A stretch of 30,598 nucleotides of DNA, taken from IMG/VR virus record IMGVR_UViG_638341084_000008. One strand, given 5' to 3'. The DNA comes from a virus (lineage: Duplodnaviria > Heunggongvirae > Uroviricota > Caudoviricetes). The notes beneath the pieces were generated by a model. The model was given only the letters and a program-made list of their open reading frames with translations. It did no database searches and had not been told where the DNA came from. The position numbers were made by a program, and so were the translations under genes. How positions within the stretch are numbered: position 1 is the first letter of the stretch; each line of letters begins with the position of its first letter. This document shows, piece by piece, positions 1 to 30,598 of the stretch.

Positions 1-117
1 AAACACCATGACGAACTGCATGCGGATACCGTGGCATTTGAAGAGAAGTATGGCTCCCAGCTGGAGCTGATATTTCGTTTTATCGATCGTGCGCTGGCAA
101 TTGGCGTGCTGGCCTGA
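1..117 (+). CDS. 3' end of an upstream ORF of unknown function (partial; open from the window edge to TGA at 115-117)
   Basis: Frame 1 is open from position 1 to the stop at 115-117, ending ...[15 protein letters not shown]. It lies directly upstream of Q, where lambdoid phages carry nin-region genes. No family was recognised. Confidence 0.3.
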
Positions 118-134
118 TTTTGTGGAGAACGTTG

Positions 135-500
135 ATGCGTGATATTCAAATGGTTCTTGAACGTTGGGGGGCATGGGTGGCAAATAATCACGAGGATGTC
201 ACCTGGTCGTCTATTGCTGCAGGATTTAAAGGACTAATCCCTTCAAAAGTAAAATCCCGCCCGCAATGTTGTGACGATGATGCGATGATCATTTGTGGGT
301 GCATGGCTCGCCTGAAAAAGAACAACAGCGATTTGCACGATTTATTAGTGGATTATTATGTAGGTGGTATGACGTTTATGGCGCTTGCCCGTAAACATGG
401 GCGTTCTGATTGCTGGGTTGGGCGTTTATTGCAAAAGGCTGAAGGTGTAGTTGATGGCATGTTAATGATGTTAGAAATTGAGCTAGAGATGGATCGTTAG
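135..500 (+). CDS. Q: Late-gene antitermination protein Q (QuuD/phage-82-type small Q)
   Basis: The ORF translation from the ATG at 135 ([60 protein letters not shown]...) matches my memory of DLP12 QuuD-type Q proteins. It sits immediately upstream of the lysis cassette. The track start at 120 is a TTG, so the ATG at 135 is preferred. Confidence 0.8.
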
Positions 501-511
501 AAGACCTCTTA

Positions 512-585
512 TTGAGGGGGTAATTGAATCAGTTTAATGTGTGGGGAGTCGATTTATTCTCCCCATTTTATTTAATTAATTTACT
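512..585 (+). promoter_or_regulatory. Candidate late promoter / Q-utilisation region with hairpin, immediately downstream of Q
   Basis: TTGAGG (512-517), a 17-nt spacer and TAATGT (535-540) form a sigma-70-like -35/-10 pair. A hairpin GGGGAG..CTCCCC (543-564) is followed by a T-rich tract. The position after Q is where lambdoid PR'/qut normally lies. This is read by eye only. Confidence 0.3.
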
Positions 586-1031
586 TAAGGTTTTAATTCA
601 TCAAGACGTTGTTGGATAGTGTTTTTGCTTGCGTTGTCTGTTATAGCCATTTGTTGTACTTGCCCCATTGCCATTTGAGTTTCCATCCACATATCGGCCC
701 ACACTTTTGTATCGTTATTAACTTGAGCGATAGTAAATCTGACTTTTGATACCGGGGTTGTTGAATAGGCATTGCCGATTAACATTTGTCCAAAAACAGC
801 AGACCCGCCTTCCAGTTCTTTACCACATATAACACTGCTGTTATCAGCGTTGTAAATTATCAACCCTCTACTATTGCAGTAATTCACAAGGGCATCTTTG
901 ACTTTATCTTTTGTCGTATTTTGATAAACCCCCTCAGGTTTTCCTGATTGAGTTTTTTTTATCAATGGTACGGAAGAAGTACAACCTGAAATGATAGTTG
1001 CGCTAAGTAATAGTACAGTCATTTTATTCAT
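585..1031 (-). CDS. Predicted lipoprotein of unknown function, antisense to late transcription (moron candidate)
   Basis: 148-aa ORF with an N-terminal signal peptide and lipobox (MNKMTVLLLSATIISGC, Cys as the +1 residue). It sits on the opposite strand between Q and the late genes, the same position as the antisense porin morons in DLP12 and PA-2. Confidence 0.55.
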   Translation of the reverse strand: MNKMTVLLLSATIISGCTSSVPLIKKTQSGKPEGVYQNTTKDKVKDALVNYCNSRGLIIYNADNSSVICGKELEGGSAVFGQMLIGNAYSTTPVSKVRFTIAQVNNDTKVWADMWMETQMAMGQVQQMAITDNASKNTIQQRLDELKP

Positions 1032-1160
1032 GTTTCTTATCCATTGTTAAGGGCATACCTACACAATTATTTTTATTGGAGATGAATAATCAACCGTTTA
1101 CAATCGTAAAAAATCAAATATGCTGTTAAGAGTGGTTACTTCGCCACACAACTTAAACCC

Positions 1161-1179
1161 GCCGCTGAGCGGTTTTTTT
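1161..1179 (+). terminator. Weak hairpin plus T7 run, candidate intrinsic terminator (possible tR'-like element)
   Basis: CCGC-TGA-GCGG short stem followed by TTTTTTT (1173-1179). The stem is only 4 bp, so this is weak. Confidence 0.3.
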
Positions 1180-1299
1180 GTACCTGTAAACTTGGTGCAG
1201 TACAGTAAACACGCTGGTGGTCGTGAATACTGACCTTTTATCTTGCTGGCTTTTTAGACAAGAGTTATTGGTATGTCATGTTAACCAGAAGGGAAAAAG

Positions 1300-1505
1300 A
1301 CATGCTAAAACAGCAAGATATGACAGAAACCGCCGCCGCAGTCCTTCATTTCTTACCTGCTGACAAGTGGGTAACGCCACGCATGATGACGAGAACTACC
1401 GGAGTAAGCGAAGCCCGGTGCCAGTTAATACTGACTCAGTTAGTTCTGGCGGGTCTGGCGAAGGATAACGGCGGATACGGGAATAAATTCAGACGCTGCC
1501 AGTAA
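1300..1505 (+). CDS. Small putative winged-helix DNA-binding protein, possibly PapI/FaeA-like
   Basis: ATG at 1300 is preceded by AAGGGAAA; the track's upstream start at 1278 is less well placed. The segment VLHFLPADKWVTPRMMTRTTGVSEARCQLILTQLVLAGLA resembles the PapI/FaeA regulator pattern from memory. The family assignment is tentative. Confidence 0.45.
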
Positions 1506-1655
1506 TGGCGGTTTCCTGCTGTGAAAATGGGCGGCTGGTGGGTGTTGGTAGCACCTGCCAGCCATTCGCTCATGCTTACTGGTCACAAGCGAACCACGGC
1601 CCACTGCTTTAGCGCAAAAGCAGAGTGAGCCTACCAGAGTTACGCTTACTGATCC

Positions 1656-2708
1656 ATGAAAAATACTGTAAAAATAAACAGTGTTGATTTAATCAACGCT
1701 GATTGCCTGCATTTTATTCAGTCCCTGCCTGATGATTCCATTGACCTGATTGTTACCGATCCGCCGTACTTCAAGGTGAAACCCAACGGTTGGGACAATC
1801 AGTGGAAAGGGGACGAAGATTACCTTAAGTGGCTGGACCACTGTCTGGCCCAGTTCTGGCGGGTGTTAAAACCTGCCGGAAGCCTTTACCTGTTCTGTGG
1901 GCATCGCCTGGCATCTGATATTGAGATCATGATGCGTGAACGTTTCAACGTGCTTAACCATATCATCTGGGCGAAGCCGTCCGGACGTTGGAATGGGTGT
2001 AATAAAGAAAGTCTGCGCGCATATTTTCCTGCCACAGAGCGCGTTCTGTTTGCTGAACATTACCAGGGGCCATATCGCGGCAAAAGTGACGGCTATGCAG
2101 CAAAAGAAAGGGAACTCAAACAGCACATAATGGCACCGCTGATATCGTATTTCAGGGATGCTCGTGCCGAACTGGGTATAACGGCAAAACAAATTGCCGA
2201 AGCCACAGGTAAGAAAAATATGGTTTCCCACTGGTTTGGTGCCAGTCAGTGGCAGTTGCCGAATGAGGCTGACTATCGGAAGTTACAGGCACTGTTTTCC
2301 CGTATAGCGGCAGAGAAGTTTCAGGAACAACAACTGGAACAACCACACCACCAGCTGGTGGCATCTTATGATTCACTGAATCGCAAATATTCTGAATTGC
2401 TGGATGAGTTTAAATCTCTCCGGCGCTATTTCTCCGTATCAGTCTCCGTGCCTTATACCGATGTCTGGANGCATAAACCCGTTCAGTTCTACCCGGGNAA
2501 ACATCCGTGTGAGAAACCGGCGGATATGCTCNGGCAAATAATCAATGCCAGTAGTCGNCCNGGTGATCTGGTTGCTGATTTTTTTATGGGATCCGGTTCC
2601 ACAATAAAAGCAGCAATGGCGCTGGGGCGTCGGGCCTTAGGTGTTGAGCTTGAGTCAGAGCGGTTTAACCAGACAGTGAAAGAGATAAACGAGCTGGTGG
2701 GGAAATAA
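1656..2708 (+). CDS. DNA methyltransferase, beta-class amino-methyltransferase (N6-adenine or N4-cytosine)
   Basis: Catalytic motif IV DPPY (IVTDPPYF) lies near the N-terminus and the AdoMet-binding motif I (FFMGSGST) near the C-terminus, which is the beta-class order. The gene contains five N bases (2470, 2498, 2513, 2568, 2571) that give X residues in the translation. Confidence 0.85.
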
Positions 2709-2714
2709 TCTGGT

Positions 2715-2736
2715 GGCCACGTCAGGTGGCCTTTTT
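2715..2736 (+). terminator. Intrinsic terminator between the methyltransferase gene and the holin
   Basis: GGCCAC-GTCAG-GTGGCC hairpin followed by TTTTT. It would be read through under Q antitermination. Confidence 0.55.
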
Positions 2737-2775
2737 ATTTCCATTACACAGCACCCGCATCTGCGAGGTGGGGTT

Positions 2776-2991
2776 ATGAAATCCATGGATAAGTTAACAA
2801 CGGGTGTCGCCTATGGCACCTCAGCAGGTAGTGCCGGGTACTGGTTTTTACAGTTGCTCGATAAAGTCACGCCCTCACAGTGGGCGGCAATAGGTGTGCT
2901 GGGTAGTCTGGTATTTGGCTTGCTGACGTATCTGACAAACCTTTATTTCAAGATTAAAGAAGACAAGCGTAAGGCTGCACGGGGAGAGTAA
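2776..2991 (+). CDS. S: Holin, phage-21 S-type (pinholin) with dual-start motif
   Basis: [71 protein letters not shown] closely matches my memory of S21. The two starts (MKSMDK.. and MDK..) are the classic holin/antiholin arrangement. GAGGTGGGG precedes the ATG at 2776; the track start at 2713 is a GTG inside the terminator. Confidence 0.85.
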
Positions 2992-2995
2992 TTCA

Positions 2996-3340
2996 ATGAC
3001 TCAAAACTATGAACTGATTGTGAAAGGGATCCGCAATTTTGAGAATAAAGTTACGGTAACTGTAGCGTTACGGGACAAAAAACGCTTTGACGGTGAAATT
3101 TTTGACCTGGACATCTCGCTGGACCGTGTTGAAGGTGCCGCGCTGGAGTTTTATGAGGCAGCAGCCAGAAGGAGCATCAGACAGGTCTTCCTGGATGTTG
3201 CTGCCGGGTTATGTGAAGGGGATGAGCAGTCGCCGGAAAAGCGCCCCGTAATTTTAGAGGCGCAGGATGTGTTGATAACCTACAGAGGAAAACTACCGGG
3301 AATAATTACGGGTTCTCTGAAGAGTCCGCCGAAATGGTAA
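2996..3340 (+). CDS. Hypothetical protein inserted between holin and endolysin
   Basis: 114-aa ORF starting 4 nt after the holin stop, with GGGGAGAG upstream. No family was recognised. The lysis cassette is normally S-R-Rz without intervening genes. Confidence 0.5.
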   Translation: MTQNYELIVKGIRNFENKVTVTVALRDKKRFDGEIFDLDISLDRVEGAALEFYEAAARRSIRQVFLDVAAGLCEGDEQSPEKRPVILEAQDVLITYRGKLPGIITGSLKSPPKW

Positions 3341-3578
3341 TTTTACCAGCATATTTTTCATCCAGTAATACAGCAAGCCGCCTGAAAGAGTCTTGTTGTT
3401 CCTGAGACCATTTGGGATTGCATGATTCAAACTGGATTGATGCCAGCGTTGATTGCATCTGTTCCCTTGGAATTGAGAATGCCAGATATGAGAAGGCGAC
3501 GGTAAGGGTATTCACGTCTTCCCGAAGCCTGGAAATGCTGTCGAGCAACTCCTGTAGAGAAATGGTGTTATTGTCCAT
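3306..3578 (-). CDS. Hypothetical protein, convergent with and overlapping the 3' end of the 2996..3340 gene
   Basis: 90-aa ORF on the minus strand with GAGGA about 7 nt upstream of its ATG. It fills the 344-bp gap between the upstream unknown gene and the endolysin. No family was recognised. Confidence 0.4.
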   Translation of the reverse strand: MDNNTISLQELLDSISRLREDVNTLTVAFSYLAFSIPREQMQSTLASIQFESCNPKWSQEQQDSFRRLAVLLDEKYAGKITISADSSENP

Positions 3579-3683
3579 AAATAATCCTCATGATTGTATT
3601 GACCTGTTAGCAGCCTGAGGCAACAGGCTGGAACTGATAAACATATCCAGGGCTCAGAAACCGATAAATCCTGATAAATATCC

Positions 3684-4217
3684 ATGAACGCAAAAATCAG
3701 ATACGGCCTGTCGGCTGCCGTTCTGGCGCTGATTGCCGCTGGTGCGCCTGCGCCTGACATTCTCGACCAGTTTCTGGATGAAAAGGAAGGTAACCACACC
3801 ACGGCATACCGTGATGGCGCGGGTATCTGGACCATCTGCCGCGGTGCCATCCTGGTGGATGGCAAACCTGTCGTTCCGGGCATGAAGTTGTCGAAGGAAA
3901 AATGCGACCGGGTTAACGCCATTGAGCGTGATAAGGCGCTGGCATGGGTGGAGAAAAACATCAAAGTGCCATTGAGCGAACCACAGAAAGCGGGTATAGC
4001 GTCATTTTGTCCCTATAACATTGGCCCCGGTAAGTGTTTCCCGTCGACGTTTTATAAGCGGCTGAATGCCGGTGATCGTAAGAGTGCATGCGAGGCGATT
4101 CGCTGGTGGATAAAAGATGGTGGGCGCGATTGCCGCATACGTTCAAATAACTGCTATGGACAGGTTATTCGTCGTGACCAGGAAAGCGCATTAGCCTGCT
4201 GGGGGATAGATCAGTGA
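3684..4217 (+). CDS. R: Endolysin (lysozyme), probably a SAR-type endolysin
   Basis: The N-terminus has a weakly hydrophobic Gly/Ala-rich segment ([17 protein letters not shown]) followed by a lysozyme-like region ([20 protein letters not shown]). Both the position after the holin and the pairing with a pinholin fit the phage-21 lysis arrangement. Confidence 0.85.
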
Positions 4218-4681
4218 GCAGAGTCGCCGCGATTATTTATGCTCTGGTTATCTGCATCATCGTCTGCCTGTCGTGGGCGGTCAATCATTACCGTGATAAC
4301 GCCATCGCCTACAAAGAACAGCGTGATAAAAAAGTCAGTGAGCTGAAGCAGGCGACCGCCACCATTACTGACATGCAGCAACGCCAGCGTGCTGCTGATG
4401 TACTCGATGCTAAATACACGAAGGAGTTGGCTGATGCGAAAGCTGAAAATGATGCTCTTCGGCGCAAGCTTGATAATGGTGGTCGGGTGCTCGTCAAAGG
4501 AAAATGCTCTGTGCCATCCTCAGCCGAAACCTCCAGCGCCTCCGGCATGGGCAATGATGCCACCGTCGAACTCTCTCCAGTTGCTGGACGAAACGTTCTC
4601 GGTATCCGGGACGGAATCATCAGAGACCAGACAGCACTGAGAACGCTTCAGGAATATATCAGGACGCAATGCCTTCGATGA
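4214..4681 (+). CDS. Rz: Spanin inner-membrane subunit Rz (i-spanin)
   Basis: N-terminal transmembrane segment followed by a coiled-coil-like charged region. The GTG start overlaps the endolysin stop (GTGA), and the gene has an embedded +1 frame lipoprotein ORF. Confidence 0.8.
4434..4640 (+). CDS. Rz1: Spanin outer-membrane lipoprotein subunit Rz1 (o-spanin), embedded in Rz
   Basis: The embedded ORF encodes [21 protein letters not shown]..., with lipobox VVGC and a proline-rich mature part. AAGGAG lies at 4421-4426 before the ATG at 4434. Confidence 0.7.
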
Positions 4682-5199
4682 TAGCGATAATTTTACTCAT
4701 CATCCTTCACATCTGGCTCTGTAGACAGGGTGGTGATCACTTCTGGAGTGAATCCAGATTAAACATCTCATTGCTGATGCTTGAAGTTGAGCATCTGGCG
4801 CGCGGTAAGGGGCTGCGTTGAAATAAGAGCCAGTCATTACAAATACCAGGATTTAGCCTCGTATTCGCGGGGCTTTTTATTGCCATTACAAAAGCCACTC
4901 CCTACAGAGTGGCTTTGATAATGGCTTATACCCTACACGGGATAACTTAACTGATATCCCTTTTAACGGATAAAGGTATTCAAGCCTGACACATCATGCG
5001 CTGTATCGTCGCCGTATTCCCGTATTAACAGAGACCGTAGCCCGACGGGGAACTCCTTCTGCGAGAGTGTGCGGGGGTGGAAGAAACAGGATACTCACAC
5101 AGATTCTTGTGGGCACGATGCTATTCCTTTCTGGATTATCCCGATGCCATTCATGCAAGGCGCTGTATCAGACGTTCGTCATGGCTGTCAGGCTGACGG

Positions 5200-5410
5200 G
5201 TCCTCCCGGTGGGGTGGCCTGCCACGGGGCGGGAGCGTCGCGGAAAAAGGCTAGTTTTTGCATTTTTATTGGCCACCATCATCTTTGCATCTTATTGATT
5301 ATTAATGGTTATTTGTTTTTTGCATGTCGAATTGAGTGTTTTTTGTTCGACATCGAACGCGTTTTCTTAAAGTTGTTCGCACGATGCATGTTTAAAGCTC
5401 TCCGGAGGAA
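5200..5410. other. Candidate cos region (cosN-like GC-rich core plus small-terminase binding repeats)
   Basis: It lies between Rz and the small terminase gene, where cos sits in lambdoid phages. ACGGGGCGGGAGCGTCGCGG (about 5224-5243) resembles the lambda cohesive-end region. Three TTTGCAT repeats (about 5257, 5284, 5318) and a palindrome ATGTCGAA..TTCGACAT (5333-5363) follow. Confidence 0.4.
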
Positions 5411-5412
5411 AT

Positions 5413-5904
5413 ATGGATCATGAGTTGAAAAACCTGGTGCTGAATATTAATCAACTGGCGGCTTTATCTGGTCTGCACCGCCAGACTGTCGTGGCAAGAC
5501 TGAAAAACATTCGTCCCGCTGGTGGACATGACAAACTCAAGCTATACCGGTTGACCGATATTCTGACTGAATTTATGGGGTTACCACCGCCGGTTGCTGA
5601 GGGCGAAATGGATCCACATGAACGCAAAGCCTGGTATCAGTCTGAACGTGAGCGTCTTAAGTTCGAACAGGAAACGGCACAACTCATTCCGGCCAGTGAT
5701 GTCAGACGGGAGTTTGCCATCTGGGCAAAAGCGGTCGTGCAGGTGCTGGAGACATTACCGGATATTCTGGAACGTGACTGCGGCCTGCAGCCTGCCGCTG
5801 TGAGCCGTGTTCAGTCCATTATTGATGATCTGCGCGATCAGATAGCCCTGCGGGTGACCGAAGCAGGTGCGGATGATGAGGAGGAATTACAGCAGGAGGA
5901 GTAA
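5413..5904 (+). CDS. Terminase small subunit (Nu1-like)
   Basis: 163-aa protein with an N-terminal HTH-like segment (LAALSGLHRQTVVARL) and an acidic C-terminus. Its stop overlaps the large-subunit start (TAATG). Confidence 0.8.
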   Translation: MDHELKNLVLNINQLAALSGLHRQTVVARLKNIRPAGGHDKLKLYRLTDILTEFMGLPPPVAEGEMDPHERKAWYQSERERLKFEQETAQLIPASDVRREFAIWAKAVVQVLETLPDILERDCGLQPAAVSRVQSIIDDLRDQIALRVTEAGADDEEELQQEE

Positions 5905-8006
5905 TGCTGAATCAGGAAACCGCAACGGCAGCACGAACCGATTCAGGTTATATCCTTCGCGCACCGAGACGAATGCGGGTTGCTGATGCCGTTGCTCAGT
6001 ATATGCGGGTGCCCATGGGGGCAGGGAACTCAGTCCCGTGGGATCCGCTGGTGGCACCGTATGTTATTGAGCCGATGAACTGCCTGGCCTCGCGTGAATA
6101 CGACGCAGTGATATTTGTTGGCCCGGCACGAACCGGCAAGACTATCGGCCTGATTGACGGCTGGGTGATTTACAACGTGATTTGCGACCCTGCGGATATG
6201 CTGATCATTCAGATGACGGAGGAAAAAGCCCGCGAACACTCCAAAAAACGACTCGCCAGAACGTTTCGCGTCAGCCCGGAAGTGGTCAGTCGCCTGAGTC
6301 CGAACAAAAATGACAACAACGTTTATGACAGAACATTCCTTGCTGGCAACTACCTGAAAATCGGCTGGCCGTCAGTCAATATCATGTCCTCATCAGATTA
6401 TAAATGCGTCGCGCTGACGGATTATGACCGTTTTCCGGAAGATATTGATGGCGAGGGGGATGCTTTCTCTCTTGCCTCAAAACGTACCACAACATTTATG
6501 TCCAGTGGTATGACGCTGGTGGAGAGTTCCCCCGGCAGGGATGTGAAGGATGTGAAATGGCGACGGACTTCACCGCATGAGGCTCCACCAACCACTGGGA
6601 TACTGTCGCTCTATAACCGTGGCGATCGCCGTCGCTGGTACTGGCCCTGTCCACACTGTGGTGAGTATTTTCAGCCCTGCGGCGATGTGGTTGCTGGTTT
6701 CCGTGATATTGCCGATCCCGTGCTGGCAAGTGAGGCGGCTTATATTCAGTGTCCTTCCTGTTCAGGACGGATTATGCCTGAACAAAAACGTGAGCTGAAC
6801 GGACGTGGGGTCTGGCTGCGGGATGGTGAATCCATCAATGCGGATGGCAGTCGTTATGGTGATCCCCGACGCTCACGTATTGCGTCATTCTGGATGGAGG
6901 GTCCGGCAGCTGCTTACCAGACACTCTCGCAACTCGTTTACAAACTGCTTACTGCAGAACAGGAATACGAGACAACCGGAAGTGAAGAAACACTCAAGAC
7001 GGTTATCAATACCGACTGGGGATTACCTTATCTTCCCCGCGCCAGCATGGAGCAACGAAAAAGTGAACTGCTTGAGCAGCGGGCAGAGCCAGTTCCTTCC
7101 CGCAGTGTGCCGGATGGCGTTAATTTCCTTGTGGCGACAGTGGATGTGCAGGCGGGACGTCATCGCCGTTTTGTGGTTCAGGTAACGGGCTATGGCAGCC
7201 GTGGCGAACGCTGGATTATTGATCGTTACAACATCACGCAGTCATTGCGCGGTGACAGCGACGGGGAGAGCCAGCGAATTGATCCGGCCAGTTATCCGGA
7301 AGACTGGGATGTCCTGCTGACGGATGTTTTTCATAAAAGCTGGCCGCTGGCCTCCGATCCTTCTCAACAAATGCGACTGATGGCAATGGCGGTGGACTCC
7401 GGCGGTGAAGACGGGGTCACTGATAATGCCTATAAATTCTGGCGTCGTTGCCGTCGTGATGGCCTTGGTAAACGTATTTACCTGTTTAAGGGCGACAGCA
7501 TCCGGCGCGCAAAACTGATCACCCGTACATTCCCTGATAACACCGGACGAACGGGCCGACGGGCGCAGGCCGCAGGTGATGTACCGCTCTGGCTTCTTCA
7601 GACGGATGCCCTGAAAGACCGGGTGAATAACGCGTTATGGCGTGACTCGCCAGGTCCCGGCTATGTGCATTTCCCTGACTGGCTGGGGAGCTGGTTTTAC
7701 GACGAACTGACGTATGAAGAGCGGAGCAGTGACGGGAAATGGAGTAAGCCGGGTCGCGGTGCCAACGAAGCTTTTGACCTGATGGTGTATGCCGAGGCTC
7801 TGGTCATTCTGCATGGATACGAAAAGATCCGCTGGCCGGATGCACCGGAGTGGGCGAGCCGGGAAACCTGGCTGGAGTGTGTCCCGGACAGTACCGAACC
7901 GTCACCCTCACCGGAACCGGTATCCACGCCTGTTAAAAAACAAAAACGGAAGAAAACAGTAACTGACGATGTTAACCCCTGGCTGACTTCCGGAGGATGG
8001 TTATGA
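5904..8006 (+). CDS. Terminase large subunit (gpA-like)
   Basis: 700-aa protein with a Walker A-like motif (VGPARTGKT) in the N-terminal ATPase region, placed as in lambda between the small terminase and W/portal. Confidence 0.9.
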   Translation: MLNQETATAARTDSGYILRAPRRMRVADAVAQYMRVPMGAGNSVPWDPLVAPYVIEPMNCLASREYDAVIFVGPARTGKTIGLIDGWVIYNVICDPADMLIIQMTEEKAREHSKKRLARTFRVSPEVVSRLSPNKNDNNVYDRTFLAGNYLKIGWPSVNIMSSSDYKCVALTDYDRFPEDIDGEGDAFSLASKRTTTFMSSGMTLVESSPGRDVKDVKWRRTSPHEAPPTTGILSLYNRGDRRRWYWPCPHCGEYFQPCGDVVAGFRDIADPVLASEAAYIQCPSCSGRIMPEQKRELNGRGVWLRDGESINADGSRYGDPRRSRIASFWMEGPAAAYQTLSQLVYKLLTAEQEYETTGSEETLKTVINTDWGLPYLPRASMEQRKSELLEQRAEPVPSRSVPDGVNFLVATVDVQAGRHRRFVVQVTGYGSRGERWIIDRYNITQSLRGDSDGESQRIDPASYPEDWDVLLTDVFHKSWPLASDPSQQMRLMAMAVDSGGEDGVTDNAYKFWRRCRRDGLGKRIYLFKGDSIRRAKLITRTFPDNTGRTGRRAQAAGDVPLWLLQTDALKDRVNNALWRDSPGPGYVHFPDWLGSWFYDELTYEERSSDGKWSKPGRGANEAFDLMVYAEALVILHGYEKIRWPDAPEWASRETWLECVPDSTEPSPSPEPVSTPVKKQKRKKTVTDDVNPWLTSGGWL

Positions 8007-8215
8007 ACCAGAATGATATCGAAGCCATGATTCAGCGTTATACGGAAGCTGAAATGGCGGTGCTGGACGGAAAATCCGTCACCTTTAATGGTCAGCAGAT
8101 GACCATGGAAAACTTATCTGAGATCCGGCAGGGACGGCAGGAGTGGGAGCGCCGCCTTGCGGCTCTGATTACACGACGACGGGGGCATCCCGGGTACCGG
8201 CTGGCGAGGTTCTGA
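8003..8215 (+). CDS. W: Head-tail joining protein W
   Basis: About 70 aa; the C-terminal ...RRRGHPGYRLARF resembles lambda gpW (...QRRRGPAGFYV). GGAGG lies 6 nt upstream of the ATG at 8003. Confidence 0.75.
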   Translation: MNQNDIEAMIQRYTEAEMAVLDGKSVTFNGQQMTMENLSEIRQGRQEWERRLAALITRRRGHPGYRLARF

Positions 8216-9723
8216 TGGCAATTCTTGATGATGTGATTGGCGTTTTTTCACCAGGATGGAAAGCGGCAAGGCTGCGTTCCCGTGCGGTGATCCAGGCTTA
8301 TGAGGCCGTAAAAACGACGCGGACACACAAAGCCCGGCGGGAGAACCGAACTGCCGACCAGTTAAGCCAGTACGGGGCCGTGTCGTTACGTGAGCAGGCC
8401 CGTTACCTTGATAACAACCACGATCTGGTTATTGGTGTATTTGACAAGCTGGAAGAACGGGTGGTGGGGAAAAACGGGATTATTGTCGAGCCACATCCGG
8501 TATTACGCAATGGGGCCATTGCCCGTGATCTGGCAGCGGAGATACGCACCCGATGGAGTGAATGGTCTGTCAGTCCGGAAGTCACCGGGCAGTTTACCCG
8601 TCCGATGCTGGAACGTCTGATGCTGCGTACCTGGCTGCGCGATGGTGAGGTGTTTGCCCAGATGGTTTCCGGGCGCATAAACAGCCTGACGCCTTCTGCC
8701 GGTGTTCATTTCTGGCTGGAGGCGCTCGAGCCGGACTTTATTCCCATGACCAGTGATGAGAGCAACAGGCTGAATCAGGGCGTGTTTGTTGATGACTGGG
8801 GGCGTCCCGAAAAATATCTGGTGTATAAAAGCCGTCCCGTATCCGGGCGGCAGATGGAAACCAAAGAAGTGGATGCAGAGCGAATGCTGCATCTTAAATT
8901 TGTTCGCCGTCTGCACCAGATGCGCGGGACGTCTTTGTTGTCCGGTGTGCTGATCCGCCTCAGTGCCCTGAAAGAGTATGAAGATTCTGAGCTGACTGCA
9001 GCAAGGATCGCCGCTGCTCTGGGGATGTACATCCGGAAAGGCGACGGGCAGAGCTATGAACCGGATGGTAATGGCAGCAAGGAGAATGAACGCGAGCTTA
9101 CCATTCAGCCAGGCATTATTTACGACGATCTGAAACCCGGCGAAGAAATCGGAATGGTGAAGTCGGATCGTCCCAATCCTAACCTGGAAACTTTTCGTAA
9201 TGGTCAGTTGCGTGCCGTGGCGGCGGGCAGTCGTCTGAGTTTTTCCAGTACGGCACGCAACTATAACGGCACTTACAGCGCCCAGCGTCAGGAACTGGTT
9301 GAGTCTACTGATGGCTACCTGATCCTGCAGGACTGGTTTATTGGTGCCGTCACCCGTCCGATGTATCGTGCCTGGCTGAAACAGGCTGTGGCATCCGGTG
9401 TTATCAGGCTACCCCGCGATCTTGACCGTTCTTCACTGTATACCGCGGTGTATTTCGGACCAGTGATGCCGTGGATTGACCCTGTTAAGGAGGCTGAGGC
9501 CTGGAAAATCCAGATTCGTGGTGGAGCGGCGACAGAATCAGACTGGGTACGTGCTGGTGGTCGTAATCCGGATGATGTCAAACGTCGGCGCAAGGCCGAA
9601 ATTGATGAAAACCGCAAGCTGGATCTGGTATTTGATACCGATCCGGCCAGTGATAAAGGAGGCAGCAGTGCCGCAACGAAACGACAGGAGCCGCAGCACA
9701 CCGACGACCAGTCCGAAGAATAA
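8215..9723 (+). CDS. Portal protein (gpB-like)
   Basis: About 500 aa, placed after W. Start ATG at 8215 overlaps the W stop (TGATG). The track's longer ORF from 8143 is an upstream extension. Confidence 0.9.
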   Translation: MAILDDVIGVFSPGWKAARLRSRAVIQAYEAVKTTRTHKARRENRTADQLSQYGAVSLREQARYLDNNHDLVIGVFDKLEERVVGKNGIIVEPHPVLRNGAIARDLAAEIRTRWSEWSVSPEVTGQFTRPMLERLMLRTWLRDGEVFAQMVSGRINSLTPSAGVHFWLEALEPDFIPMTSDESNRLNQGVFVDDWGRPEKYLVYKSRPVSGRQMETKEVDAERMLHLKFVRRLHQMRGTSLLSGVLIRLSALKEYEDSELTAARIAAALGMYIRKGDGQSYEPDGNGSKENERELTIQPGIIYDDLKPGEEIGMVKSDRPNPNLETFRNGQLRAVAAGSRLSFSSTARNYNGTYSAQRQELVESTDGYLILQDWFIGAVTRPMYRAWLKQAVASGVIRLPRDLDRSSLYTAVYFGPVMPWIDPVKEAEAWKIQIRGGAATESDWVRAGGRNPDDVKRRRKAEIDENRKLDLVFDTDPASDKGGSSAATKRQEPQHTDDQSEE

Positions 9724-9736
9724 TTCCTGGTTCAGG

Positions 9737-11695
9737 ATGCAGGCTGGTCACCAGAGTGACGCGGATATTTATATTTATGACGAGATTGGTTTCTGGGGTG
9801 TTACAGCGAAGCAGTTTATCAGTGATCTGAATGCACTGGGCGATATCACCCACATTAATCTTCATATTAATTCACCGGGTGGCGATGTCTTTGAAGGCAT
9901 CGCCATTTTTAATGCACTGAAAACACATGGTGCGTCCATTACCGTTTATGTCGACGGTGTGGCGGCGTCAATGGCGTCGGTCATTGCGATGGTGGGAAAC
10001 CCGGTCATTATGCCGGAAAACACTTTCATGATGATTCATAAACCATTTGGCTTTACGGGCGGTGATGCGGAGGACATGCGCACCTATGCCGACCTGCTCG
10101 ATAAGGTTGAGGCGGTTCTGTTACCCGCTTATGCACAGAAAACCGGGAAAACCACCGATGAAATTGCTGCCATGCTGGCGGATGAGACCTGGATGTCCGG
10201 TGCCGAATGTCTGGCACATGGATTTGCTGATCAGGTAACGCCAGCCGTTAAGGCAATGGCATGTATTCAGTCAAAACGTACAGAGGAATTTAAAAAGATG
10301 CCGGAATCCATTCGAAACATGATTACTCCGCCACGCAACAGTGCTCCACGCGTACAGGATAATGAACCTGTAGCCTCCCGGACGCCAGTGCAGGCAGCAG
10401 CACCTGTGGTGGATGAAAACAGTATCCGTGCGCAGGTACTGGCAGAGCAAAAAGCGCGTGTAAACGGTATTAATGATTTGTTTGCCATGTTTGGCGGGCG
10501 TTATCAGACGCTGCAGGCTCAGTGTCTTGCCGATCCTGAATGTTCGCTGGAGCAAGCCCGCGAAAAGCTGTTGAACGAGATGGGGCGCGAGTCCACGCCA
10601 TCCAATAAAAATACCCCGGCTCATATTTATGCCGGTAACGGTAATTTTGTGGGGGACGGGATCCGCCAGGCGCTGATGGCGCGTGCCGGATTTGAAAAAA
10701 CCGAACGTGATAATGTCTACAACGGGATGACCCTGCGTGAATATGCTCGTATGTCACTGACTGAACGGGGGATTGGGGTTTCCAGTTATAACCCGATGCA
10801 GATGGTCGGTGCGGCGTTCACACACAGTACGTCTGACTTCGGTAATATTCTGCTGGATGTTGCGAACAAAGCCATTCTGCAGGGCTGGGAAGATGCCCCT
10901 GAAAGCTATGAACAGTGGACGCGGAAAGGTCAGTTGTCTGATTTTAAAATTGCCCATCGTGTGGGTATGGGGGGCTTCAGTGCTCTGCGTCAGGTGCGTG
11001 AAGGGGCGGAATATAAATACGTCACCACCGGAGATAAACAGGCCACTATTGCACTGGCGACCTATGGCGAGCTGTTCAGTATCACCCGTCAGGCCATTAT
11101 CAATGATGATCTGAATATGCTGACCGATGTCCCGATGAAACTGGGCCGTGCGGCGAAATCCACTATTGCCGATCTGGTTTATGCCATTCTGACGTCTAAC
11201 CCGAAAATCTCCACAGATAATGTAAGTCTGTTCGATAAAGCGAAACATGCAAACGTACTGGAGAGCGCTGCAATGGACGTGGCATCGCTGGATAAAGCCC
11301 GCCAGTTGATGCGTGTTCAGAAAGAGGGGGAGCGTCATCTGAATATTCGTCCTGCGTTCGTACTGGTACCAACGGCGATGGAGTCTGTTGCTAACCAGGT
11401 CATTCGCTCCTCAAGTGTCAAGGGGGCTGACATTAACGCCGGTATTATTAACCCGGTGAAAGATTTTGCGACCGTTATTGCAGAGCCTCGTCTTGATGAT
11501 AACAGCCAGACCACCTTCTACCTGGCTGCGTCCAAAGGCTCCGATACGATTGAAGTGGCTTATCTCAACGGTGTGGATACGCCATATATTGATCAGATGG
11601 AGGGCTTCAGTGTGGATGGCGTGACAACGAAAGTGCGTATTGACGCCGGTGTCGCGCCAGTTGATCACCGCGGTCTGGTGAAATGTACGGCGTAA
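9737..11695 (+). CDS. Fused prohead protease (ClpP-like) and major capsid protein
   Basis: The N-terminal part carries a ClpP-type motif (INSPGGDVFEGIAIFNALK). The ORF runs uninterrupted for 652 aa, and the C-terminal part is the size of a major capsid protein. The ATG at 9737 is 14 nt after the portal stop. Confidence 0.75.
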   Translation: MQAGHQSDADIYIYDEIGFWGVTAKQFISDLNALGDITHINLHINSPGGDVFEGIAIFNALKTHGASITVYVDGVAASMASVIAMVGNPVIMPENTFMMIHKPFGFTGGDAEDMRTYADLLDKVEAVLLPAYAQKTGKTTDEIAAMLADETWMSGAECLAHGFADQVTPAVKAMACIQSKRTEEFKKMPESIRNMITPPRNSAPRVQDNEPVASRTPVQAAAPVVDENSIRAQVLAEQKARVNGINDLFAMFGGRYQTLQAQCLADPECSLEQAREKLLNEMGRESTPSNKNTPAHIYAGNGNFVGDGIRQALMARAGFEKTERDNVYNGMTLREYARMSLTERGIGVSSYNPMQMVGAAFTHSTSDFGNILLDVANKAILQGWEDAPESYEQWTRKGQLSDFKIAHRVGMGGFSALRQVREGAEYKYVTTGDKQATIALATYGELFSITRQAIINDDLNMLTDVPMKLGRAAKSTIADLVYAILTSNPKISTDNVSLFDKAKHANVLESAAMDVASLDKARQLMRVQKEGERHLNIRPAFVLVPTAMESVANQVIRSSSVKGADINAGIINPVKDFATVIAEPRLDDNSQTTFYLAASKGSDTIEVAYLNGVDTPYIDQMEGFSVDGVTTKVRIDAGVAPVDHRGLVKCTA

Positions 11696-11718
11696 ACGTC
11701 GCAGACAACAACTCTGAT

Positions 11719-11738
11719 GGCCCGTAAGGGCTTTTTTT
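11719..11738 (+). terminator. Intrinsic terminator after the capsid gene
   Basis: GCCC-GTAA-GGGC hairpin followed by TTTTTTT. The stem is short. Confidence 0.5.
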
Positions 11739-11781
11739 GTACCTGAAATCAGCCCCTGAACGGGGCTGTGCGGAGACAGTT

Positions 11782-12105
11782 ATGGCAAAGAATTTTGTAG
11801 AAGAAGGAAAAACGGTGGCGATTGTTGCCAGTGCAGCCATCAGCAGCGGAGATCTGGTGCAGGTGGGTGATGTTTTTGCGGTGGCGCTGACCGATATTCC
11901 ACAGGGTGAAACAGGCGACGGCATGACCGAAGGTGTGTTTATGCTGCCTAAGCTGAAAACGGATGACATGAAAACGGGTAAGAAGGTTTATCTGAAGTCC
12001 GGAAAAGTTCAGCTGACTAACAGCGGCTCTGATCCGCTGGTCGGGGTTGTCTGGGCAGATGCCGGAACCAGTGCAGAAGAAGTGCCGGTAAAACTCAATG
12101 TCTGA
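11782..12105 (+). CDS. Small head-associated protein (possible decoration or head-stabilisation protein)
   Basis: 107-aa ORF from MAKNFVEEGK, directly after the capsid gene. The function is inferred from position and size only. Confidence 0.55.
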   Translation: MAKNFVEEGKTVAIVASAAISSGDLVQVGDVFAVALTDIPQGETGDGMTEGVFMLPKLKTDDMKTGKKVYLKSGKVQLTNSGSDPLVGVVWADAGTSAEEVPVKLNV

Positions 12106-12373
12106 TCCCTTTTCCCGGCTGGCAGCGCGTATGGATGCGATCACGGTCAGAAAGATGGGAAAGACAGCCTCGATTAATGATGTCGATATGGCTGTGATCC
12201 CGGGCGAAACACTGGCAGAACTGAATGCTCTGTCCGGACCTGCGGTCTCTCTGGTGGTGTTTTCTTCGGGATACCGCCCACGGCGCGGGGATCGCGTTGT
12301 TTATGACGGACAACAATGGACGGTCACACGGCATGAACGCTTTAACGGTAAGCCAATGATCTTTATTGAGTAA
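12098..12373 (+). CDS. Head-tail connector / head completion protein
   Basis: 91-aa ORF whose start overlaps the previous gene's stop. It occupies the position of lambda FI/FII between head and tail genes. Confidence 0.55.
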   Translation: MSDPFSRLAARMDAITVRKMGKTASINDVDMAVIPGETLAELNALSGPAVSLVVFSSGYRPRRGDRVVYDGQQWTVTRHERFNGKPMIFIE

Positions 12374-12384
12374 AGAGGTGTGGG

Positions 12385-12963
12385 ATGAAGGGGCTTGAGA
12401 ATGCCATCCGCAATCTGAACAGCCTTGATACCCGTATGGTGCCACAGGCCAGCGCATGGGCGATAAACCGTGTGGCACAGAAAGCGGTCTCGGTTGCCAC
12501 CCGGCAGGTTGCCGGGAATACCGTTGCGGGAGATAACCAGGTGAAAGGGATCCCCCTGAAACTGGTACGTCAGCGTGTCCGGGTGTTTAAAGCCAGTCCG
12601 TCAGGAAAAATGACGGCCAGGATCCGCGTTAACCGGGGCAATCTGCCCGCCATTAAGCTGGGGACAGCCCGGGTCAGACTGGCCCGGCGTGGTGGAAAAC
12701 TGCAGTACCGTGGCAGTGTGCTGAAGGTGGGTAAATATCTTTTCCGGGATGCGTTTATTCAGCAACTGGCGAATGGTCGCTGGCATGTGATGCGGCGTAT
12801 TGATGGCAAAAATCGTTACCCCATTGATGTGGTGAAAATCCCGCTTTCCGGACCGCTGACACAGGCATTTGAAGATGCCCGCGACCGCATCATTGCTGCG
12901 GAAATGCCGAAACAGCTGGGGTATGCACTGAAACAACAACTGAGGTTATGGCTGACCCGATGA
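12385..12963 (+). CDS. Z: Tail completion protein Z-like
   Basis: 192-aa ORF immediately upstream of U, as Z is in lambda. Assignment is by position and size. Confidence 0.65.
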   Translation: MKGLENAIRNLNSLDTRMVPQASAWAINRVAQKAVSVATRQVAGNTVAGDNQVKGIPLKLVRQRVRVFKASPSGKMTARIRVNRGNLPAIKLGTARVRLARRGGKLQYRGSVLKVGKYLFRDAFIQQLANGRWHVMRRIDGKNRYPIDVVKIPLSGPLTQAFEDARDRIIAAEMPKQLGYALKQQLRLWLTR

Positions 12964-13361
12964 ACCGACATACACAAATCCGCCAGGTCGTACTGGCACG
13001 CCTTCGGGANCAGTGTGGAGACAGCGCCACGTTTTTTGACGGGCTTCCGGCATTTGTTGATGCGCAGGAACTGCCTGCCGTGGCGGTGTGGCTGAGTGAT
13101 GCTCAGTACACCGGAAAAATGACGGATGAAGATGACTGGCAGGCTGTTCTGCATATTGCTGTCTTCATCCGGGCACAGGCACCGGATTCAGAGCTGGATA
13201 TGTGGATGGAGAGCACCATTTTCCCGGCCCTGAATGATGTACCGGCACTTTCCGGACTCATCGACACCCTGATCCCACTCGGTTTTAACTATCAACGTGA
13301 TAATGAGATGGCCACCTGGGCGATGGCGGAAATCACGTACCAGATCACGTACACGAATTAA
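12948..13361 (+). CDS. U: Tail terminator protein U
   Basis: Strong match to lambda gpU from memory (ATFFDGLPAFVDAQELPAVAVWLSDAQYTGK...WQAVLHIAVFIRAQAPDSELDMWMES...ITYQITY). Contains one N at 13010. Confidence 0.85.
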   Translation: MADPMNRHTQIRQVVLARLRXQCGDSATFFDGLPAFVDAQELPAVAVWLSDAQYTGKMTDEDDWQAVLHIAVFIRAQAPDSELDMWMESTIFPALNDVPALSGLIDTLIPLGFNYQRDNEMATWAMAEITYQITYTN

Positions 13362-13371
13362 GGAGGTGGCA

Positions 13372-14115
13372 ATGACCACACCAAATCCACTGGCAAAGAC
13401 GAAAGGTGCGGGGACGACGTTCTGGATGTATACCGGCAACGGCGACGCATTTGCGAACCCTTTGTCGGACACTGACTGGCTGCGTCTTGCGATGGTGAAG
13501 GATCTGCAACCTGGCGAAATGACCGCTGATGCAGAAGATGATACTTATCTCGATGATGAAGATGCAGACTGGAAAACGACAACCCAGGGGCAGAAATCAG
13601 TCGGTGATACTTCGGCGACGCTGGCCTGGCGTCCGGGTGACAGCGGGCAGAAAAAACTGGTTCAGTTGTTCGACTCCGGTGAAGTCTGCGCGTTTCGTAT
13701 CAAATATCCCAACGGTACTGTTGATGTTTTCCGTGGCTGGCTGAGTTCACTGGGTAAAACCATTGCCTCAAAAGACGTGATGACCCGCACTGTGAAAATC
13801 AGCGGTGTGGGGCGTCCGTATCTGGCAGAGGAAGGCACTGAAACAGTGAGCGTTACCGGGCTGACGGTGGCACCGGCATCTGCCAGTGTAAAAGTGGGAG
13901 CAACCACCACGCTGACCTTTACAGTAAAACCTGACGGAGCCAGTGACAAAGCGATCAGTGTGCATTCGTCAGATCCACAGACTGCCACGGTGACCCTGAA
14001 CGGGCTTGTAGCCACGGTGAAAGGCGTGAAGCAGGGCAGTGTCAGCATTGTGGGCATGACCGCTGACGGGAATTTTGTGGCTGTGGCTGCGGTGACTGTC
14101 AGCGCCGCAGGTTAA
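13372..14115 (+). CDS. V: Major tail protein V with C-terminal Ig-like domain
   Basis: MTTPNPLAKTKGAGTTFWMYTGNGDAFANPLSDTDW... matches lambda gpV closely, including the C-terminal Ig-like region. AAGGAGGTG precedes the ATG at 13372. Confidence 0.9.
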   Translation: MTTPNPLAKTKGAGTTFWMYTGNGDAFANPLSDTDWLRLAMVKDLQPGEMTADAEDDTYLDDEDADWKTTTQGQKSVGDTSATLAWRPGDSGQKKLVQLFDSGEVCAFRIKYPNGTVDVFRGWLSSLGKTIASKDVMTRTVKISGVGRPYLAEEGTETVSVTGLTVAPASASVKVGATTTLTFTVKPDGASDKAISVHSSDPQTATVTLNGLVATVKGVKQGSVSIVGMTADGNFVAVAAVTVSAAG

Positions 14116-14135
14116 CAGGACGATACTCATCATTT

Positions 14136-14159
14136 GCCCCGGTTATCCGGGGCTTTTTT
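14136..14159 (+). terminator. Intrinsic terminator (attenuator) after the major tail gene
   Basis: GCCCCGG-TTAT-CCGGGGC hairpin followed by TTTTTT. Confidence 0.6.
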
Positions 14160-14172
14160 GCAGGTGGAGAAC

Positions 14173-14562
14173 ATGATGTTTCTGAAACAGGGCACGTTTA
14201 ATTATGAAAAACAGTCCGTGGTGCTCAGTGAGCTGTCCGGGCTGCAGAGAATTGAATATCTGGCGTTTGTTCAGCAGCGAACGGCAAAGTTTGATGCCGG
14301 TGAGGGAGAACTGCCGGAGGCTGAACGACAGATTGCTTTTCTGCGGATGGGGATGGATATCAATGCCTGGCTGGTTTCCCGCTCACTGTGGAATGCGGAT
14401 CAGTCTAAGGATGTAGAGACGCTTTGCGCATCCGTTATTACAACATGGTCGTATGATGCCCTGGGTGCGGGGGCGGAGATGGTTCTGTCGCTGAGCGGTA
14501 TGGGGGCCATTGATAATGCCGGGGATGATGAGCATGAGGCGCTGACGCCGGAAAAGTCCTGA
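14173..14562 (+). CDS. G: Tail assembly chaperone G
   Basis: Begins MMFLKQGTFNYEKQSVVLSELSGLQRIEYLAF..., which resembles lambda gpG (MFLKTESFEHNGVTVTLSELSALQRIEHLA). The start lies after the terminator, with GGTGGAGA upstream. Confidence 0.8.
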   Translation: MMFLKQGTFNYEKQSVVLSELSGLQRIEYLAFVQQRTAKFDAGEGELPEAERQIAFLRMGMDINAWLVSRSLWNADQSKDVETLCASVITTWSYDALGAGAEMVLSLSGMGAIDNAGDDEHEALTPEKS

Positions 14563-14900
14563 CGCGGGAAATGCAGTTTGTCATGCGGCTTGCCCGGGAG
14601 TTCCGGCGGGCAGACTGGCGGCGGATGCTGTCGGAAATGTCGGCCACTGAGCTTGGTGAGTGGGGCGATTATTTCCGGATGCAGAGCTTCAGTGATGTGT
14701 GGATGGATGCGCAGTTTGCCTCGCTGAAGGCATTGATCGTGAGAATGGTGTCCGGCAGCAGTGATGCTGCGGTGGCTGATTTCAGCCTTTTACCGGAAGA
14801 GAACGGGATACCGGAGCGAACGGACGAAGAACTGATGCATCTTGGGGAAGGTATTTCCGGAGGTGTGCGTTATGGACCAGATAGCCAACCTGGTCATTGA
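14553..14900 (+). CDS. T: T-frame portion of the G-T tail assembly chaperone, expressed by -1 programmed frameshift
   Basis: The T frame is -1 relative to G and overlaps it over 14538-14559. The only slippery-like heptamer in the overlap is G-GAA-AAG (14550-14556), one base different from the lambda GGGAAAG site. The exact shift site is an inference. Confidence 0.6.
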   Translation, partial: KVLTREMQFVMRLAREFRRADWRRMLSEMSATELGEWGDYFRMQSFSDVWMDAQFASLKALIVRMVSGSSDAAVADFSLLPEENGIPERTDEELMHLGEGISGGVRYGPDSQPGH

Positions 14901-17900
14901 TTTGGGGATTGATGCGGCAGAGTTTAAAAATGAAATCCCCCGTATCAAAAACCTTCTGAATGGTGCAGCCAGCGATGCAGAACGGTCTTCTGCCCGTATG
15001 CAGCGTTTTATGGAGCGTCAGACTCAGGCCGCCCGGCAGACAACGCAGGCGGCGTCTTCGGCTGCAACAGCCGCATCCGTCCATGCGCAGACGGTGGAGA
15101 AGAACGCACAGGCTCATGAACGCATGGCCCGCGAGGTGGAGAAAACCCGCCAGCGTATGGAGGCGCTGAGCCAGAAAATGCGCGAGGAACAGGCGCAGGC
15201 CATGGCTCTGGCGGAGGCTCAGGATAAAGCGGCTGCTGCGTTTTATCGTCAGATTGACAGTGTGAAACAGGCCAGTGCGGGTCTGCAGGAATTACAGCGT
15301 ATTCAGCAGCAGATCCGACAGGCCAGAAACAGTGGCGGGATTGGTCAGCAGGATTATCTGGCGCTGATTTCTGAGGTTACGGCGAAAACCCGTGTTCTTA
15401 CACAGGCTGAGGAAGAGGCTACCCGACAGAAAGTGGCGTTTATCCGTCAGCTTAAAGAGCAGGCAACCCGCCAGAATCTTTCTTCTTCTGAGTTGCTTCG
15501 TGCTAAGGCTGCCCAGCTGGGGGTAAGCAGTGCTGCAGAAGTGTATATCCGCAAAATGGAGCAGGCAGGAAAAGCCACGCATTCACTGGGGCTGAAAAGT
15601 GCAGCGGCCCGTCAGGAGATAGGCGTTCTGATAGGTGAACTGGCCCGCGGAAATTTAGGTGCGCTGAGGGGATCCGGAATAACGCTGGCTAACCGTGCCG
15701 GGTGGATAGACACATTGATGTCACCGAAAGGCATGATGCTTGGCGGGGTTATTGGCGGTATTGCCGCGGCTGTCTATGGTCTGGGTAAAGCCTGGTATGA
15801 CGGTCAGAAGGAGGGGGAAGAATTTAACCGCCAGCTGTCGCTGACGGGGCATTATGCCGGAGTCACTGCCGGGCAGCTGTGGACGCTCAGTCGTGCTATT
15901 TCCGGGAATGGTATCACGCAACATGCTGCAGCCGGTGCGCTGGCTCAGGTGGTGGGGAGTGGTGCATTTCGTGGAAACGATATCGGTATGGTGGCGAGAG
16001 CTGCCGCACAGATGGAGCGATCGGTTGGCCAGTCGGTCAGCGATACCATAAATCAGTTTAAGCGGCTGAAGGATGATCCTGTAAATGCCGCGAAGTCTCT
16101 GGACAATGAGCTGCATTTTCTTACTGCCACTCAGCTTGAGCAGATACGCGTCCTTGGAGAGCAGGGGCGGTCCAGTGATGCGGCACGGATAGCCATGTCT
16201 GCACTGGCAGAGGAAACCGGTCGGCGTACTGCGGATATTGATAATAACCTCAATGCGCTGGGCAGTACGCTGCAAACTTTGTCTGACTGGTGGAAGCAGT
16301 TCTGGGATGCGGCCATGAATATTGGTCGTGAAGATTCGCTGGATGCGCAGATTGCCACTTTGCAGGAGAAAGTGTCGCGGGCGAAAAGACTCCCCTGGAC
16401 GGCATCATCTTCTCAGGTTGAATACGATCAGCAGCGTCTTAACGATCTTCAGGAGAAAAAACGCCAGAAGGATTTGCAGGATGCAAAAGAGCAGGCAGAG
16501 CGGAATTATCAGGAGCAACAGAAACGCCGTAATGCTGAAAATGCTGCACTGAACCGGATGAATGAAACGGAAGCTGCACGACATCAGCGTGAAATTGCGC
16601 GTATTAATGCCATGCAGTACGCCGATCAGGCTGTCAGGGATGCGGCGATACAACGTGAAAATGAACGTTACGAGAAAGCCCTGGCATCCGGTAAGAAAAA
16701 AACACGCGAAACCCGTAATGATGAGGCCACCCGGTTATTGCTGCAGTACAGTCAGCAACAGGCACAGGTGGAAGGACAGATTGCTGCTGCAAGACAGTCA
16801 GCAGGCATTGCCACTGACAGGATGACAGAAGCGCATAAACAGCTTCTGGCTCTGCAGCAGCGCATCAGCGATCTGGACGGGAAAAAACTGACGGCAGATG
16901 AAAAGAGTGTGCTGGCCCGTAAAGATGAACTGATTCAGGCACTGACGCTGCTGGATGTAAAACAGCAGGAGCTTCAGAAACAGACGGCACTCAACGATCT
17001 GAAGAAAAAAACAATTCAGCTGACCAGTCAACTGGCTGAAGAAGAGCGCGCTCAGCGTCAGCAACATGACCTGGATATCGCCACGGTGGGTATGGGTGAT
17101 CAGCAGCGGCAGCGATATCAGGTACAACTGAGTCTTCGCCAGAAATACCAGCAACAGCTGGAGCAGTTGAGGCGGGATAGTGAGCAGAAAGGGACATATA
17201 ACACGGATGACTACAGAAAGGCCGAGCAGGCGCTGACGGAGAGTCTGAACCGACAACTGAATGAGAATCGCCGTTACTGGCAACAGCTTGAAATTGCTCA
17301 GGGTAATTGGAAAAACGGAGTCCTGCGTGCACTCCAGAATGTCACTGAGAATGCGGATAACACAGCCGGGACAGTGGAACAGTTGTTCACGTCTGCGTTC
17401 AGTAGCATGAGTGACTGGCTGGCGACATTCTGTACTACAGGCAAACTCAATTTCAAATCTTTTACTTCTTCTGTGCTGTCAGATATGTCCAGAATCATGG
17501 CTCAGATAGCTTTAATGAAAGCGGTAAAAGGCATTGCTTCCGCGCTGCCTTTTGATTTTGTAGCCAATGCTGATGGCGGTGTTTATCAGTCGGCTGATTT
17601 GAGTCGCTACAGTGGCACGGTGGTTAACCGTCCGACGTTTTTTGCTTTTGCAAAAGGCGCGGGTGTGATGGGGGAAGCTGGACCTGAAGCCATTCTGCCA
17701 CTGCGTCGTGGTGCTGACGGTAAGCTGGGGGTTGTGGCGGATATTGGTGGTTCAGGTATGGCGATGTTTGCCCCGCAGTACAACATCGAGATCAATAACG
17801 ATGGCACGAACGGGCAGATAGGTCCTGCTGCCCTGAAGGTGGTTTATGACCTTGGGAAAAAAGCGGCAGCGGACTTTATGCAACAGCAGGCCCGTGATGG

Positions 17901-17928
17901 TGGTCGGTTAAGTGGAGCATATCGGTAA
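14872..17928 (+). CDS. H: Tail tape measure protein H
   Basis: About 1018 aa, coiled-coil and Gln/Ala-rich. The C-terminus (...NNDGTNGQIGPAALKVVYD...) matches lambda gpH. GGAGGTG precedes the ATG at 14872. Confidence 0.85.
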   Translation: MDQIANLVIDLGIDAAEFKNEIPRIKNLLNGAASDAERSSARMQRFMERQTQAARQTTQAASSAATAASVHAQTVEKNAQAHERMAREVEKTRQRMEALSQKMREEQAQAMALAEAQDKAAAAFYRQIDSVKQASAGLQELQRIQQQIRQARNSGGIGQQDYLALISEVTAKTRVLTQAEEEATRQKVAFIRQLKEQATRQNLSSSELLRAKAAQLGVSSAAEVYIRKMEQAGKATHSLGLKSAAARQEIGVLIGELARGNLGALRGSGITLANRAGWIDTLMSPKGMMLGGVIGGIAAAVYGLGKAWYDGQKEGEEFNRQLSLTGHYAGVTAGQLWTLSRAISGNGITQHAAAGALAQVVGSGAFRGNDIGMVARAAAQMERSVGQSVSDTINQFKRLKDDPVNAAKSLDNELHFLTATQLEQIRVLGEQGRSSDAARIAMSALAEETGRRTADIDNNLNALGSTLQTLSDWWKQFWDAAMNIGREDSLDAQIATLQEKVSRAKRLPWTASSSQVEYDQQRLNDLQEKKRQKDLQDAKEQAERNYQEQQKRRNAENAALNRMNETEAARHQREIARINAMQYADQAVRDAAIQRENERYEKALASGKKKTRETRNDEATRLLLQYSQQQAQVEGQIAAARQSAGIATDRMTEAHKQLLALQQRISDLDGKKLTADEKSVLARKDELIQALTLLDVKQQELQKQTALNDLKKKTIQLTSQLAEEERAQRQQHDLDIATVGMGDQQRQRYQVQLSLRQKYQQQLEQLRRDSEQKGTYNTDDYRKAEQALTESLNRQLNENRRYWQQLEIAQGNWKNGVLRALQNVTENADNTAGTVEQLFTSAFSSMSDWLATFCTTGKLNFKSFTSSVLSDMSRIMAQIALMKAVKGIASALPFDFVANADGGVYQSADLSRYSGTVVNRPTFFAFAKGAGVMGEAGPEAILPLRRGADGKLGVVADIGGSGMAMFAPQYNIEINNDGTNGQIGPAALKVVYDLGKKAAADFMQQQARDGGRLSGAYR

Positions 17929-18257
17929 TGGAGACGTTTCACTGGAAAGTGCGCCCGGATATGAATGTGGTATCAGAGCCGAAAGTGGTGACAGTGAAGC
18001 TGGGCGATGGTTATGAACAGCGTCGTGCGGCGGGACTGAATAACCAGTTGTCGACTTACAGCGTGACGATACGTGTTCGTAAATGTGAACACCCATCTTT
18101 AAAAGCCTTTCTGGAACGGCACGGTGGCGTCCGCGCATTTCAGTGGACGCCACCTTATGACTGGAAGCCGATCAGGGTGGTTTGTCGTAAATGGTCGGCA
18201 AGCGTGGGGGCGTTGTGGGTAACCATAACGGCAGATTTTGAACAGGTCGTGGCATAG
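17928..18257 (+). CDS. M: Minor tail protein M
   Basis: METFHWKVRPDMNVVSEPKVVTVKLGDGYEQRRAAGLN... closely matches lambda gpM. Confidence 0.9.
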   Translation: METFHWKVRPDMNVVSEPKVVTVKLGDGYEQRRAAGLNNQLSTYSVTIRVRKCEHPSLKAFLERHGGVRAFQWTPPYDWKPIRVVCRKWSASVGALWVTITADFEQVVA

Positions 18258-18266
18258 GAGGCTCTG

Positions 18267-18965
18267 ATGCAGGATATTCCACAGGAAACACATCATGAGA
18301 CGACACGCCTCACTCAGTCAGCCCAGGTGGTGCTCTGGGAAATCGATCTGACAGAGGTCGGTGGTGAACGTTATTTTTTCTGTAATGAGCAGAACGAAAA
18401 AGGTGAGCCGGTTACCTGGCAGGGGCGGCAGTATCAGGCATACCCTATTCAGGGGACGGGATTTGAACTGAACGGCAAGGGCAGTGCTGCCCGTCCGACA
18501 CTGACGGTTTCTAACCTGCACGGAATGGTCACCGGGATGGCGGAAGACCTGCAGAGTCTGGTCGGCGGAACGGTGGTCAGGCGTAAGGTTTACGCCCGTT
18601 TTCTGGATGCGGTGAACTTCGTCAACGGAAACAGTGACGCCGATCCGGAGCAGGAGGTGATCAGCCGCTGGCGCATCGAGCAGTGCAGCGAACTGAGCGC
18701 GGTGAGTGCCTCTTTTGTACTGTCCACGCCGACGGAAACGGACGGTGCCGTTTTTCCGGGGCGCATCATGCTGGCCAACACCTGCACCTGGACCTATCGC
18801 GGTGACGAGTGCGGTTATCACGGTCCGGCGGTCGCGGATGAATATGATCAGCCGACGTCCGATATCACGAAGGATAAATGCAGCAAATGCCTGAGCGGCT
18901 GTAAGTTTCGCAATAACGCCGGCAACTTTGGCGGCTTCCTTTCCATTAACAAACTTTCGCAGTGA
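18267..18965 (+). CDS. L: Minor tail protein L
   Basis: Near-identical to lambda gpL across its length from memory (VVLWEIDLTEVGGERYFFCNEQNEKGEPVTWQGRQYQ...). Confidence 0.9.
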   Translation: MQDIPQETHHETTRLTQSAQVVLWEIDLTEVGGERYFFCNEQNEKGEPVTWQGRQYQAYPIQGTGFELNGKGSAARPTLTVSNLHGMVTGMAEDLQSLVGGTVVRRKVYARFLDAVNFVNGNSDADPEQEVISRWRIEQCSELSAVSASFVLSTPTETDGAVFPGRIMLANTCTWTYRGDECGYHGPAVADEYDQPTSDITKDKCSKCLSGCKFRNNAGNFGGFLSINKLSQ

Positions 18966-18970
18966 ATCCC

Positions 18971-19714
18971 ATGACAGAGACAGAATCAGCGATTCTGGCG
19001 CACGCCCGGCGATGTGCGCCAGCGGAGTCGTGCGGCTTCGTGGTGAGAACACCGGAGGGGGAAAGATATTTTCCCTGCGTGAATATCTCTGGTGAGCCGG
19101 AGGCGTATTTCCGGATGTCGCCGGAGGACTGGCTGAGTGCAGAAATGCAGGGAGAGATTGTGGCGCTGGTCCACAGCCACCCCGGTGGTCTGCCCTGGCT
19201 GAGTGAGGCCGACCGGCGGCTGCAGGTGCAGAGTGATTTGCCGTGGTGGCTGGTCTGCCGGGGGGCGATTCATAAATTCCGCTGTGTGCCGCATCTCACC
19301 GGGCGGCGCTTTGAGCACGGGGTGACGGACTGTTACACGCTGTTCCGGGACGCTTACCATCTGGCGGGAATTGAGATGCCGGATTTTCATCGCGGGGATG
19401 ACTGGTGGCGTCACGGCCAGAATCTCTATCTGGATAATATGGAGGCAACGGGGTTGTATCAGGTGCCGTTGTCAGCGGCCCAGCCGGGCGATGTGCTGCT
19501 GTGCTGTTTTGGTTCATCGGTGCCGAATCATGCCGCCATTTACTGTGGNGACGGCGAGCTGCTGCACCATATTCCTGAACAACTGAGCAAACGAGAGAGG
19601 TATACCGACAAATGGCAGCGACGCACACACTCCCTCTGGCGTCACCGGGCATGGCACGCATCTGCCTTTACGGGGATTTACAACGATTTGGCCGCCGCAT
19701 CGACCTTCGTGTGA
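18971..19714 (+). CDS. K: Tail assembly protein K
   Basis: MTETESAILAHARRCAPAESCGFVV... and the HSHP motif match lambda gpK. The track start at 18962 is a GTG, so the ATG at 18971 is preferred. Contains one N at 19549. Confidence 0.85.
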   Translation: MTETESAILAHARRCAPAESCGFVVRTPEGERYFPCVNISGEPEAYFRMSPEDWLSAEMQGEIVALVHSHPGGLPWLSEADRRLQVQSDLPWWLVCRGAIHKFRCVPHLTGRRFEHGVTDCYTLFRDAYHLAGIEMPDFHRGDDWWRHGQNLYLDNMEATGLYQVPLSAAQPGDVLLCCFGSSVPNHAAIYCXDGELLHHIPEQLSKRERYTDKWQRRTHSLWRHRAWHASAFTGIYNDLAAASTFV

Positions 19715-20260
19715 AAACGGGGGCTGAAGCCATCCGGGCGCTGGCCACGCAGCTTCCGTCGTTTCGCCAGAAACTGAATGAGGGCTGGTATCAGGTGCGC
19801 ATTGCCGGGCGTGATGCAGGCGAAAATGAATTATCTGCCCGGTCTTAATGAGCCGCTGGAAAATGGTGCCGTGATTCACATCGTGCCGCGTATGGCGGGA
19901 GCTAAAAGTGGCGGTGTGTTTCAGGTGGTGCTGGGGGCGGCGCTGATTGCGGTGGCATGGTGGAACCCTGTGGGCTGGCTGGGTGCTGCGGCTGTATCGG
20001 GCATGTATGCGGCAGGGGCCAGTATGATTCTGGGTGGTGTGGCCCAGATGCTGGCACCGAAAGCCAGGACGCCCACGGCAGCCAGTACAGATAACGGCAA
20101 ACAGAACACCTATTTCTCCTCACTGGATAACATGGTTGCTCAGGGCAATGTTCTGCCTGTTCTGTACGGTGAAATGCGTGTGGGGTCGCGGGTGGTTTCT
20201 CAGGAGATCAGCACGGCAGACGAAGGTGACGGTGGTCAGGTTGTGGTGATTGGTCGCTGA
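19612..20260 (+). CDS. I: Tail assembly protein I, with a frame break near 19800-19830
   Basis: The N-terminal 70 aa (19612..19848) and the C-terminal part (19778..20260) both match lambda gpI but lie in different frames. This is either a real frameshift or a sequence error. Confidence 0.6.
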
Positions 20261-20320
20261 TGCAAAATGTTTTATGTGAAACCGCCTGCGGGCGGTTTTG
20301 TCGTTTATGGAGCATGACGA

Positions 20321-23300
20321 ATGGGTAAAGGCAGCAGTAAGGGGCATACCCCGCGCGAAGCGAAGGACAACCTGAAGTCCACGCAGTTGCTGAGTGTGAT
20401 CGATGCCATCAGCGAAGGGCCGGTTGAAGGTCCGGTGGATGGGTTAAAAAGCGTGCTGCTGAACAGTACGCCGGTGCTGGACAGTGAGGGGAATACCAAT
20501 ATATCCGGCGTCACGGTGGTGTTCCGGGCAGGTGAGCAGGAGCAGACTCCGCCGGAGGGGTTTGAATCCTCCGGTTCCGAGACGGTGCTGGGTACGGAAG
20601 TGAAATATGACACGCCGATCACCCGCACCATCACGTCGGCAAACATCGACCGTCTGCGCTTTACCTTCGGTGTGCAGGCACTGGTGGAAACCACCTCAAA
20701 GGGGGACAGGAATCCATCGGAAGTCCGCCTGCTGGTTCAGATACAGCGTAACGGTGGCTGGGTGACGGAAAAAGACATCACCATTAAGGGCAAAACCACC
20801 TCGCAGTATCTGGCCTCGGTGGTGGTGGATAACCTGCCGCCGCGCCCGTTTAATATCCGGATGCGCAGGATGACGCCGGACAGCACCACAGACCAGTTGC
20901 AGAACAAAACGCTCTGGTCGTCATACACCGAAATCATCGATGTGAAACAGTGCTACCCGAACACGGCACTGGTTGGCGTGCAGGTGGACTCGGAGCAGTT
21001 CGGCAGCCAGCAGGTGAGCCGTAATTATCATCTTCGCGGGCGCATTCTGCAGGTGCCGTCGAACTATAACCCGCAGACGCGGCAATACAGCGGTATCTGG
21101 GACGGAACGTTAAAACCGGCATACAGCAACAACATGGCCTGGTGTCTGTGGGATATGCTGACCCATCCGCGCTACGGCATGGGGAAACGTCTTGGTGCGG
21201 CGGATGTGGATAAATGGGCGCTGTATGTCATCGGCCAGAATTGCGACCAGTCGGTGCCGGACGGCTTTGGCGGCACGGAGCCGCGCATCACCTGTAACGC
21301 TTACCTGACCACACAGCGCAAGGCGTGGGATGTGCTCAGTGATTTCTGCTCGGCGATGCGCTGTATGCCGGTATGGAACGGGCAGACGCTGACGTTCGTG
21401 CAGGACCGACCATCAGATAAGGTGTGGACCTATAACCGCAGTAATGTGGTGATGCCGGATGATGGCGCGCCGTTCCGCTACAGTTTCAGCGCCCTGAAGG
21501 ACCGCCATAATGCCGTTGAGGTGAACTGGACTGACCCGGATAACGGCTGGGAGACGGCGACAGAGCTTGTGGAGGACACGCAGGCCATTGCCCGTTACGG
21601 TCGTAACGTCACGAAGATGGATGCCTTTGGCTGTACCAGCCGGGGGCAGGCACACAGAGCCGGGCTGTGGCTGATTAAAACGGAGCTGCTGGAAACGCAG
21701 ACCGTGGACTTCAGCGTGGGCGCAGAAGGGCTTCGCCATGTACCGGGCGATGTCATTGAAATCTGCGATGATGACTATGCCGGTATCAGCACCGGCGGGC
21801 GCGTGCTGGCGGTGAACAGCCAGACCCGGACGCTGACGCTCGACCGTGAAATCACGCTGCCATCTTCCGGCACCACGCTGATAAGCCTGGTTGACGGAAG
21901 TGGCAATCCGGTCAGCGTGGAGGTTCAGTCCGTCACTGATGGCGTGAAGGTAAAAGTGAGCCGTGTTCCTGACGGCGTTGCCGGATACAGTGTATGGGGG
22001 CTGAAGCTGCCGATGCTGCGCCAGCGCCTGTTCCGCTGCGTGAGTATCCGTGAGAACGACGACGGCACGTATGCCATCACCGCCGTGCAGCATGTACCGG
22101 AAAAAGAGGCCATCGTGGATAACGGGGCGCACTTTGACGGCGACCAGAGCGGCACGGTGAATGGTGTCACGCCGCCAGCGGTGCAGCACCTGACCGCAGA
22201 AGTCACCGCAGACAGTGGGGAATATCAGGTGCTGGCGCGCTGGGACACGCCGAAGGTGGTGAAGGGGGTGAGCTTTATGCTTCGCCTGACCGTGGCAGCG
22301 GATGACGGCAGTGAGCGGCTGGTCAGCACGGCCCGGACGACGGAAACCACATACCGCTTCAGGCAACTGGCGCTGGGGAACTACAGGCTGACAGTCCGGG
22401 CGGTAAATGCGTGGGGGCAGCAGGGCGACCCGGCGTCGGTATCGTTCCGGATTGCCGCACCGGCAGCACCGTCGAGGATTGAGCTGACGCCGGGCTATTT
22501 TCAGATAACCGCCACGCCGCATCTTGCCGTTTATGACCCGACGGTACAGTTTGAGTTCTGGTTCTCGGAAAAACGGATTGCGGATATCAGGCAGGTTGAA
22601 ACCACAGCCCGCTATCTTGGTACGGCGCTGTACTGGATAGCCGCCAGTATCAATATTAAGCCGGGCCATGATTATTATTTTTACGTTCGCAGTGTGAACA
22701 CAGTCGGCAAATCGGCATTCGTGGAGGCTGTCGGTCGGGCGAGCGATGATGCGGAAGGTTACCTGGATTTTTTCAAAGGAGAAATCGGGAAAACACATCT
22801 GGCCCAGGAGCTGTGGACGCAGATTGATAACGGTCAGCTTGCGCCTGACCTGGCTGAAATCAGGACGTCCATTAAGGATGTCAGCAATGAAATCACGCAG
22901 ACCGTCAATAAAAAACTGGAAGACCAGAGTGCGGCAATCCAGCAGATACAGAAAGTTCAGGTTGATACAAATAATAACCTGAACAGCATGTGGGCCGTGA
23001 AACTGCAGCAGATGAAGGACGGACGCCTTTATATTGCGGGTATCGGAGCCGGTATTGGGAATACGCCAGCAGGTATGCAGAGTCAGGTGCTTCTGGCTGC
23101 TGACCGGATTGCGATGATTAATCCTGCGAATGGCAACACAAAGCCGATGTTTGTTGGTCAGGGCGATCAGATATTCATGAACGACGTGTTCCTGAAACGC
23201 CTGACAGCTCCGACCATTACCAGCGGCGGTAATCCTCCGGCATTTTCCCTGACACCGGACGGGCGGCTGACGGCGAAAAATGCCGATATCAGCGGTAACG

Positions 23301-23800
23301 TGAATGCGAACTCCGGGACGCTCAACAACGTCACGATTAACGAGAACTGTCGGGTTCTGGGAAAATTGTCCGCCAACCAGATTGAAGGCGATCTCGTTAA
23401 AACAGTGGGCAAAGCTTTCCCCCGGGACTCCCGTGCACCGGAGCGGTGGCCATCAGGGACCATTACCGTCAGGGTTTATGACGATCAGCCGTTTGACCGG
23501 CAGATTGTTATTCCGGCGGTGGCATTCAGCGGCGCTAAACATGAGAAAGAGCATACTGATATTTACTCCTCATGCCGTCTGATAGTGCGGAAAAACGGTG
23601 CTGAAATTTATAACCGTACCGCGCTGGATAATACGCTGATTTACAGTGGTGTTATTGATATGCCTGCCGGTCACGGTCACATGACGCTGGAGTTTTCGGT
23701 GTCAGCATGGCTGGTGAATAACTGGTATCCCACAGCAAGTATCAGCGATTTGCTGGTTGTGGTGATGAAGAAAGCCACCGCAGGCATCAGTATCAGCTGA
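20321..23800 (+). CDS. J: Tail tip / host specificity protein J
   Basis: 1159 aa, beginning [37 protein letters not shown] as lambda J does, and placed after I. Confidence 0.9.
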
Positions 23801-23819
23801 ATTTTATAACCCATATACG

Positions 23820-23843
23820 GGCGCCAGAAATGGCGCCTTTTTT
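23820..23843 (+). terminator. Intrinsic terminator after J
   Basis: GGCGCC-AGAAAT-GGCGCC hairpin followed by TTTTTT. Confidence 0.6.
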
Positions 23844-23867
23844 ATTGCAGAAAAGCGAGAGGTAATT

Positions 23868-24467
23868 ATGCGTAAAGTTTGTGCAGCCATTTTGTCCGCA
23901 GCCATCTGTCTGTCCGTATCCGGTGCGCCTGCATGGGCGTCTGAATATCAGTCCACACTGAGCGCGGGGTATCTTCATGCCCGTACGAACGCTCCCGGCA
24001 GCGATAATCTGAACGGGATTAACGTGAAATACCGTTATGAGTTTACGGACGCGCTGGGGCTGATTACGTCCTTCAGTTATGCCAATGCTGAGGATGAGCA
24101 AAAAACGCACTACAGCGATACCCGCTGGCATGAAGATTCCGTGCGTAACCGCTGGTTCAGCGTGATGGCGGGGCCGTCTGTGCGCGTGAATGAATGGTTC
24201 AGCGCGTATGTGATGGCGGGTATGGCTTACAGCCGTGTGTCGACTTTCTCCGGGGATTATCTCCGCGTAACTGACAACAAGGGGAAAACGCACGACGTGC
24301 TGACCGGAAGTGATGACGGTCGCCACAGCAACACGTCTCTGGCGTGGGGAGCTGGCGTGCAGTTTAACCCGACCGAATCCGTGGCCATTGATATTGCTTA
24401 TGAAGGCTCCGGCAGCGGTGACTGGCGTACCAACAGTTTCATCGTTGGTGTCGGTTATAAATTCTGA
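23868..24467 (+). CDS. lom: Lom-family outer membrane protein (Ail/Lom/OmpX beta-barrel)
   Basis: Signal peptide, the INVKYRYEFTD motif, and the C-terminal ...AYEGSGSGDWRTNSFIVGVGYKF match lambda Lom. It occupies the lambda lom position between J and stf. Confidence 0.85.
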   Translation: MRKVCAAILSAAICLSVSGAPAWASEYQSTLSAGYLHARTNAPGSDNLNGINVKYRYEFTDALGLITSFSYANAEDEQKTHYSDTRWHEDSVRNRWFSVMAGPSVRVNEWFSAYVMAGMAYSRVSTFSGDYLRVTDNKGKTHDVLTGSDDGRHSNTSLAWGAGVQFNPTESVAIDIAYEGSGSGDWRTNSFIVGVGYKF

Positions 24468-24493
24468 TTAGCCAGGTAACACAGTGTTATGAC

Positions 24494-24519
24494 AGCCCGC
24501 CGGTTCAGGCGGGCTTTTT
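24494..24519 (+). terminator. Intrinsic terminator after lom
   Basis: GCCCGCC-GGTTCA-GGCGGGC hairpin followed by TTTTTT. Confidence 0.65.
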
Positions 24520-24531
24520 TGTGGGGTGAAT

Positions 24532-27465
24532 ATGGCAGTAAAGATTTCAGGTGTACTGAAAGACGGTGCAGGTAAACCGGTACAGAACTGCACAATCCAG
24601 CTGAAAGCAAAACGTAACAGCACCACGGTGGTGGTGAACACGCTGGCCTCAGAAAATCCGGATGAAGCCGGGCGTTACAGTATGGACGTTGAGTACGGTC
24701 AGTACAGCGTTATTCTGTTGGTGGAAGGATTCCCGCCGTCACATGCCGGGACCATCACCGTGTATGAAGATTCCCGACCCGGTACGCTGAATGATTTTCT
24801 CGGTGCCATGACGGAGGATGATGCCCGTCCGGAGGCACTGCGCCGTTTTGAGCTGATGGTGGAAGAGGTGGCGCGTAACGCGTCCGCGGTGGCACAGAAC
24901 ACGGCAGCCGCGAAGAAGTCAGCCAGCGATGCCGGCACATCAGCCCGTGAGGCGGCAACCCATGCGACTGATGCTGCAGGCTCAGCACGTGCAGCCAGCA
25001 CATCAGCCGGGCAGGCCGCGACGTCGGCTCAGTCAGCGTCTTCCAGCGCAGGAACGGCATCAACAAAGGCTACTGAAGCATCAAAAAGTGCTGCCGCTGC
25101 AGAGTCCTCAAAAAGTGCTGCCGCTGCAGAGTCCTCAAAAAGCGCGGCAGCTACCAGTGCCAGTGCCGCGAAAACGTCAGAAACGAATGCGGCAGCGTCA
25201 CAAAAATCTGCAGCCACTTCTGCATCCGCCGCGACCACAAAGGCGTCAGAAGCTGCCACCTCGGCACGGGATGCGGCGGCCTCAAAAGAGGCAGCGAAAT
25301 CATCAGAAACGAACGCATCATCAAGCGCCAGTAGTGCCGCTTCCTCGGCAACGGCGGCAGGAAATTCCGCGAAGGCGGCAAAGACGTCCGAGACGAACGC
25401 CAGGTCTTCTGAAACGGCAGCGGGACAGAGTGCCTCAGCTGCGGCAGGCTCAAAAACAGCGGCTGCGTCGTCTGCCAGTGCCGCGTCAACAAGTGCCGGG
25501 CAGGCCTCAGCCAGTGCCACCGCCGCCGGAAAATCGGCAGAAAGTGCCGCATCGTCTGCTTCAACAGCCACAACGAAGGCTGGCGAAGCCACTGAACAGG
25601 CCAGCGCAGCAGCGAGGTCTGCTTCCGCTGCGAAGACATCCGAAACGAACGCGAAAGCGTCGGAAACCCGTGCAGAATCCTCAAAAACGGCAGCCGCATC
25701 GTCCGCCAGTTCGGCAGCGTCATCGGCATCATCTGCGTCAGCTTCAAAAGATGAGGCGACCAGACAGGCGTCAGCAGCGAAGGGCAGCGCCACGACAGCA
25801 TCCGCGAAGGCGACAGAGGCAGCTGGCAGTGCGACGGCGGCAGCACAGAGCAAAAGTACGGCGGAATCCGCGGCAACGCGCGCCGAGACAGCGGCAAAAC
25901 GGGCAGAGGATATTGCATCCGCCGTGGCGCTTGAGGATGCAAGTACGACGAAAAAGGGGATAGTACAGCTCAGCAGTGCGACCAACAGCACTTCCGAGTC
26001 ACTGGCGGCAACGCCAAAAGCGGTTAAGGCGGTAATGGGTGAAACGAACAAGAAAGCGCCCTTAAATAGTCCTGCACTGACCGGAACGCCAACAACACCA
26101 ACTGCGCGACAGGGAACGAATAATACCCAAATCGCAAGCACGGCTTATGTTATGGCTGCGATCGCTGCCCTCGTGGACTCGTCGCCTGACGCACTGAATA
26201 CGCTGAACGAGCTGGCTGCGGCGTTGGGCAACGACCCGAATTTTGCGACCACCATGACTAACGCGCTTGCGGGTAAGCAACCGAAAGATGCCACCCTGAC
26301 GGCGCTGGCCGGGCTTGCTACTGCGGCAGACAGGTTTCCGTATTTTACGGGGAATGATGTTGCCAGTCTGGCAACCCTGACAAAAGTTGGGCGGGATATT
26401 CTTGCGAAATCGACCGTTGCCGCCGTTATCGAATACCTCGGTTTACAGGAAACGGTAAACAAGACTGGTAACGTCGTTCAGCGTTCCGGCGATAAAATGA
26501 CCGGAGAACTGAAAATTGGCACGGTGAATGCGCTGCGAATTTTCAATGATGCCTTCGGTCTTATTTTCCGTCGTTCAGAAGATTTTCTTCATTTCATTCC
26601 GACGGCTGAAGGACAAGGCGAAAACGGTGATATCGGCCCATTAAGGCCATTCGCTATAAATCTGAGAACAGGTGCTATATCTGTCAGCCACGGGGCCAAA
26701 ATTGATGGTGGGCTGGCGCTTGGTACAGATAACGCACTGGGCGGTAATTCCATTACTCTCGGAGATAACGACACTGGTATTAAACAGGGCGGCGACGGTG
26801 TCCTTTTATTCTATTCAAATGGACAACTGGCATTTGGGCTTCAACCCGCATCTGCTGATTTTTATAAGCGGGTTGCATATATTCATCAGGGAATAATTCC
26901 TGATGGAAGTGGCGCATTTGCAGACCAGTTGAATAATGCCACCGCGCCTTTTGTTCAGACGCAGTTTGCCTGGAATCCCACTCCTGGTGGTCATTACGTG
27001 CCGATAGTTAAGGGCTTGTCCATTCGCAATGGACAGGGCTATCCCGGCGCGGTCAGCTTTGGGTATTTACTGACAGAACAGTATGGATTTCCGGTTCCAT
27101 GTATTCATATGCGTGGCGATGGCGGTAATAATGCTTTATGGCAGTTTAACCCGAACGATAAATCCTTTATTTCACCGGGTGCTCTTATTGCGGGTGGCGT
27201 CCGTTATAACACCGATGGAAATATATTTGGTGGGTGCTGGGGTTCAAACTTAAATGATTACCTGAATAGTTCTTTTATCAGAAATGTGCGTCTGGGAGGC
27301 AGACGTTCTGACACATTATATCGCGGAGGACTTTGCGAACCAGGTAATGGTCATGTGACAACAGGATTGCAAATTATTGGTGAGGTTGATGGAGATGACT
27401 GGATGGTGTCACGACCACTACAAAAATACATTTCTGGTAACTGGTATAACGTTGAACAGGCATAG
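24532..27465 (+). CDS. stf: Side tail fiber protein (Stf-like); C-terminal part lies inside the invertible segment
   Basis: The N-terminus (MAVKISGVLKDGAGKPVQNCTIQLKAKRNSTTVVVNTLASENPDEAGRYSMDVEYGQYSVIL) matches lambda Stf, followed by a long Ala/Ser/Thr-rich repeat region. The track start at 24526 is a GTG, so the ATG at 24532 is preferred. Confidence 0.85.
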   Translation: MAVKISGVLKDGAGKPVQNCTIQLKAKRNSTTVVVNTLASENPDEAGRYSMDVEYGQYSVILLVEGFPPSHAGTITVYEDSRPGTLNDFLGAMTEDDARPEALRRFELMVEEVARNASAVAQNTAAAKKSASDAGTSAREAATHATDAAGSARAASTSAGQAATSAQSASSSAGTASTKATEASKSAAAAESSKSAAAAESSKSAAATSASAAKTSETNAAASQKSAATSASAATTKASEAATSARDAAASKEAAKSSETNASSSASSAASSATAAGNSAKAAKTSETNARSSETAAGQSASAAAGSKTAAASSASAASTSAGQASASATAAGKSAESAASSASTATTKAGEATEQASAAARSASAAKTSETNAKASETRAESSKTAAASSASSAASSASSASASKDEATRQASAAKGSATTASAKATEAAGSATAAAQSKSTAESAATRAETAAKRAEDIASAVALEDASTTKKGIVQLSSATNSTSESLAATPKAVKAVMGETNKKAPLNSPALTGTPTTPTARQGTNNTQIASTAYVMAAIAALVDSSPDALNTLNELAAALGNDPNFATTMTNALAGKQPKDATLTALAGLATAADRFPYFTGNDVASLATLTKVGRDILAKSTVAAVIEYLGLQETVNKTGNVVQRSGDKMTGELKIGTVNALRIFNDAFGLIFRRSEDFLHFIPTAEGQGENGDIGPLRPFAINLRTGAISVSHGAKIDGGLALGTDNALGGNSITLGDNDTGIKQGGDGVLLFYSNGQLAFGLQPASADFYKRVAYIHQGIIPDGSGAFADQLNNATAPFVQTQFAWNPTPGGHYVPIVKGLSIRNGQGYPGAVSFGYLLTEQYGFPVPCIHMRGDGGNNALWQFNPNDKSFISPGALIAGGVRYNTDGNIFGGCWGSNLNDYLNSSFIRNVRLGGRRSDTLYRGGLCEPGNGHVTTGLQIIGEVDGDDWMVSRPLQKYISGNWYNVEQA
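25081..25134 (+). repeat. Perfect 27-bp tandem repeat (2 copies) within the stf low-complexity region
   Basis: TCAAAAAGTGCTGCCGCTGCAGAGTCC occurs at 25081-25107 and 25108-25134, encoding SKSAAAAES twice. A diverged partial third copy follows. Confidence 0.7.
26426..26451. other. Left crossover site of the invertible tail-fiber segment (gix/pix-like)
   Basis: TTATCGAATACCTCGGTTTACAGGAA. Seventeen of its bases (ACCTCGGTTTACAGGAA) match the reverse complement of the Mu gix site as I recall it. It lies in frame in stf at ...VIEYLGLQET... Confidence 0.7.
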
Positions 27466-27480
27466 CCATCAGGAGAATAT

Positions 27481-28008
27481 ATGCAACATCTGAAAAATAT
27501 TACCGCCGGAAACCCCAAAACCATTGAGCAGTATCAGCTTACGAAAAAAGCTGGCGTTATCTGGCTATATACAGAAGACGGTAAAAACTGGTATGACGAA
27601 TTAAAAAACTTTCAGGATGATACTTTAAAAATAGCTTATGACCAGAAGGGGATTATTCGTTGTATTGAGAAAGACGTATCAACACTTAACCCTGACGGGT
27701 TAAGTGTTGTTGAGTTACCGAATATAACAGCCAACCGTCGCGCCGATATCTCGGGAAACTGGAAGTTTCTGGATGGTAAAGTAGTAAAGCGGGAATATAC
27801 AAAACAGGAACTGCAACAGCAGGCAGAGTTACAAAAAGCCGCTTTGCTTTCCGAAGCGGAGTCTGTGATTCAACCGCTGGAACGTGCTGTCAGACTGAAT
27901 ATGGCAACTGATGAGGAACGCACACGACTGGAATCATGGGAACGCTACAGCGTTATGGTCAGCCGTGTGGATACTGCAAAGCCTGAATGGCCACAGAAAC
28001 CAGAATAA
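27481..28008 (+). CDS. tfa: Tail fiber assembly protein (Tfa, Mu U-like)
   Basis: 175-aa ORF directly after stf, with AGGAGA upstream. It is a paralogue of the inverted gene at 28039..28572 ([23 protein letters not shown]... versus [23 protein letters not shown]...). Confidence 0.8.
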
Positions 28009-28019
28009 CAACAAATTAA

Positions 28020-28033
28020 GGCCCGTACGGGCC
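28020..28033. terminator. Bidirectional hairpin terminator between the convergent tfa genes
   Basis: GGCCCG-TA-CGGGCC palindrome, with a T-rich tract downstream on the + strand and an A-rich tract upstream (T-rich on the minus strand). Confidence 0.5.
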
Positions 28034-28038
28034 TTTTC

Positions 28039-28572
28039 TTATTCTGGTGGTTCCGGGAATGTTACAGGAAGAACCGAGGTATCAGTTGTCTCAACCTGTT
28101 GCACGTATCGCATCCAGTTCATCAGTTGCTGTCTGTCTGAATCAGTGATAATCCCCAAAGTAAGCTGTGTTTGCCAGAACTGCGTTTTTTCTCTGGCCTG
28201 CTGTAATAATATTTTTTTCTGGTTTTCCGTCTGTAGGCGCAACTCTTCTTCGGTATATACACGTTTAATGACTGCGCCATCTTTAAACATCCATTTACCT
28301 GAGTCGTCAGCACGCCGGTTGGCGGTAATATCAGGAATCTCAACGACGCTATAACCTTCAGGGTTAAGTGTGGAGGCATCTTTGGTTATGGCAACAATAA
28401 TATTATTTTCATCGTAAACAATCTTTATGGTGTCTGGCTGAAAGTTTTTCACTTCCTCATACCAGTTTTTTCCGTCCTCAGAGTAAAGCCAGATAACTCC
28501 GTGTTTCTTTGTTAACTCATACTGTTCCAGTGTTTTAGCATTACCCGCTTTTATGTTCTTTAAGTGCATCAT
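28039..28572 (-). CDS. Tail fiber assembly protein of the alternative, inverted cassette (Tfa', Mu U'-like)
   Basis: 177-aa minus-strand ORF paralogous to Tfa. It lies immediately downstream, on the minus strand, of the inverted fiber C-terminal cassette. Confidence 0.8.
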
Positions 28573-29040
28573 ATTAAACGCTCGCTACATTATACCAGGT
28601 GCCATTTATATACTTTTGAACGGGTCTGTAATAAACGCCCGCTATATTATCGGCAGAGTTAGACCCTGTATCCTGAACATTAATACCAGACAATACATGA
28701 CCTGAAGGGCACCGGAAATTCCATGTTTGCCAGTTGTTCACTCCATAATATTGCTGTGAACCAAGTCGAACATCTTTCACATAACGGGAATCAAAGTTAC
28801 CGTAATCCGAGGGGTTAACACGCCCTGTAATATTTATGGTTTTATTACTTTGAATGCTTCCGGAGACAAAGCGCATAACATGGACGTTATTAGCATAAAC
28901 ATCCAGATTACCATCGCCATTTTGTTTAAAGCCCGTGTCATTATCACCCAATACAATCGAATTACCGCCAAGAGCACTGGATGTTCCGATACCCAGTGCA
29001 CCATTCAGTTGACCACCAGATAACGGCAGTGCACCAACAT

Positions 29041-29459
29041 CTCCTGCTGAAGGTTTTCTGGTGGTGGTGTAAAATTCGGACCAGTCGGCTTCAAAACCAT
29101 AACCATCACGGGCTGAACGATAAAAAATACCGCCATTTTTATAATTAATCCGAAACTGAGCTGCAGGACAACTTCCTTCTCCCATATAAAAATGAATAAT
29201 TAACGTTGATGCACCACTAATAGTTGCGTTATAGGCTCCGCTACTCCAGTTCCATCCAACTGCTTTATCATTCGCAACGGTGCTTCCTGTTTTCCCTAAG
29301 GCAAACGCACCAACATCTCCTGCTGAAGGTTTTCTGGTGGTGGTGTAAAATTCGGACCAGTCGGCTTCAAAACCATAACCATCACGGGCTGAACGATAAA
29401 AAATACCGCCATTTTTATAATTAATCCGAAACTGAGCTGCAGGACAACTTCCTTCTCCC
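29041..29459. repeat. Tandem duplication with a 276-bp unit (copy 1 29041-29316; copy 2 is 29317-29459 and resumes after IS1 at 30237-30369)
   Basis: The exact repeats are visible directly: 29041-29183 equals 29317-29459, and 29184-29316 equals 30237-30369. The unit is a multiple of 3, so the duplication is in frame (92 aa). Confidence 0.75.
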
Positions 29460-29474
29460 GGTAATGACTCCAAC

Positions 29475-29978
29475 TTATTGATAGTGTTTTATGTTCAGAT
29501 AATGCCCGATGACTTTGTCATGCAGCTCCACCGATTTTGAGAACGACAGCGACTTCCGTCCCAGCCGTGCCAGGTGCTGCCTCAGATTCAGGTTATGCCG
29601 CTCAATTCGCTGCGTATATCGCTTGCTGATTACGTGCAGCTTTCCCTTCAGGCGGGATTCATACAGCGGCCAGCCATCCGTCATCCATATCACCACGTCA
29701 AAGGGTGACAGCAGGCTCATAAGACGCCCCAGCGTCGCCATAGTGCGTTCACCGAATACGTGCGCAACAACCGTCTTCCGGAGCCTGTCATACGCGTAAA
29801 ACAGCCAGCGCTGGCGCGATTTAGCCCCGACGTATCCCCACTGTTCGTCCATTTCCGCGCAGACGATGACGTCACTGCCCGGCTGTATGCGCGAGGTTAC
29901 CGACTGCGGCCTGAGTTTTTTAAATGGCGGAAAATCGTGTTGAGGCCAACGCCCATAATGCGGGCGGTTGCCCGGCAT
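29475..29978 (-). CDS. insB: IS1 transposase InsB
   Basis: The 167-aa translation ([16 protein letters not shown]...[13 protein letters not shown]) matches IS1 InsB as I recall it. Confidence 0.9.
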
Positions 29979-30172
29979 CCAACGCCATTCATGGCCATAT
30001 CAATGATTTTCTGGTGCGTACCGGGTTGAGAAGCGGTGTAAGTGAACTGCAGTTGCCATGTTTTACGGCAGTGAGAGCAGAGATAGCGCTGATGTCCGGC
30101 GGTGCTTTTGCCGTTACGCACCACCCCGTCAGTAGCTGAACAGGAGGGACAGCTGATAGAAACAGAAGCCAC
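29897..30172 (-). CDS. insA: IS1 InsA (transposition regulator; N-terminal part of the InsAB' frameshift product)
   Basis: The 91-aa translation ([42 protein letters not shown]...) matches IS1 InsA. Confidence 0.9.
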
Positions 30173-30559
30173 TGGAGCACCTCAAAAACACCATCATACA
30201 CTAAATCAGTAAGTTGGCAGCATCACCCCTTCTCCCATATAAAAATGAATAATTAACGTTGATGCACCACTAATAGTTGCGTTATAGGCTCCGCTACTCC
30301 AGTTCCATCCAACTGCTTTATCATTCGCAACGGTGCTTCCTGTTTTCCCTAAGGCAAACGCACCAACATGACTTGCTTTTAATGTGATATCGGAGGAACC
30401 ATCAAAACCCACATTGCTTATTTTCCTGGCAGTTTTTAATTTTGCAGCTGTAGAAGCATTGCCGGATAGTTCACCAGAAAGGCCACCGCTGAATGTTTGT
30501 CGATTAGTCCAGGTATTCGCTGTACTGAGTAACGGTATTTTCTCCCCGCTTGTGCCGAG

Positions 30560-30585
30560 TTCTCGTAAACCGAGGTTTTAGATAA
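30560..30585. other. Right crossover site of the invertible tail-fiber segment (gix/pix-like)
   Basis: TTCTCGTAAACCGAGGTTTTAGATAA. Its reverse complement matches the left site at 26426-26451 in 22 of 26 positions, including the 12-bp core ACCTCGGTTTAC. It lies 13 bp from the window end. Confidence 0.7.
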
Positions 30586-30598
30586 TGGCGGTTTCTGG

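Follow-up and report, generated by a model that had tools for sequence, protein, structure and literature searches.

The closest described relative of the locus reported here is the qsr' region of prophage DLP12 in Escherichia coli K-12, where a Q gene of the same type, quuD, is followed in order by nmpC on the minus strand, a promoter-hairpin block and the genes essD, rrrD and rzpD. Phage PA-2 with its porin gene lc provides a further parallel to this layout. Lambdoid morons for outer-membrane proteins include those for Bor, Lom and the porins NmpC and Lc. Among phage lipoproteins, Cor (phi80, N15, HK022 and T1) and Llp (T5) are exclusion factors that block the phage receptor, and the cor and llp genes sit among tail or receptor-binding genes. 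Our literature search found no useful published work on the late promoter of DLP12. In Stx phages, the late promoter PR' overlaps the 3' end of a longer Q gene (144 aa). For both Stx phages of the Sakai strain, dRNA-seq and Term-seq mapped a PR' start and, 258 nt from it, the 3' end at tR', and PR' was active in lysogens with a documented start site (Sy et al. 2020, PMC7547250).

The window analyzed here is the whole 30,598-nt stretch of IMG/VR record IMGVR_UViG_638341084_000008, and its sequence identifies it as the late half of a lambdoid prophage. Over positions 1-1700 it shares 99.6% identity with the Escherichia phages PhiR40_1 and PhiR55_1; these two exist as isolated phages. The Q antiterminator gene lies on the plus strand at 135-500 and encodes a QuuD-like protein of 121 aa, which matches PF06530 (E 1.8e-51) over the whole 118-position profile. 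PF06530 is the Q21/Q933W family in the assignment by Yin et al., and by this match the Q of the window is a member of the Q21/933W family. QuuD of DLP12 (84%) and the Q proteins of H-19B, ETEC4071 and MB06022 share 83-93% identity with it, and the Q of strain 582 shares 64%. The late genes beyond the lipoprotein gene discussed below encode a methylase, a P21-type holin, a lysozyme and Rz. The first small ORF of the late operon (1302-1505, plus strand; ORF list) belongs to phrog_331, which is annotated without a function, and 3' of it lies the DNA methylase gene (1656-2708; PF01555, E 5.4e-41). A Lom gene is also present in the window. The complete arrangement of Q, lipoprotein gene and PR' was found in 185 of 5,426 complete E. 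coli genomes.

The original prediction had placed a lipoprotein gene on the minus strand between Q and the late genes, and such a gene is indeed present at 585-1031 (148 aa; ORF list). Residues 1-16 form a signal peptide and the lipobox I-S-G-C occupies residues 14-17 (nt 992-981). The N-terminus reads MNKMTVLLLSATIISG and is followed by C17, in agreement with the bacterial lipoprotein pattern of a charged n-region and a hydrophobic h-region ending in [LVI][ASTVI][GAS]C. In an alignment of 21 homologues, 49-99% identical to the lipoprotein, Cys17 is invariant and the L/V/I-x-G/A-C pattern is retained in every one. C69 is also invariant and C52 is nearly so. Since the residue at position +2 is Thr, sorting to the outer membrane is expected, and the protein is probably anchored there facing the periplasm. 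The comparison with the Citrobacter homologue gave a Ka/Ks of 0.15; against the remaining homologues, Ks was saturated and Ka ranged from 0.21 to 0.38. The mature protein of about 131 aa adopts a helix-grip-like alpha+beta fold in an AlphaFold2 model with a mean pLDDT of 85. Judged from its lipobox and conservation, ORF 585-1031 is a genuine lipoprotein gene.

The databases offered little on what this protein does. Its sole PHROGs match was phrog_3152 (E 1.3e-104), a family annotated without a function, and no family in Pfam, NCBIfam or PADLOC matched it. A PDB sequence profile search returned no match and the BFVD search no significant structure match. The protein had no match to Lambda_Bor above noise in Pfam, and no relationship to the Cor/Llp families was detected in Pfam, PHROGs, NCBIfam or PADLOC. 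The family itself may be large, a profile search having returned 823 cluster representatives at 50% identity. At 12 of the 21 homologue loci the gene is co-oriented within a lambda-like tail-tip cluster, TMP-M-L-K-I-J, and this placement recurs in prophages of hosts that range from Salmonella to Haemophilus. The Citrobacter gene is immediately preceded by its own promoter-like site, and the homologues in both Citrobacter and Morganella have a strong terminator after their stop codon. The usual home of the family appears to be a promoter-gene-terminator unit in lambda-like tail-tip operons, near the tape-measure, K, I or J gene.

Because the homologues are mostly autonomous morons within lambda-like tail-tip clusters, a role in superinfection exclusion is suggested. 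On the grounds of this gene neighborhood, we tentatively propose that the lipoprotein might act at the envelope against incoming phage, a reading to which we give somewhat less than an even chance. The C-terminal ~200 residues of J in this phage had no counterpart in the J proteins adjoining lipoprotein homologues. No receptor can be inferred for the lipoprotein, since this phage and the carriers of homologues differ in the receptor-binding C-termini of J. The protein might instead be a host-fitness or virulence factor that confers Bor/TraT-like serum resistance, protection from envelope stress or lysozyme inhibition. This would agree with the remote relatives of its domain, which occur in cellular lipoproteins as fusions to PDZ or TPR/YfiO modules, with one distant homologue whose gene adjoins a urocanase gene rather than phage genes, and with the existence of lambdoid morons for outer-membrane proteins, such as bor and nmpC in DLP12 and the Lom gene in the window. 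However, the lipoprotein matches neither Lambda_Bor nor any other Pfam family, and repeated placement in tail-tip clusters is more typical of phage-versus-phage functions, although this is not decisive against a host function. We consider a host factor possible, though less likely than not. The role originally predicted, that of a conversion or exclusion factor expressed in the lysogen from a promoter of its own, is a candidate that fits both the anatomy of the locus and the contexts of the homologues. It is also conceivable, if doubtful, that this large unnamed family of phage-borne envelope proteins forms a new class of superinfection-exclusion factors that block a receptor or the step of DNA entry that takes place in the periplasm, with the Q/PR' junction as a second docking site. 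If so, the junction would be a Q-independent docking site giving expression in the lysogen.

We compared the window with related phages to define the boundaries of the DNA that carries the gene. Homology to H-19B covers 133-499 of the window and resumes at 1096, and in H-19B only 56 nt separate the two segments. Q directly adjoins PR' in H-19B, Sp5 and Sp15, whereas 596 bp lie between them in the window. The left junction is placed at about 495, since six related Q proteins diverge directly after a conserved LE(M/I)D motif. The sequence at 501-584 has no counterpart after the Q of H-19B, DLP12, ETEC4071, MB06022 or strain 582. The segment from ~495 to ~1095 is thus an inserted, AT-rich cargo cassette of 0.6 kb that is absent where Q abuts PR'. 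Its GC content is 32-40% (501-1100) compared with 44-55% in the flanks, and by this measure the cassette looks foreign. In position and base composition it resembles a moron as defined by Hendrix and Juhala, a piece of cargo DNA that forms an autonomous unit within a phage genome. Of the transcription signals that a moron would bring with it, we found a promoter-like site at 1093-1066 with 9 of 12 consensus matches, and no canonical terminator on the minus strand. Other phages carry different cargo between Q and PR': a minus-strand lipocalin gene in MB06022, plus-strand ORFs of 166 aa in ETEC4071 and 205 aa in strain 582, and nmpC on the minus strand between quuD and the PR' block in DLP12.

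The promoter-like site is a candidate promoter for the lipoprotein gene (TTGATT-16-AATAAT, 1066-1093, minus strand; promoter scan). It lies back to back with PR', the two -35 hexamers being 3 bp apart, and an mRNA from it would have a predicted 5' UTR of ~27 nt with a weak Shine-Dalgarno sequence. The regions upstream of 11 homologues do not align and the candidate promoter is not conserved; a promoter that travels with the gene was rejected for this reason. At the other end of the cassette, the terminator scan (543-562) reported a terminator-like hairpin on the plus strand at 541-575, in which a stem of 8 bp closes a loop of 10 nt and AUUUUAUUUAAUU forms the U-rich tail. Its RNA fold has an energy of -13 kcal/mol (z -3.3), and none of 200 shuffled sequences folded as well. 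Read on the minus strand, the stem has a z of -1.9 and no T-run after it, and no canonical terminator was found 3' of the lipoprotein gene in the folds of this region.

PR' was located by a promoter scan and by alignment. The scan reported a 9/12 site on the plus strand with a -35 element TTTACA at 1097-1102, a 16-nt spacer and a -10 element TATGCT at 1119-1124; only six plus-strand sites in the first 3 kb scored at least 9/12. This site aligns with the TTTACG-16-TATCAT of H-19B, Sp5 and Sp15, and the window from 1096 to 1184 aligns with the H-19B segment that overlaps and follows the end of the Q gene. Both five-way and six-way alignments showed the pattern GTTTAC(A/G)..CGTAAAAA..(A/T)TAT..TG.TAAGAGTGGTTAC, with a hairpin next. 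In Sp5 and Sp15, exactly 258 nt separate the end of the tR' T-run from an A located 7 nt downstream of TATCAT, which equals the spacing published for Sakai, and this A aligns with A1131 of the window. The start of PR' is therefore predicted at A1131. A block of 92 nt spanning promoter and terminator is present, though unannotated, in 3,221 of the 5,426 complete E. coli genomes. Taken together, the homology points to a late promoter at 1097-1124, about 600 bp downstream of Q, which would be active here as it is in its mapped relatives.

A conserved 13-mer, TAAGAGTGGTTAC, spans A1131 at 1127-1139 on the plus strand in the alignment; it is exact in PhiR40_1, H-19B, strain 582, ETEC4071, Sp5 and Sp15 and is also found in DLP12. 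This 13-mer is a candidate for a Q-loading or pause region. No clear -10-like pause hexamer was identified in the promoter-proximal region of PR'. Strain 582 differs in the C-terminal half of its Q and, along with it, in the -35/spacer sequence. Phages with a PF06530-type Q show homology to the window from 1096, whereas those with a Q of the Q-lambda family (720R4 and Ayreon) show homology only from 1156 onward. The latter carry a Q of 250 aa that Pfam assigns to PF03589, the Q-lambda family; this assignment ruled out a Q82 type for them. By this distribution, the block that begins at 1096 is specific to the Q type.

A hairpin followed by seven T residues (GCCGC-TGA-GCGGT + T7) at 1161-1179 on the plus strand was reported by the terminator scan. 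It is an intrinsic terminator of the tR' type and lies between PR' and the late genes. It would occupy positions +31 to +49 of a PR' transcript. The 1161-1173 hairpin is retained in DLP12, ETEC4071, H-19B and Sp5 despite sequence differences in both stem and loop, and the annotation of phage Ayreon calls its homologue a terminator. Between this promoter and essD in DLP12, no canonical terminator other than the homologue of the hairpin was found. Homology, conservation and position thus support the suggestion, made in the original prediction, that this is the tR'-like terminator. The counterpart of 1161-1179 in the Sakai Stx phages, at about +27 to +50, does not stop all transcription, since the mapped 3' end is at +258; by analogy, the hairpin may also be leaky in the phage studied here.

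The Sakai data also raise an alternative in which PR' is at 1097-1124 as proposed and 1161-1179 is not the main terminator overridden by Q, most transcripts stopping farther downstream. In Sp5 and Sp15, the homologous hairpin with its T7 run at about +27 to +50 is passed on the way to the Term-seq 3' end at +258, giving a PR' RNA of 258 nt, and the window does contain a second terminator-like site, a hairpin at 1219-1235 with a T-rich tail (terminator scan), where such transcripts could end. On the other hand, the homologous hairpin alone is terminator-like between the promoter and essD in DLP12, and the 1161-1173 hairpin has survived changes of both stem and loop sequence. It also begins the module shared with phages of a different Q family, as expected of a terminator that functions independently of Q type. 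Moreover, an RNA of ~50 nt could have gone undetected in the Sakai study, either during library preparation or on the Northern blots. We regard a main stop downstream of 1179 as rather improbable and favor 1161-1179 as tR'.

The late promoter had originally been sought directly after Q, with candidate -35 and -10 elements at 512-540, from where Q-modified transcription would run ~0.6 kb antisense through the lipoprotein gene to 1161-1179. There is precedent in that the late promoters of lambda, 21, 82, H-19B and 933W lie immediately after or overlap the end of Q, and a TTGAGG-17-TAATGT sequence is present at 512-540. This sequence scores only 7/12, however, and was absent from the 9/12 scan; it is no better than chance because 172 plus-strand sites in the first 3 kb score at least 7/12. 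It sits in sequence found only in the cassette, within a stretch (501-584) that lacks a counterpart after Q in five relatives, and a start near 547 would fall within the stem of the 541-566 hairpin. The homologue of the H-19B and Sakai PR', in contrast, is at 1097-1131, beyond the lipoprotein gene. With PR' beyond the gene, late transcription would not cross it, which contradicts the proposed antisense arrangement, and we consider a late promoter at 512-540 very improbable. Least plausible of all is that ORF 585-1031 arose by chance or is a decaying, functionless remnant: it lacks a Pfam or NCBIfam family and is annotated just as a hypothetical protein, but the conservation pattern, with an invariant Cys17 and a conserved core in 21 homologues down to 49% identity, together with the 823 cluster representatives, the Ka/Ks of 0.15 and the mean pLDDT of 85, already refutes this reading to a reasonable standard, leaving it a negligible chance.

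We propose that a lipoprotein cassette was inserted between Q and PR', with PR' at 1097-1124, tR' at 1161-1179 and the lipoprotein gene expressed from its own promoter in the lysogen, and we consider this arrangement probable. In the lysogen, the early promoters would be repressed. PR' would fire constitutively and its transcripts would stop at 1179 to give an RNA of ~49 nt, leaving the lipoprotein gene free for expression from its own candidate promoter. Since the gene lies upstream of PR', it would escape control by Q and never be crossed by Q-driven late transcription. During lytic growth, only N-antiterminated early transcription that continues through Q could run antisense into it.

The locus indicates that the late promoter of a widespread Q type can sit hundreds of bases from Q, which matters for annotation. 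It also suggests a distinction between two positions for cargo. Genes upstream of PR', such as those for the lipoprotein, NmpC and the lipocalin, would be outside Q control and expressible in the lysogen, and those downstream of tR', such as stx and tRNA genes, would be tied to lytic induction. This split is testable and could help tell in advance which genes of a prophage affect its host in the lysogenic state. The lipoprotein, for its part, could readily be examined for a new function in phage exclusion or at the envelope.

Compared with described systems, the lipoprotein resembles Cor and Llp in being small and phage-encoded and in that the genes of its homologues usually lie among tail or receptor-binding genes. 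It differs from them in its larger mature form (~131 aa) and helix-grip-like fold, and no relationship to them by sequence or family was found. Like bor/iss, its gene is a minus-strand lipoprotein moron in a lambdoid late region and is presumably expressed from the prophage; bor, however, is located downstream of Rz in DLP12 rather than at Q/PR', and the lipoprotein is not of the Bor family. The layout as a whole is closest to that of DLP12, which likewise has a minus-strand gene for an outer-membrane protein between Q and the lysis genes and the same promoter-hairpin block beyond this cargo, just before the first late gene. The two differ in the cargo, which is the porin NmpC in DLP12 and the 148-aa lipoprotein in the window, and in the hairpin after Q, which is oriented to stop plus-strand transcripts in the window and minus-strand transcripts in DLP12. 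The window also has several extra late genes, among them the phrog_331 ORF and the methylase gene, before the holin gene.

The Stx phages H-19B, 933W, Sp5 and Sp15 share with the window a Q of the Q21/933W family, and their -35 element, spacer, -10 element, initial transcribed sequence and first hairpin with its T-run are homologous to those of the window. The window has no equivalent of the 258-nt region of StxS, a small RNA processed from the PR'-tR' transcript of Stx phages, or of its terminator, as the homology to H-19B and Sp5 ends at 1184; nor was homology found to the 74 nt at the 3' end of StxS and the terminator. Positions 1-3000 of the window had no Rfam match at E values up to 1, and thus no described RNA family, StxS included, is present in this interval. 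The main difference between the two systems lies in where the cargo is placed: the tRNA and stx genes of the Stx phages are downstream of tR' and under the control of Q, whereas the cargo of the window is upstream of PR' and would be outside that control.

The late promoter PR' was placed by comparison with relatives, which proved decisive. The original prediction had offered two options: a promoter directly after Q at 512-540, from which late transcription would run antisense through the minus-strand lipoprotein ORF (585-1031), or a hairpin and T7 run at 1161-1179 acting as a terminator like tR', the Q-overridden terminator after PR'. The site at 512-540 (TTGAGG-17-TAATGT) has only 7/12 matches, below the scan threshold, and 172 plus-strand sites within the first 3 kb reach this score or better. 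The promoter scan independently found TTTACA-16-TATGCT at 1097-1124 on the plus strand with 9/12 matches, a score seen at only six plus-strand sites in the first 3 kb. The Q gene DNA is 77% identical to that of H-19B (window 133-499), and the next stretch homologous to H-19B is window 1096-1184, which in that phage lies only 56 nt further on and overlaps the end of a longer Q. The aligned block, GTTTAC(A/G)..CGTAAAAA..(A/T)TAT..TG.TAAGAGTGGTTAC followed by a GC hairpin and T-run, is common to the window, H-19B, Sakai Sp5 and Sp15, the Stx2e phage of ETEC4071 and the K-12 prophage DLP12. In both Sakai Stx phages, dRNA-seq put the PR' start 258 nt away from the tR' 3' end determined by Term-seq (Sy et al. 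2020, PMC7547250). Counted from the last T of the tR' T-run, an A located 7 nt downstream of the homologous -10 (TATCAT) is at a distance of exactly 258 nt in both Sp5 and Sp15. The coordinates used here are shifted by a constant 142 and 135 relative to those published, which fits another release of the genome record. This match in spacing indicates that the promoter homologous to that of the window is the mapped PR' of the Sakai Stx phages, whose start aligns with A1131 of the window. Since the homologous PR' block lies beyond the lipoprotein gene, the option of a promoter directly after Q with antisense late transcription is contradicted. Window block 1091-1182 (92 nt) was present at a coverage of at least 80% in 3,221 of 5,426 complete E. 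coli genomes, with no annotated feature under it among the 30 matches listed. The GenBank record of PhiR40_1 annotates a 37-aa hypothetical protein at window 1120-1233, which is probably not a gene because it spans the PR' -10, start site and terminator.

The terminator scan confirmed the hairpin with its T7 run at 1161-1179, and the occurrence of hairpin and T-run in the aligned PR' block of relatives supports the second option, a tR'-like terminator. Ahead of the first late ORF, neither the window nor DLP12 has a canonical terminator other than this hairpin; a weaker candidate lies at window 1219-1235. The homologous hairpin of the Stx phages, with a canonical GC stem and T7, spans roughly +27 to +50 in the PR' RNA (Sp5, L017 770-800; Sp15, L032 712-683 on the minus strand; H-19B, L004 1985-2008). 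The 3' end of the Stx PR' RNA is reported at +258 and the hairpin at +27 to +50 is not mentioned (Sy et al. 2020, PMC7547250). A 3' end at +258 despite this hairpin suggests that it may be leaky.

The Q protein of the window (135-500, 121 aa) matched Pfam PF06530 across the entire profile (E = 1.8e-51), and PF06530 corresponds to the Q21/Q933W family (Yin et al.). Phages with such a Q share the window sequence from 1096, whereas in 720R4 and Ayreon, whose Q is of the Q-lambda family (PF03589), the shared sequence does not begin until 1156, 5 nt ahead of the terminator stem. These differing share points indicate that 1096-1155 goes with the Q family, as would be expected of the promoter and the candidate Q-binding element and pause region. 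The terminator and later sequence form, as judged from these alignments, a late module common to different Q types. In E. coli strain 582 (L013 1536-1907 and 2660-2700), the C-terminal half of Q diverges (64% identity overall), as do the -35 and spacer of PR', yet the 13-mer spanning the start site is conserved. This single case may represent co-variation of Q and its putative binding element. A small hairpin, GUGGU-loop-GCCAC, is predicted at 1132-1147 (+2 to +17 of the PR' RNA). The same stem can form in H-19B and, if G-U pairs are allowed, in DLP12, and this hairpin may have a role in pausing or Q loading.

The lipoprotein gene resides in a cassette (~495-1095) between Q and PR'. Six related Q proteins (window ~485-500, L004, L013, L014, L015 and L016) agree as far as ...LE(M/I)D, beyond which their C-terminal tails of 1-24 residues are unrelated. 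This divergence places the left junction at ~495, inside the 3' end of Q, whose C-terminal tail appears dispensable. Homology resumes at the right junction, 1095/1096, and GC content is 32-40% inside the cassette versus 44-55% outside. The cargo at this site in DLP12 is the porin gene nmpC on the minus strand with IS5, and there the promoter-hairpin block is likewise on the far side of the cargo from Q, 120 nt upstream of essD. The cargo in ETEC4071 is a 166-aa ORF and in strain 582 a 205-aa ORF, both on the plus strand; in E. coli MB06022 it is a minus-strand lipocalin-family gene (PF08212, L014 3069-3593) followed by a YbgA-family gene. Such varied cargo at one site makes the Q/PR' junction a recurrent docking site. 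The MB06022 lipocalin adds a further envelope-type gene to the cargo known from this junction. On the plus strand, AUUUUAUUUAAUU comes after the hairpin just downstream of Q (541-566; -13 kcal/mol, z -3.3); read on the minus strand, the hairpin has no U-tract. A candidate promoter for the lipoprotein gene is found on the minus strand at 1093-1066 (TTGATT-16-AATAAT, 9/12 consensus), 3 bp from the PR' -35 and in the opposite direction, with a predicted leader of ~27 nt. A stronger-looking match at 1050-1021 cannot serve this ORF as it overlaps the start codon.

The minus-strand ORF (148 aa) is a real gene, as had been proposed, judging from the ORF listing and the properties of its product. The N-terminus, MNKMTVLLLSATIISG followed by C, is a textbook lipobox with Thr at +2. 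Under the Lol rule, residue +2 governs lipoprotein sorting, and this Thr leads us to expect sorting to the outer membrane. In an alignment of 21 homologues with 49-99% identity to the lipoprotein, Cys17, C69 and a WxDxWxExQM core are invariant and C52 is nearly so. Ka/Ks is 0.15 against the Citrobacter homologue; for the others, Ks is saturated and Ka is 0.21-0.38. The AlphaFold2 model is a confident alpha+beta fold (mean pLDDT 85). The protein has no family in Pfam, NCBIfam or PADLOC, matches phrog_3152, which is without assigned function, and is encoded in only 2 of 50,697 phage records. A profile search returned 823 cluster representatives. One of two points of interest is this uncharacterised, fairly large lipoprotein family. 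Some remote members of the domain family are fused to PDZ or TPR/YfiO modules (P0105, P0106, P0115-P0117, P0142 and P0187: C-terminal PDZ domains, one with TPR/YfiO, BamD-like, and one with SHOCT), which fits a periplasmic location.

Of 21 loci in other genera, 12 have the homologue within a lambda-like tail-tip cluster and in the same orientation, either downstream of the tape-measure gene or between K and I (Salmonella, Citrobacter, Jejubacter, Xenorhabdus, Photorhabdus, Morganella, Proteus, Symbiopectobacterium, Haemophilus and one Enterobacteriaceae metagenome genome). The Citrobacter homologue has a promoter-like site immediately upstream, and those of Citrobacter and Morganella have a strong terminator after the stop codon. 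Other settings are a nin-like region (Phytobacter) and a Mu-like prophage (Halomonas). These mixed contexts suggest that the gene behaves as a mobile moron preferring tail-tip modules. The genes cor and llp likewise sit among tail or receptor-binding genes, and by this resemblance the lipoprotein could, tentatively, be a superinfection-exclusion factor. That it is instead a Bor-like host-fitness factor is only slightly less likely. The protein is a member of none of the Cor, Llp and Bor families, and J receptor-binding ends common to the window phage and the homologue-carrying phages were not found, nor was any other pointer to a target.

Over positions 1-1700, the window has 99.6% identity with the Escherichia phages PhiR40_1 and PhiR55_1. 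In order, the genes are a DUF968/YdfU-family gene, Q, the minus-strand ORF, two small ORFs and a DNA methylase gene, then P21-type holin, DUF1327, lysozyme and Rz, followed by lambda-like head and tail genes and ending in J, Lom, side tail fibre and IS1. Q, the minus-strand ORF and the downstream block occur together in 185 of 5,426 complete E. coli genomes. The first late ORF (1278-1505; phrog_331, without assigned function) also occurs in mEp460, the cdtI phage, Ayreon and the Stx2c phages, independently of the Q type of each, and has a weak MarR-like HTH match (E = 0.058). There are seven N bases (2470, 2498, 2532, 2558, 2561, 13010 and 19549), and the five inside the methylase gene give X residues in its translation. 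After J, positions 23868-29978 hold genes for Lom/Ail, for a side tail fibre of 979 aa and for its assembly protein, next an inverted second set on the minus strand (an assembly gene and a fragment encoding a tail-fibre C-terminus), with an IS1 transposase gene at the end. The arrangement resembles a tail-fibre segment that is invertible or has been rearranged, and it shows that the window came from a prophage rather than a phage isolate.

Because it lies upstream of PR', the lipoprotein gene should be neither driven nor opposed by Q-dependent transcription. We propose that transcription from PR' in the lysogen ends at 1179 to give an RNA of ~49 nt, and that the lipoprotein gene would be expressed from its own candidate promoter. 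The hairpin at 541-566 would halt unmodified polymerases that come out of Q. In lambda, PR' is known to be constitutively active. It is predicted for Stx phages as well (Sy et al. 2020, PMC7547250). Upon induction, polymerases modified by N and arriving through Q would read past the 541-575 hairpin and meet the lipoprotein gene head-on, and Q, acting in trans, would load at 1097-1140 and take polymerase past 1161-1179 into the late genes.

In its regulatory anatomy the window belongs with the Q21/933W-type late cassette. No homologue of StxS, a small RNA of Stx phages, was found in window 1-3000. The other point of interest is a clear rule on cargo upstream versus downstream of PR'. The layout is that of the DLP12 qsr' region with another gene, and the insertion is a moron of a kind long known there.

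Follow-up and report, generated by a model that had tools for sequence, protein, structure and literature searches.

M.EcoGII is a commercial reagent with wide use in chromatin and RNA footprinting. This adenine methyltransferase from E. coli O104:H4 has no sequence specificity, modifies almost all adenines, acts on RNA too and belongs to an enzyme family that is silent in the lysogen (PMC5778455). For M.EcoMV, a homologue of M.EcoGI, RT-PCR detected no transcript in the lysogen EC958 (PMC4659465). The main text on M.EcoGII (Murray et al., 2018, PMC5778455) mentions neither an ORF upstream of the gene nor a leader, and does not contain the word “upstream”. In the literature on the M.EcoGII family we found no treatment of how a phage could safely express so toxic and indiscriminate an enzyme.

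In Mu com-mom, a small protein gene lies 5' of a toxic late DNA-modification gene with mRNA structure at its start; Mom itself is not an AdoMet methyltransferase. In restriction-modification systems, restriction genes are under the control of C proteins, Xre-type HTH dimers that act on C-boxes.

Layout and distribution of the late-operon cassette

We have analyzed a stretch of caudoviral DNA of 30,598 nt (the window), whose positions 1156–2745 are a late-operon hypermethylation cassette, of a common type, of a lambdoid prophage. The cassette is made up, in this order, of tR', a 67-aa winged-helix gene, a terminator-like hairpin, a leader of ~137 nt, a 350-aa methyltransferase (MTase) and a terminator, after which comes the holin. 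The features are the following:

120..500, + strand, late-gene antiterminator Q (Pfam Phage_antitermQ PF06530, E=2.1e-51), given as context
1161..1180, + strand, tR'-like intrinsic terminator, opening of the cassette (terminator scan: GCCGCTGAGCGGT then TTTTTTG)
1302..1505, + strand, 67-aa stand-alone winged-helix gene (PHROG 331, function unknown; phrog_331, E=4.6e-26)
1495..1511, + strand, predicted hairpin P0, weakly terminator-like, with the TAA stop of the small ORF in its loop and then a T-rich run
1519..1655, + strand, conserved and putatively structured 5' leader of the MTase mRNA, ~137 nt (conservation, covariation)
1533-1544/1552-1563, + strand, predicted leader helix P2
1565-1570/1588-1593, + strand, predicted leader helix P3
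1605-1622, + strand, predicted leader helix P4
1598-1604/1625-1631, + strand, predicted leader helix P5
1581-1586 (GGUCAC) with 1649-1655 (CUGAUCC), + strand, predicted long-range pairing of the leader, just 5' of the MTase AUG
1656..2708, + strand, beta-class N6-adenine DNA methyltransferase of the M.EcoGI/GII family (PF01555; 350 aa)
2715..2741, + strand, intrinsic terminator between the MTase and the holin (terminator scan: GGCCACGTCAGGTGGCC then TTTTTATTTC)
2776..2991, + strand, P21-type holin S, start of the lysis cassette (PF04971, E=2e-35), given as context

Both ends coincide with features annotated in phage SfV, where 1161–1180 corresponds to a rho-independent terminator and 2715–2741 to a terminator as well. 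The homology shared with phages that have a different Q starts at tR', at window position 1156. Close copies of the cassette are found in phages mEp460, cdtI, Ayreon and PhiR40_1 (98.8–99.3% nucleotide identity), in SfV (96.3%) and in Stx2c phages (90%). The gene order of the latter is Q, small ORF, MTase, tRNAs, stxA and stxB, with the cassette directly 5' of the tRNAs and stx2c. The sequence-only reading had placed the small ORF and the MTase within the late operon, at the position where Stx phages carry their toxin genes, and this is true for Stx2c phages, in which the cassette shares the late transcript with them. Among complete E. coli genomes the cassette was present in 1,118 of 5,426 at a coverage of at least 80% (overall, about 1,100–1,460 of the 5,426). 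This frequency, together with the synonymous bias among small-ORF sequences described below, indicates that neither ORF is due to chance.

The methyltransferase and the small winged-helix gene

The MTase ORF matched Pfam N6_N4_Mtase (PF01555) with E=5.4e-41 and 141.4 bits, well over the curated cut-off of 26.7, and carries DPPY (motif IV; aa 35–38, nt 1758–1769) N-terminal to FxGxG (motif I), present as FMGSGS (aa 310–315, nt 2583–2600). The assignment to the beta-class amino-methyltransferases made from the letters alone is borne out by this match, from the profile search proposed with it, and by the motif order. The ORF holds five ambiguous bases at 2470–2561. In the central region between both motifs, aa 167–193 gave a weak HTH_3 match, in agreement with the four-helix HTH described as the target-recognition domain of M.EcoGII (PMC11551740). 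Over its full length and without gaps, the protein is identical at 281 of 348 residues (81%) to that of HUSEC2011, a reference that we checked against Supplementary Table S1 and that is the published M.EcoGII sequence. As judged from its sequence, the MTase is an ordinary member of the M.EcoGI/GII family. By relationship to M.EcoGII it is presumably non-specific for adenine context, something that we infer rather than observe because 19% of the residues differ, the target-recognition domain included. M.EcoGIX was also considered as the prophage enzyme and dropped, being plasmid-borne and single-strand specific according to the literature. A profile scan of viral contigs for distant relatives of the MTase gave only near-identical copies among the matches listed.

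The small ORF extends from the ATG at 1302 to the stop at 1505 and codes for 67 aa, or for 75 aa if translation started from another ATG, at 1278. It had been reported as a 68-aa ORF from 1300; the ORF is real, but its length had to be corrected. A Shine-Dalgarno-like AAGGGA lies 7 nt 5' of the ATG at 1302, and the annotated counterparts of phages PhiR40_1 and mEp460 are 204 nt long. Across 53 distinct sequences, 59% of the single-nucleotide codon differences were synonymous and invariant residues were encoded by up to 4–6 codons, a pattern that marks the small ORF as a coding gene under purifying selection. The conservation as a gene in related prophages, on which the earlier assignment had been made to depend, was thus found.

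The AF2 model of the small protein (pLDDT 87.3) is compact, three helices followed by a beta-hairpin wing, with predicted helices at 4–17, 26–33 and 37–49 and strands at 53–55 and 63–65. The modeled topology, H1-(S1)-H2-H3-S2-W1-S3, and the Foldseek matches support the putative winged helix proposed from the sequence. TM-scores against solved winged helices reached 0.85, and the top 50 PDB matches in Foldseek comprised O-methyltransferase N-terminal domains, IclR, TrmBL2, Zalpha, NsrR and SelB. Pfam matches of the family (27 members) to TrmB, DprA_WH and MarR_2 were sub-threshold, and sequence searches of the PDB (phmmer with the protein, hmmsearch with its profile) returned only noise. Almost no variation is seen in helix 3 (RCQLILTQL) or in the N-terminal MLKQQDMTETA, and the rest falls into two alleles; C40 is the only invariant cysteine, C66 is variable and there are no CxxC pairs. 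The product would be an accessory factor that binds nucleic acid and might regulate the cassette, and the enzyme can be maintained without it.

The leader between the two genes

The spacer between the genes is more conserved than either of them. Its identity across Enterobacteriaceae is 82–92%, vs. 72–78% for the MTase coding sequence, and it is 85% identical at the nucleotide level to the one found upstream of M.EcoGII. It is also the part of the cassette that is never parted from an intact MTase gene. A 22-mer of the leader was found in 120 viral contigs, in 109 of which the MTase ORF begins 130–132 nt 3' of it, while in one more it is frameshifted. Loci that do not have the small ORF retain the leader, equally conserved and likewise preceded by a hairpin and a T-run. 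The conservation could have been due to binding of the small protein, an explanation that we rejected since it made no difference whether a locus had the small ORF or lacked it. In Photorhabdus and Xenorhabdus the leaders are shorter (79–102 nt) and only the 5' hairpin is kept.

Several observations support the spacer being a structured RNA leader, as predicted from the alignments. Changes at both sides of a pair were detected in 19 pairs, vs. 12.2±1.4 in shuffled alignments, none of 500 shuffles reaching 19, and the counts were also above those of all slid controls. At P3, for example, columns 87/111 had CG24/AU9/UA8/UG4, and P5 and the long-range helix covary too. MFE z-scores were −3.1 and −4.7, and the frequent G-U pairs assign the RNA to the + strand. 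Several of the helices are mutually exclusive and form two sets, each with some covariation. Among 50 sequences, each of the seven pairs of the P0 hairpin varied on both sides; the strict terminator scan did not call this hairpin. No Shine-Dalgarno sequence was found in the leader before the MTase AUG. Among known RNAs there was nothing similar: Rfam had no match at E<=1 in 1–6000 and, at E<=10 in 1480–1700, only two chance-level matches on the minus strand (12.4 bits with a gathering threshold of 44.2, and 9.7 with 113), and ARAGORN found neither tRNA nor tmRNA in the spacer. These identities were accordingly discarded, and the leader is absent from Rfam.

Probable regulation of the cassette and comparison with known systems

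The reading that we favor, with a probability of about 0.6, is that of a Q-dependent anti-restriction hypermethylation module in which terminators and a leader RNA curb a toxic enzyme. The cassette would be off in the lysogen, since transcription must get past tR' and the terminators beyond it. Once the phage is induced, RNA polymerase modified by Q would read through them and the MTase would methylate the progeny DNA ahead of packaging, so that the phage would evade restriction in the next host. Such a role agrees with what has been published on M.EcoGII, to which the MTase is 81% identical. The start without a Shine-Dalgarno sequence and the predicted pairing of GGUCAC just 5' of the AUG suggest that the leader probably limits or times translation of the enzyme. 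To go beyond this is more tentative. We would give a minor share of the odds to the spacer being a cis-regulatory RNA switch of M.EcoGII-family genes, with folds alternating between one in which the start-proximal bases, 5' of the start codon, are paired and one in which they are open, and flipped by a trans factor encoded in the cassette. The part could be played, in the manner of Com, by the mini winged-helix protein, or else by the MTase itself, which could N6-methylate adenines of the leader in a self-limiting feedback. We regard the leader between the two genes as the most interesting part of the cassette; as a switch, it would be one previously undescribed.

On the role of the small protein the explanations diverge. 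It might be a regulator of the MTase, comparable to Com or to a controller protein, that binds the leader as RNA or DNA and moves it from the closed fold, with the start region paired, to the open one, so that translation of the toxic enzyme waits until the late operon has been switched on completely, in the way in which Com acts on mom in Mu. Both genes keep a fixed spacing of ~150 nt from Escherichia to Proteus despite evident recombination between them, the near invariance of the predicted recognition helix (RCQLILTQL) fits an invariant target, the leader is the most invariant sequence nearby and its two exclusive helix sets each covary in part, Zalpha domains and the winged helix of SelB, which binds RNA, are among the fold neighbors, and recombinants devoid of the MTase retain the small ORF along with P0 and the P2 hairpin. 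However, about 10–23% of the loci have leader and MTase without the small ORF, with leaders just as conserved, and the protein is neither a zinc finger, as Com, nor an Xre-type HTH, as the C proteins; on balance we find this role unlikely. Somewhat easier to accept, if still improbable, is that the small ORF is independent of the MTase, as the first late gene after tR' and a neighbor only through a shared cargo slot; it could code, for example, for a DNA-binding factor acting on other targets of phage or host. The pairing noted in the sequence-only reading is frequent (about 77–92% of loci), the small ORF preceding the MTase in 98 of 107 viral contigs and, at the species level, in about 59 of 77 loci, which reach from Escherichia to Proteus and Xenorhabdus, but it is not obligatory and the alleles reassort freely. 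The small protein is 100% identical to the product encoded upstream of M.EcoGII, next to an MTase with only 81% identity, and conversely a small protein with 51% identity is found beside an MTase without a single difference over the 345 unambiguous residues, which led us to reject an allele-specific co-evolution of both proteins that could have hinted at a complex. Either gene is found without the other, and the small ORF is kept in recombinants with an AraC-like gene in the place of the MTase. The stretch from tR' through the first ~11 codons of the small ORF is a conserved block that also precedes other cargo. Given this reassortment, the persistence without the MTase and a leader conservation unlinked to the small ORF, the small protein may have nothing to do with the enzyme. 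Against independence, a co-occurrence of 77–92% at constant spacing, across families down to 60% MTase identity, exceeds what would be expected for unrelated neighbors in so freely recombining a region.

The other two alternatives are more remote. The small protein had been read as a PapI/FaeA-type factor that senses the methylation state of DNA and forms with the MTase an epigenetic switch. The small protein and PapI/FaeA are indeed stand-alone winged helices of ~70 aa that share the helix register in hhalign, and the small ORF truly pairs with an adenine methyltransferase gene. But membership of PapI/FaeA was tested in four ways and all were against it: Pfam FaeA (PF04703) matched neither the window protein (E<=1) nor any of 27 family members (E<=10), hhalign of the family profile against PapI (PapI sequence verified against PDB 2HTJ) gave a probability of 17.5% over 43 columns, and 2HTJ was outside the top 50 Foldseek PDB matches. 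Neither phmmer nor hmmsearch returned it from the PDB. The setting (Q, tR', cassette, holin) is a phage late operon and not a fimbrial operon with Lrp and paired GATC sites. The closest characterized enzyme methylates all adenines and lacks sequence specificity, so that there is no obvious substrate for a switch of the PapI kind, with its two defined GATC sites, and such a switch would need to act in lysogens, where the cassette is silent according to the literature. The methylation-sensing model, built on that assignment, loses its support; we consider it highly improbable and the idea of a PapI-based switch should be dropped. Less extreme, but still quite improbable, is that the spacer, instead of being an RNA leader, serves in the DNA as a promoter or operator or codes for a short peptide on one of the two strands. 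An invariant ATG at 1527 starts a 33-codon ORF (MGGWWVL...), and reverse-strand ORFs at 1436–1573 and 1440–1604 overlap the spacer. Nevertheless, relatives differ in frame through 1-nt indels and do not share the peptide, which reads MGDCKS or MGDSED in Proteus while base pairing is kept, so that both a leader peptide and a reverse-strand ORF were rejected. On the opposite strand the G-U pairs would become A-C mismatches, a consensus scan found no sigma-70-like promoter site within 1506–1655, and compensatory changes are hard to account for at the level of DNA.

The Q-dependent module would bear on how phages, Stx2c phages among them, evade restriction in roughly one in four sequenced E. coli. 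The natural gene of this reagent family carries a fixed control architecture, with multiple terminators, a start lacking a Shine-Dalgarno sequence behind a covarying leader and, usually, the winged-helix gene.

In comparison with known systems, the best whole-domain structural matches of the small protein are Zalpha (ADAR1, poxvirus E3L; TM-score 0.85, rmsd 1.0–1.5 Å, with an E3L-like protein at the top in BFVD) and the TrmB/IclR/MarR-type winged helices, all at sequence identities of 10–25%. Unlike Zalpha, by inspection it has none of the Z-DNA contacts (helix-3 Asn/Tyr, wing Pro-Pro-x-Trp), and unlike the TrmB/IclR/MarR type it has no dimerization or ligand domain. With PapI/FaeA (PF04703) it has in common being a stand-alone winged helix of about 70 aa, but neither sequence nor profile comparison detects a relationship, and the fimbrial context with Lrp and GATC is missing. 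As with C proteins, the gene of a small, putatively DNA-binding protein precedes that of a potentially lethal enzyme, with a presumed role in timing; however, the cassette has no restriction gene, and neither the small protein nor 26 relatives matched HTH_3 (Xre-type) in Pfam, their matches being to winged-helix families. The analogy with Mu com-mom lies in the same arrangement of small gene, leader and modification gene, whereas Com is a Cys4 zinc finger and the protein found here a predicted winged helix devoid of CxxC pairs. The nearest relatives are M.EcoGII and M.EcoGI, beta-class enzymes of 349–350 aa: apart from the 19% of residues in which it differs from M.EcoGII, part of them in the target-recognition domain, the window MTase is 81% identical to it and has the same position in the late operon, and in HUSEC2011 Q, small ORF, leader and MTase follow one another just as they do in the window.

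Late region and spread of the cassette

The first 5 kb of the window are a lambdoid late region, with the following features.

120-500: Q antiterminator (PF06530, E=2e-51)
585-1031, - strand: lipoprotein-like gene, 148 aa (lipobox ISGC, phrog_3152)
1161-1173 plus T-run: intrinsic terminator at the tR' position (terminator scan; phage annotation, SfV)
1302-1505: small ORF, ATG at 1302, 67 aa
1656-2708: methyltransferase (MTase) ORF (PF01555, E=5e-41)
2715-2731: second intrinsic terminator, 3' of the MTase (terminator scan; phage annotation, SfV)
2776-2991: P21-type holin
3' of the holin, in gene order: DUF1327 gene, lysozyme, Rz
3306-3578, - strand: ORF of 90 aa (phrog_2411, E=1e-58, function unknown)

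In nucleotide comparisons, similarity to phages with other Q types begins exactly at the 1161-1173 terminator. The interval between Q and tR' is a reverse-strand cargo slot that resembles a hot spot for morons or defence genes. Its occupant in the window, the lipoprotein-like gene, comes with a promoter-like site of its own (1050-1021) and, at 543-562, a terminator-like hairpin. At this position other prophages (L005 2136-3587; L004 1420-2881) carry either two hypothetical genes or an ATPase (AAA_15/AAA_21). The 90-aa reverse-strand ORF sits inside the lysis cassette, with the DUF1327 gene on one side and the lysozyme on the other.

The block 1156-2780 is 99.2–99.3% identical in phages mEp460 and Ayreon, 98.8–98.9% in cdtI and PhiR40_1 (whose copies reach slightly farther upstream), 96.3% in SfV (orf47/orf48) and 90% in Stx2c-converting phages (n=15). 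It is matched by 1,463 of 5,426 complete E. coli genomes, 1,118 with at least 80% coverage, with up to eight places per genome; the enzyme is encoded in more than 596 IMG/VR contigs. Many annotated genomes already include the enzyme and the cassette, and much is known about the enzyme family. Of the seven ambiguous bases in the whole 30.6-kb window, five (2470, 2498, 2532, 2558 and 2561) lie within one 92-nt stretch of the MTase gene, which could be a multi-copy gene collapsed or polymorphic in assembly.

A sequence-only reading had placed the gene pair in the slot where Stx phages carry their toxin genes. The Q-to-holin interval is indeed common to both, but the toxin genes are not replaced, because the order in the Stx2c phage EH0430 is Q, small ORF, 150-nt spacer, MTase, two tRNAs, stxA (RIP domain) and stxB. 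There (L213 4647-7665) the cassette, with 90% nucleotide identity, lies directly 5' of the two tRNAs and stx2cA/B. MTase and toxin genes therefore share a strand in the stretch from Q to the lysis genes, and a single late transcript presumably carries both.

The methyltransferase and the small winged-helix protein

The window enzyme has the beta-class motif order (DPPY at aa 35-38, FMGSGS at aa 310-315), and the sequence-only description of a small ORF followed by such an MTase was right to within two bases; the profile search agreed on the N6_N4_Mtase family. O104:H4 strain HUSEC2011 has a homologous cassette whose MTase (349 aa) is, allowing for PDF extraction errors, the M.EcoGII sequence of Supplementary Table S1 in PMC11551740. 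The window enzyme is identical to it at 281 of 348 positions without gaps, and by sequence the window gene is a new allele of this known, characterised family. M.EcoGII methylates adenine whatever the sequence around it, on dsDNA, ssDNA, RNA and hybrids alike, its methylation blocked all restriction enzymes tested, its constitutive expression makes cells sick, and it is silent in the lysogen (PMC5778455). The transcript of M.EcoMV, an M.EcoGI homologue, was undetectable by RT-PCR in strain EC958 (PMC4659465), and reconstructed ancestors of the M.EcoGII family are still non-specific (PMC11551740). The window enzyme would probably methylate adenine non-specifically too. In one viral contig (L138 ~2240, IMGVR_UViG_2551306525_000004) the MTase start reads ATGAAAATACTG, not ATGAAAAATACTG, and the gene is frameshifted by a 1-nt deletion in the A-run at its start.

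The small ORF is a real gene. It starts at ATG 1302, preceded by AAGGGA at 7 nt, and the annotations of phages PhiR40_1 and mEp460 use this start too. Homologues were found in Escherichia, Salmonella, Klebsiella, Pantoea and Kosakonia, and the ORF also lies 5' of the MTase in Mixta, Rosenbergiella, Morganella, Proteus, Photorhabdus and Xenorhabdus. Its conservation as a coding gene in relatives was borne out by a synonymous share of 59% among single-nucleotide codon differences, and at invariant positions, T8, L44 and A50 among them, 4–6 codons are in use. The family alignment (e.g., P0052-P0057 against 1302-1505) is a mosaic with two alleles in the H1-H2 region, two in the C-terminal wing and recombinants between them, while hardly any variation is seen in the N-terminal segment MLKQQDMTETA or in the third helix (RCQLILTQL). 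The C-terminal codons (RRCQ or KRLQ) also make up the 5' arm of a hairpin, P0, whose 3' arm covaries with them.

The proposed winged helix was confirmed by AlphaFold2 (27-sequence alignment, pLDDT 87.3), which gave the canonical fold with helices 4-17, 26-33 and 37-49 and a beta-hairpin 53-55/63-65. The PapI/FaeA label, on the other hand, did not hold up in any of the tests. Pfam FaeA matched neither the window protein nor, at E<=10, any of 27 relatives, PapI (2HTJ) was absent from the PDB sequence and profile search results, and hhalign of the family against the PapI sequence (identical to 2HTJ) gave a probability of 17.5%. The best 50 Foldseek matches in the PDB do not include PapI and are winged helices of a generic kind (O-methyltransferase N-domains, IclR, TrmBL2, NsrR, SelB, ribosomal eS25), the best whole-domain fits being Zalpha domains (TM 0.85, rmsd 1.0 Å). 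BFVD matches were poxvirus E3L-like Zalpha proteins and uncharacterised phage proteins, and sub-threshold Pfam matches of the relatives were to TrmB (22/27), DprA_WH (16/27) and MarR_2 (16/27).

A conserved candidate leader RNA

The spacer between the two genes (1519-1655) is more conserved than either of them, in the window and in other loci (L004 3350-3500, L009 2508-2656, L084 2363-2500). Its identity is 82–92% when E. coli is compared with Citrobacter, Klebsiella, Salmonella, Kosakonia, Mixta and Phytobacter, against only 72–78% for the MTase coding sequence in these pairs. It stays joined to the MTase ATG, equally conserved with or without the small ORF. In 109 of 120 viral contigs carrying a 22-mer of this leader, a DPPY-containing ORF starts 130–132 nt 3' of it; the remainder include one frameshifted MTase and four contigs with an AraC-like gene. 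There is no Shine-Dalgarno sequence 5' of the MTase AUG, and neither Rfam 15 nor ARAGORN found a match in the spacer. A coding spacer was rejected, the internal ATG-ORF and reverse-strand ORFs not being conserved in frame.

Over a 50-sequence alignment, a manual structure (helices P0 to P4) has standard pairs in 80% of cells. Double-sided changes affect 19 pairs, against 12.2±1.4 in shuffles (0 of 500 as high), and the covariation score of 0.156 compares with no more than 0.093 when the structure is slid. The clearest covariation is in P3 (UUCGCU/AGCGAA; column 87/111 CG24, AU9, UA8, UG4). In Proteus P2, GGCUGGUGGGUG/CACC..CCAGCC is swapped for GACUGUAAAAGUG/CACCUUUACAGUC or GACAGUGAGGAUG/CAUCCCCGCUGUC. 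P0 (1495-1511), with the small ORF stop codon in its loop, covaries at 7 of 7 pairs, and a hairpin with T-run occupies its position even in loci lacking the small ORF. The RNA is on the + strand, because many pairs are G-U.

A further set of helices, incompatible with P1 and P3, likewise keeps its pairing with some compensatory changes: AUGGGC/GCUCAU extending P2, GGCCCAC/GUGAGCC (P5), and the long-range pairing of GGUCAC..AAGCG with CGCUU..CUGAUC, directly 5' of the AUG. Single-sequence minimum free energy folds adopt this set (window -56.9 kcal/mol, z=-3.1; Proteus version -50.0 kcal/mol, z=-4.7). In Photorhabdus and Xenorhabdus (L060-L091) the leader is shorter (79–102 nt), lies ~80–100 nt 5' of the MTase start and keeps only the GGUGAA..[GGCUGG hairpin]..UUCACC stem, without P3, P4 and P5; therefore only the 5' hairpin is universal in the family. 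We read the spacer as a putative new leader RNA that regulates M.EcoGII-family genes in cis; it may be bistable and would restrain translation of a toxic enzyme. In the literature surveyed this covarying leader appears undescribed, and the main text of PMC5778455 never uses the word "upstream".

Gene linkage and a possible mechanism

Among 77 loci (one genome per species, with usable flanks) the small ORF is immediately 5' of the MTase in about 59, and 98 of 107 leader-carrying viral contigs have both genes. Spacers measure 146–154 nt in Enterobacteriaceae, 138–142 nt in Proteus and Morganella and 79–102 nt in Photorhabdus and Xenorhabdus. This near-constant association of the MTase with a mini winged-helix gene appears undescribed in the literature surveyed. 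The two genes also occur apart: in about 16 genome loci and nine viral contigs leader and MTase are present without the small ORF, and in recombinants (four viral contigs and strain TB4019) the small ORF is followed by no more of the leader than its first ~45 nt, with an AraC-like HTH gene in place of the MTase. These recombinant loci (L132 12370-13576, - strand; L212 2649-3694; also L106, L155 and L165) retain P0 and the P2 hairpin, preserved by G-U pairs, and the 237-aa regulator is followed by tRNAs.

Alleles are also reassorted. An identical small protein precedes M.EcoGII (81% identical to the window enzyme), and one only 51% identical precedes an MTase matching that of the window at all 345 unambiguous residues, which argues against an allele-specific protein-protein partnership. 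The small protein may instead be a generic regulator acting through its invariant helix, or be independent of the MTase; both are possible. The leader may act as a switch; a dedicated RNA switch worked by a cassette-encoded factor seems less likely than not, at roughly one chance in four.

The mechanism we propose builds on what was directly established (cassette anatomy, enzyme family, small-protein fold from AlphaFold2 and coding status, leader conservation and covariation) and takes promiscuous adenine methylation, restriction protection, toxicity and lysogen silence from the closest relative, M.EcoGII (PMC5778455). For the cassette to be expressed, Q would have to carry transcription past tR', P0 and the downstream terminator, the leader would tune MTase translation, the small protein would be an accessory nucleic-acid-binding factor, and progeny DNA would be methylated before packaging. 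The closest functional analogy for the arrangement of a small gene followed by a modification gene is com-mom of phage Mu, although the small protein of the window differs from Com in having no Com-type zinc finger.

Follow-up and report, generated by a model that had tools for sequence, protein, structure and literature searches.

A ydfR-family gene and an overlapping convergent gene between the holin and endolysin genes of a lambdoid Escherichia coli prophage

The lysis cassette and its ydfR gene

The window, i.e., the whole stretch of 30,598 nt that was analysed (IMG/VR record IMGVR_UViG_638341084_000008), is the late region of a lambdoid E. coli prophage (Table 1). The genes encoding the antiterminator Q and a DNA methyltransferase precede an S21-type lysis cassette, and terminase, head, and tail genes follow Rz/Rz1. 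The holin and the lysozyme that the initial annotation had proposed as the flanking genes were both borne out by Pfam matches, and RefSeq names essD at the equivalent position of the holin in locus L001. The Gly/Ala-rich hydrophobic segment at the N-terminus of the endolysin suggests that it is of the SAR (signal-anchor-release) type. We found no recognisable Shine–Dalgarno sequence upstream of its ATG (CCTGATAAATATCCATG, positions 3640–3683); this stretch is conserved in cassettes with or without the reverse gene described below. The strong terminator-like hairpin between the methyltransferase and holin genes implies that late transcription must read through it. Several N bases within the methyltransferase gene (2470–2560) indicate that the assembly of the window is imperfect. 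Rfam and tRNA scans of positions 1–6000 gave no matches.

Two genes lie between the holin and the endolysin: a forward gene (ORF1) and a reverse gene, hereafter B. Both were found exactly where the initial annotation had placed them, as were their convergence and the overlap of their 3' ends by 35 nt. The same pair with the same overlap is annotated in E. coli strain 1290 (RefSeq) and in phage vB_EcoS-783R2.

Table 1. Coordinates of the features of the window and of compared loci
Locus	Feature	Position	Strand	Remarks
Window	Antiterminator Q gene	120–500		
Window	Lipoprotein-like ORF, 148 aa	585–1031	-	Between Q and methyltransferase genes
Window	DNA methyltransferase gene	1656–2708		
Window	Terminator-like hairpin, strong	2715–2731		GGCCAC-GTCAG-GTGGCC then TTTTTATTT; between methyltransferase and holin genes
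Window	S21-type (class II) holin gene	2776–2991	+	PF04971, E=2e-35; two early Met codons (MKSM...)
Window	ORF1, ydfR family (DUF1327), 114 aa	2996–3340	+	ATG start
Window	GC-rich hairpin within ydfR	3237–3264		GCGCCCC, 9-nt loop, GAGGCGC
Window	Overlap of ORF1 and B	3306–3340	+/-	+ codes YdfR tail ...TGSLKSPPKW*; - codes B C-terminus ...ITISADSSENP*
Window	Gene B (ORF2), 90 aa	3306–3578	-	ATG start, GAGGA 6 nt upstream
Window	B insert (approximate, about 300 bp)	3332–3637	-	Relative to the O157:H7-type cassette L005, which has about 14 bp
Window	Intergenic region, B start to endolysin start (105 nt)	3579–3683		Shine–Dalgarno GAGGA of B is the complement of 3585–3589
Window	Hairpin	3611–3630		CAGCCTG-AGGCAA-CAGGCTG; loop is the candidate -35 hexamer for B
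Window	Endolysin (phage lysozyme) gene	3684–4217	+	PF00959, E=1.2e-23
Window	Rz spanin gene	4214–4681	+	PF03245, E=8e-29
Window	Rz1-like lipoprotein frame embedded in Rz	4389–4640 (ORF)		Contains ...LIMVVGCSS
L009	Partner C-terminus			...KITGSLRAPIKL
L010	Partner C-terminus			...RIIGSLITPPEL
L014	Reverse B homologue and tail-bearing partner	3133–4852		Between tail genes M and L; partner C-terminus ...IFGDLKKPPSY
L018	Partner C-terminus			...LTGDILIPLES
L029	Reverse B homologue and tail-bearing partner	1–1195		After gpM; partner C-terminus ...LRDGSLVSF
L031	Partner C-terminus			...KITGSLRVPMKL; upstream of a different holin/endolysin set
L022	Lone B-family locus	3638–4730		
L017	Lone B-family locus	4001–4294		
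L028	Lone B-family locus	2542–2811		
L013	holin-ydfR-B, then second lysis set	785–2803		phiSTEC1575-Stx2k
L024	phrog_2572 cargo	2501–3239		E. coli CP026836

The initial annotation recognised no family for either product. ORF1, which starts 4 nt beyond the holin stop codon with GGAGAG 8 nt upstream of its ATG, matches the Pfam domain DUF1327 (PF07041; E=1.3e-43, 147.6 bits for a gathering cut-off of 25, model positions 1–91 of 93) and phrog_406 (E=2.5e-68). Its first 74 residues are 82% identical to those of K-12 YdfR, and its dN/dS is 0.3–0.48. We found ydfR-like DNA in 4,349 of the 5,426 complete E. coli genomes (about 80%) and in 101 phage records, including H-19B, BP-4795, Stx2 phage 86, and mEp460. 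The gene lies between the holin and lysozyme genes in every locus that we inspected, including 80 out of 80 loci of IMG/VR. Sequence similarity and synteny securely class ORF1 as a YdfR/DUF1327 gene that is common and regular in S21-type lysis cassettes. The lysis cassette had been assumed to be normally contiguous, and ORF1 to be an insert in it. This premise fails for S21-type cassettes: the presence of ydfR in most E. coli genomes means that they are normally interrupted by this gene.

The AF2 model of the ORF1 product consists of three strands and a long helix (residues 5–73), a linker, and a C-terminal tail (residues ~85–114) that ends in ITGSLKSPPKW and is predicted to form two short strands; confidence is low overall (mean pLDDT of 61, below 50 in the tail). 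Its fold matches were all in the noise range, including one to Dip. Neither ORF1 nor B encodes a protein with a membrane segment or a signal peptide.

Coding status, family, and expression signals of gene B

Gene B belongs to a family that is already catalogued, contrary to the initial annotation. Its entire length aligns with phrog_2411 (E=1.1e-58, positions 1–90 of 90), and it corresponds to the RefSeq entry WP_000369850.1, a 'hypothetical protein', and to the UniProt name 'Ybl58'. Five distant homologues (P0185, P0187, P0192, P0194, and P0197) also match PHROG 2411; a conserved motif is common to the distant homologues. Only 20 matches came out of an exhaustive profile search against 1.84 billion representative proteins. 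Among species-representative genomes, a closer profile matched those of Escherichia ruysiae and Citrobacter meridianamericanus alone, the profile of the distant homologues being too divergent for a genome scan. The family is small and enterobacterial. Literature searches under 'ybl58' or 'WP_000369850' found nothing.

The initial annotation had named a lack of conservation at the protein level among the observations that would speak against its two genes. We found the opposite for B, whose frame is open in seven out of seven diverged homologues. The dN/dS is 0.23–0.39 across seven diverged DNA copies and 0.08–0.33 outside the overlap, where dS is saturated against the Citrobacter-like copies. 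Purifying selection is seen across Escherichia and Citrobacter, and homologues at 58–99% identity keep the same length; the 'homologues' of 94 aa turned out to be frameshift alleles. The antisense frame of B shows a similarly low dN/dS, which is explained by the coincidence of its third codon positions with those of B. This frame is interrupted by stop codons at shifting positions in six of the seven homologues, and we therefore rejected it as coding. The ribosome-binding site that had been described as good and specific to B stands: the GAGGA Shine–Dalgarno sequence and the ATG are conserved in the five alleles compared. Together, these comparisons make a secure case that B is a real, selected protein-coding gene of an uncharacterised family.

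The predicted protein is acidic (pI of 4.5, net charge of -5). Its AF2 model has three helices (residues 8–34, 38–52, and 59–76) with a mean pLDDT of 76, and ends in a C-terminus predicted to be disordered (residues 79–90, pLDDT below 50) that coincides with the overlap. We found no match to B among the families of Pfam, NCBIfam, or PADLOC; an NCBIfam match to the anti-silencing protein Mip (E=0.037, over 15 residues) was discarded as noise. PADLOC-DB 2.0 gave no match for ORF1 or B at E-values up to 1, and the B profile had none among PDB sequences at E-values up to 10. The best fold matches had E=1.2 in PDB and E=0.4 in BFVD, and all were generic helical bundles. The exclusion, anti-defence, or lysis-timing roles that had been suggested for the locus thus find no echo in PADLOC, Pfam, NCBIfam, PDB, or BFVD for B, and nothing that we tested points to them.

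A consensus scan identified neither a sigma-70 promoter nor an intrinsic terminator for B. A weak candidate sigma-70 promoter can be read on the minus strand, with TTGCCT as -35 (complement of 3618–3623), a 19-nt spacer, and TACAAT as -10 (complement of 3593–3598). Other alleles conserve it in part, and a transcript starting from it would have a very short leader, of about 8 nt. The candidate -35 hexamer falls in the loop of the hairpin that the initial annotation had correctly noticed before the endolysin gene, albeit one base off (at 3612–3631). Within 41 nt of local sequence, this hairpin has a stability of -14.9 kcal/mol (z=-2.7; 4 of 200 shuffled sequences are as stable), but it is unremarkable in the full 105-nt intergenic region (z between -0.3 and -0.8). 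Across five alleles its stem measures 7, 5, 5, 7, and 4 bp, and we found no compensatory changes. We rejected it as a conserved RNA element because the stem decays in other alleles and the z-scores are unremarkable across the intergenic region. A second, GC-rich hairpin lies within ydfR, 42–70 nt past the stop codon of B, and is followed on the minus strand by UUUUCC. Homology with mEp460 breaks exactly at this hairpin, of which mEp460 has an 8-bp version; cassettes that lack B have the hairpin too. It may mark a site of recombination, or it may act as a terminator on the antisense strand that ends the B transcript.

Distribution of B and of its convergent partners

At least 80% of the segment 3248–3668 is present in 1,130 of the 5,426 complete E. 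coli genomes (about a fifth, including ST131). Only 3 out of 50,697 deposited phage genomes encode B, but we found it in 208 IMG/VR contigs, and the exact protein of the window occurs on at least 1,000 contigs. All 80 IMG/VR loci that we inspected have the order holin-ydfR-B(reverse)-lysozyme-Rz and match residues 1–89 or 1–90 of B. A comparison of synteny, as proposed with the initial annotation, shows that B is variable among otherwise collinear cassettes. The boundaries are clean in two of them. O157:H7 strain FRIK944 has the same 114-aa YdfR, followed 50 bp on by the lysozyme gene, and lacks B. Phage mEp460 also lacks B, has a diverged tail, and loses homology at about position 3247. The idea of variable accessory cargo thus holds for B and fails for ORF1.

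The insert has a GC content of 43.8%, versus 48–54% in the flanks. Between the window and the isolate F95 (L006), ydfR is nearly identical (dS=0.014) and B is diverged (dS=0.33), which indicates that the alleles of B are exchanged separately. We found no target-site duplication at the insert, and no flanking repeats above short chance repeats. The alignments securely support the view of B as an optional insert exactly at the stop codon of ydfR, on the opposite strand, probably of the moron type.

The same site can carry another cargo. In these cassettes, a YdfR of 176 or 183 aa converges with a reverse gene of 86 aa (phrog_2572), with an overlap of 53 nt. They are present in 294–353 E. coli genomes, versus 1,130 for B. 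The site and the architecture are the same, and here too a small helical protein encoded in reverse converges on YdfR. However, the two reverse genes show no detectable homology (hhalign probability of 0.6%), and YdfR has a 64-aa C-terminal extension beyond the PP motif in the phrog_2572 cassettes. The junction between ydfR and the endolysin gene is thus a hot spot for cargo with at least three states. In phiSTEC1575-Stx2k, holin-ydfR-B is followed by a second complete lysis set, with two holin genes and an M15 peptidase gene, in place of the lysozyme gene; homology breaks off where the lysozyme gene, now lost, had its start codon.

The distant homologues of B reveal a second regularity. In the phage contexts examined they always face a small forward gene, which they overlap by 7–20 nt; across all phage contexts, the 3' overlap is kept within a range of 7–53 nt. 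The N-termini of these forward partners differ from that of the window YdfR and usually form a short coiled coil. The partner in Citrobacter meridianamericanus is a protein of 238 aa, whose N-terminus is not detectably DUF1327 and of which only the tail aligns. The C-terminal motif of the window YdfR, I-T-G-S-L-K-x-P-P, ends the partner in six other loci, with the variations given in Table 1. In a further locus (L020), the partner is convergent and overlaps the B homologue without having the terminal motif. The codons of the tail differ mainly by synonymous changes between the window and L009, which places the constraint at the protein level. With a pI of 9.5 the tail is basic, versus the acidic B.

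Two of these pairs (L014 and L029) lie between gpM and gpL in other enterobacterial prophages, from which we conclude that the pair moves between sites of the late operon. The pairing is recurrent and not obligatory, since each element is found without the other. O157 and the PPESQP and mEp460 variants have the tail and lack B, and homologues of B stand alone in three chromosomal contexts outside prophages. These lone genes are located between dinI and bssS, beside a heavy-metal ATPase gene, and beside an AIDA-type autotransporter gene. The recurrent convergent pairing of B-family genes with a tail-bearing gene, shown here by comparison of gene neighbourhoods, is new.

Possible roles of YdfR and B

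The arrangement is genuine, largely ordinary, and already catalogued. Its case is one of annotation and comparative genomics and not of a new mechanism. The interest that remains lies in B, an abundant and unstudied small protein, and in its conserved convergent pairing. As for YdfR, it is among the commonest genes of E. coli prophages, and its link with RNase E is only recent.

This link comes from a 2026 study of the K-12 protein (PMC13232886), in which YdfR binds residues 1–597 of Rne in a bacterial two-hybrid assay and Rne 1–598 co-purifies with it. The contact surface of YdfR for RNase E lies within its residues 1–72, and RNA (DNase-resistant nucleic acid) also co-purifies with YdfR (PMC13232886). 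The K-12 gene has almost no reads under standard growth, its overexpression leads to few changes in the transcriptome, and a genetic screen cited in the study ties it to envelope integrity (PMC13232886). The overexpression was reported to cause no growth defect. We found one incidental mention of DUF1327 in the literature. The K-12 gene, in the Qin prophage, is placed like the one in the window, between essQ (holin) and rrrQ (lysozyme), and matches the same Pfam model. Yet it encodes 103 aa with a helical C-terminus and abuts the lysozyme gene, whereas the window protein has 114 aa, the ...ITGSLKSPPKW tail, and a reverse gene overlapping its end. By analogy with the K-12 protein, the YdfR allele of the window probably binds RNase E. 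Other phage proteins reportedly target RNase E, namely Srd of T4, gp0.7 of T7, and Dip of phiKZ. These proteins act early in lytic phages, and their effects on RNA decay have been demonstrated. In contrast, temperate phages carry ydfR among their late genes, few transcripts changed when it was overexpressed, and the fold match of YdfR to Dip is noise.

The explanation that we favour, with moderate confidence, is that ydfR encodes a late accessory of RNase E and that B is a moron made in the lysogen that binds a protein, perhaps the tail of YdfR. In this scenario, the late transcript that depends on Q would carry ydfR along with the genes for holin, endolysin, and spanin. The conserved N-terminal core of YdfR would contact RNase E in its catalytic half, and perhaps RNA too, as the K-12 orthologue does. 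It would thereby modulate RNA decay late in infection, as an accessory and not as a lysis enzyme. Since B opposes the late operon, it is most likely made in the lysogen, from a weak promoter of its own, as a small acidic cytoplasmic protein of three helices. After induction, head-on late transcription would shut it off. We infer this timing of expression from the orientation of the genes. B most likely acts through protein binding. As its partner we favour the basic tail (...ITGSLKxPP) at the C-terminus of the convergent gene product because this tail accompanies B-family genes in the phage contexts examined; contact between the two is inferred from this association. The interaction of B with the tail, coupled with reciprocal expression, makes for a concrete hypothesis that is cheap to test.

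Alternatively, B may act independently of YdfR, as a cargo for lysogenic conversion or defence that targets the host or incoming phages; the overlap would then be a landing site only. We regard this as possible but rather unlikely. Morons such as bor and cor typically show reverse orientation in a late operon, polymorphism of presence and absence, and exchange with another cargo at one site, and so does B. Moreover, the lone chromosomal homologues show that B can function without a partner. The morons of lambdoid prophages include bor in lambda and cor in the tail operon of phi80 and N15; both encode envelope proteins of established function and have defined promoters. Like bor, B lies on the opposite strand between conserved late genes, is present or absent among related phages, and has a lower GC content than its flanks. 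It differs from bor and cor in that its product is cytoplasmic, no promoter or terminator can be recognised for it, and its 3' end overlaps that of the neighbouring gene. B also lacks a PADLOC match and any known fold or domain, which speaks against this reading. Furthermore, we see the same tail-bearing partner again and again, in seven independent phage contexts of which one lies between tail genes M and L, making a chance insertion hard to invoke. In locus L026, a bor gene lies within the same kind of cassette.

A stronger version of the B–tail interaction is distinctly unlikely in our judgement. The tail-bearing gene and B could form an undescribed two-gene switch module of enterobacterial temperate phages, in which the products neutralise each other via ...ITGSLKxPP. 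The lysogen would make B, the partner with the tail (in the window fused to the YdfR core, the putative binder of RNase E) would be made late, and head-on transcription would reinforce their mutually exclusive expression. B might, for instance, be an effector of the prophage whose activity has to be turned off when the phage itself grows lytically.

Another reading is that YdfR or the pair tunes the timing of the pinholin/SAR-endolysin pathway, e.g., as an antiholin-like or endolysin-regulating factor, in view of the place of ydfR between these two lysis genes and of its start 4 nt beyond the stop codon of the holin. The pair also adjoins lysis genes in Citrobacter and in L018, and the link of ydfR to envelope integrity, from the screen cited in PMC13232886, is in line with such a role. 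However, neither protein has the membrane segment or signal peptide mentioned above, the module is also found between tail genes, far from lysis genes, cassettes work with or without B, and K-12 ydfR can be overexpressed without a growth defect. We thus consider this explanation very unlikely.

We are equally doubtful that the main product of the minus strand is an RNA, which by reading through the 3' end of ydfR and into the holin gene would silence leaky lysis genes in the lysogen (by antisense or transcriptional interference). The lack of a strong terminator between the stop codon of B and the holin gene and the conservation of the 3' overlap (7–53 nt) in all phage contexts would fit such a role. 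They have to be weighed against the strong constraint on the B protein, with dN/dS down to 0.08 at saturated dS, against the conservation of its Shine–Dalgarno sequence and start codon, and against the lack of an Rfam match and of a recognisable promoter.

Finally, the 94-aa frameshifted alleles on record and the rarity of B in deposited phage genomes might suggest a decaying or non-functional ORF carried in prophages, but this is highly improbable given the purifying selection across Escherichia and Citrobacter, the at least 1,000 contigs with the exact protein, and the matches to residues 1–89 or 1–90 in all 80 IMG/VR loci inspected.

The window has another reverse gene among its late genes. 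The ORF located between the Q and methyltransferase genes, labelled hypothetical in RefSeq, has a lipoprotein signal (MNKMTVLLLSATIISGC...) and looks like a further moron.

Follow-up and report, generated by a model that had tools for sequence, protein, structure and literature searches.

In a lambda-like phage of E. coli, one gene very probably encodes a ClpP-family protease, a disordered linker with a three-helix scaffold, and an HK97-fold capsid protein. Judging from conservation of the sequence, it is also fairly probable that this fusion constitutes a pair of nested in-frame genes, in which a protease-free form of 465 aa would be the main building block and a form of 675 aa would provide the protease in fewer copies. 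The gene is located on the + strand, as are all features described below, of a 30,598-nt sequence (hereafter the window, meaning the whole stretch of DNA that was analyzed). It was compared with 84 related loci (50–99% identity, approximately 38 genera), which are mutually related, so that counts over them overstate independence. Residue numbers mostly refer to a 652-aa form of the protein, and those of the capsid/scaffold model, which are used for the helices and the junction, begin at an internal Met.

Domain Architecture of the Fusion Gene

The preliminary description reported one uninterrupted open reading frame at 9737–11695, and this frame indeed runs from an ATG through 652 codons to a TAA without an internal stop codon or frameshift. 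A hidden stop or frameshift between two genes was found neither here nor in the relatives; a single frame spanning both domains is intact in 79 of the 84 loci, and the other five are either cut by contig ends (two loci) or N-terminally truncated (three loci). The frame encodes, at 9761–10240, a ClpP-related (S14) head maturation protease domain, and the earlier proposal of a ClpP-type protease with an INSPGG motif (9866–9883, residues 44–49) was supported by domain searches (Pfam CLP_protease, PF00574, residues 23–168, E-value of 4.4e-36; NF045542, 215.8 bits against a cutoff of 120). The codons assigned to the catalytic residues Ser78 (9968–9970), His101 (10037–10039), and Asp165 (10229–10231), in the numbering of the 652-aa form, correspond to invariant columns in an alignment of relatives (A2), which was also used to compare the upstream SW(F/Y) motif and linker lengths. 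Solved ClpP structures were matched at E-values of up to 4e-16 with the motifs aligned. A profile search against the PDB with alignment A1, in which the other rows were full length, was dominated by ClpP matches, and it was redone with the capsid part alone. ClpP was the best protease family, and the SppA model scored 22 bits against a cutoff of 155. By sequence, the N-terminal part belongs to the ClpP (S14)-type head maturation proteases; its Ser-His-Asp triad is intact, and it is predicted to be proteolytically active.

The C-terminal region, which had been proposed to be of capsid type, matched Phage_capsid_4 on the same polypeptide (residues 354–649, 10796–11683, E-value of 3.4e-54). In the predicted structure, this half folds as an HK97-type major capsid protein, and the HK97-fold domain (10640–11692) lies in the same uninterrupted frame as the protease. 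The usable AlphaFold model was obtained with a 57-sequence alignment reaching down to 39% identity. An earlier run on residues 176–652 with 18 sequences of at least 72% identity had a pLDDT of 35 and was unusable, with the three-helix scaffolding domain as its sole confident part. Between protease and capsid fold, the model contains a Pro/Ala/Thr/Gln-rich linker (10298–10408), which is predicted to be disordered (pLDDT < 50, model residues 1–37) and varies in length in A2, followed by a delta-like scaffolding domain of approximately 60 residues (10415–10588) with three helices at model residues 40–63, 70–78, and 84–97 (pLDDT of ~80–87). A second disordered segment, the junction STPSNKNTPAHIYAGN (10592–10639; pLDDT < 50, model residues 99–114), separates the scaffold helices from the capsid fold and is, in light of the model, most likely the zone of maturation cleavage, around residues 286–301. 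The idea that protease and linker act as a built-in scaffold is retained in part: according to the predicted model, the scaffold is most likely the ~100-residue helical segment between the linker and the capsid domain, and not the protease itself.

The gene neighborhood follows the Gifsy-2-type order of terminase, a small head-tail joining gene, lambda-family portal, fusion, DUF2190 cement gene, PF13856 gene, and gpZ/U/V tail genes. The portal gene (8215–9723; Pfam Phage_portal_2, E-value of 6e-82), an identical copy of which is annotated by PGAP in L001, overlaps the probable start of the fusion by its last 56 nt. Directly after the fusion gene, there is a terminator-like hairpin (GGCCC-GUAA-GGGCU) with a run of seven T (11719–11739), and a rho-independent terminator is annotated at the same place in the mEp213 record. 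The capsid cement/decoration gene (DUF2190, Phage_cement_2) is located at 11773–12105 (PF09956, E-value of 1e-20), and a DUF2190 gene is likewise next in Gifsy-2, mEp213, CF165a, and Dulem virus 34.

The protein is a plain member, with no difference, of the family NF045540 ([quoted passage not shown] PHROG 133), scoring 982.6 bits against a cutoff of 475 with residues 9–651 aligned to positions 2–651 of the 652 in the model. At the DNA level, it is 98–99.5% identical to the viable, plaque-forming phages mEp460, cdtI, Ayreon, and Tritos, with at least 99% for the first three; Ayreon forms 57-nm capsids. Of 5426 complete E. coli genomes, 2125 (~39%) carry the gene, which PGAP names as the fusion. 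[quoted passage not shown] The fusion as such matters little, having been in the literature since 2010 and having its own curated NCBI family. In phage records, the gene goes under several labels (“Nu3,” “protease C,” “head maturation protease,” “scaffold protein,” “major capsid protein”), and the practical value of the present analysis, given these mixed labels, lies in annotation. One capsid survey obtained no HK97-fold capsid protein for Gifsy-2.

Two readings would remove either the fusion or its enzymatic function. The probability that adjacent protease and capsid genes were joined by a sequencing or assembly error appears negligible; in many phages, protease and capsid protein are indeed encoded by two genes, and the window contains seven ambiguous bases, of which none is inside the fusion gene. 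However, an artefact does not agree with the recurrence of the same frame in the 79 intact loci across ~38 genera, with the occurrence of the fusion in thousands of E. coli genomes and in separately sequenced viable phages, or with the end-to-end fit of the curated full-length family model. It is also very unlikely that the ClpP-like domain is an inactive remnant that contributes only extra scaffold mass while another host or phage protease performs the processing. In favor of such a remnant, no ClpX/ClpA-type partner is evident for the domain. Against it, relatives with as little as 57% identity show no variation in the Ser, His, and Asp columns or in the INSPGG and MIHKP motifs, the score for the ClpP-related head maturation protease model is well above its cutoff, and the region from terminase to tail genes contains no further protease gene.

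Position of the Translation Start

The reading frame of the preliminary description stands, whereas its start codon probably does not. The frame is open from 9467, and a Shine-Dalgarno (SD) sequence, AAGGAGG (9656–9662; −11.6 kcal/mol), is located 5 nt upstream of a GTG at 9668, which is also the start chosen by PGAP in L001. The column of ATG 9737 contains Met in 47 of the 84 relatives, Ile in 25, Leu in 6, Phe in 1, and a gap in 5. Moreover, a nearly invariant SW(F/Y) motif occurs upstream of this ATG in A2, within a conserved N-terminal extension. Initiation at ATG 9737 is judged unlikely because it is not preceded by an SD, its Met is not conserved, and the SW(F/Y) motif lies upstream. In most relatives, an equivalent SD and start codon are found approximately 20 codons before the invariant Trp; the SD duplex energy is −6 kcal/mol or lower in 61 of 79 relatives, and 43 of the 79 likewise use GTG. 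The true start is probably GTG 9668 on the basis of these signals, and the full coding sequence (9668–11695) would encode a 675-aa, 73.6-kDa protease-linker-scaffold-capsid polyprotein.

A Putative Internal Start Signal

Within the fusion, an SD-like GAGGA (10283–10287) is located 10 nt upstream of an in-frame ATG at 10298 (Met188). The AGGA core is invariant in all 84 loci, as is the ATG followed by CCN, which gives Met-Pro in 84/84. Synonymous choice within AGGA is also constrained: the third-position G is present in 83/83 loci, compared to fractions of 0.16–0.77 across 20 other conserved Glu/Lys/Gln columns, and at other sites of these genes with an identical dinucleotide context, G occurs in only 33% of cases. 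In addition, predicted RNA structure and GC content show a dip centered on ATG 10298, the surroundings of which are AT-rich and unstructured. The invariant ATG and AGGA together with the unstructured RNA suggest a nested coding sequence (10298–11695) for a 465-aa, 50.7-kDa product that comprises scaffold and capsid without the protease, and many capsid subunits may be made in this protease-free form from the conserved signal. In tblastn searches, separate proteases match residues 1 to ~200 and separate capsid genes match from ~201 onward, which is in line with an internal start. Three stand-alone homologues (P0137, P0130, and P0152) have this Met-Pro as their N-terminus, which may reflect choices made by gene callers rather than truly separate genes. 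Dulem virus 34, which is unfused, was considered as a guide to the ancestral start; its N-terminus (MKKKW...) is not alignable with Met-Pro and is of no help in placing that start.

Nested initiation cannot be universal among such fusions. In representatives with 38–50% identity, Pro is preceded by Ala, Val, Ile, or Thr just as frequently as by Met, and this replacement of Met in distant fusions implies that the motif also has a protein-level role. A universal internal Met was therefore rejected, and the proposed nested start is limited to the clade with at least 50% identity. It is possible, if rather doubtful, that only the full-length protein is made, so that a protease and a scaffold come with each capsid subunit, as implied by the preliminary description, and that the internal AGGA and ATG serve another purpose, for example Met-Pro as a structural or docking motif or an SD-like pause for protease folding. 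A single open reading frame intact everywhere is consistent with such a polyprotein, as is the retention of a hydrophobic residue and Pro in distant fusions without Met. The internal SD is moderate as well (AGGA, about −6 kcal/mol, 10-nt spacing), and the upstream site at −11.6 kcal/mol is far stronger. The literature found, a scope to which Effantin et al. (2010) does not belong, describes a single gene product and makes no mention of internal initiation in such fusions; the internal start signal is the one point that is possibly new. On the other hand, a role at the protein level would not explain the third-position G in every locus compared with 33% elsewhere, the correct spacing between SD and ATG, the local dip in RNA structure and GC content of the kind usually found at start sites, or an invariant Met at a position that can hold Ala, Val, Ile, or Thr in relatives.

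A further reading of the same element, a dnaX-like programmed frameshift at T-AAA-AAG yielding a protease-only product, is highly improbable. The stretch GAG GAA TTT AAA AAG ATG does resemble an SD followed by a slippery run, but AAA-AAG is replaced elsewhere by GAC GCT, TCA TCT, or GCC CAC, while AGGA and ATG are invariant, and this lack of conservation of the slippery run led to the rejection of a frameshift at TTT AAA AAG. Moreover, the heptamer lacks its first A, the 4-nt SD spacing is wrong for −1 stimulation, and the list of open reading frames contains no conserved alternative-frame ORF downstream. A transcriptional origin of a nested product, by an internal promoter like that of herpesvirus UL26.5, was also rejected, as no sigma-70-like site was seen in 9400–12200.

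Relation to Other Capsid Systems and Proposed Assembly

The nearest named system is Gifsy-2 (STM1033 region), which is 70% identical over the full length and roughly 85–90% identical over the capsid domain. Protease, scaffold, and capsid follow one another in the same order, and the two phages share a lambda-family portal upstream, DUF2190 and Gifsy-2-family genes downstream, and the internal Met-Pro with AGGAG. The two genes differ in the sequence and length of the linker and in a 7-residue insertion at the scaffold/capsid junction of Gifsy-2. In addition, the N-terminal extension of Gifsy-2 is annotated differently (696 aa compared to 675 aa), and there is no Met at the position equivalent to 9737. 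A T=7 shell bearing decoration trimers on its 3-fold axes is reported for Gifsy-2; in the present phage, the cement gene is the part of this head type that was observed. Pseudomonas phage MD8 gp5 and the 693-aa protein of CF165a (56% identity over the full length) are likewise products of a single gene with a protease, a scaffold, and an HK97/Mu-like capsid domain; in contrast to the present gene, they have a Pseudomonas host, a longer Ala/Pro-rich linker, and an upstream ATG rather than GTG. Self-processing with a built-in scaffold, as proposed in the preliminary description, is the reading that has been given for the Gifsy-2 gene and for MD8 gp5.

Other systems share single elements of this arrangement. 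HK97 has a separate S78-family protease gene (gp4) and a crosslinked shell without a cement protein, whereas the present phage has a ClpP-type (S14) protease in frame with the capsid and a DUF2190 cement gene; the feature in common is a delta-like scaffolding segment of ~100 aa that immediately precedes the capsid fold, as in HK97 gp5. Dulem virus 34, a relative, also carries an S78 protease as a separate gene. In lambda, the protease and scaffold of C/Nu3 share one frame with an internal in-frame start, and the signature at 10283–10300 fits this pattern; the scaffold-containing product of lambda is said to arise from that internal start, a result attributed to Shaw and Murialdo in 1980. Unlike the present phage, with its ClpP-type protease, fused capsid, and DUF2190 protein, lambda uses an SppA/S49 protease, a separate capsid gene E, and gpD, which is unrelated to DUF2190, and the nested product proposed here would, unlike that of C/Nu3, include the capsid protein itself. 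Herpesvirus UL26/UL26.5 are nested protease-scaffold genes that depend on an internal promoter, of which no counterpart was seen here.

Following the paradigms of Gifsy-2, HK97, and lambda, the capsid domain would assemble into a T=7 procapsid that encloses the N-terminal parts. The protease would then excise itself and the scaffold, probably by cutting in the disordered junction at residues 286–301, and leave a mature capsid subunit of ~39 kDa; the shell would expand and subsequently be cemented by the DUF2190 protein. If nested initiation occurs, the same mRNA would also be read from the internal ribosome-binding site (GAGGA and ATG 10298), and the resulting 465-aa product, built like HK97 gp5 with a scaffold segment of ~104 residues preceding the capsid domain, would be the bulk building block, with the full-length protein contributing fewer protease copies, as in lambda C/Nu3. 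Such a gene would combine the principles of lambda C/Nu3 and of HK97 gp5 within a single frame. The internal start, if real, would explain how a protease/capsid ratio is set from a single open reading frame and would provide a third example of nested protease/scaffold genes beside those of lambda and the herpesviruses.

Reading frame and family assignment

The fusion gene runs from ATG 9737 to a TAA at 11693–11695 as 652 codons without interruption, as the preliminary description had claimed, and the INSPGG motif reported there is found at residues 44–49 (residues are numbered from this ATG). Pfam searches place both a CLP_protease domain (residues 23–168, E 4.4e-36) and a Phage_capsid_4 domain (residues 354–649, E 3.4e-54) in this one polypeptide. 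The fusion protein matches NCBIfam NF045540 end to end (982.6 bits; curated cutoff 475) and PHROG 133 over its full length, while its N-terminal part exceeds the cutoff of NF045542, “head maturation protease, ClpP-related” (215.8 bits vs. 120). The protein is an unexceptional member of the NF045540 family, which is curated and very common. In the alignment of the protease part to solved ClpP structures (best E 4e-16), the GxAASM and MIHxP motifs line up, and Ser78, His101, and Asp165 are invariant in an alignment extending down to 57% identity; a dead protease domain is very improbable. The window contains seven ambiguous bases (2470, 2498, 2532, 2558, 2561, 13010, and 19549), none of which falls in the fusion gene, and one ambiguous base gives the gpU-like ORF at 12948–13361 an X.

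Fold and precedents of the capsid half

By sequence, the capsid part matches solved Mu GpT-type capsid proteins (8rkx and 8rkc, E 3e-4; 9jod, E 9e-3). AlphaFold with a shallow alignment gave a pLDDT of 35, and a deeper alignment, to which relatives at 40–52% identity were added, gave a model of residues 188–652 with a pLDDT of 75.3 and a pTM of 0.62. Foldseek comparison of this model with the PDB returned 172 matches at E ≤ 1e-3, each of the best 50 being an encapsulin or a phage capsid protein. The capsid identity proposed for the C-terminal half is thus borne out by both its sequence family and its predicted fold. In the model, whose residue 1 is Met188, a disordered linker rich in Pro, Ala, Thr, and Gln (model 1–37), which differs in length among relatives, is followed by a compact predicted scaffolding domain of three helices (model 40–63, 70–78, and 84–97), a disordered segment STPSNKNTPAHIYAGN (model 99–114), and the HK97 fold (model 115–465). 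The disordered junction at model 99–114 is the most plausible candidate for a maturation cleavage site, and a hypothetical cut after model Lys104 would leave a computed 361 aa of 39.3 kDa.

The corresponding Gifsy-2 protein is 70% identical to the fusion protein over its full length, and the gene order is alike. The Gifsy-2 fusion gene was studied by Effantin et al. Its product is reported to have a ClpP-like N-terminus and, at its centre, a domain of ~200 residues that may act in scaffolding; the HK97 capsid protein and lambda gpD reportedly served to model the capsids. A 693-aa protease-scaffold-capsid gene of Pseudomonas phages was described independently in the MD8 paper, and the MD8-type protein of CF165a is 56% identical to that of the window. 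The protease-capsid fusion is real and, in view of these two precedents, correctly read and already known. In a published survey of capsids, no HK97-fold capsid protein could be obtained for Gifsy-2.

In tblastn searches, stand-alone phage proteases match residues 1 to ~200, and stand-alone capsid genes match from ~201 to 649. Dulem virus 34 resembles the window in having a scaffold-capsid gene (Phage_capsid_4) and a DUF2190 gene, but differs in that it has a separate upstream S78-type protease gene and no fused ClpP-type domain. Together, the break in the matches and this unfused arrangement place the fusion joint close to residue 200 in the 652-aa numbering.

Distribution of the fusion

The whole window is 96–98% identical to the lambdoid E. 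coli phages PhiR55_1, mEp460, Ayreon, and phi458, and the fusion gene DNA is 98–99.5% identical in 16 phage records, including those of the plaque-forming mEp460, cdtI, Ayreon (which has icosahedral heads of 57 nm), and Tritos. Of 5426 complete E. coli genomes, 2125 contain a match, which PGAP annotates as the fusion. From a species-level genome collection, in which 163 stretches were confirmed, 80 loci were fetched across ~38 genera (Enterobacterales, Pasteurellaceae, Shewanella, Pseudomonas, and others). Together with the window, Gifsy-2, mEp213, and CF165a, these make up 84 loci, 79 of which encode both domains in a single unbroken frame; of the remaining five, two run into contig ends and three are truncated at the N-terminus. 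The intact frame in these 79 loci and in plaque-forming phages excludes a sequencing artefact, leaving virtually no chance that the fusion arose in this way. Searched against 1.84 billion cluster representatives, the scaffold-capsid part has 10,601 relatives (2,741 at E ≤ 1e-30), and the best 150 are mostly 620–800 aa long with the match beginning near residue 180–300, so most of these 150 are fusions.

Copies that are near-identical or 73% identical also occur in metagenome-assembled genomes that carry the labels Bacillota, ‘Proteobacteria’, and Geobacteraceae (contigs L006, L008, and L010), which are probably mis-binned enterobacterial prophage contigs. GenBank phage records name the gene inconsistently, with labels that include ‘Nu3’, ‘preconnector protease C’, ‘head maturation protease’, ‘protease/scaffold protein’, ‘Major head protein’, and ‘Major Capsid Protein’.

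Neighbouring genes

The fusion gene lies between a lambda-family portal gene (8215–9723) and a DUF2190/Phage_cement_2 gene (11773–12105), with a Gifsy-2-family gene and a gpZ tail gene further downstream. The DUF2190 product is probably a trimeric decoration protein unrelated to lambda gpD; its gene accompanies this capsid family even in Dulem virus 34 (at L004 4892–5254), where the S78-type protease is separate. Between the capsid and cement-protein genes, a terminator-like hairpin (GGCCC-GUAA-GGGCU, then a run of seven T) at 11719–11739 may keep expression of the downstream genes below that of the capsid protein, and a rho-independent terminator is annotated at the equivalent place in the mEp213 record. 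The Ayreon and mEp460 genome records start at about window position 5388, and accordingly the cos site and the small terminase gene (DUF1441, 5413–5904) are probably located at ~5388–5904.

Start of the full-length gene

The frame and the TAA of the ORF placed at 9737–11695 hold, whereas its start is unlikely. ATG 9737 is not preceded by a Shine-Dalgarno sequence, and among the 84 loci the column of this Met holds Met in 47, Ile in 25, Leu in six, Phe in one, and a gap in five. The frame is open from 9467, and a Shine-Dalgarno sequence, AAGGAGG (9656–9662), stands within the end of the portal gene, 5 nt before GTG 9668. The upstream start is used by PGAP and in the mEp213 record. The N-terminal extension carries a nearly invariant SW(F/Y) motif, whose conservation is not explained by the portal frame because it lies beyond the portal stop codon. 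A good Shine-Dalgarno sequence (duplex energy ≤ -6 kcal/mol) with a start codon was found in 61 of 79 loci, the best-scoring start lying at a median distance of 21 codons upstream of the conserved Trp (79 loci); GTG is unusually common as the start codon (43/79). The Shine-Dalgarno sequence, the SW(F/Y) motif, and the poorly kept Met make 9668–11695, encoding 675 aa (73.6 kDa), the most likely extent of the full gene. A small hairpin (UCCUG-GUU-CAGGA, 9725–9737) within the SWF-coding stretch ends at the A of ATG 9737.

A putative internal translation start

Met188 (ATG 10298–10300) is followed by Pro in 84 of 84 loci, which are kin to each other and not independent observations; ATG-CCN is invariant, and the adjoining linker is variable. 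In nearly all loci the codon five positions before Met188 is GAG, CAG, or AAG, never the synonymous GAA, CAA, or AAA, and is followed by GAN. AGGA thereby stands 10 nt before the ATG, even in AT-rich Pasteurellaceae; GAGGA is moved by one codon in two loci, and in one locus with other amino acids GGAGA arises by a one-base shift. Among 21 alignment columns conserved as Glu, Lys, or Gln, the third-position G frequency is 1.00 (83/83) in this column alone and 0.16–0.77 in the 20 others, and at the other sites in these genes where GAN follows a codon for Glu, Lys, or Gln, that codon has a third-position G 247 times out of 750 (33%). Upstream of two other conserved Met columns, an SD-like motif was found in 1/80 and 0/84 loci. 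RNA folding in 40-nt windows, sampled from 42 loci <85% identical to each other, gave mean energies of -2.6 to -3.8 kcal/mol from -24 to +24 around ATG 10298, compared to -6 to -10 kcal/mol in nearly all other windows within 240 nt, and GC content drops to 0.36–0.44 from 0.5–0.6. Three stand-alone homologues start at this Met-Pro (MPKSAKRFFEP, MPPSAKNLFEPQ, and MPIPDN). These are marks of a translation initiation region, and 10283–10300, which the preliminary description does not mention, looks like a conserved internal start. No promoter-like site was found inside the fusion gene.

The nested product would be 465 aa (50.7 kDa), with a scaffold segment of ~104 residues followed by the capsid protein. 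Such a layout would resemble HK97 gp5, and the nesting would resemble that of lambda Nu3 inside C.

Expression and head assembly

One conserved frame joins a ClpP-type protease that looks active to a helical scaffold segment and a capsid domain with the HK97 fold. On the signals at GTG 9668 and ATG 10298, it is rather likely that two primary products are made from two starts, which would set the ratio of protease to capsid protein. That the full-length polyprotein is the sole product is a lesser but serious possibility; the internal Shine-Dalgarno sequence is of moderate strength, and in fusions at 38–50% identity the residue before Pro at the Met188 column is as often Ala, Val, Ile, or Thr as it is Met. 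The Met-Pro motif therefore also has a role at the protein level. dnaX-like frameshifting at TTT AAA AAG was discarded, since the slippery run lacks conservation.

The fusion product would co-assemble into a T=7 procapsid with its N-terminal parts inside, after which proteolysis may remove the protease, linker, and scaffold, and the shell would expand and be cemented by the DUF2190 protein. The second start, nested within the fusion gene, would, if real, be specific to this clade.

Follow-up and report, generated by a model that had tools for sequence, protein, structure and literature searches.

A probable Mu-G-type invertible tail-fibre segment, with an alternative tip broken by IS1, in a lambdoid prophage of EPEC strain B171

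Introduction

Two 26-bp sites in inverted orientation, set around the end of a prophage tail fibre gene, raise the question of whether the DNA between them can be flipped and, if so, by which enzyme. Tail-fibre segments that invert are textbook knowledge, familiar from Mu, P1, and e14. In Din-family systems a small serine recombinase gene (about 185–205 aa, with catalytic Ser9) adjoins one of the sites, and a Fis-bound recombinational enhancer is present in cis. The window analyzed here, meaning the whole stretch of 30,598 nucleotides, is the entire draft contig AAJX02000046.1 (assembly GCA_000167895.4) of EPEC strain B171. It ends 13 nt past the right-hand site, and a contig end next to a crossover site is a typical assembly break.

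We consider it highly probable that the region is a Mu-G-type invertible segment of the Din family (Gin/Cin/Pin/Hin) on the stf gene of a lambdoid prophage, that it depends on an invertase acting in trans, and that the second of its two sets of fibre genes (set B) has been broken by IS1. The segment is of a known kind, and the same segment with its two sites has already been described in the E. coli ST131 prophage Phi4. The B171 copy is an ordinary, partly decayed one, with its second tip broken by IS1; a segment with identical sites was reported to be actively switching in E. coli ST131 in 2014, and the B171 copy adds little to this. The preliminary description, made from the sequence alone, had proposed a Gin/Pin-type invertible tail-fibre segment within a lambda-like tail module. 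Both proposals are borne out, the first of them by gix-like sites, by tfa genes that resemble U and U' of Mu, and by inversion in near-identical copies; the late and tail module around the segment is indeed lambda-like.

The fibre gene and the layout of the segment

The features that define the fibre gene and the two assembly genes are as follows.

24526–26439, plus strand: constant part of stf, 638 codons, outside the invertible segment, with a GTG start at 24526
26440–27465, plus strand: variable fibre C-terminus of set A, in frame with the constant part
27481–28008, plus strand: tfa of set A, tail fibre assembly protein of 175 aa (PF02413, E = 9e-35)
28018–28035, no strand assigned: GC-rich hairpin between the convergent tfa genes, from a consensus scan only
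28039–28572, minus strand: tfa' of set B, tail fibre assembly protein of 177 aa (PF02413, E = 6e-32)

The stf open reading frame (24526–27465, plus strand) is continuous over 979 aa and reads through the left site, with a lambda-like MAVKISG start at 24532. Several characteristics identify it as a lambda-type Stf/Tfa locus: the N-terminus of the product matches the prophage tail fibre N-terminal domain of Pfam (PF08400, residues 3–136, E = 2e-71), the gene is positioned after gpJ and lom, and a PF02413 protein follows it. Look-ups of the full-length Stf product, at 977 and 979 aa, returned no record, and a 299-aa fragment led to the source contig. Set A is now fused to the constant part of stf and is thus the expressed version. 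Its fibre product was called with PF03406, and its tfa is 78% identical to U of Mu, while tfa' of set B is 69% identical to U'. The hairpin between the two assembly genes looks like a terminator on both strands, as far as its sequence can be read; a scan of the window for promoters and terminators gave no excess over shuffles, and the window contains no tRNA genes.

The constant 5' part of the fibre gene therefore lies outside the segment, and inside it are two opposed sets, each made up of a variable 3' part and an assembly gene, which are in frame after exchange. In each site the central dinucleotide supplies the second and third bases of a CTC codon, and the reading frame therefore survives exchange. 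This position, together with an intact fusion in ST131 strain JJ1886, where the fused alternative fibre is annotated as an intact gene of 941 aa, upholds the earlier proposal that both fibre C-termini are in frame through the crossover site. The size of about 4.2 kb given at that stage is likewise correct, with a measured span from site to site of 4160 bp in the window, both 26-bp sites counted; without IS1, its target duplication, and one unit of a repeat (1053 bp), the span is 3107 bp. The proposed gene content needs amendment in one respect. The stf C-terminus and tfa on the plus strand and the second tfa on the minus strand were found as described, but the fibre cassette on the minus strand is not one open reading frame, being split by IS1. 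For annotation, the lesson is that alternative fibre fragments of this type should not be counted as separate tail fibre genes.

The crossover sites

The two inverted 26-bp sites were recovered exactly where they had been placed.

26426–26451, plus strand: left crossover site, TTATCGAATACC-TC-GGTTTACAGGAA, with the central dinucleotide at 26438–26439
30560–30585, minus strand: right crossover site, reading TTATCTAAAACC-TC-GGTTTACGAGAA on the minus strand, with the central dinucleotide at 30572–30573

In full, the left 26-mer is TTATCGAATACCTCGGTTTACAGGAA and the right 26-mer, as the reverse complement of 30560–30585, is TTATCTAAAACCTCGGTTTACGAGAA. They match at 22 of 26 positions. The chance of at least 22 matches in 26 is 2.9e-10 per position pair, equivalent to 0.13 inverted pairs expected window-wide, and the best partner in each of 20 shuffles matched at 15–18 positions compared with the 22 in the real sequence. 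Each site is an imperfect dyad in which 12-bp half-sites flank a 2-bp centre; read in the same sense, both have TC at this centre, and a 12-bp identical core around the central dinucleotide, ACCTCGGTTTAC, is common to the two.

Comparison with known sites is equally informative. The left site matches Mu gix at 24 of 26 positions and the right site at 23 of 26, and both are letter-for-letter the 5' and 3' sites published for EC958 Phi4 (Table 3, PMC4134206). A search of e14 with a gix-like pattern gave no match at up to three mismatches, so the sites are of Mu/Phi4 type rather than e14 type. Further crossover-like sites inside the segment were also sought, and the search returned only matches to the core at three mismatches, at chance frequency. 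Multiple inversions of the kind found in Min of p15B were rejected because these internal matches are no more frequent than chance; judged from its sequence, the segment has two sites only.

Inversion in related genomes

When IS1, the target duplication, and one repeat unit are removed, the B171 sequence aligns colinearly with EC958 over 3646 nt, of which 11 are mismatched. Inverting it in silico at the central dinucleotides produces a match to JJ1886, strain 4/0, and others with 100% coverage, as a single 3646-nt piece, at 99.7% identity. This inverted arrangement is common to JJ1886 and many other ST131 genomes. The sites in JJ1886 are exact half-site recombinants (left ...ACC TC GGTTTACGAGAA, right ...ACC TC GGTTTACAGGAA), with the inner half-sites swapped as predicted from inversion. 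Queries with the junctions, at an identity of at least 99%, identified about 233 records in the orientation of the window and about 137 in the inverted one. Even one isolate series differs in this respect, with 4/0 inverted and with 4/1-1 and 4/4 in the same orientation as the window. The evidence for both orientations thus comes from near-identical ST131 copies with junctions at the crossover sites, and PacBio reads from a single culture of EC958 held both orientations of the Phi4 segment (PMC4134206). The B171 contig crosses the left site and the entire segment without a break, and the assembly accordingly gives no sign of mixed orientations; flipped reads from this strain would be recognized by the inverted-state junctions GAATACCTCGGTTTACGAGAACTCGG and CGTTTCCTGTAAACCGAGGTTTTAGATAATGG.

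It could be argued that the inverted repeat is a by-product of homologous fibre cassettes, and that the inversions arise by homologous recombination and are not site-specific. The sites of some other prophages do lie within longer imperfect inverted repeats, of 508 bp in Phi1 (PMC4134206) and 85 nt in vB_YpM_3. For the present locus we regard this as extremely improbable. A repeat search extended the inverted pair to just 32 nt at 84% identity (26420–26451 and 30560–30591, with 4108 nt between the arms), this repeat coincides with the gix sequence of Mu, and in JJ1886 the recombinant junctions fall within the identical 12 bp that surround the central dinucleotide.

The right flank and the source of the invertase

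Site-specific inversion of the Mu G type directs attention to the DNA beyond the right site, where the contig stops.

30586–30598, plus strand: last 13 nt of the contig, TGGCGGTTTCTGG, the start of a spacer toward an invertase gene or a remnant of one

EC958 and EC12 have these same 13 nt in their right flank. In EC958, Mu, and vB_YpM_3 a spacer of 54 nt separates the site from the start codon, which would put the start codon of a B171 invertase gene about 42 nt past the window end. As a reference for this flank, TGGCGGTTTCTGG would be followed past the contig end by CCTGCATGGCATGATTTG, and an intact invertase gene would begin MLIGYVRVSTNDQ. In EC958, JJ1886, and EC12, the genomes with a flank of the B171 type that were examined, there is only a nonsense-mutated invertase remnant of 60–64 codons that carries a deletion, and the remnant with this deletion junction is present in 531 complete genomes. 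The invertase gene that the preliminary description predicted just past the right end would lie outside this contig, and in that form the prediction is not supported. A search among complete genomes for a close relative of the whole tail module gave 94–96% identity at best, so the right flank of B171 is not inferable from a sister genome. By comparison with its relatives, the gene adjoining the right site in B171 is probably the same truncated remnant, in which case any inversion in B171 would need another prophage to provide a Din-family invertase in trans.

Invertases of this family act in trans (PMC4134206, PMC12529663), and inversion in the closest relatives presumably relies on one that a different prophage encodes. 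Intact invertases adjoin related segments in Mu, in Muvirus vB_YpM_3, and in P2-like prophages. For example, a P2-like prophage in ST131 (4/1-1), with sites that are nearly the same, encodes an intact recombinase of 199 aa with 80% identity to Gin, and EPEC strain E110019 contains a P2-like prophage with an intact invertase and matching sites. The remnants in EC958 and EC12 retain a stretch of about 190 nt that hardly differs from Mu gin, so the Fis enhancer may survive in them, as their sequence suggests. The recombinational enhancer is placed inside the 5' part of the invertase gene in work cited in PMC3798978 (Kahmann 1985, Johnson 1985). The widespread truncated remnant, along with both orientations in ST131, provides a clean natural example of trans-driven inversion.

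The interrupted alternative cassette

The fibre part of set B is divided into the following features.

28574–29459, minus strand: alternative fibre C-terminus of set B, distal fragment (PF12604, gp37_C)
29460–30227, minus strand: IS1, 768 bp, with insA at 29897–30172, insB at 29475–29978, and terminal inverted repeats
30228–30571, minus strand: alternative fibre C-terminus of set B, proximal fragment, silent in the present orientation

The identity of the insertion is evident from its length of 768 bp, its insA and insB' frames, its terminal inverted repeats, and a 9-bp target duplication, CCTTCTCCC, at 29451–29459 and 30228–30236; the Pfam matches are PF03811 and PF12759 (InsA) and PF03400 (IS1 transposase). 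IS1 separates the distal fragment from its 5' part. An insertion at the same position was absent from 5,426 of the 5,426 complete E. coli genomes searched, with a best coverage of 84%. The proximal fragment has no start codon of its own, and a TAA at 30578–30580, in the outer half-site, closes its frame upstream.

Beside the insertion, set B carries a perfect 276-bp tandem duplication. The distal fragment holds one whole repeat unit (29031–29306) and the 3' 153 nt of the other (29307–29459), and the unit is 85% identical to residues 154–246 of Mu S'. In other genomes the duplication junction found only two-piece matches and no single contiguous match. Since the duplication is also known only from the draft assembly, it may be an assembly error.

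The consequences for the fibre are considerable. When B171 is inverted in silico, IS1 truncates the product after 115 codons of the variable part, leaving 759 aa compared with 952 aa, and the whole C-terminal tip is missing. Inversion had been expected to swap in a second receptor-binding end of the fibre, and for B171 this expectation fails, with an IS1-truncated 759-aa fibre predicted instead. IS1 and the 276-bp duplication mark the B171 copy as degenerate. They show that set B is free of selection in B171, as would suit a switch that has fallen out of use.

These observations raise the possibility that the locus is a frozen relic, with the anatomy of an invertible segment and no inversion in B171, in which the adjacent gene is a remnant, no compatible invertase is produced elsewhere in the genome, and the locus is decaying. 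Lesions in the silent cassette, a right flank of the EC958/EC12 type (in which the neighbouring gene is a pseudogene), and a contig that is continuous through the left site all agree with this. However, ST131 still shows inversion at identical sites that have the same defunct gene beside them. Both ST131 (4/1-1) and EPEC E110019 contain P2-like prophages whose sites match and whose invertases are intact, and Din-family invertases are able to act in trans. Taking these points together, a frozen relic is a distinctly possible reading of B171, though not the one that we favour.

A proposed mechanism

For a trans-dependent segment of the Mu G type, a serine invertase dimer would bind each 26-bp site and, along with Fis and the enhancer, cut at the central TC/GA dinucleotide. 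Half of the complex would then rotate by 180 degrees before religation, flipping the DNA between 26440 and 30571. In this way the 638 constant codons of stf would read either into set A (C-terminus and tfa, the present state) or into set B (C-terminus' and tfa'). The catalyst would come from outside the contig. In B171 the flipped state is predicted to give a 759-aa fibre stump, and the switch could at best be an on/off switch for side fibres. Side fibres are dispensable in lambda, and lambda PaPa is without a functional stf.

It is conceivable that the crippled B171 segment is still flipped in trans, to act as an on/off switch for side fibres or to provide the host with a truncated chimeric Stf that blocks adsorption of other phages, and we regard this as a long shot. 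A benefit to the host as the purpose of inversion, whereby a flipped chimeric or truncated Stf hinders the adsorption of other phages, has a precedent in the P segment of e14 in K-12. There, inversion driven by PinQ, an invertase acting in trans from another prophage, is reported to make StfE2, which interferes with adsorption of other phages (PMC12529663). Both this report of an effect with a trans-acting invertase and the 759-aa chimeric stump that the inverted window would encode are in line with such a role. On the other hand, the late region of the prophage is complete, so the fibre is most simply a part of the virion, and the IS1-truncated product lacks the entire C-terminal tip; we judge a role of this type in B171 to be very unlikely.

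Comparison with known systems

The closest relative of the B171 segment, read as a Din-family segment on a lambda-type stf, is that of EC958 Phi4 (Forde et al. 2014, PMC4134206). The two segments share both 26-bp sites to the letter, the gene order lom-stf-tfa-tfa'-stf', and the 13-nt right flank, and with IS1 and the duplication taken out of B171 they agree at 99.7% of nucleotides over 3646 nt. The differences are that the alternative cassette of B171 carries IS1 and the 276-bp duplication, that lom is intact in B171 and split by ISEc12 in EC958, and that for the rest of the B171 tail module the identity to any complete genome reaches about 96% at most.

The G segment of Mu, with Gin, likewise has two inverted 26-bp sites enclosing an S-U / U'-S' arrangement, a boundary at the same central dinucleotide, and a 92-aa S' module that is 85% identical. 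In contrast, the constant part in B171 is a lambda-type Stf (PF08400) of a siphovirus tail, whereas Mu S belongs to a myovirus, and variable part A resembles Mu S in patches only. The G-like segment of the Yersinia Muvirus vB_YpM_3 is 97% identical at the nucleotide level to 26419–28628 of the window. This identity starts 7 nt before the left site and takes in both assembly genes, variable part A, and the final portion of set B. This Mu-like phage differs in the constant part of the fibre and in the remainder of set B, and it has an intact invertase of 205 aa that begins 54 nt beyond its right site. The P region of e14 with PinE (also PinR of Rac and PinQ of Qin) is likewise an E. coli prophage switch of a tail-fibre C-terminus and tfa. 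PinE shares 77% identity with the invertase remnant of EC958, but the e14 sites are clearly more divergent and its segment is 1.8 kb.

Organization of the segment

The window corresponds to the whole of contig AAJX02000046.1 (30598 nt; assembly GCA_000167895.4), AAJX being the draft genome of EPEC strain B171 (PMC4464170). It carries the late-region genes of a lambdoid prophage, in the order Q antiterminator, DNA methylase, lysozyme and Rz; gpA-type terminase, lambda-family portal and a ClpP-capsid fusion; Z, lambda-type tube protein, tape measure, M, L, K and J; and Lom followed by the side tail fibre gene, stf. The methylase (N6/N4, PF01555; 350 aa, 1656-2708) is flanked by the Q antiterminator on one side and the lysis genes on the other, a slot where lambdoid phages often hold cargo genes. 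The fusion is a single 739-aa ORF (9476-11695) with a ClpP-type prohead protease domain and a major capsid domain. Two ORFs, at 585-1031 (minus strand, 148 aa) and 5067-5423 (plus strand, 118 aa), gave no Pfam match.

Features of the invertible segment (window coordinates)
24526-27465, plus strand: stf, 979 aa, PF08400 N-terminal domain, reading through the left site
26426-26451: left crossover site, TTATCGAATACCTCGGTTTACAGGAA
27481-28008, plus strand: tfa, PF02413
28018-28035: GC-rich hairpin between tfa and the convergent second tfa
28039-28572, minus strand: tfa', the second tfa, PF02413
29460-30227: IS1, 768 bp, InsA and InsB frames with Pfam hits
30560-30585: right crossover site, TTATCTAAAACCTCGGTTTACGAGAA as reverse complement

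The preliminary description placed two inverted 26-bp sites at these ends, and the comparison bears this out: they are identical at 22 of 26 positions, whereas the best partners in 20 shuffles matched at 15-18. A repeat finder lengthened the match to 32 nt at 84%, the arms being 4108 nt apart. Since the probability of so close a match is 2.9e-10 per pair of positions, and the agreement lies far above that in the shuffles, the inverted sites are real rather than a product of chance. In-frame reading of both fibre C-termini through the site, as also proposed, is confirmed by the central dinucleotides. The left TC (26438-26439) forms the final two bases of a CTC codon, and the minus-strand frame leaving the right dinucleotide (30573-30572, also a CTC codon end) encodes GLRELGTSGEK.... 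This second frame opens set B, the alternative fibre C-terminus and tfa'; set A is the variable stf C-terminus with tfa. Upstream, the set B frame is closed by a TAA within the outer half-site, which leaves the cassette silent as the segment is now oriented. A long Ala/Ser/Thr/Lys-rich stretch of degenerate 27-63-nt repeats (24900-25950) lies in the constant part of Stf.

The alternative cassette in strain B171

The segment was described as about 4.2 kb with a second fibre cassette. The span holds (4160 bp including both sites), but the cassette is not intact, as it carries both an IS1 and a duplication. IS1, flanked by a 9-bp target duplication (CCTTCTCCC), breaks set B after 115 codons. Taking out IS1 together with one of the two target-duplication copies revealed two perfect 276-bp (92-codon) tandem units (29031-29459 plus 30237-30359). 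These units share 10-bp microhomology (ATGTTGGTGC) at their ends, and IS1 sits within the first of them. The 92-aa unit is a discrete module, 85% identical to residues 154-246 of phage Mu S'. In other genomes the duplication had no match in a single piece, and it is either strain-specific or an error of the draft assembly. Without IS1, one target-duplication copy and one unit, the remaining 3646 nt align colinearly with E. coli EC958 at all but 11 positions; the span of 3107 bp in relatives differs from that in the window because of these 1053 extra bases.

Inversion of the sequence as it stands would produce a reading frame of 638 constant codons, 115 set B codons and 6 IS1-encoded codons before a stop. 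The predicted product is 759 aa, compared with 979 aa now; a restored set B would give 952 aa, and set B with the duplication but lacking IS1 would give 1044 aa. The flipped fibre of this copy would thus be without its whole distal tip. Exchange of the receptor-binding end, as first suggested, applies to the family and to ST131 and fails here. The preliminary observation was real but incomplete, and its interpretation identified the kind of system correctly but erred on two points.

Inversion in related genomes

An inverted form made in silico, by exchange at the central dinucleotides, matches JJ1886, JJ1887, strain 4/0 and many other ST131 genomes in one piece along its full 3646 nt (99.7% identity), and the window orientation is present in EC958, 4/1-1 and 4/4. 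Orientation thus differs within one Swedish faecal isolate series, 4/0 being inverted and 4/1-1 and 4/4 not. The JJ1886 sites, TTATCGAATACC-TC-GGTTTACGAGAA on the left and TTATCTAAAACC-TC-GGTTTACAGGAA on the right, are an exact swap of the inner half-sites relative to the window, which places the exchange inside a 12-bp common core, ACCTCGGTTTAC. JJ1886 has the alternative fusion as an intact gene of 941 aa, with the 177-aa tfa downstream of it. Junction queries at an identity of at least 99% identified 233 records in the window orientation and 137 in the inverted one (ST131-type complete genomes); as half-matches among the matches listed were at 98.4% or less, we infer that both counts represent full-length junctions.

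The system is already known. Forde et al. 2014 reported the sites of a 3106-bp invertible segment in prophage Phi4 of EC958 as ccgccgTTATCGAATACCTC GGTTTACAGGAA and ccgccaTTATCTAAAACCTC GGTTTACGAGAA, and PacBio contigs from a single culture showed both orientations (PMC4134206). Both published 26-mers are identical to those in the window, and the segment is thus a copy of the switch already described.

Potential sources of an invertase

An invertase gene had been expected just beyond the right site. The contig ends 13 nt past that site (30586-30598), which puts the presence or absence of such a gene outside the reach of the window. A contig break at this point is expected if the region of site plus invertase is repeated in other prophages, or if orientations are mixed. 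At 54 nt beyond the right site, EC958, JJ1886 and EC12 have a gene almost identical to Mu gin, the Mu invertase gene, over about 190 nt, after which come stop codons and a deletion joining it to a tfa fragment. This remnant (comparison loci L001, 9688-9960; L003, 6688-6867; L007, 18664-18858) stops after 60-64 codons. Forde et al. 2014 describe severe truncation of the invertase gene in Phi4 (PMC4134206). Among complete E. coli genomes, 531 carry both remnant and deletion junction (381 at an identity of at least 99%), including ETEC H10407 (96% identity). This distribution suggests that the inactivation is old and widely inherited, with the 5' end retained. The final 13 nt of the window, TGGCGGTTTCTGG, are those flanking the remnant in EC958, JJ1886 and EC12, and are unlike those of Mu and Yersinia phage vB_YpM_3; judged by this short flank, the same remnant in B171 is a serious possibility.

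The authors of the EC958 study proposed that the Phi1 prophage invertase inverts the Phi4 segment in trans (PMC4134206), and such action has been demonstrated experimentally for PinQ on e14 (PMC12529663). In ST131 strain 4/1-1, a second prophage, of P2-like type (locus L008, 4285-7712), has an invertible fibre segment of its own. Its sites, TTATCGAATACCTCGGTTTACGAGAA and TTATTTAAAACCTCGGTTTACGAGAA, are near-identical, part of the same alternative tip is present, and the prophage encodes an intact 199-aa recombinase, 80% identical to Gin. EPEC E110019 carries a comparable element, also P2-like. Given these matching elements with an intact recombinase, inversion in trans by the invertase of another prophage is plausible. 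According to Kahmann 1985, as cited in PMC3798978, the enhancer for Gin is located within the invertase gene, so an enhancer may still be provided by the 5' end that the remnant retains.

Relationship to known switches

Classification as a Gin/Pin-type segment in a lambda-like tail module was right in kind, as indicated by Mu-type sites and by the similarity of tfa to Mu U (78% identical) and tfa' to Mu U' (69%). Both Mu gix sites (read from NC_000929) are TTATCCAAAACCTCGGTTTACAGGAA, which the window sites match at 24 and 23 of 26 positions, and the annotated boundary of the Mu G segment falls at the same central dinucleotide; the sites of e14 are more distant. Sequence comparison thus identifies the segment as Mu-G-type, fused to a lambda-type Stf constant part. 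Window 26419-28628 shares 97% nucleotide identity with the Muvirus Yersinia phage vB_YpM_3 (L005, 4001-6213), starting 7 nt ahead of the left site and ending just beyond tfa'. This phage is a Mu-like myovirus with its own intact 205-aa invertase, starting 54 nt past its right site, and its constant fibre part is unrelated to that in the window, so the crossover site also represents a mosaic joint between phage families.

Follow-up and report, generated by a model that had tools for sequence, protein, structure and literature searches.

The alternative tail fibre cassette of a prophage in EPEC strain B171 carries both an insertion of IS1 and an exact 276-bp tandem duplication, and IS1 sits inside the second copy of the duplicated unit. 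We consider it likely that these are two ordinary mutations, probably independent of each other, in the alternative cassette of an invertible stf locus. Both changes are scars of routine mutation, left in an already dead gene segment, and they do not represent a new biological system. What they record is how a prophage lost one of the two host-range alternatives of its side tail fibre by inactivation.

The stretch of DNA analyzed here (the window) is 30,598 bp long and is the complete contig AAJX02000046.1 (GCA_000167895.4) of EPEC strain B171, which belongs to a Sanger-era draft. AAJX has been described as a high-quality draft of this strain (PMC4464170; PMC2884950). The positions of the features in the window are listed in Table 1.

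Table 1. Features of the fibre locus in the window
Feature	Position	Strand	Remark
stf, side tail fibre (979-aa ORF)	24526..27465	+	Pfam phage_tail_N, E=2e-71
Left crossover site TTATCGAATACCTCGGTTTACAGGAA, inside stf	26426..26451	+	22/26 against the reverse complement of the right site
tfa, tail fibre assembly gene of the expressed cassette, 175 aa	27481..28008	+	PF02413 Caudo_TAP
tfa', alternative tail fibre assembly gene, 177 aa	28039..28572	- (inverted)	PF02413
Alternative C-terminal fibre cassette with duplication and IS1	28574..30559	-	Translations; Pfam gp37_C, gp37_trimer
10-bp direct repeat GCACCAACAT	29031-29040, 29307-29316, 30360-30369		Marks the duplication borders
Copy 1 of the 276-bp unit (92 codons), uninterrupted	29031..29306	-	Contains the empty IS1 target
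Copy 2, first 153 bp on the plus strand ("A")	29307..29459	-	Ends in the left target duplication
IS1, 768 bp	29460..30227	-	99.7% identity to the annotated IS1 of phage P1
IS1 terminal inverted repeats	29460-29482 and 30205-30227
insB', 167 aa	29475-29978	-	NCBIfam NF033558 transpos_IS1
insA, 91 aa	29897-30172	-	NCBIfam NF033558 transpos_IS1
Right target duplication (30228-30236) and remaining 123 bp of copy 2 ("B", 30237-30359)	30228..30359	-
Right crossover site TTCTCGTAAACCGAGGTTTTAGATAA	30560..30585	+	Contig ends 13 bp beyond

The invertible fibre locus and a sister allele

The contig contains the late region of a lambdoid prophage, with the terminase, portal, head, tail, tape measure, J and lom genes. 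After lom, the gene order is stf, tfa, and then the inverted tfa' and fibre C-terminal cassette. The stf gene consists of a constant N-terminal part joined to the variable C-terminal cassette that is currently expressed. An earlier note on this DNA, made from the letters alone, had placed the two changes in a silent fibre cassette. This description is correct for the B171 contig, in which the cassette lies inverted behind stf-tfa between the crossover sites.

The fibre locus is a Gin/Pin-type invertible segment. It is bounded by paired 26-bp sites, and an inverted match between them as close as the one in Table 1 is not expected even once by chance. The two cassettes are opposed, each has its own assembly gene, and both orientations of the segment were found. 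In collinear relatives, a serine recombinase gene follows directly after the right site, a position that in B171 falls past the contig end. This neighbouring recombinase is a 180-nt pseudogene in EC958 and is intact in the P2-like copy of JJ1887.

Inverted 26-bp sites with a AACCGAGGTTT core occur in the G segment of Mu, the C segment of P1 and the P segment of e14, and likewise here. With the segments inverted by Gin, Cin, Pin and Hin the locus also shares opposed fibre C-termini with their own tfa genes and the occurrence of both orientations in nature; in relatives, a recombinase gene stands beside the right site. It differs from them in that it is a lambdoid stf locus with one dead cassette, and in that the examined relatives have a pseudogene for the neighbouring recombinase, whose position falls outside the B171 contig.

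The other orientation was found in a sister assembly. Besides the B171 ORF itself, its 90% cluster contains a single protein, of 207 aa, encoded on NJLQ01000025.1 (GCA_002466105.1). This protein has the same IS1-derived start, MESLPGEG, and is without the 92-aa repeat. That contig begins 196 bp inside IS1. It is 100% identical to the window over 26435-29183 and 29307-29655, with the identical IS1 junction and, as assembled, no duplication. That is, the insertion site of IS1 in B171 is common to one other draft assembly. The sister contig differs from the window at 3 bases only, all of them inside the left crossover site. In this contig the left site continues into the sequence located past the right site in the window, and the resulting hybrid site, TTCCTGTAAACCGAGG continued by TTTTAGATAA, is as expected after inversion. 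The hybrid site and the three differences within it thus indicate that the whole segment was inverted in the sister by exact site-specific recombination. In the sister orientation the IS1-bearing cassette is joined to the fibre gene.

The recombinase gene on NJLQ01000025.1 runs for 60 codons and then reaches TGA. Since this gene is a pseudogene both there and in EC958, inversion was probably catalyzed in trans by the invertase of another prophage. The end of the B171 contig just past the right site may reflect mixed orientations in the sequenced culture.

The deposited gene calls break stf into a 513-aa product and small ORFs, some of which are on the opposite strand; the single open 979-aa frame has a long repetitive middle rich in Ala and Ser. 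The deposited annotation therefore probably under-calls stf. Caution is also needed with the product annotated as 'gpH' in B171 (EDX28378.1), which is a fragment of the cassette, truncated by IS1 and containing the duplication. In exact look-ups of other proteins of this prophage, the J protein matched in B171 only and the tape-measure protein was found in 723 blocks.

The IS1 insertion and the 276-bp duplication

The inserted element starts with GGTAATGACTCCAACTTATTGAT and ends with ATCAGTAAGTTGGCAGCATCACC, and its length and terminal inverted repeats are those of the IS1 family. The reading frames of insA and insB' are both intact, and the A6C motif, AAAAAAC, at which a -1 frameshift joins these frames in the IS1 family, is present at IS1 position 307. 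On either side of the element lies a perfect 9-bp target duplication, CCTTCTCCC (29451-29459 and 30228-30236). Compared with the IS1 of E. coli, Shigella and phage P1, the length, ends, frames, A6C site and 9-bp target duplication are the same, and compared with known IS1 insertions nothing but the insertion site differs. The element had been read as a simple insertion at these coordinates on the basis of its perfect 9-bp flanks, and our analysis agrees with that reading. The nine letters had also been said to occur three times. The third occurrence, at 29175-29183, is the empty IS1 target in copy 1, and the empty allele of EC958 contains CCTTCTCCC once.

The two copies of the 276-bp unit were compared by a repeat search and by direct string comparison. 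They lie head to tail and are identical at 276/276 positions, and a perfect repeat of this length cannot arise by chance. With the second copy split by IS1, Tandem Repeats Finder reported nothing on the window. The reading frame is kept through the duplication, as the minus-strand ORF 28574-29473 is continuous across the B-to-A junction, which reads TTTCCCTAAGGCAAACGCACCAACATCTCCTGCTGAAGG. An exact in-frame duplication with IS1 in one copy is what the earlier note had described, except that it began the unit at 29041 rather than at 29031. The two descriptions give the same duplication in different registers, and the borders lie inside the 10-bp sequence GCACCAACAT.

In EC958 and in many ST131 genomes, the cassette is uninterrupted and unduplicated, has a length of 972 bp and shows 99.7-99.9% identity. 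The same stretch measures 2025 bp in the window, and the difference of 1053 bp is the sum of 768, 9 and 276. The expectation that the B171 allele is about 1.04 kb longer than the empty, unduplicated allele is thus borne out. One base difference from EC958 (29054 and its partner 29330) is common to both copies, and the duplication is therefore recent and local. We rejected recombination between the diverged cassettes of two prophages, in view of the identity of the copies and the private base that they share against EC958.

We then consider the borders of the unit. The reconstructed 972-bp ancestral allele contains only two 10-bp direct repeats and none longer, and the GCACCAACAT pair, with a spacing of 276 bp, is one of them. 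In the unduplicated allele this sequence flanks the unit at both ends, and it recurs at the junction. Identical head-to-tail copies with a junction inside a flanking short direct repeat are the marks of a tandem duplication at microhomology, and the B171 cassette would offer a clean natural example of one that is module-exact, at a microhomology of 10 bp.

The coding strand of GCACCAACAT gives an xVGA motif on both sides of the 92-aa block. Residues 71-166 of the cassette, which form the duplicated block, align to residues 322-417 of Mu S'/gp52 (PDB 8JU3), and the Pfam gp37_C match falls inside the block; NCBIfam had no model for the fibre cassette. The xVGA motifs look like module linkers. 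Since the block bounded by them is the stretch of homology to 8JU3, one whole fibre module was duplicated between linker motifs. The 92 aa correspond to one block of homology, as in the exchange of mosaic modules among tail fibres (Mu S', PDB 8JU3), whereas here the module is doubled within one gene and not exchanged between phages. The duplicated unit itself is a mosaic block that is about 85% identical to Mu S'/gp52, and the flanks of the two fibres are barely related.

A unit that is in frame and equals one structural module between linker motifs might suggest that the fibre was lengthened adaptively, with the module duplication being selected. We rejected this explanation as extremely improbable. 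IS1 knocks out the same cassette, so that the module stands in a dead gene segment; of the best 120 protein homologues, none but the B171 protein contains two copies of the module; and the duplication is absent from 413 cassette-carrying genomes.

Origin of the two changes

Three origins had been offered for the duplication in the earlier note, namely an IS1-associated rearrangement, unequal crossing over, and an assembly artefact joining IS1-containing and IS1-free alleles. Of these, unequal exchange (or template switching) is favoured by the 10-bp microhomology. A classical rearrangement by the IS1 transposase is unsupported, because neither border of the duplication is an IS1 end, and we rejected a transposase-made adjacent rearrangement on this ground. 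A pure assembler artefact is unlikely, since an assembler cannot join contigs on as little as 10 bp.

We infer the mechanism of the duplication and the order of the events as follows. Template switching during replication, or unequal sister-chromatid exchange, at GCACCAACAT would have generated the 276-bp tandem duplication, and simple transposition of IS1 generated the target duplication CCTTCTCCC. The cassette is inactivated, and after a flip to the expressed orientation the fibre is truncated at IS1. In E. coli, the junctions of tandem duplications and amplifications lie in direct-repeat microhomologies of 4-15 bp, and template switches inside a replication fork typically bridge distances from a few hundred bp up to a few thousand (PMC1428787, Slack et al. 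2006). The B171 duplication resembles the lac amplification junctions of that study (PMC1428787) in its head-to-tail repeat and its single novel junction within a short direct repeat, and in both systems the parental allele has the repeat at both ends of the unit. In contrast to the lac amplicons of 7-32 kb, the unit here is 276 bp, within the size range attributed to switching at a single fork. Also in contrast to lac amplification, there are two copies only, no selection is evident, and IS1 lies inside one copy.

Concerning the order, we tentatively place the duplication before the insertion of IS1 into the second copy. The sister would then have lost the duplication, or its short-read assembly would have collapsed it. 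A single recombination between the two 153-bp A segments of the duplicated allele would give exactly the sister allele. The opposite order, in which IS1 came first and the duplication followed later in B171, is somewhat doubtful, and the small probability that remains beside a draft artefact belongs to other origins.

Among the facts that run contrary to our preferred explanation of two separate mutations are that the duplication is known from one assembly, which is a Sanger-era draft contig, and that the sister assembly is without it. These facts bring in the explanation that the true B171 allele has the IS1 insertion alone, as in the sister, and that the duplication is a draft artefact caused by a rearranged shotgun clone, by a chimeric read at low coverage or by an error in finishing. 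The age of the draft agrees with such an artefact, as do the contact of the duplication with a multicopy IS, the second, IS1-free cassette that is usual in carrier genomes (a median of 2 copies per genome), and the IS1 without duplication on the 100%-identical sister contig. Furthermore, the junction was found in no other sequence searched. A 70-mer across it had 0 matches in 5,426 complete E. coli genomes, whereas a control 70-mer inside the unit was found at the equal threshold in 413 of these genomes, at 636 places. Neither JGI metagenome contigs nor GTDB representative genomes contained the exact patterns of the junctions. As for the IS1 junctions, a 70-mer across the left one had 0 matches in the same 5,426 genomes, and for the 68-aa ORF spanning the right one no record was found.

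Against an artefact, the layout of the contig requires that some read contain the B-to-A junction, and such a read can come neither from an IS1-containing allele nor from an IS1-free one. The 10-bp microhomology is far under the minimum overlap of any assembler, and for arbitrary contig ends the probability of a chance match over such a length is about 1e-5. In addition, the junction is seamless and in frame. Taken together, we regard a draft artefact as unlikely, and the locus may serve as a small test case in the validation of assemblies. A real duplication should make the allele unstable, and recombination between its B copies could then mimic a precise excision of IS1.

The occurrence of two rare events less than 300 bp apart hints at a link between them, biological or technical. 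A biological link would exist if IS1 came first and the duplication was made by one IS1-associated repair event or by a two-step variant of it. In the repair event, the sister chromatid would serve to mend a break at an IS1 end, and the template would be switched twice: a first switch, at the 9-bp target repeat, would give an IS1-free A-B joint, and the second, at GCACCAACAT, would return to A-IS1-B. In the two-step variant, the 1053-bp unit A-IS1-B would be duplicated, and one IS1 would then be excised precisely. An IS1-first origin of this kind accounts for the adjacency of the two events and places both novel joints at the two relevant short repeats, and the sister shows an IS1-only allele on an identical background. 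It requires, however, two microhomology switches in one event or else a precise excision. Precise IS excision is much rarer than the collapse of a 1053-bp tandem repeat. Moreover, no border of the duplication is at an IS1 terminus, unlike the borders of adjacent rearrangements made by transposase. We therefore think that such an origin is rather unlikely.

The one-step form, with the repair of a break at an IS1 end and switches at the 9-bp target repeat and the 10-bp module-linker repeat, is improbable when taken separately. If it were true, exact duplications of domains in modular tail-fibre genes could start from IS insertions. The resulting allele could then also segregate by homologous recombination into IS1-only alleles and IS1-free alleles in which IS1 would appear to have been 'precisely excised'.

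Related cassettes in other genomes

IS1 was also found in other copies of the cassette. JJ1887, the best match among complete E. coli genomes, carries an independent IS1 in the same cassette of a P2-like prophage (extract 6543-7311). It lies 68 bp away from the B171 site, its target is equivalent to 29107-29115 of the window, and its orientation is as in B171. The prophage of JJ1887 is a different one from that of B171. In Ec-23 (extract 6001-6769), an IS1 variant of 93% identity abuts the position equivalent to 28651 of the window, and both tfa genes are deleted. The independent insertions may reflect a mild target preference of IS1 for the AT-rich cassette.

Two proteins related to the cassette were also observed. 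A Logan assembly protein of 294 aa consists of the N-terminus of a lambda-type large terminase and the C-terminal 221 aa of the cassette, the latter at 100% identity. Such a fusion implies that a large part of the prophage late region is deleted in some other genome. In Salmonella enterica, a 'recombinase family protein' of 445 aa, for which Resolvase and HTH domains are precomputed, aligns with 84% of the cassette query, and this suggests that an ORF of a related invertible locus is fused or mis-called.
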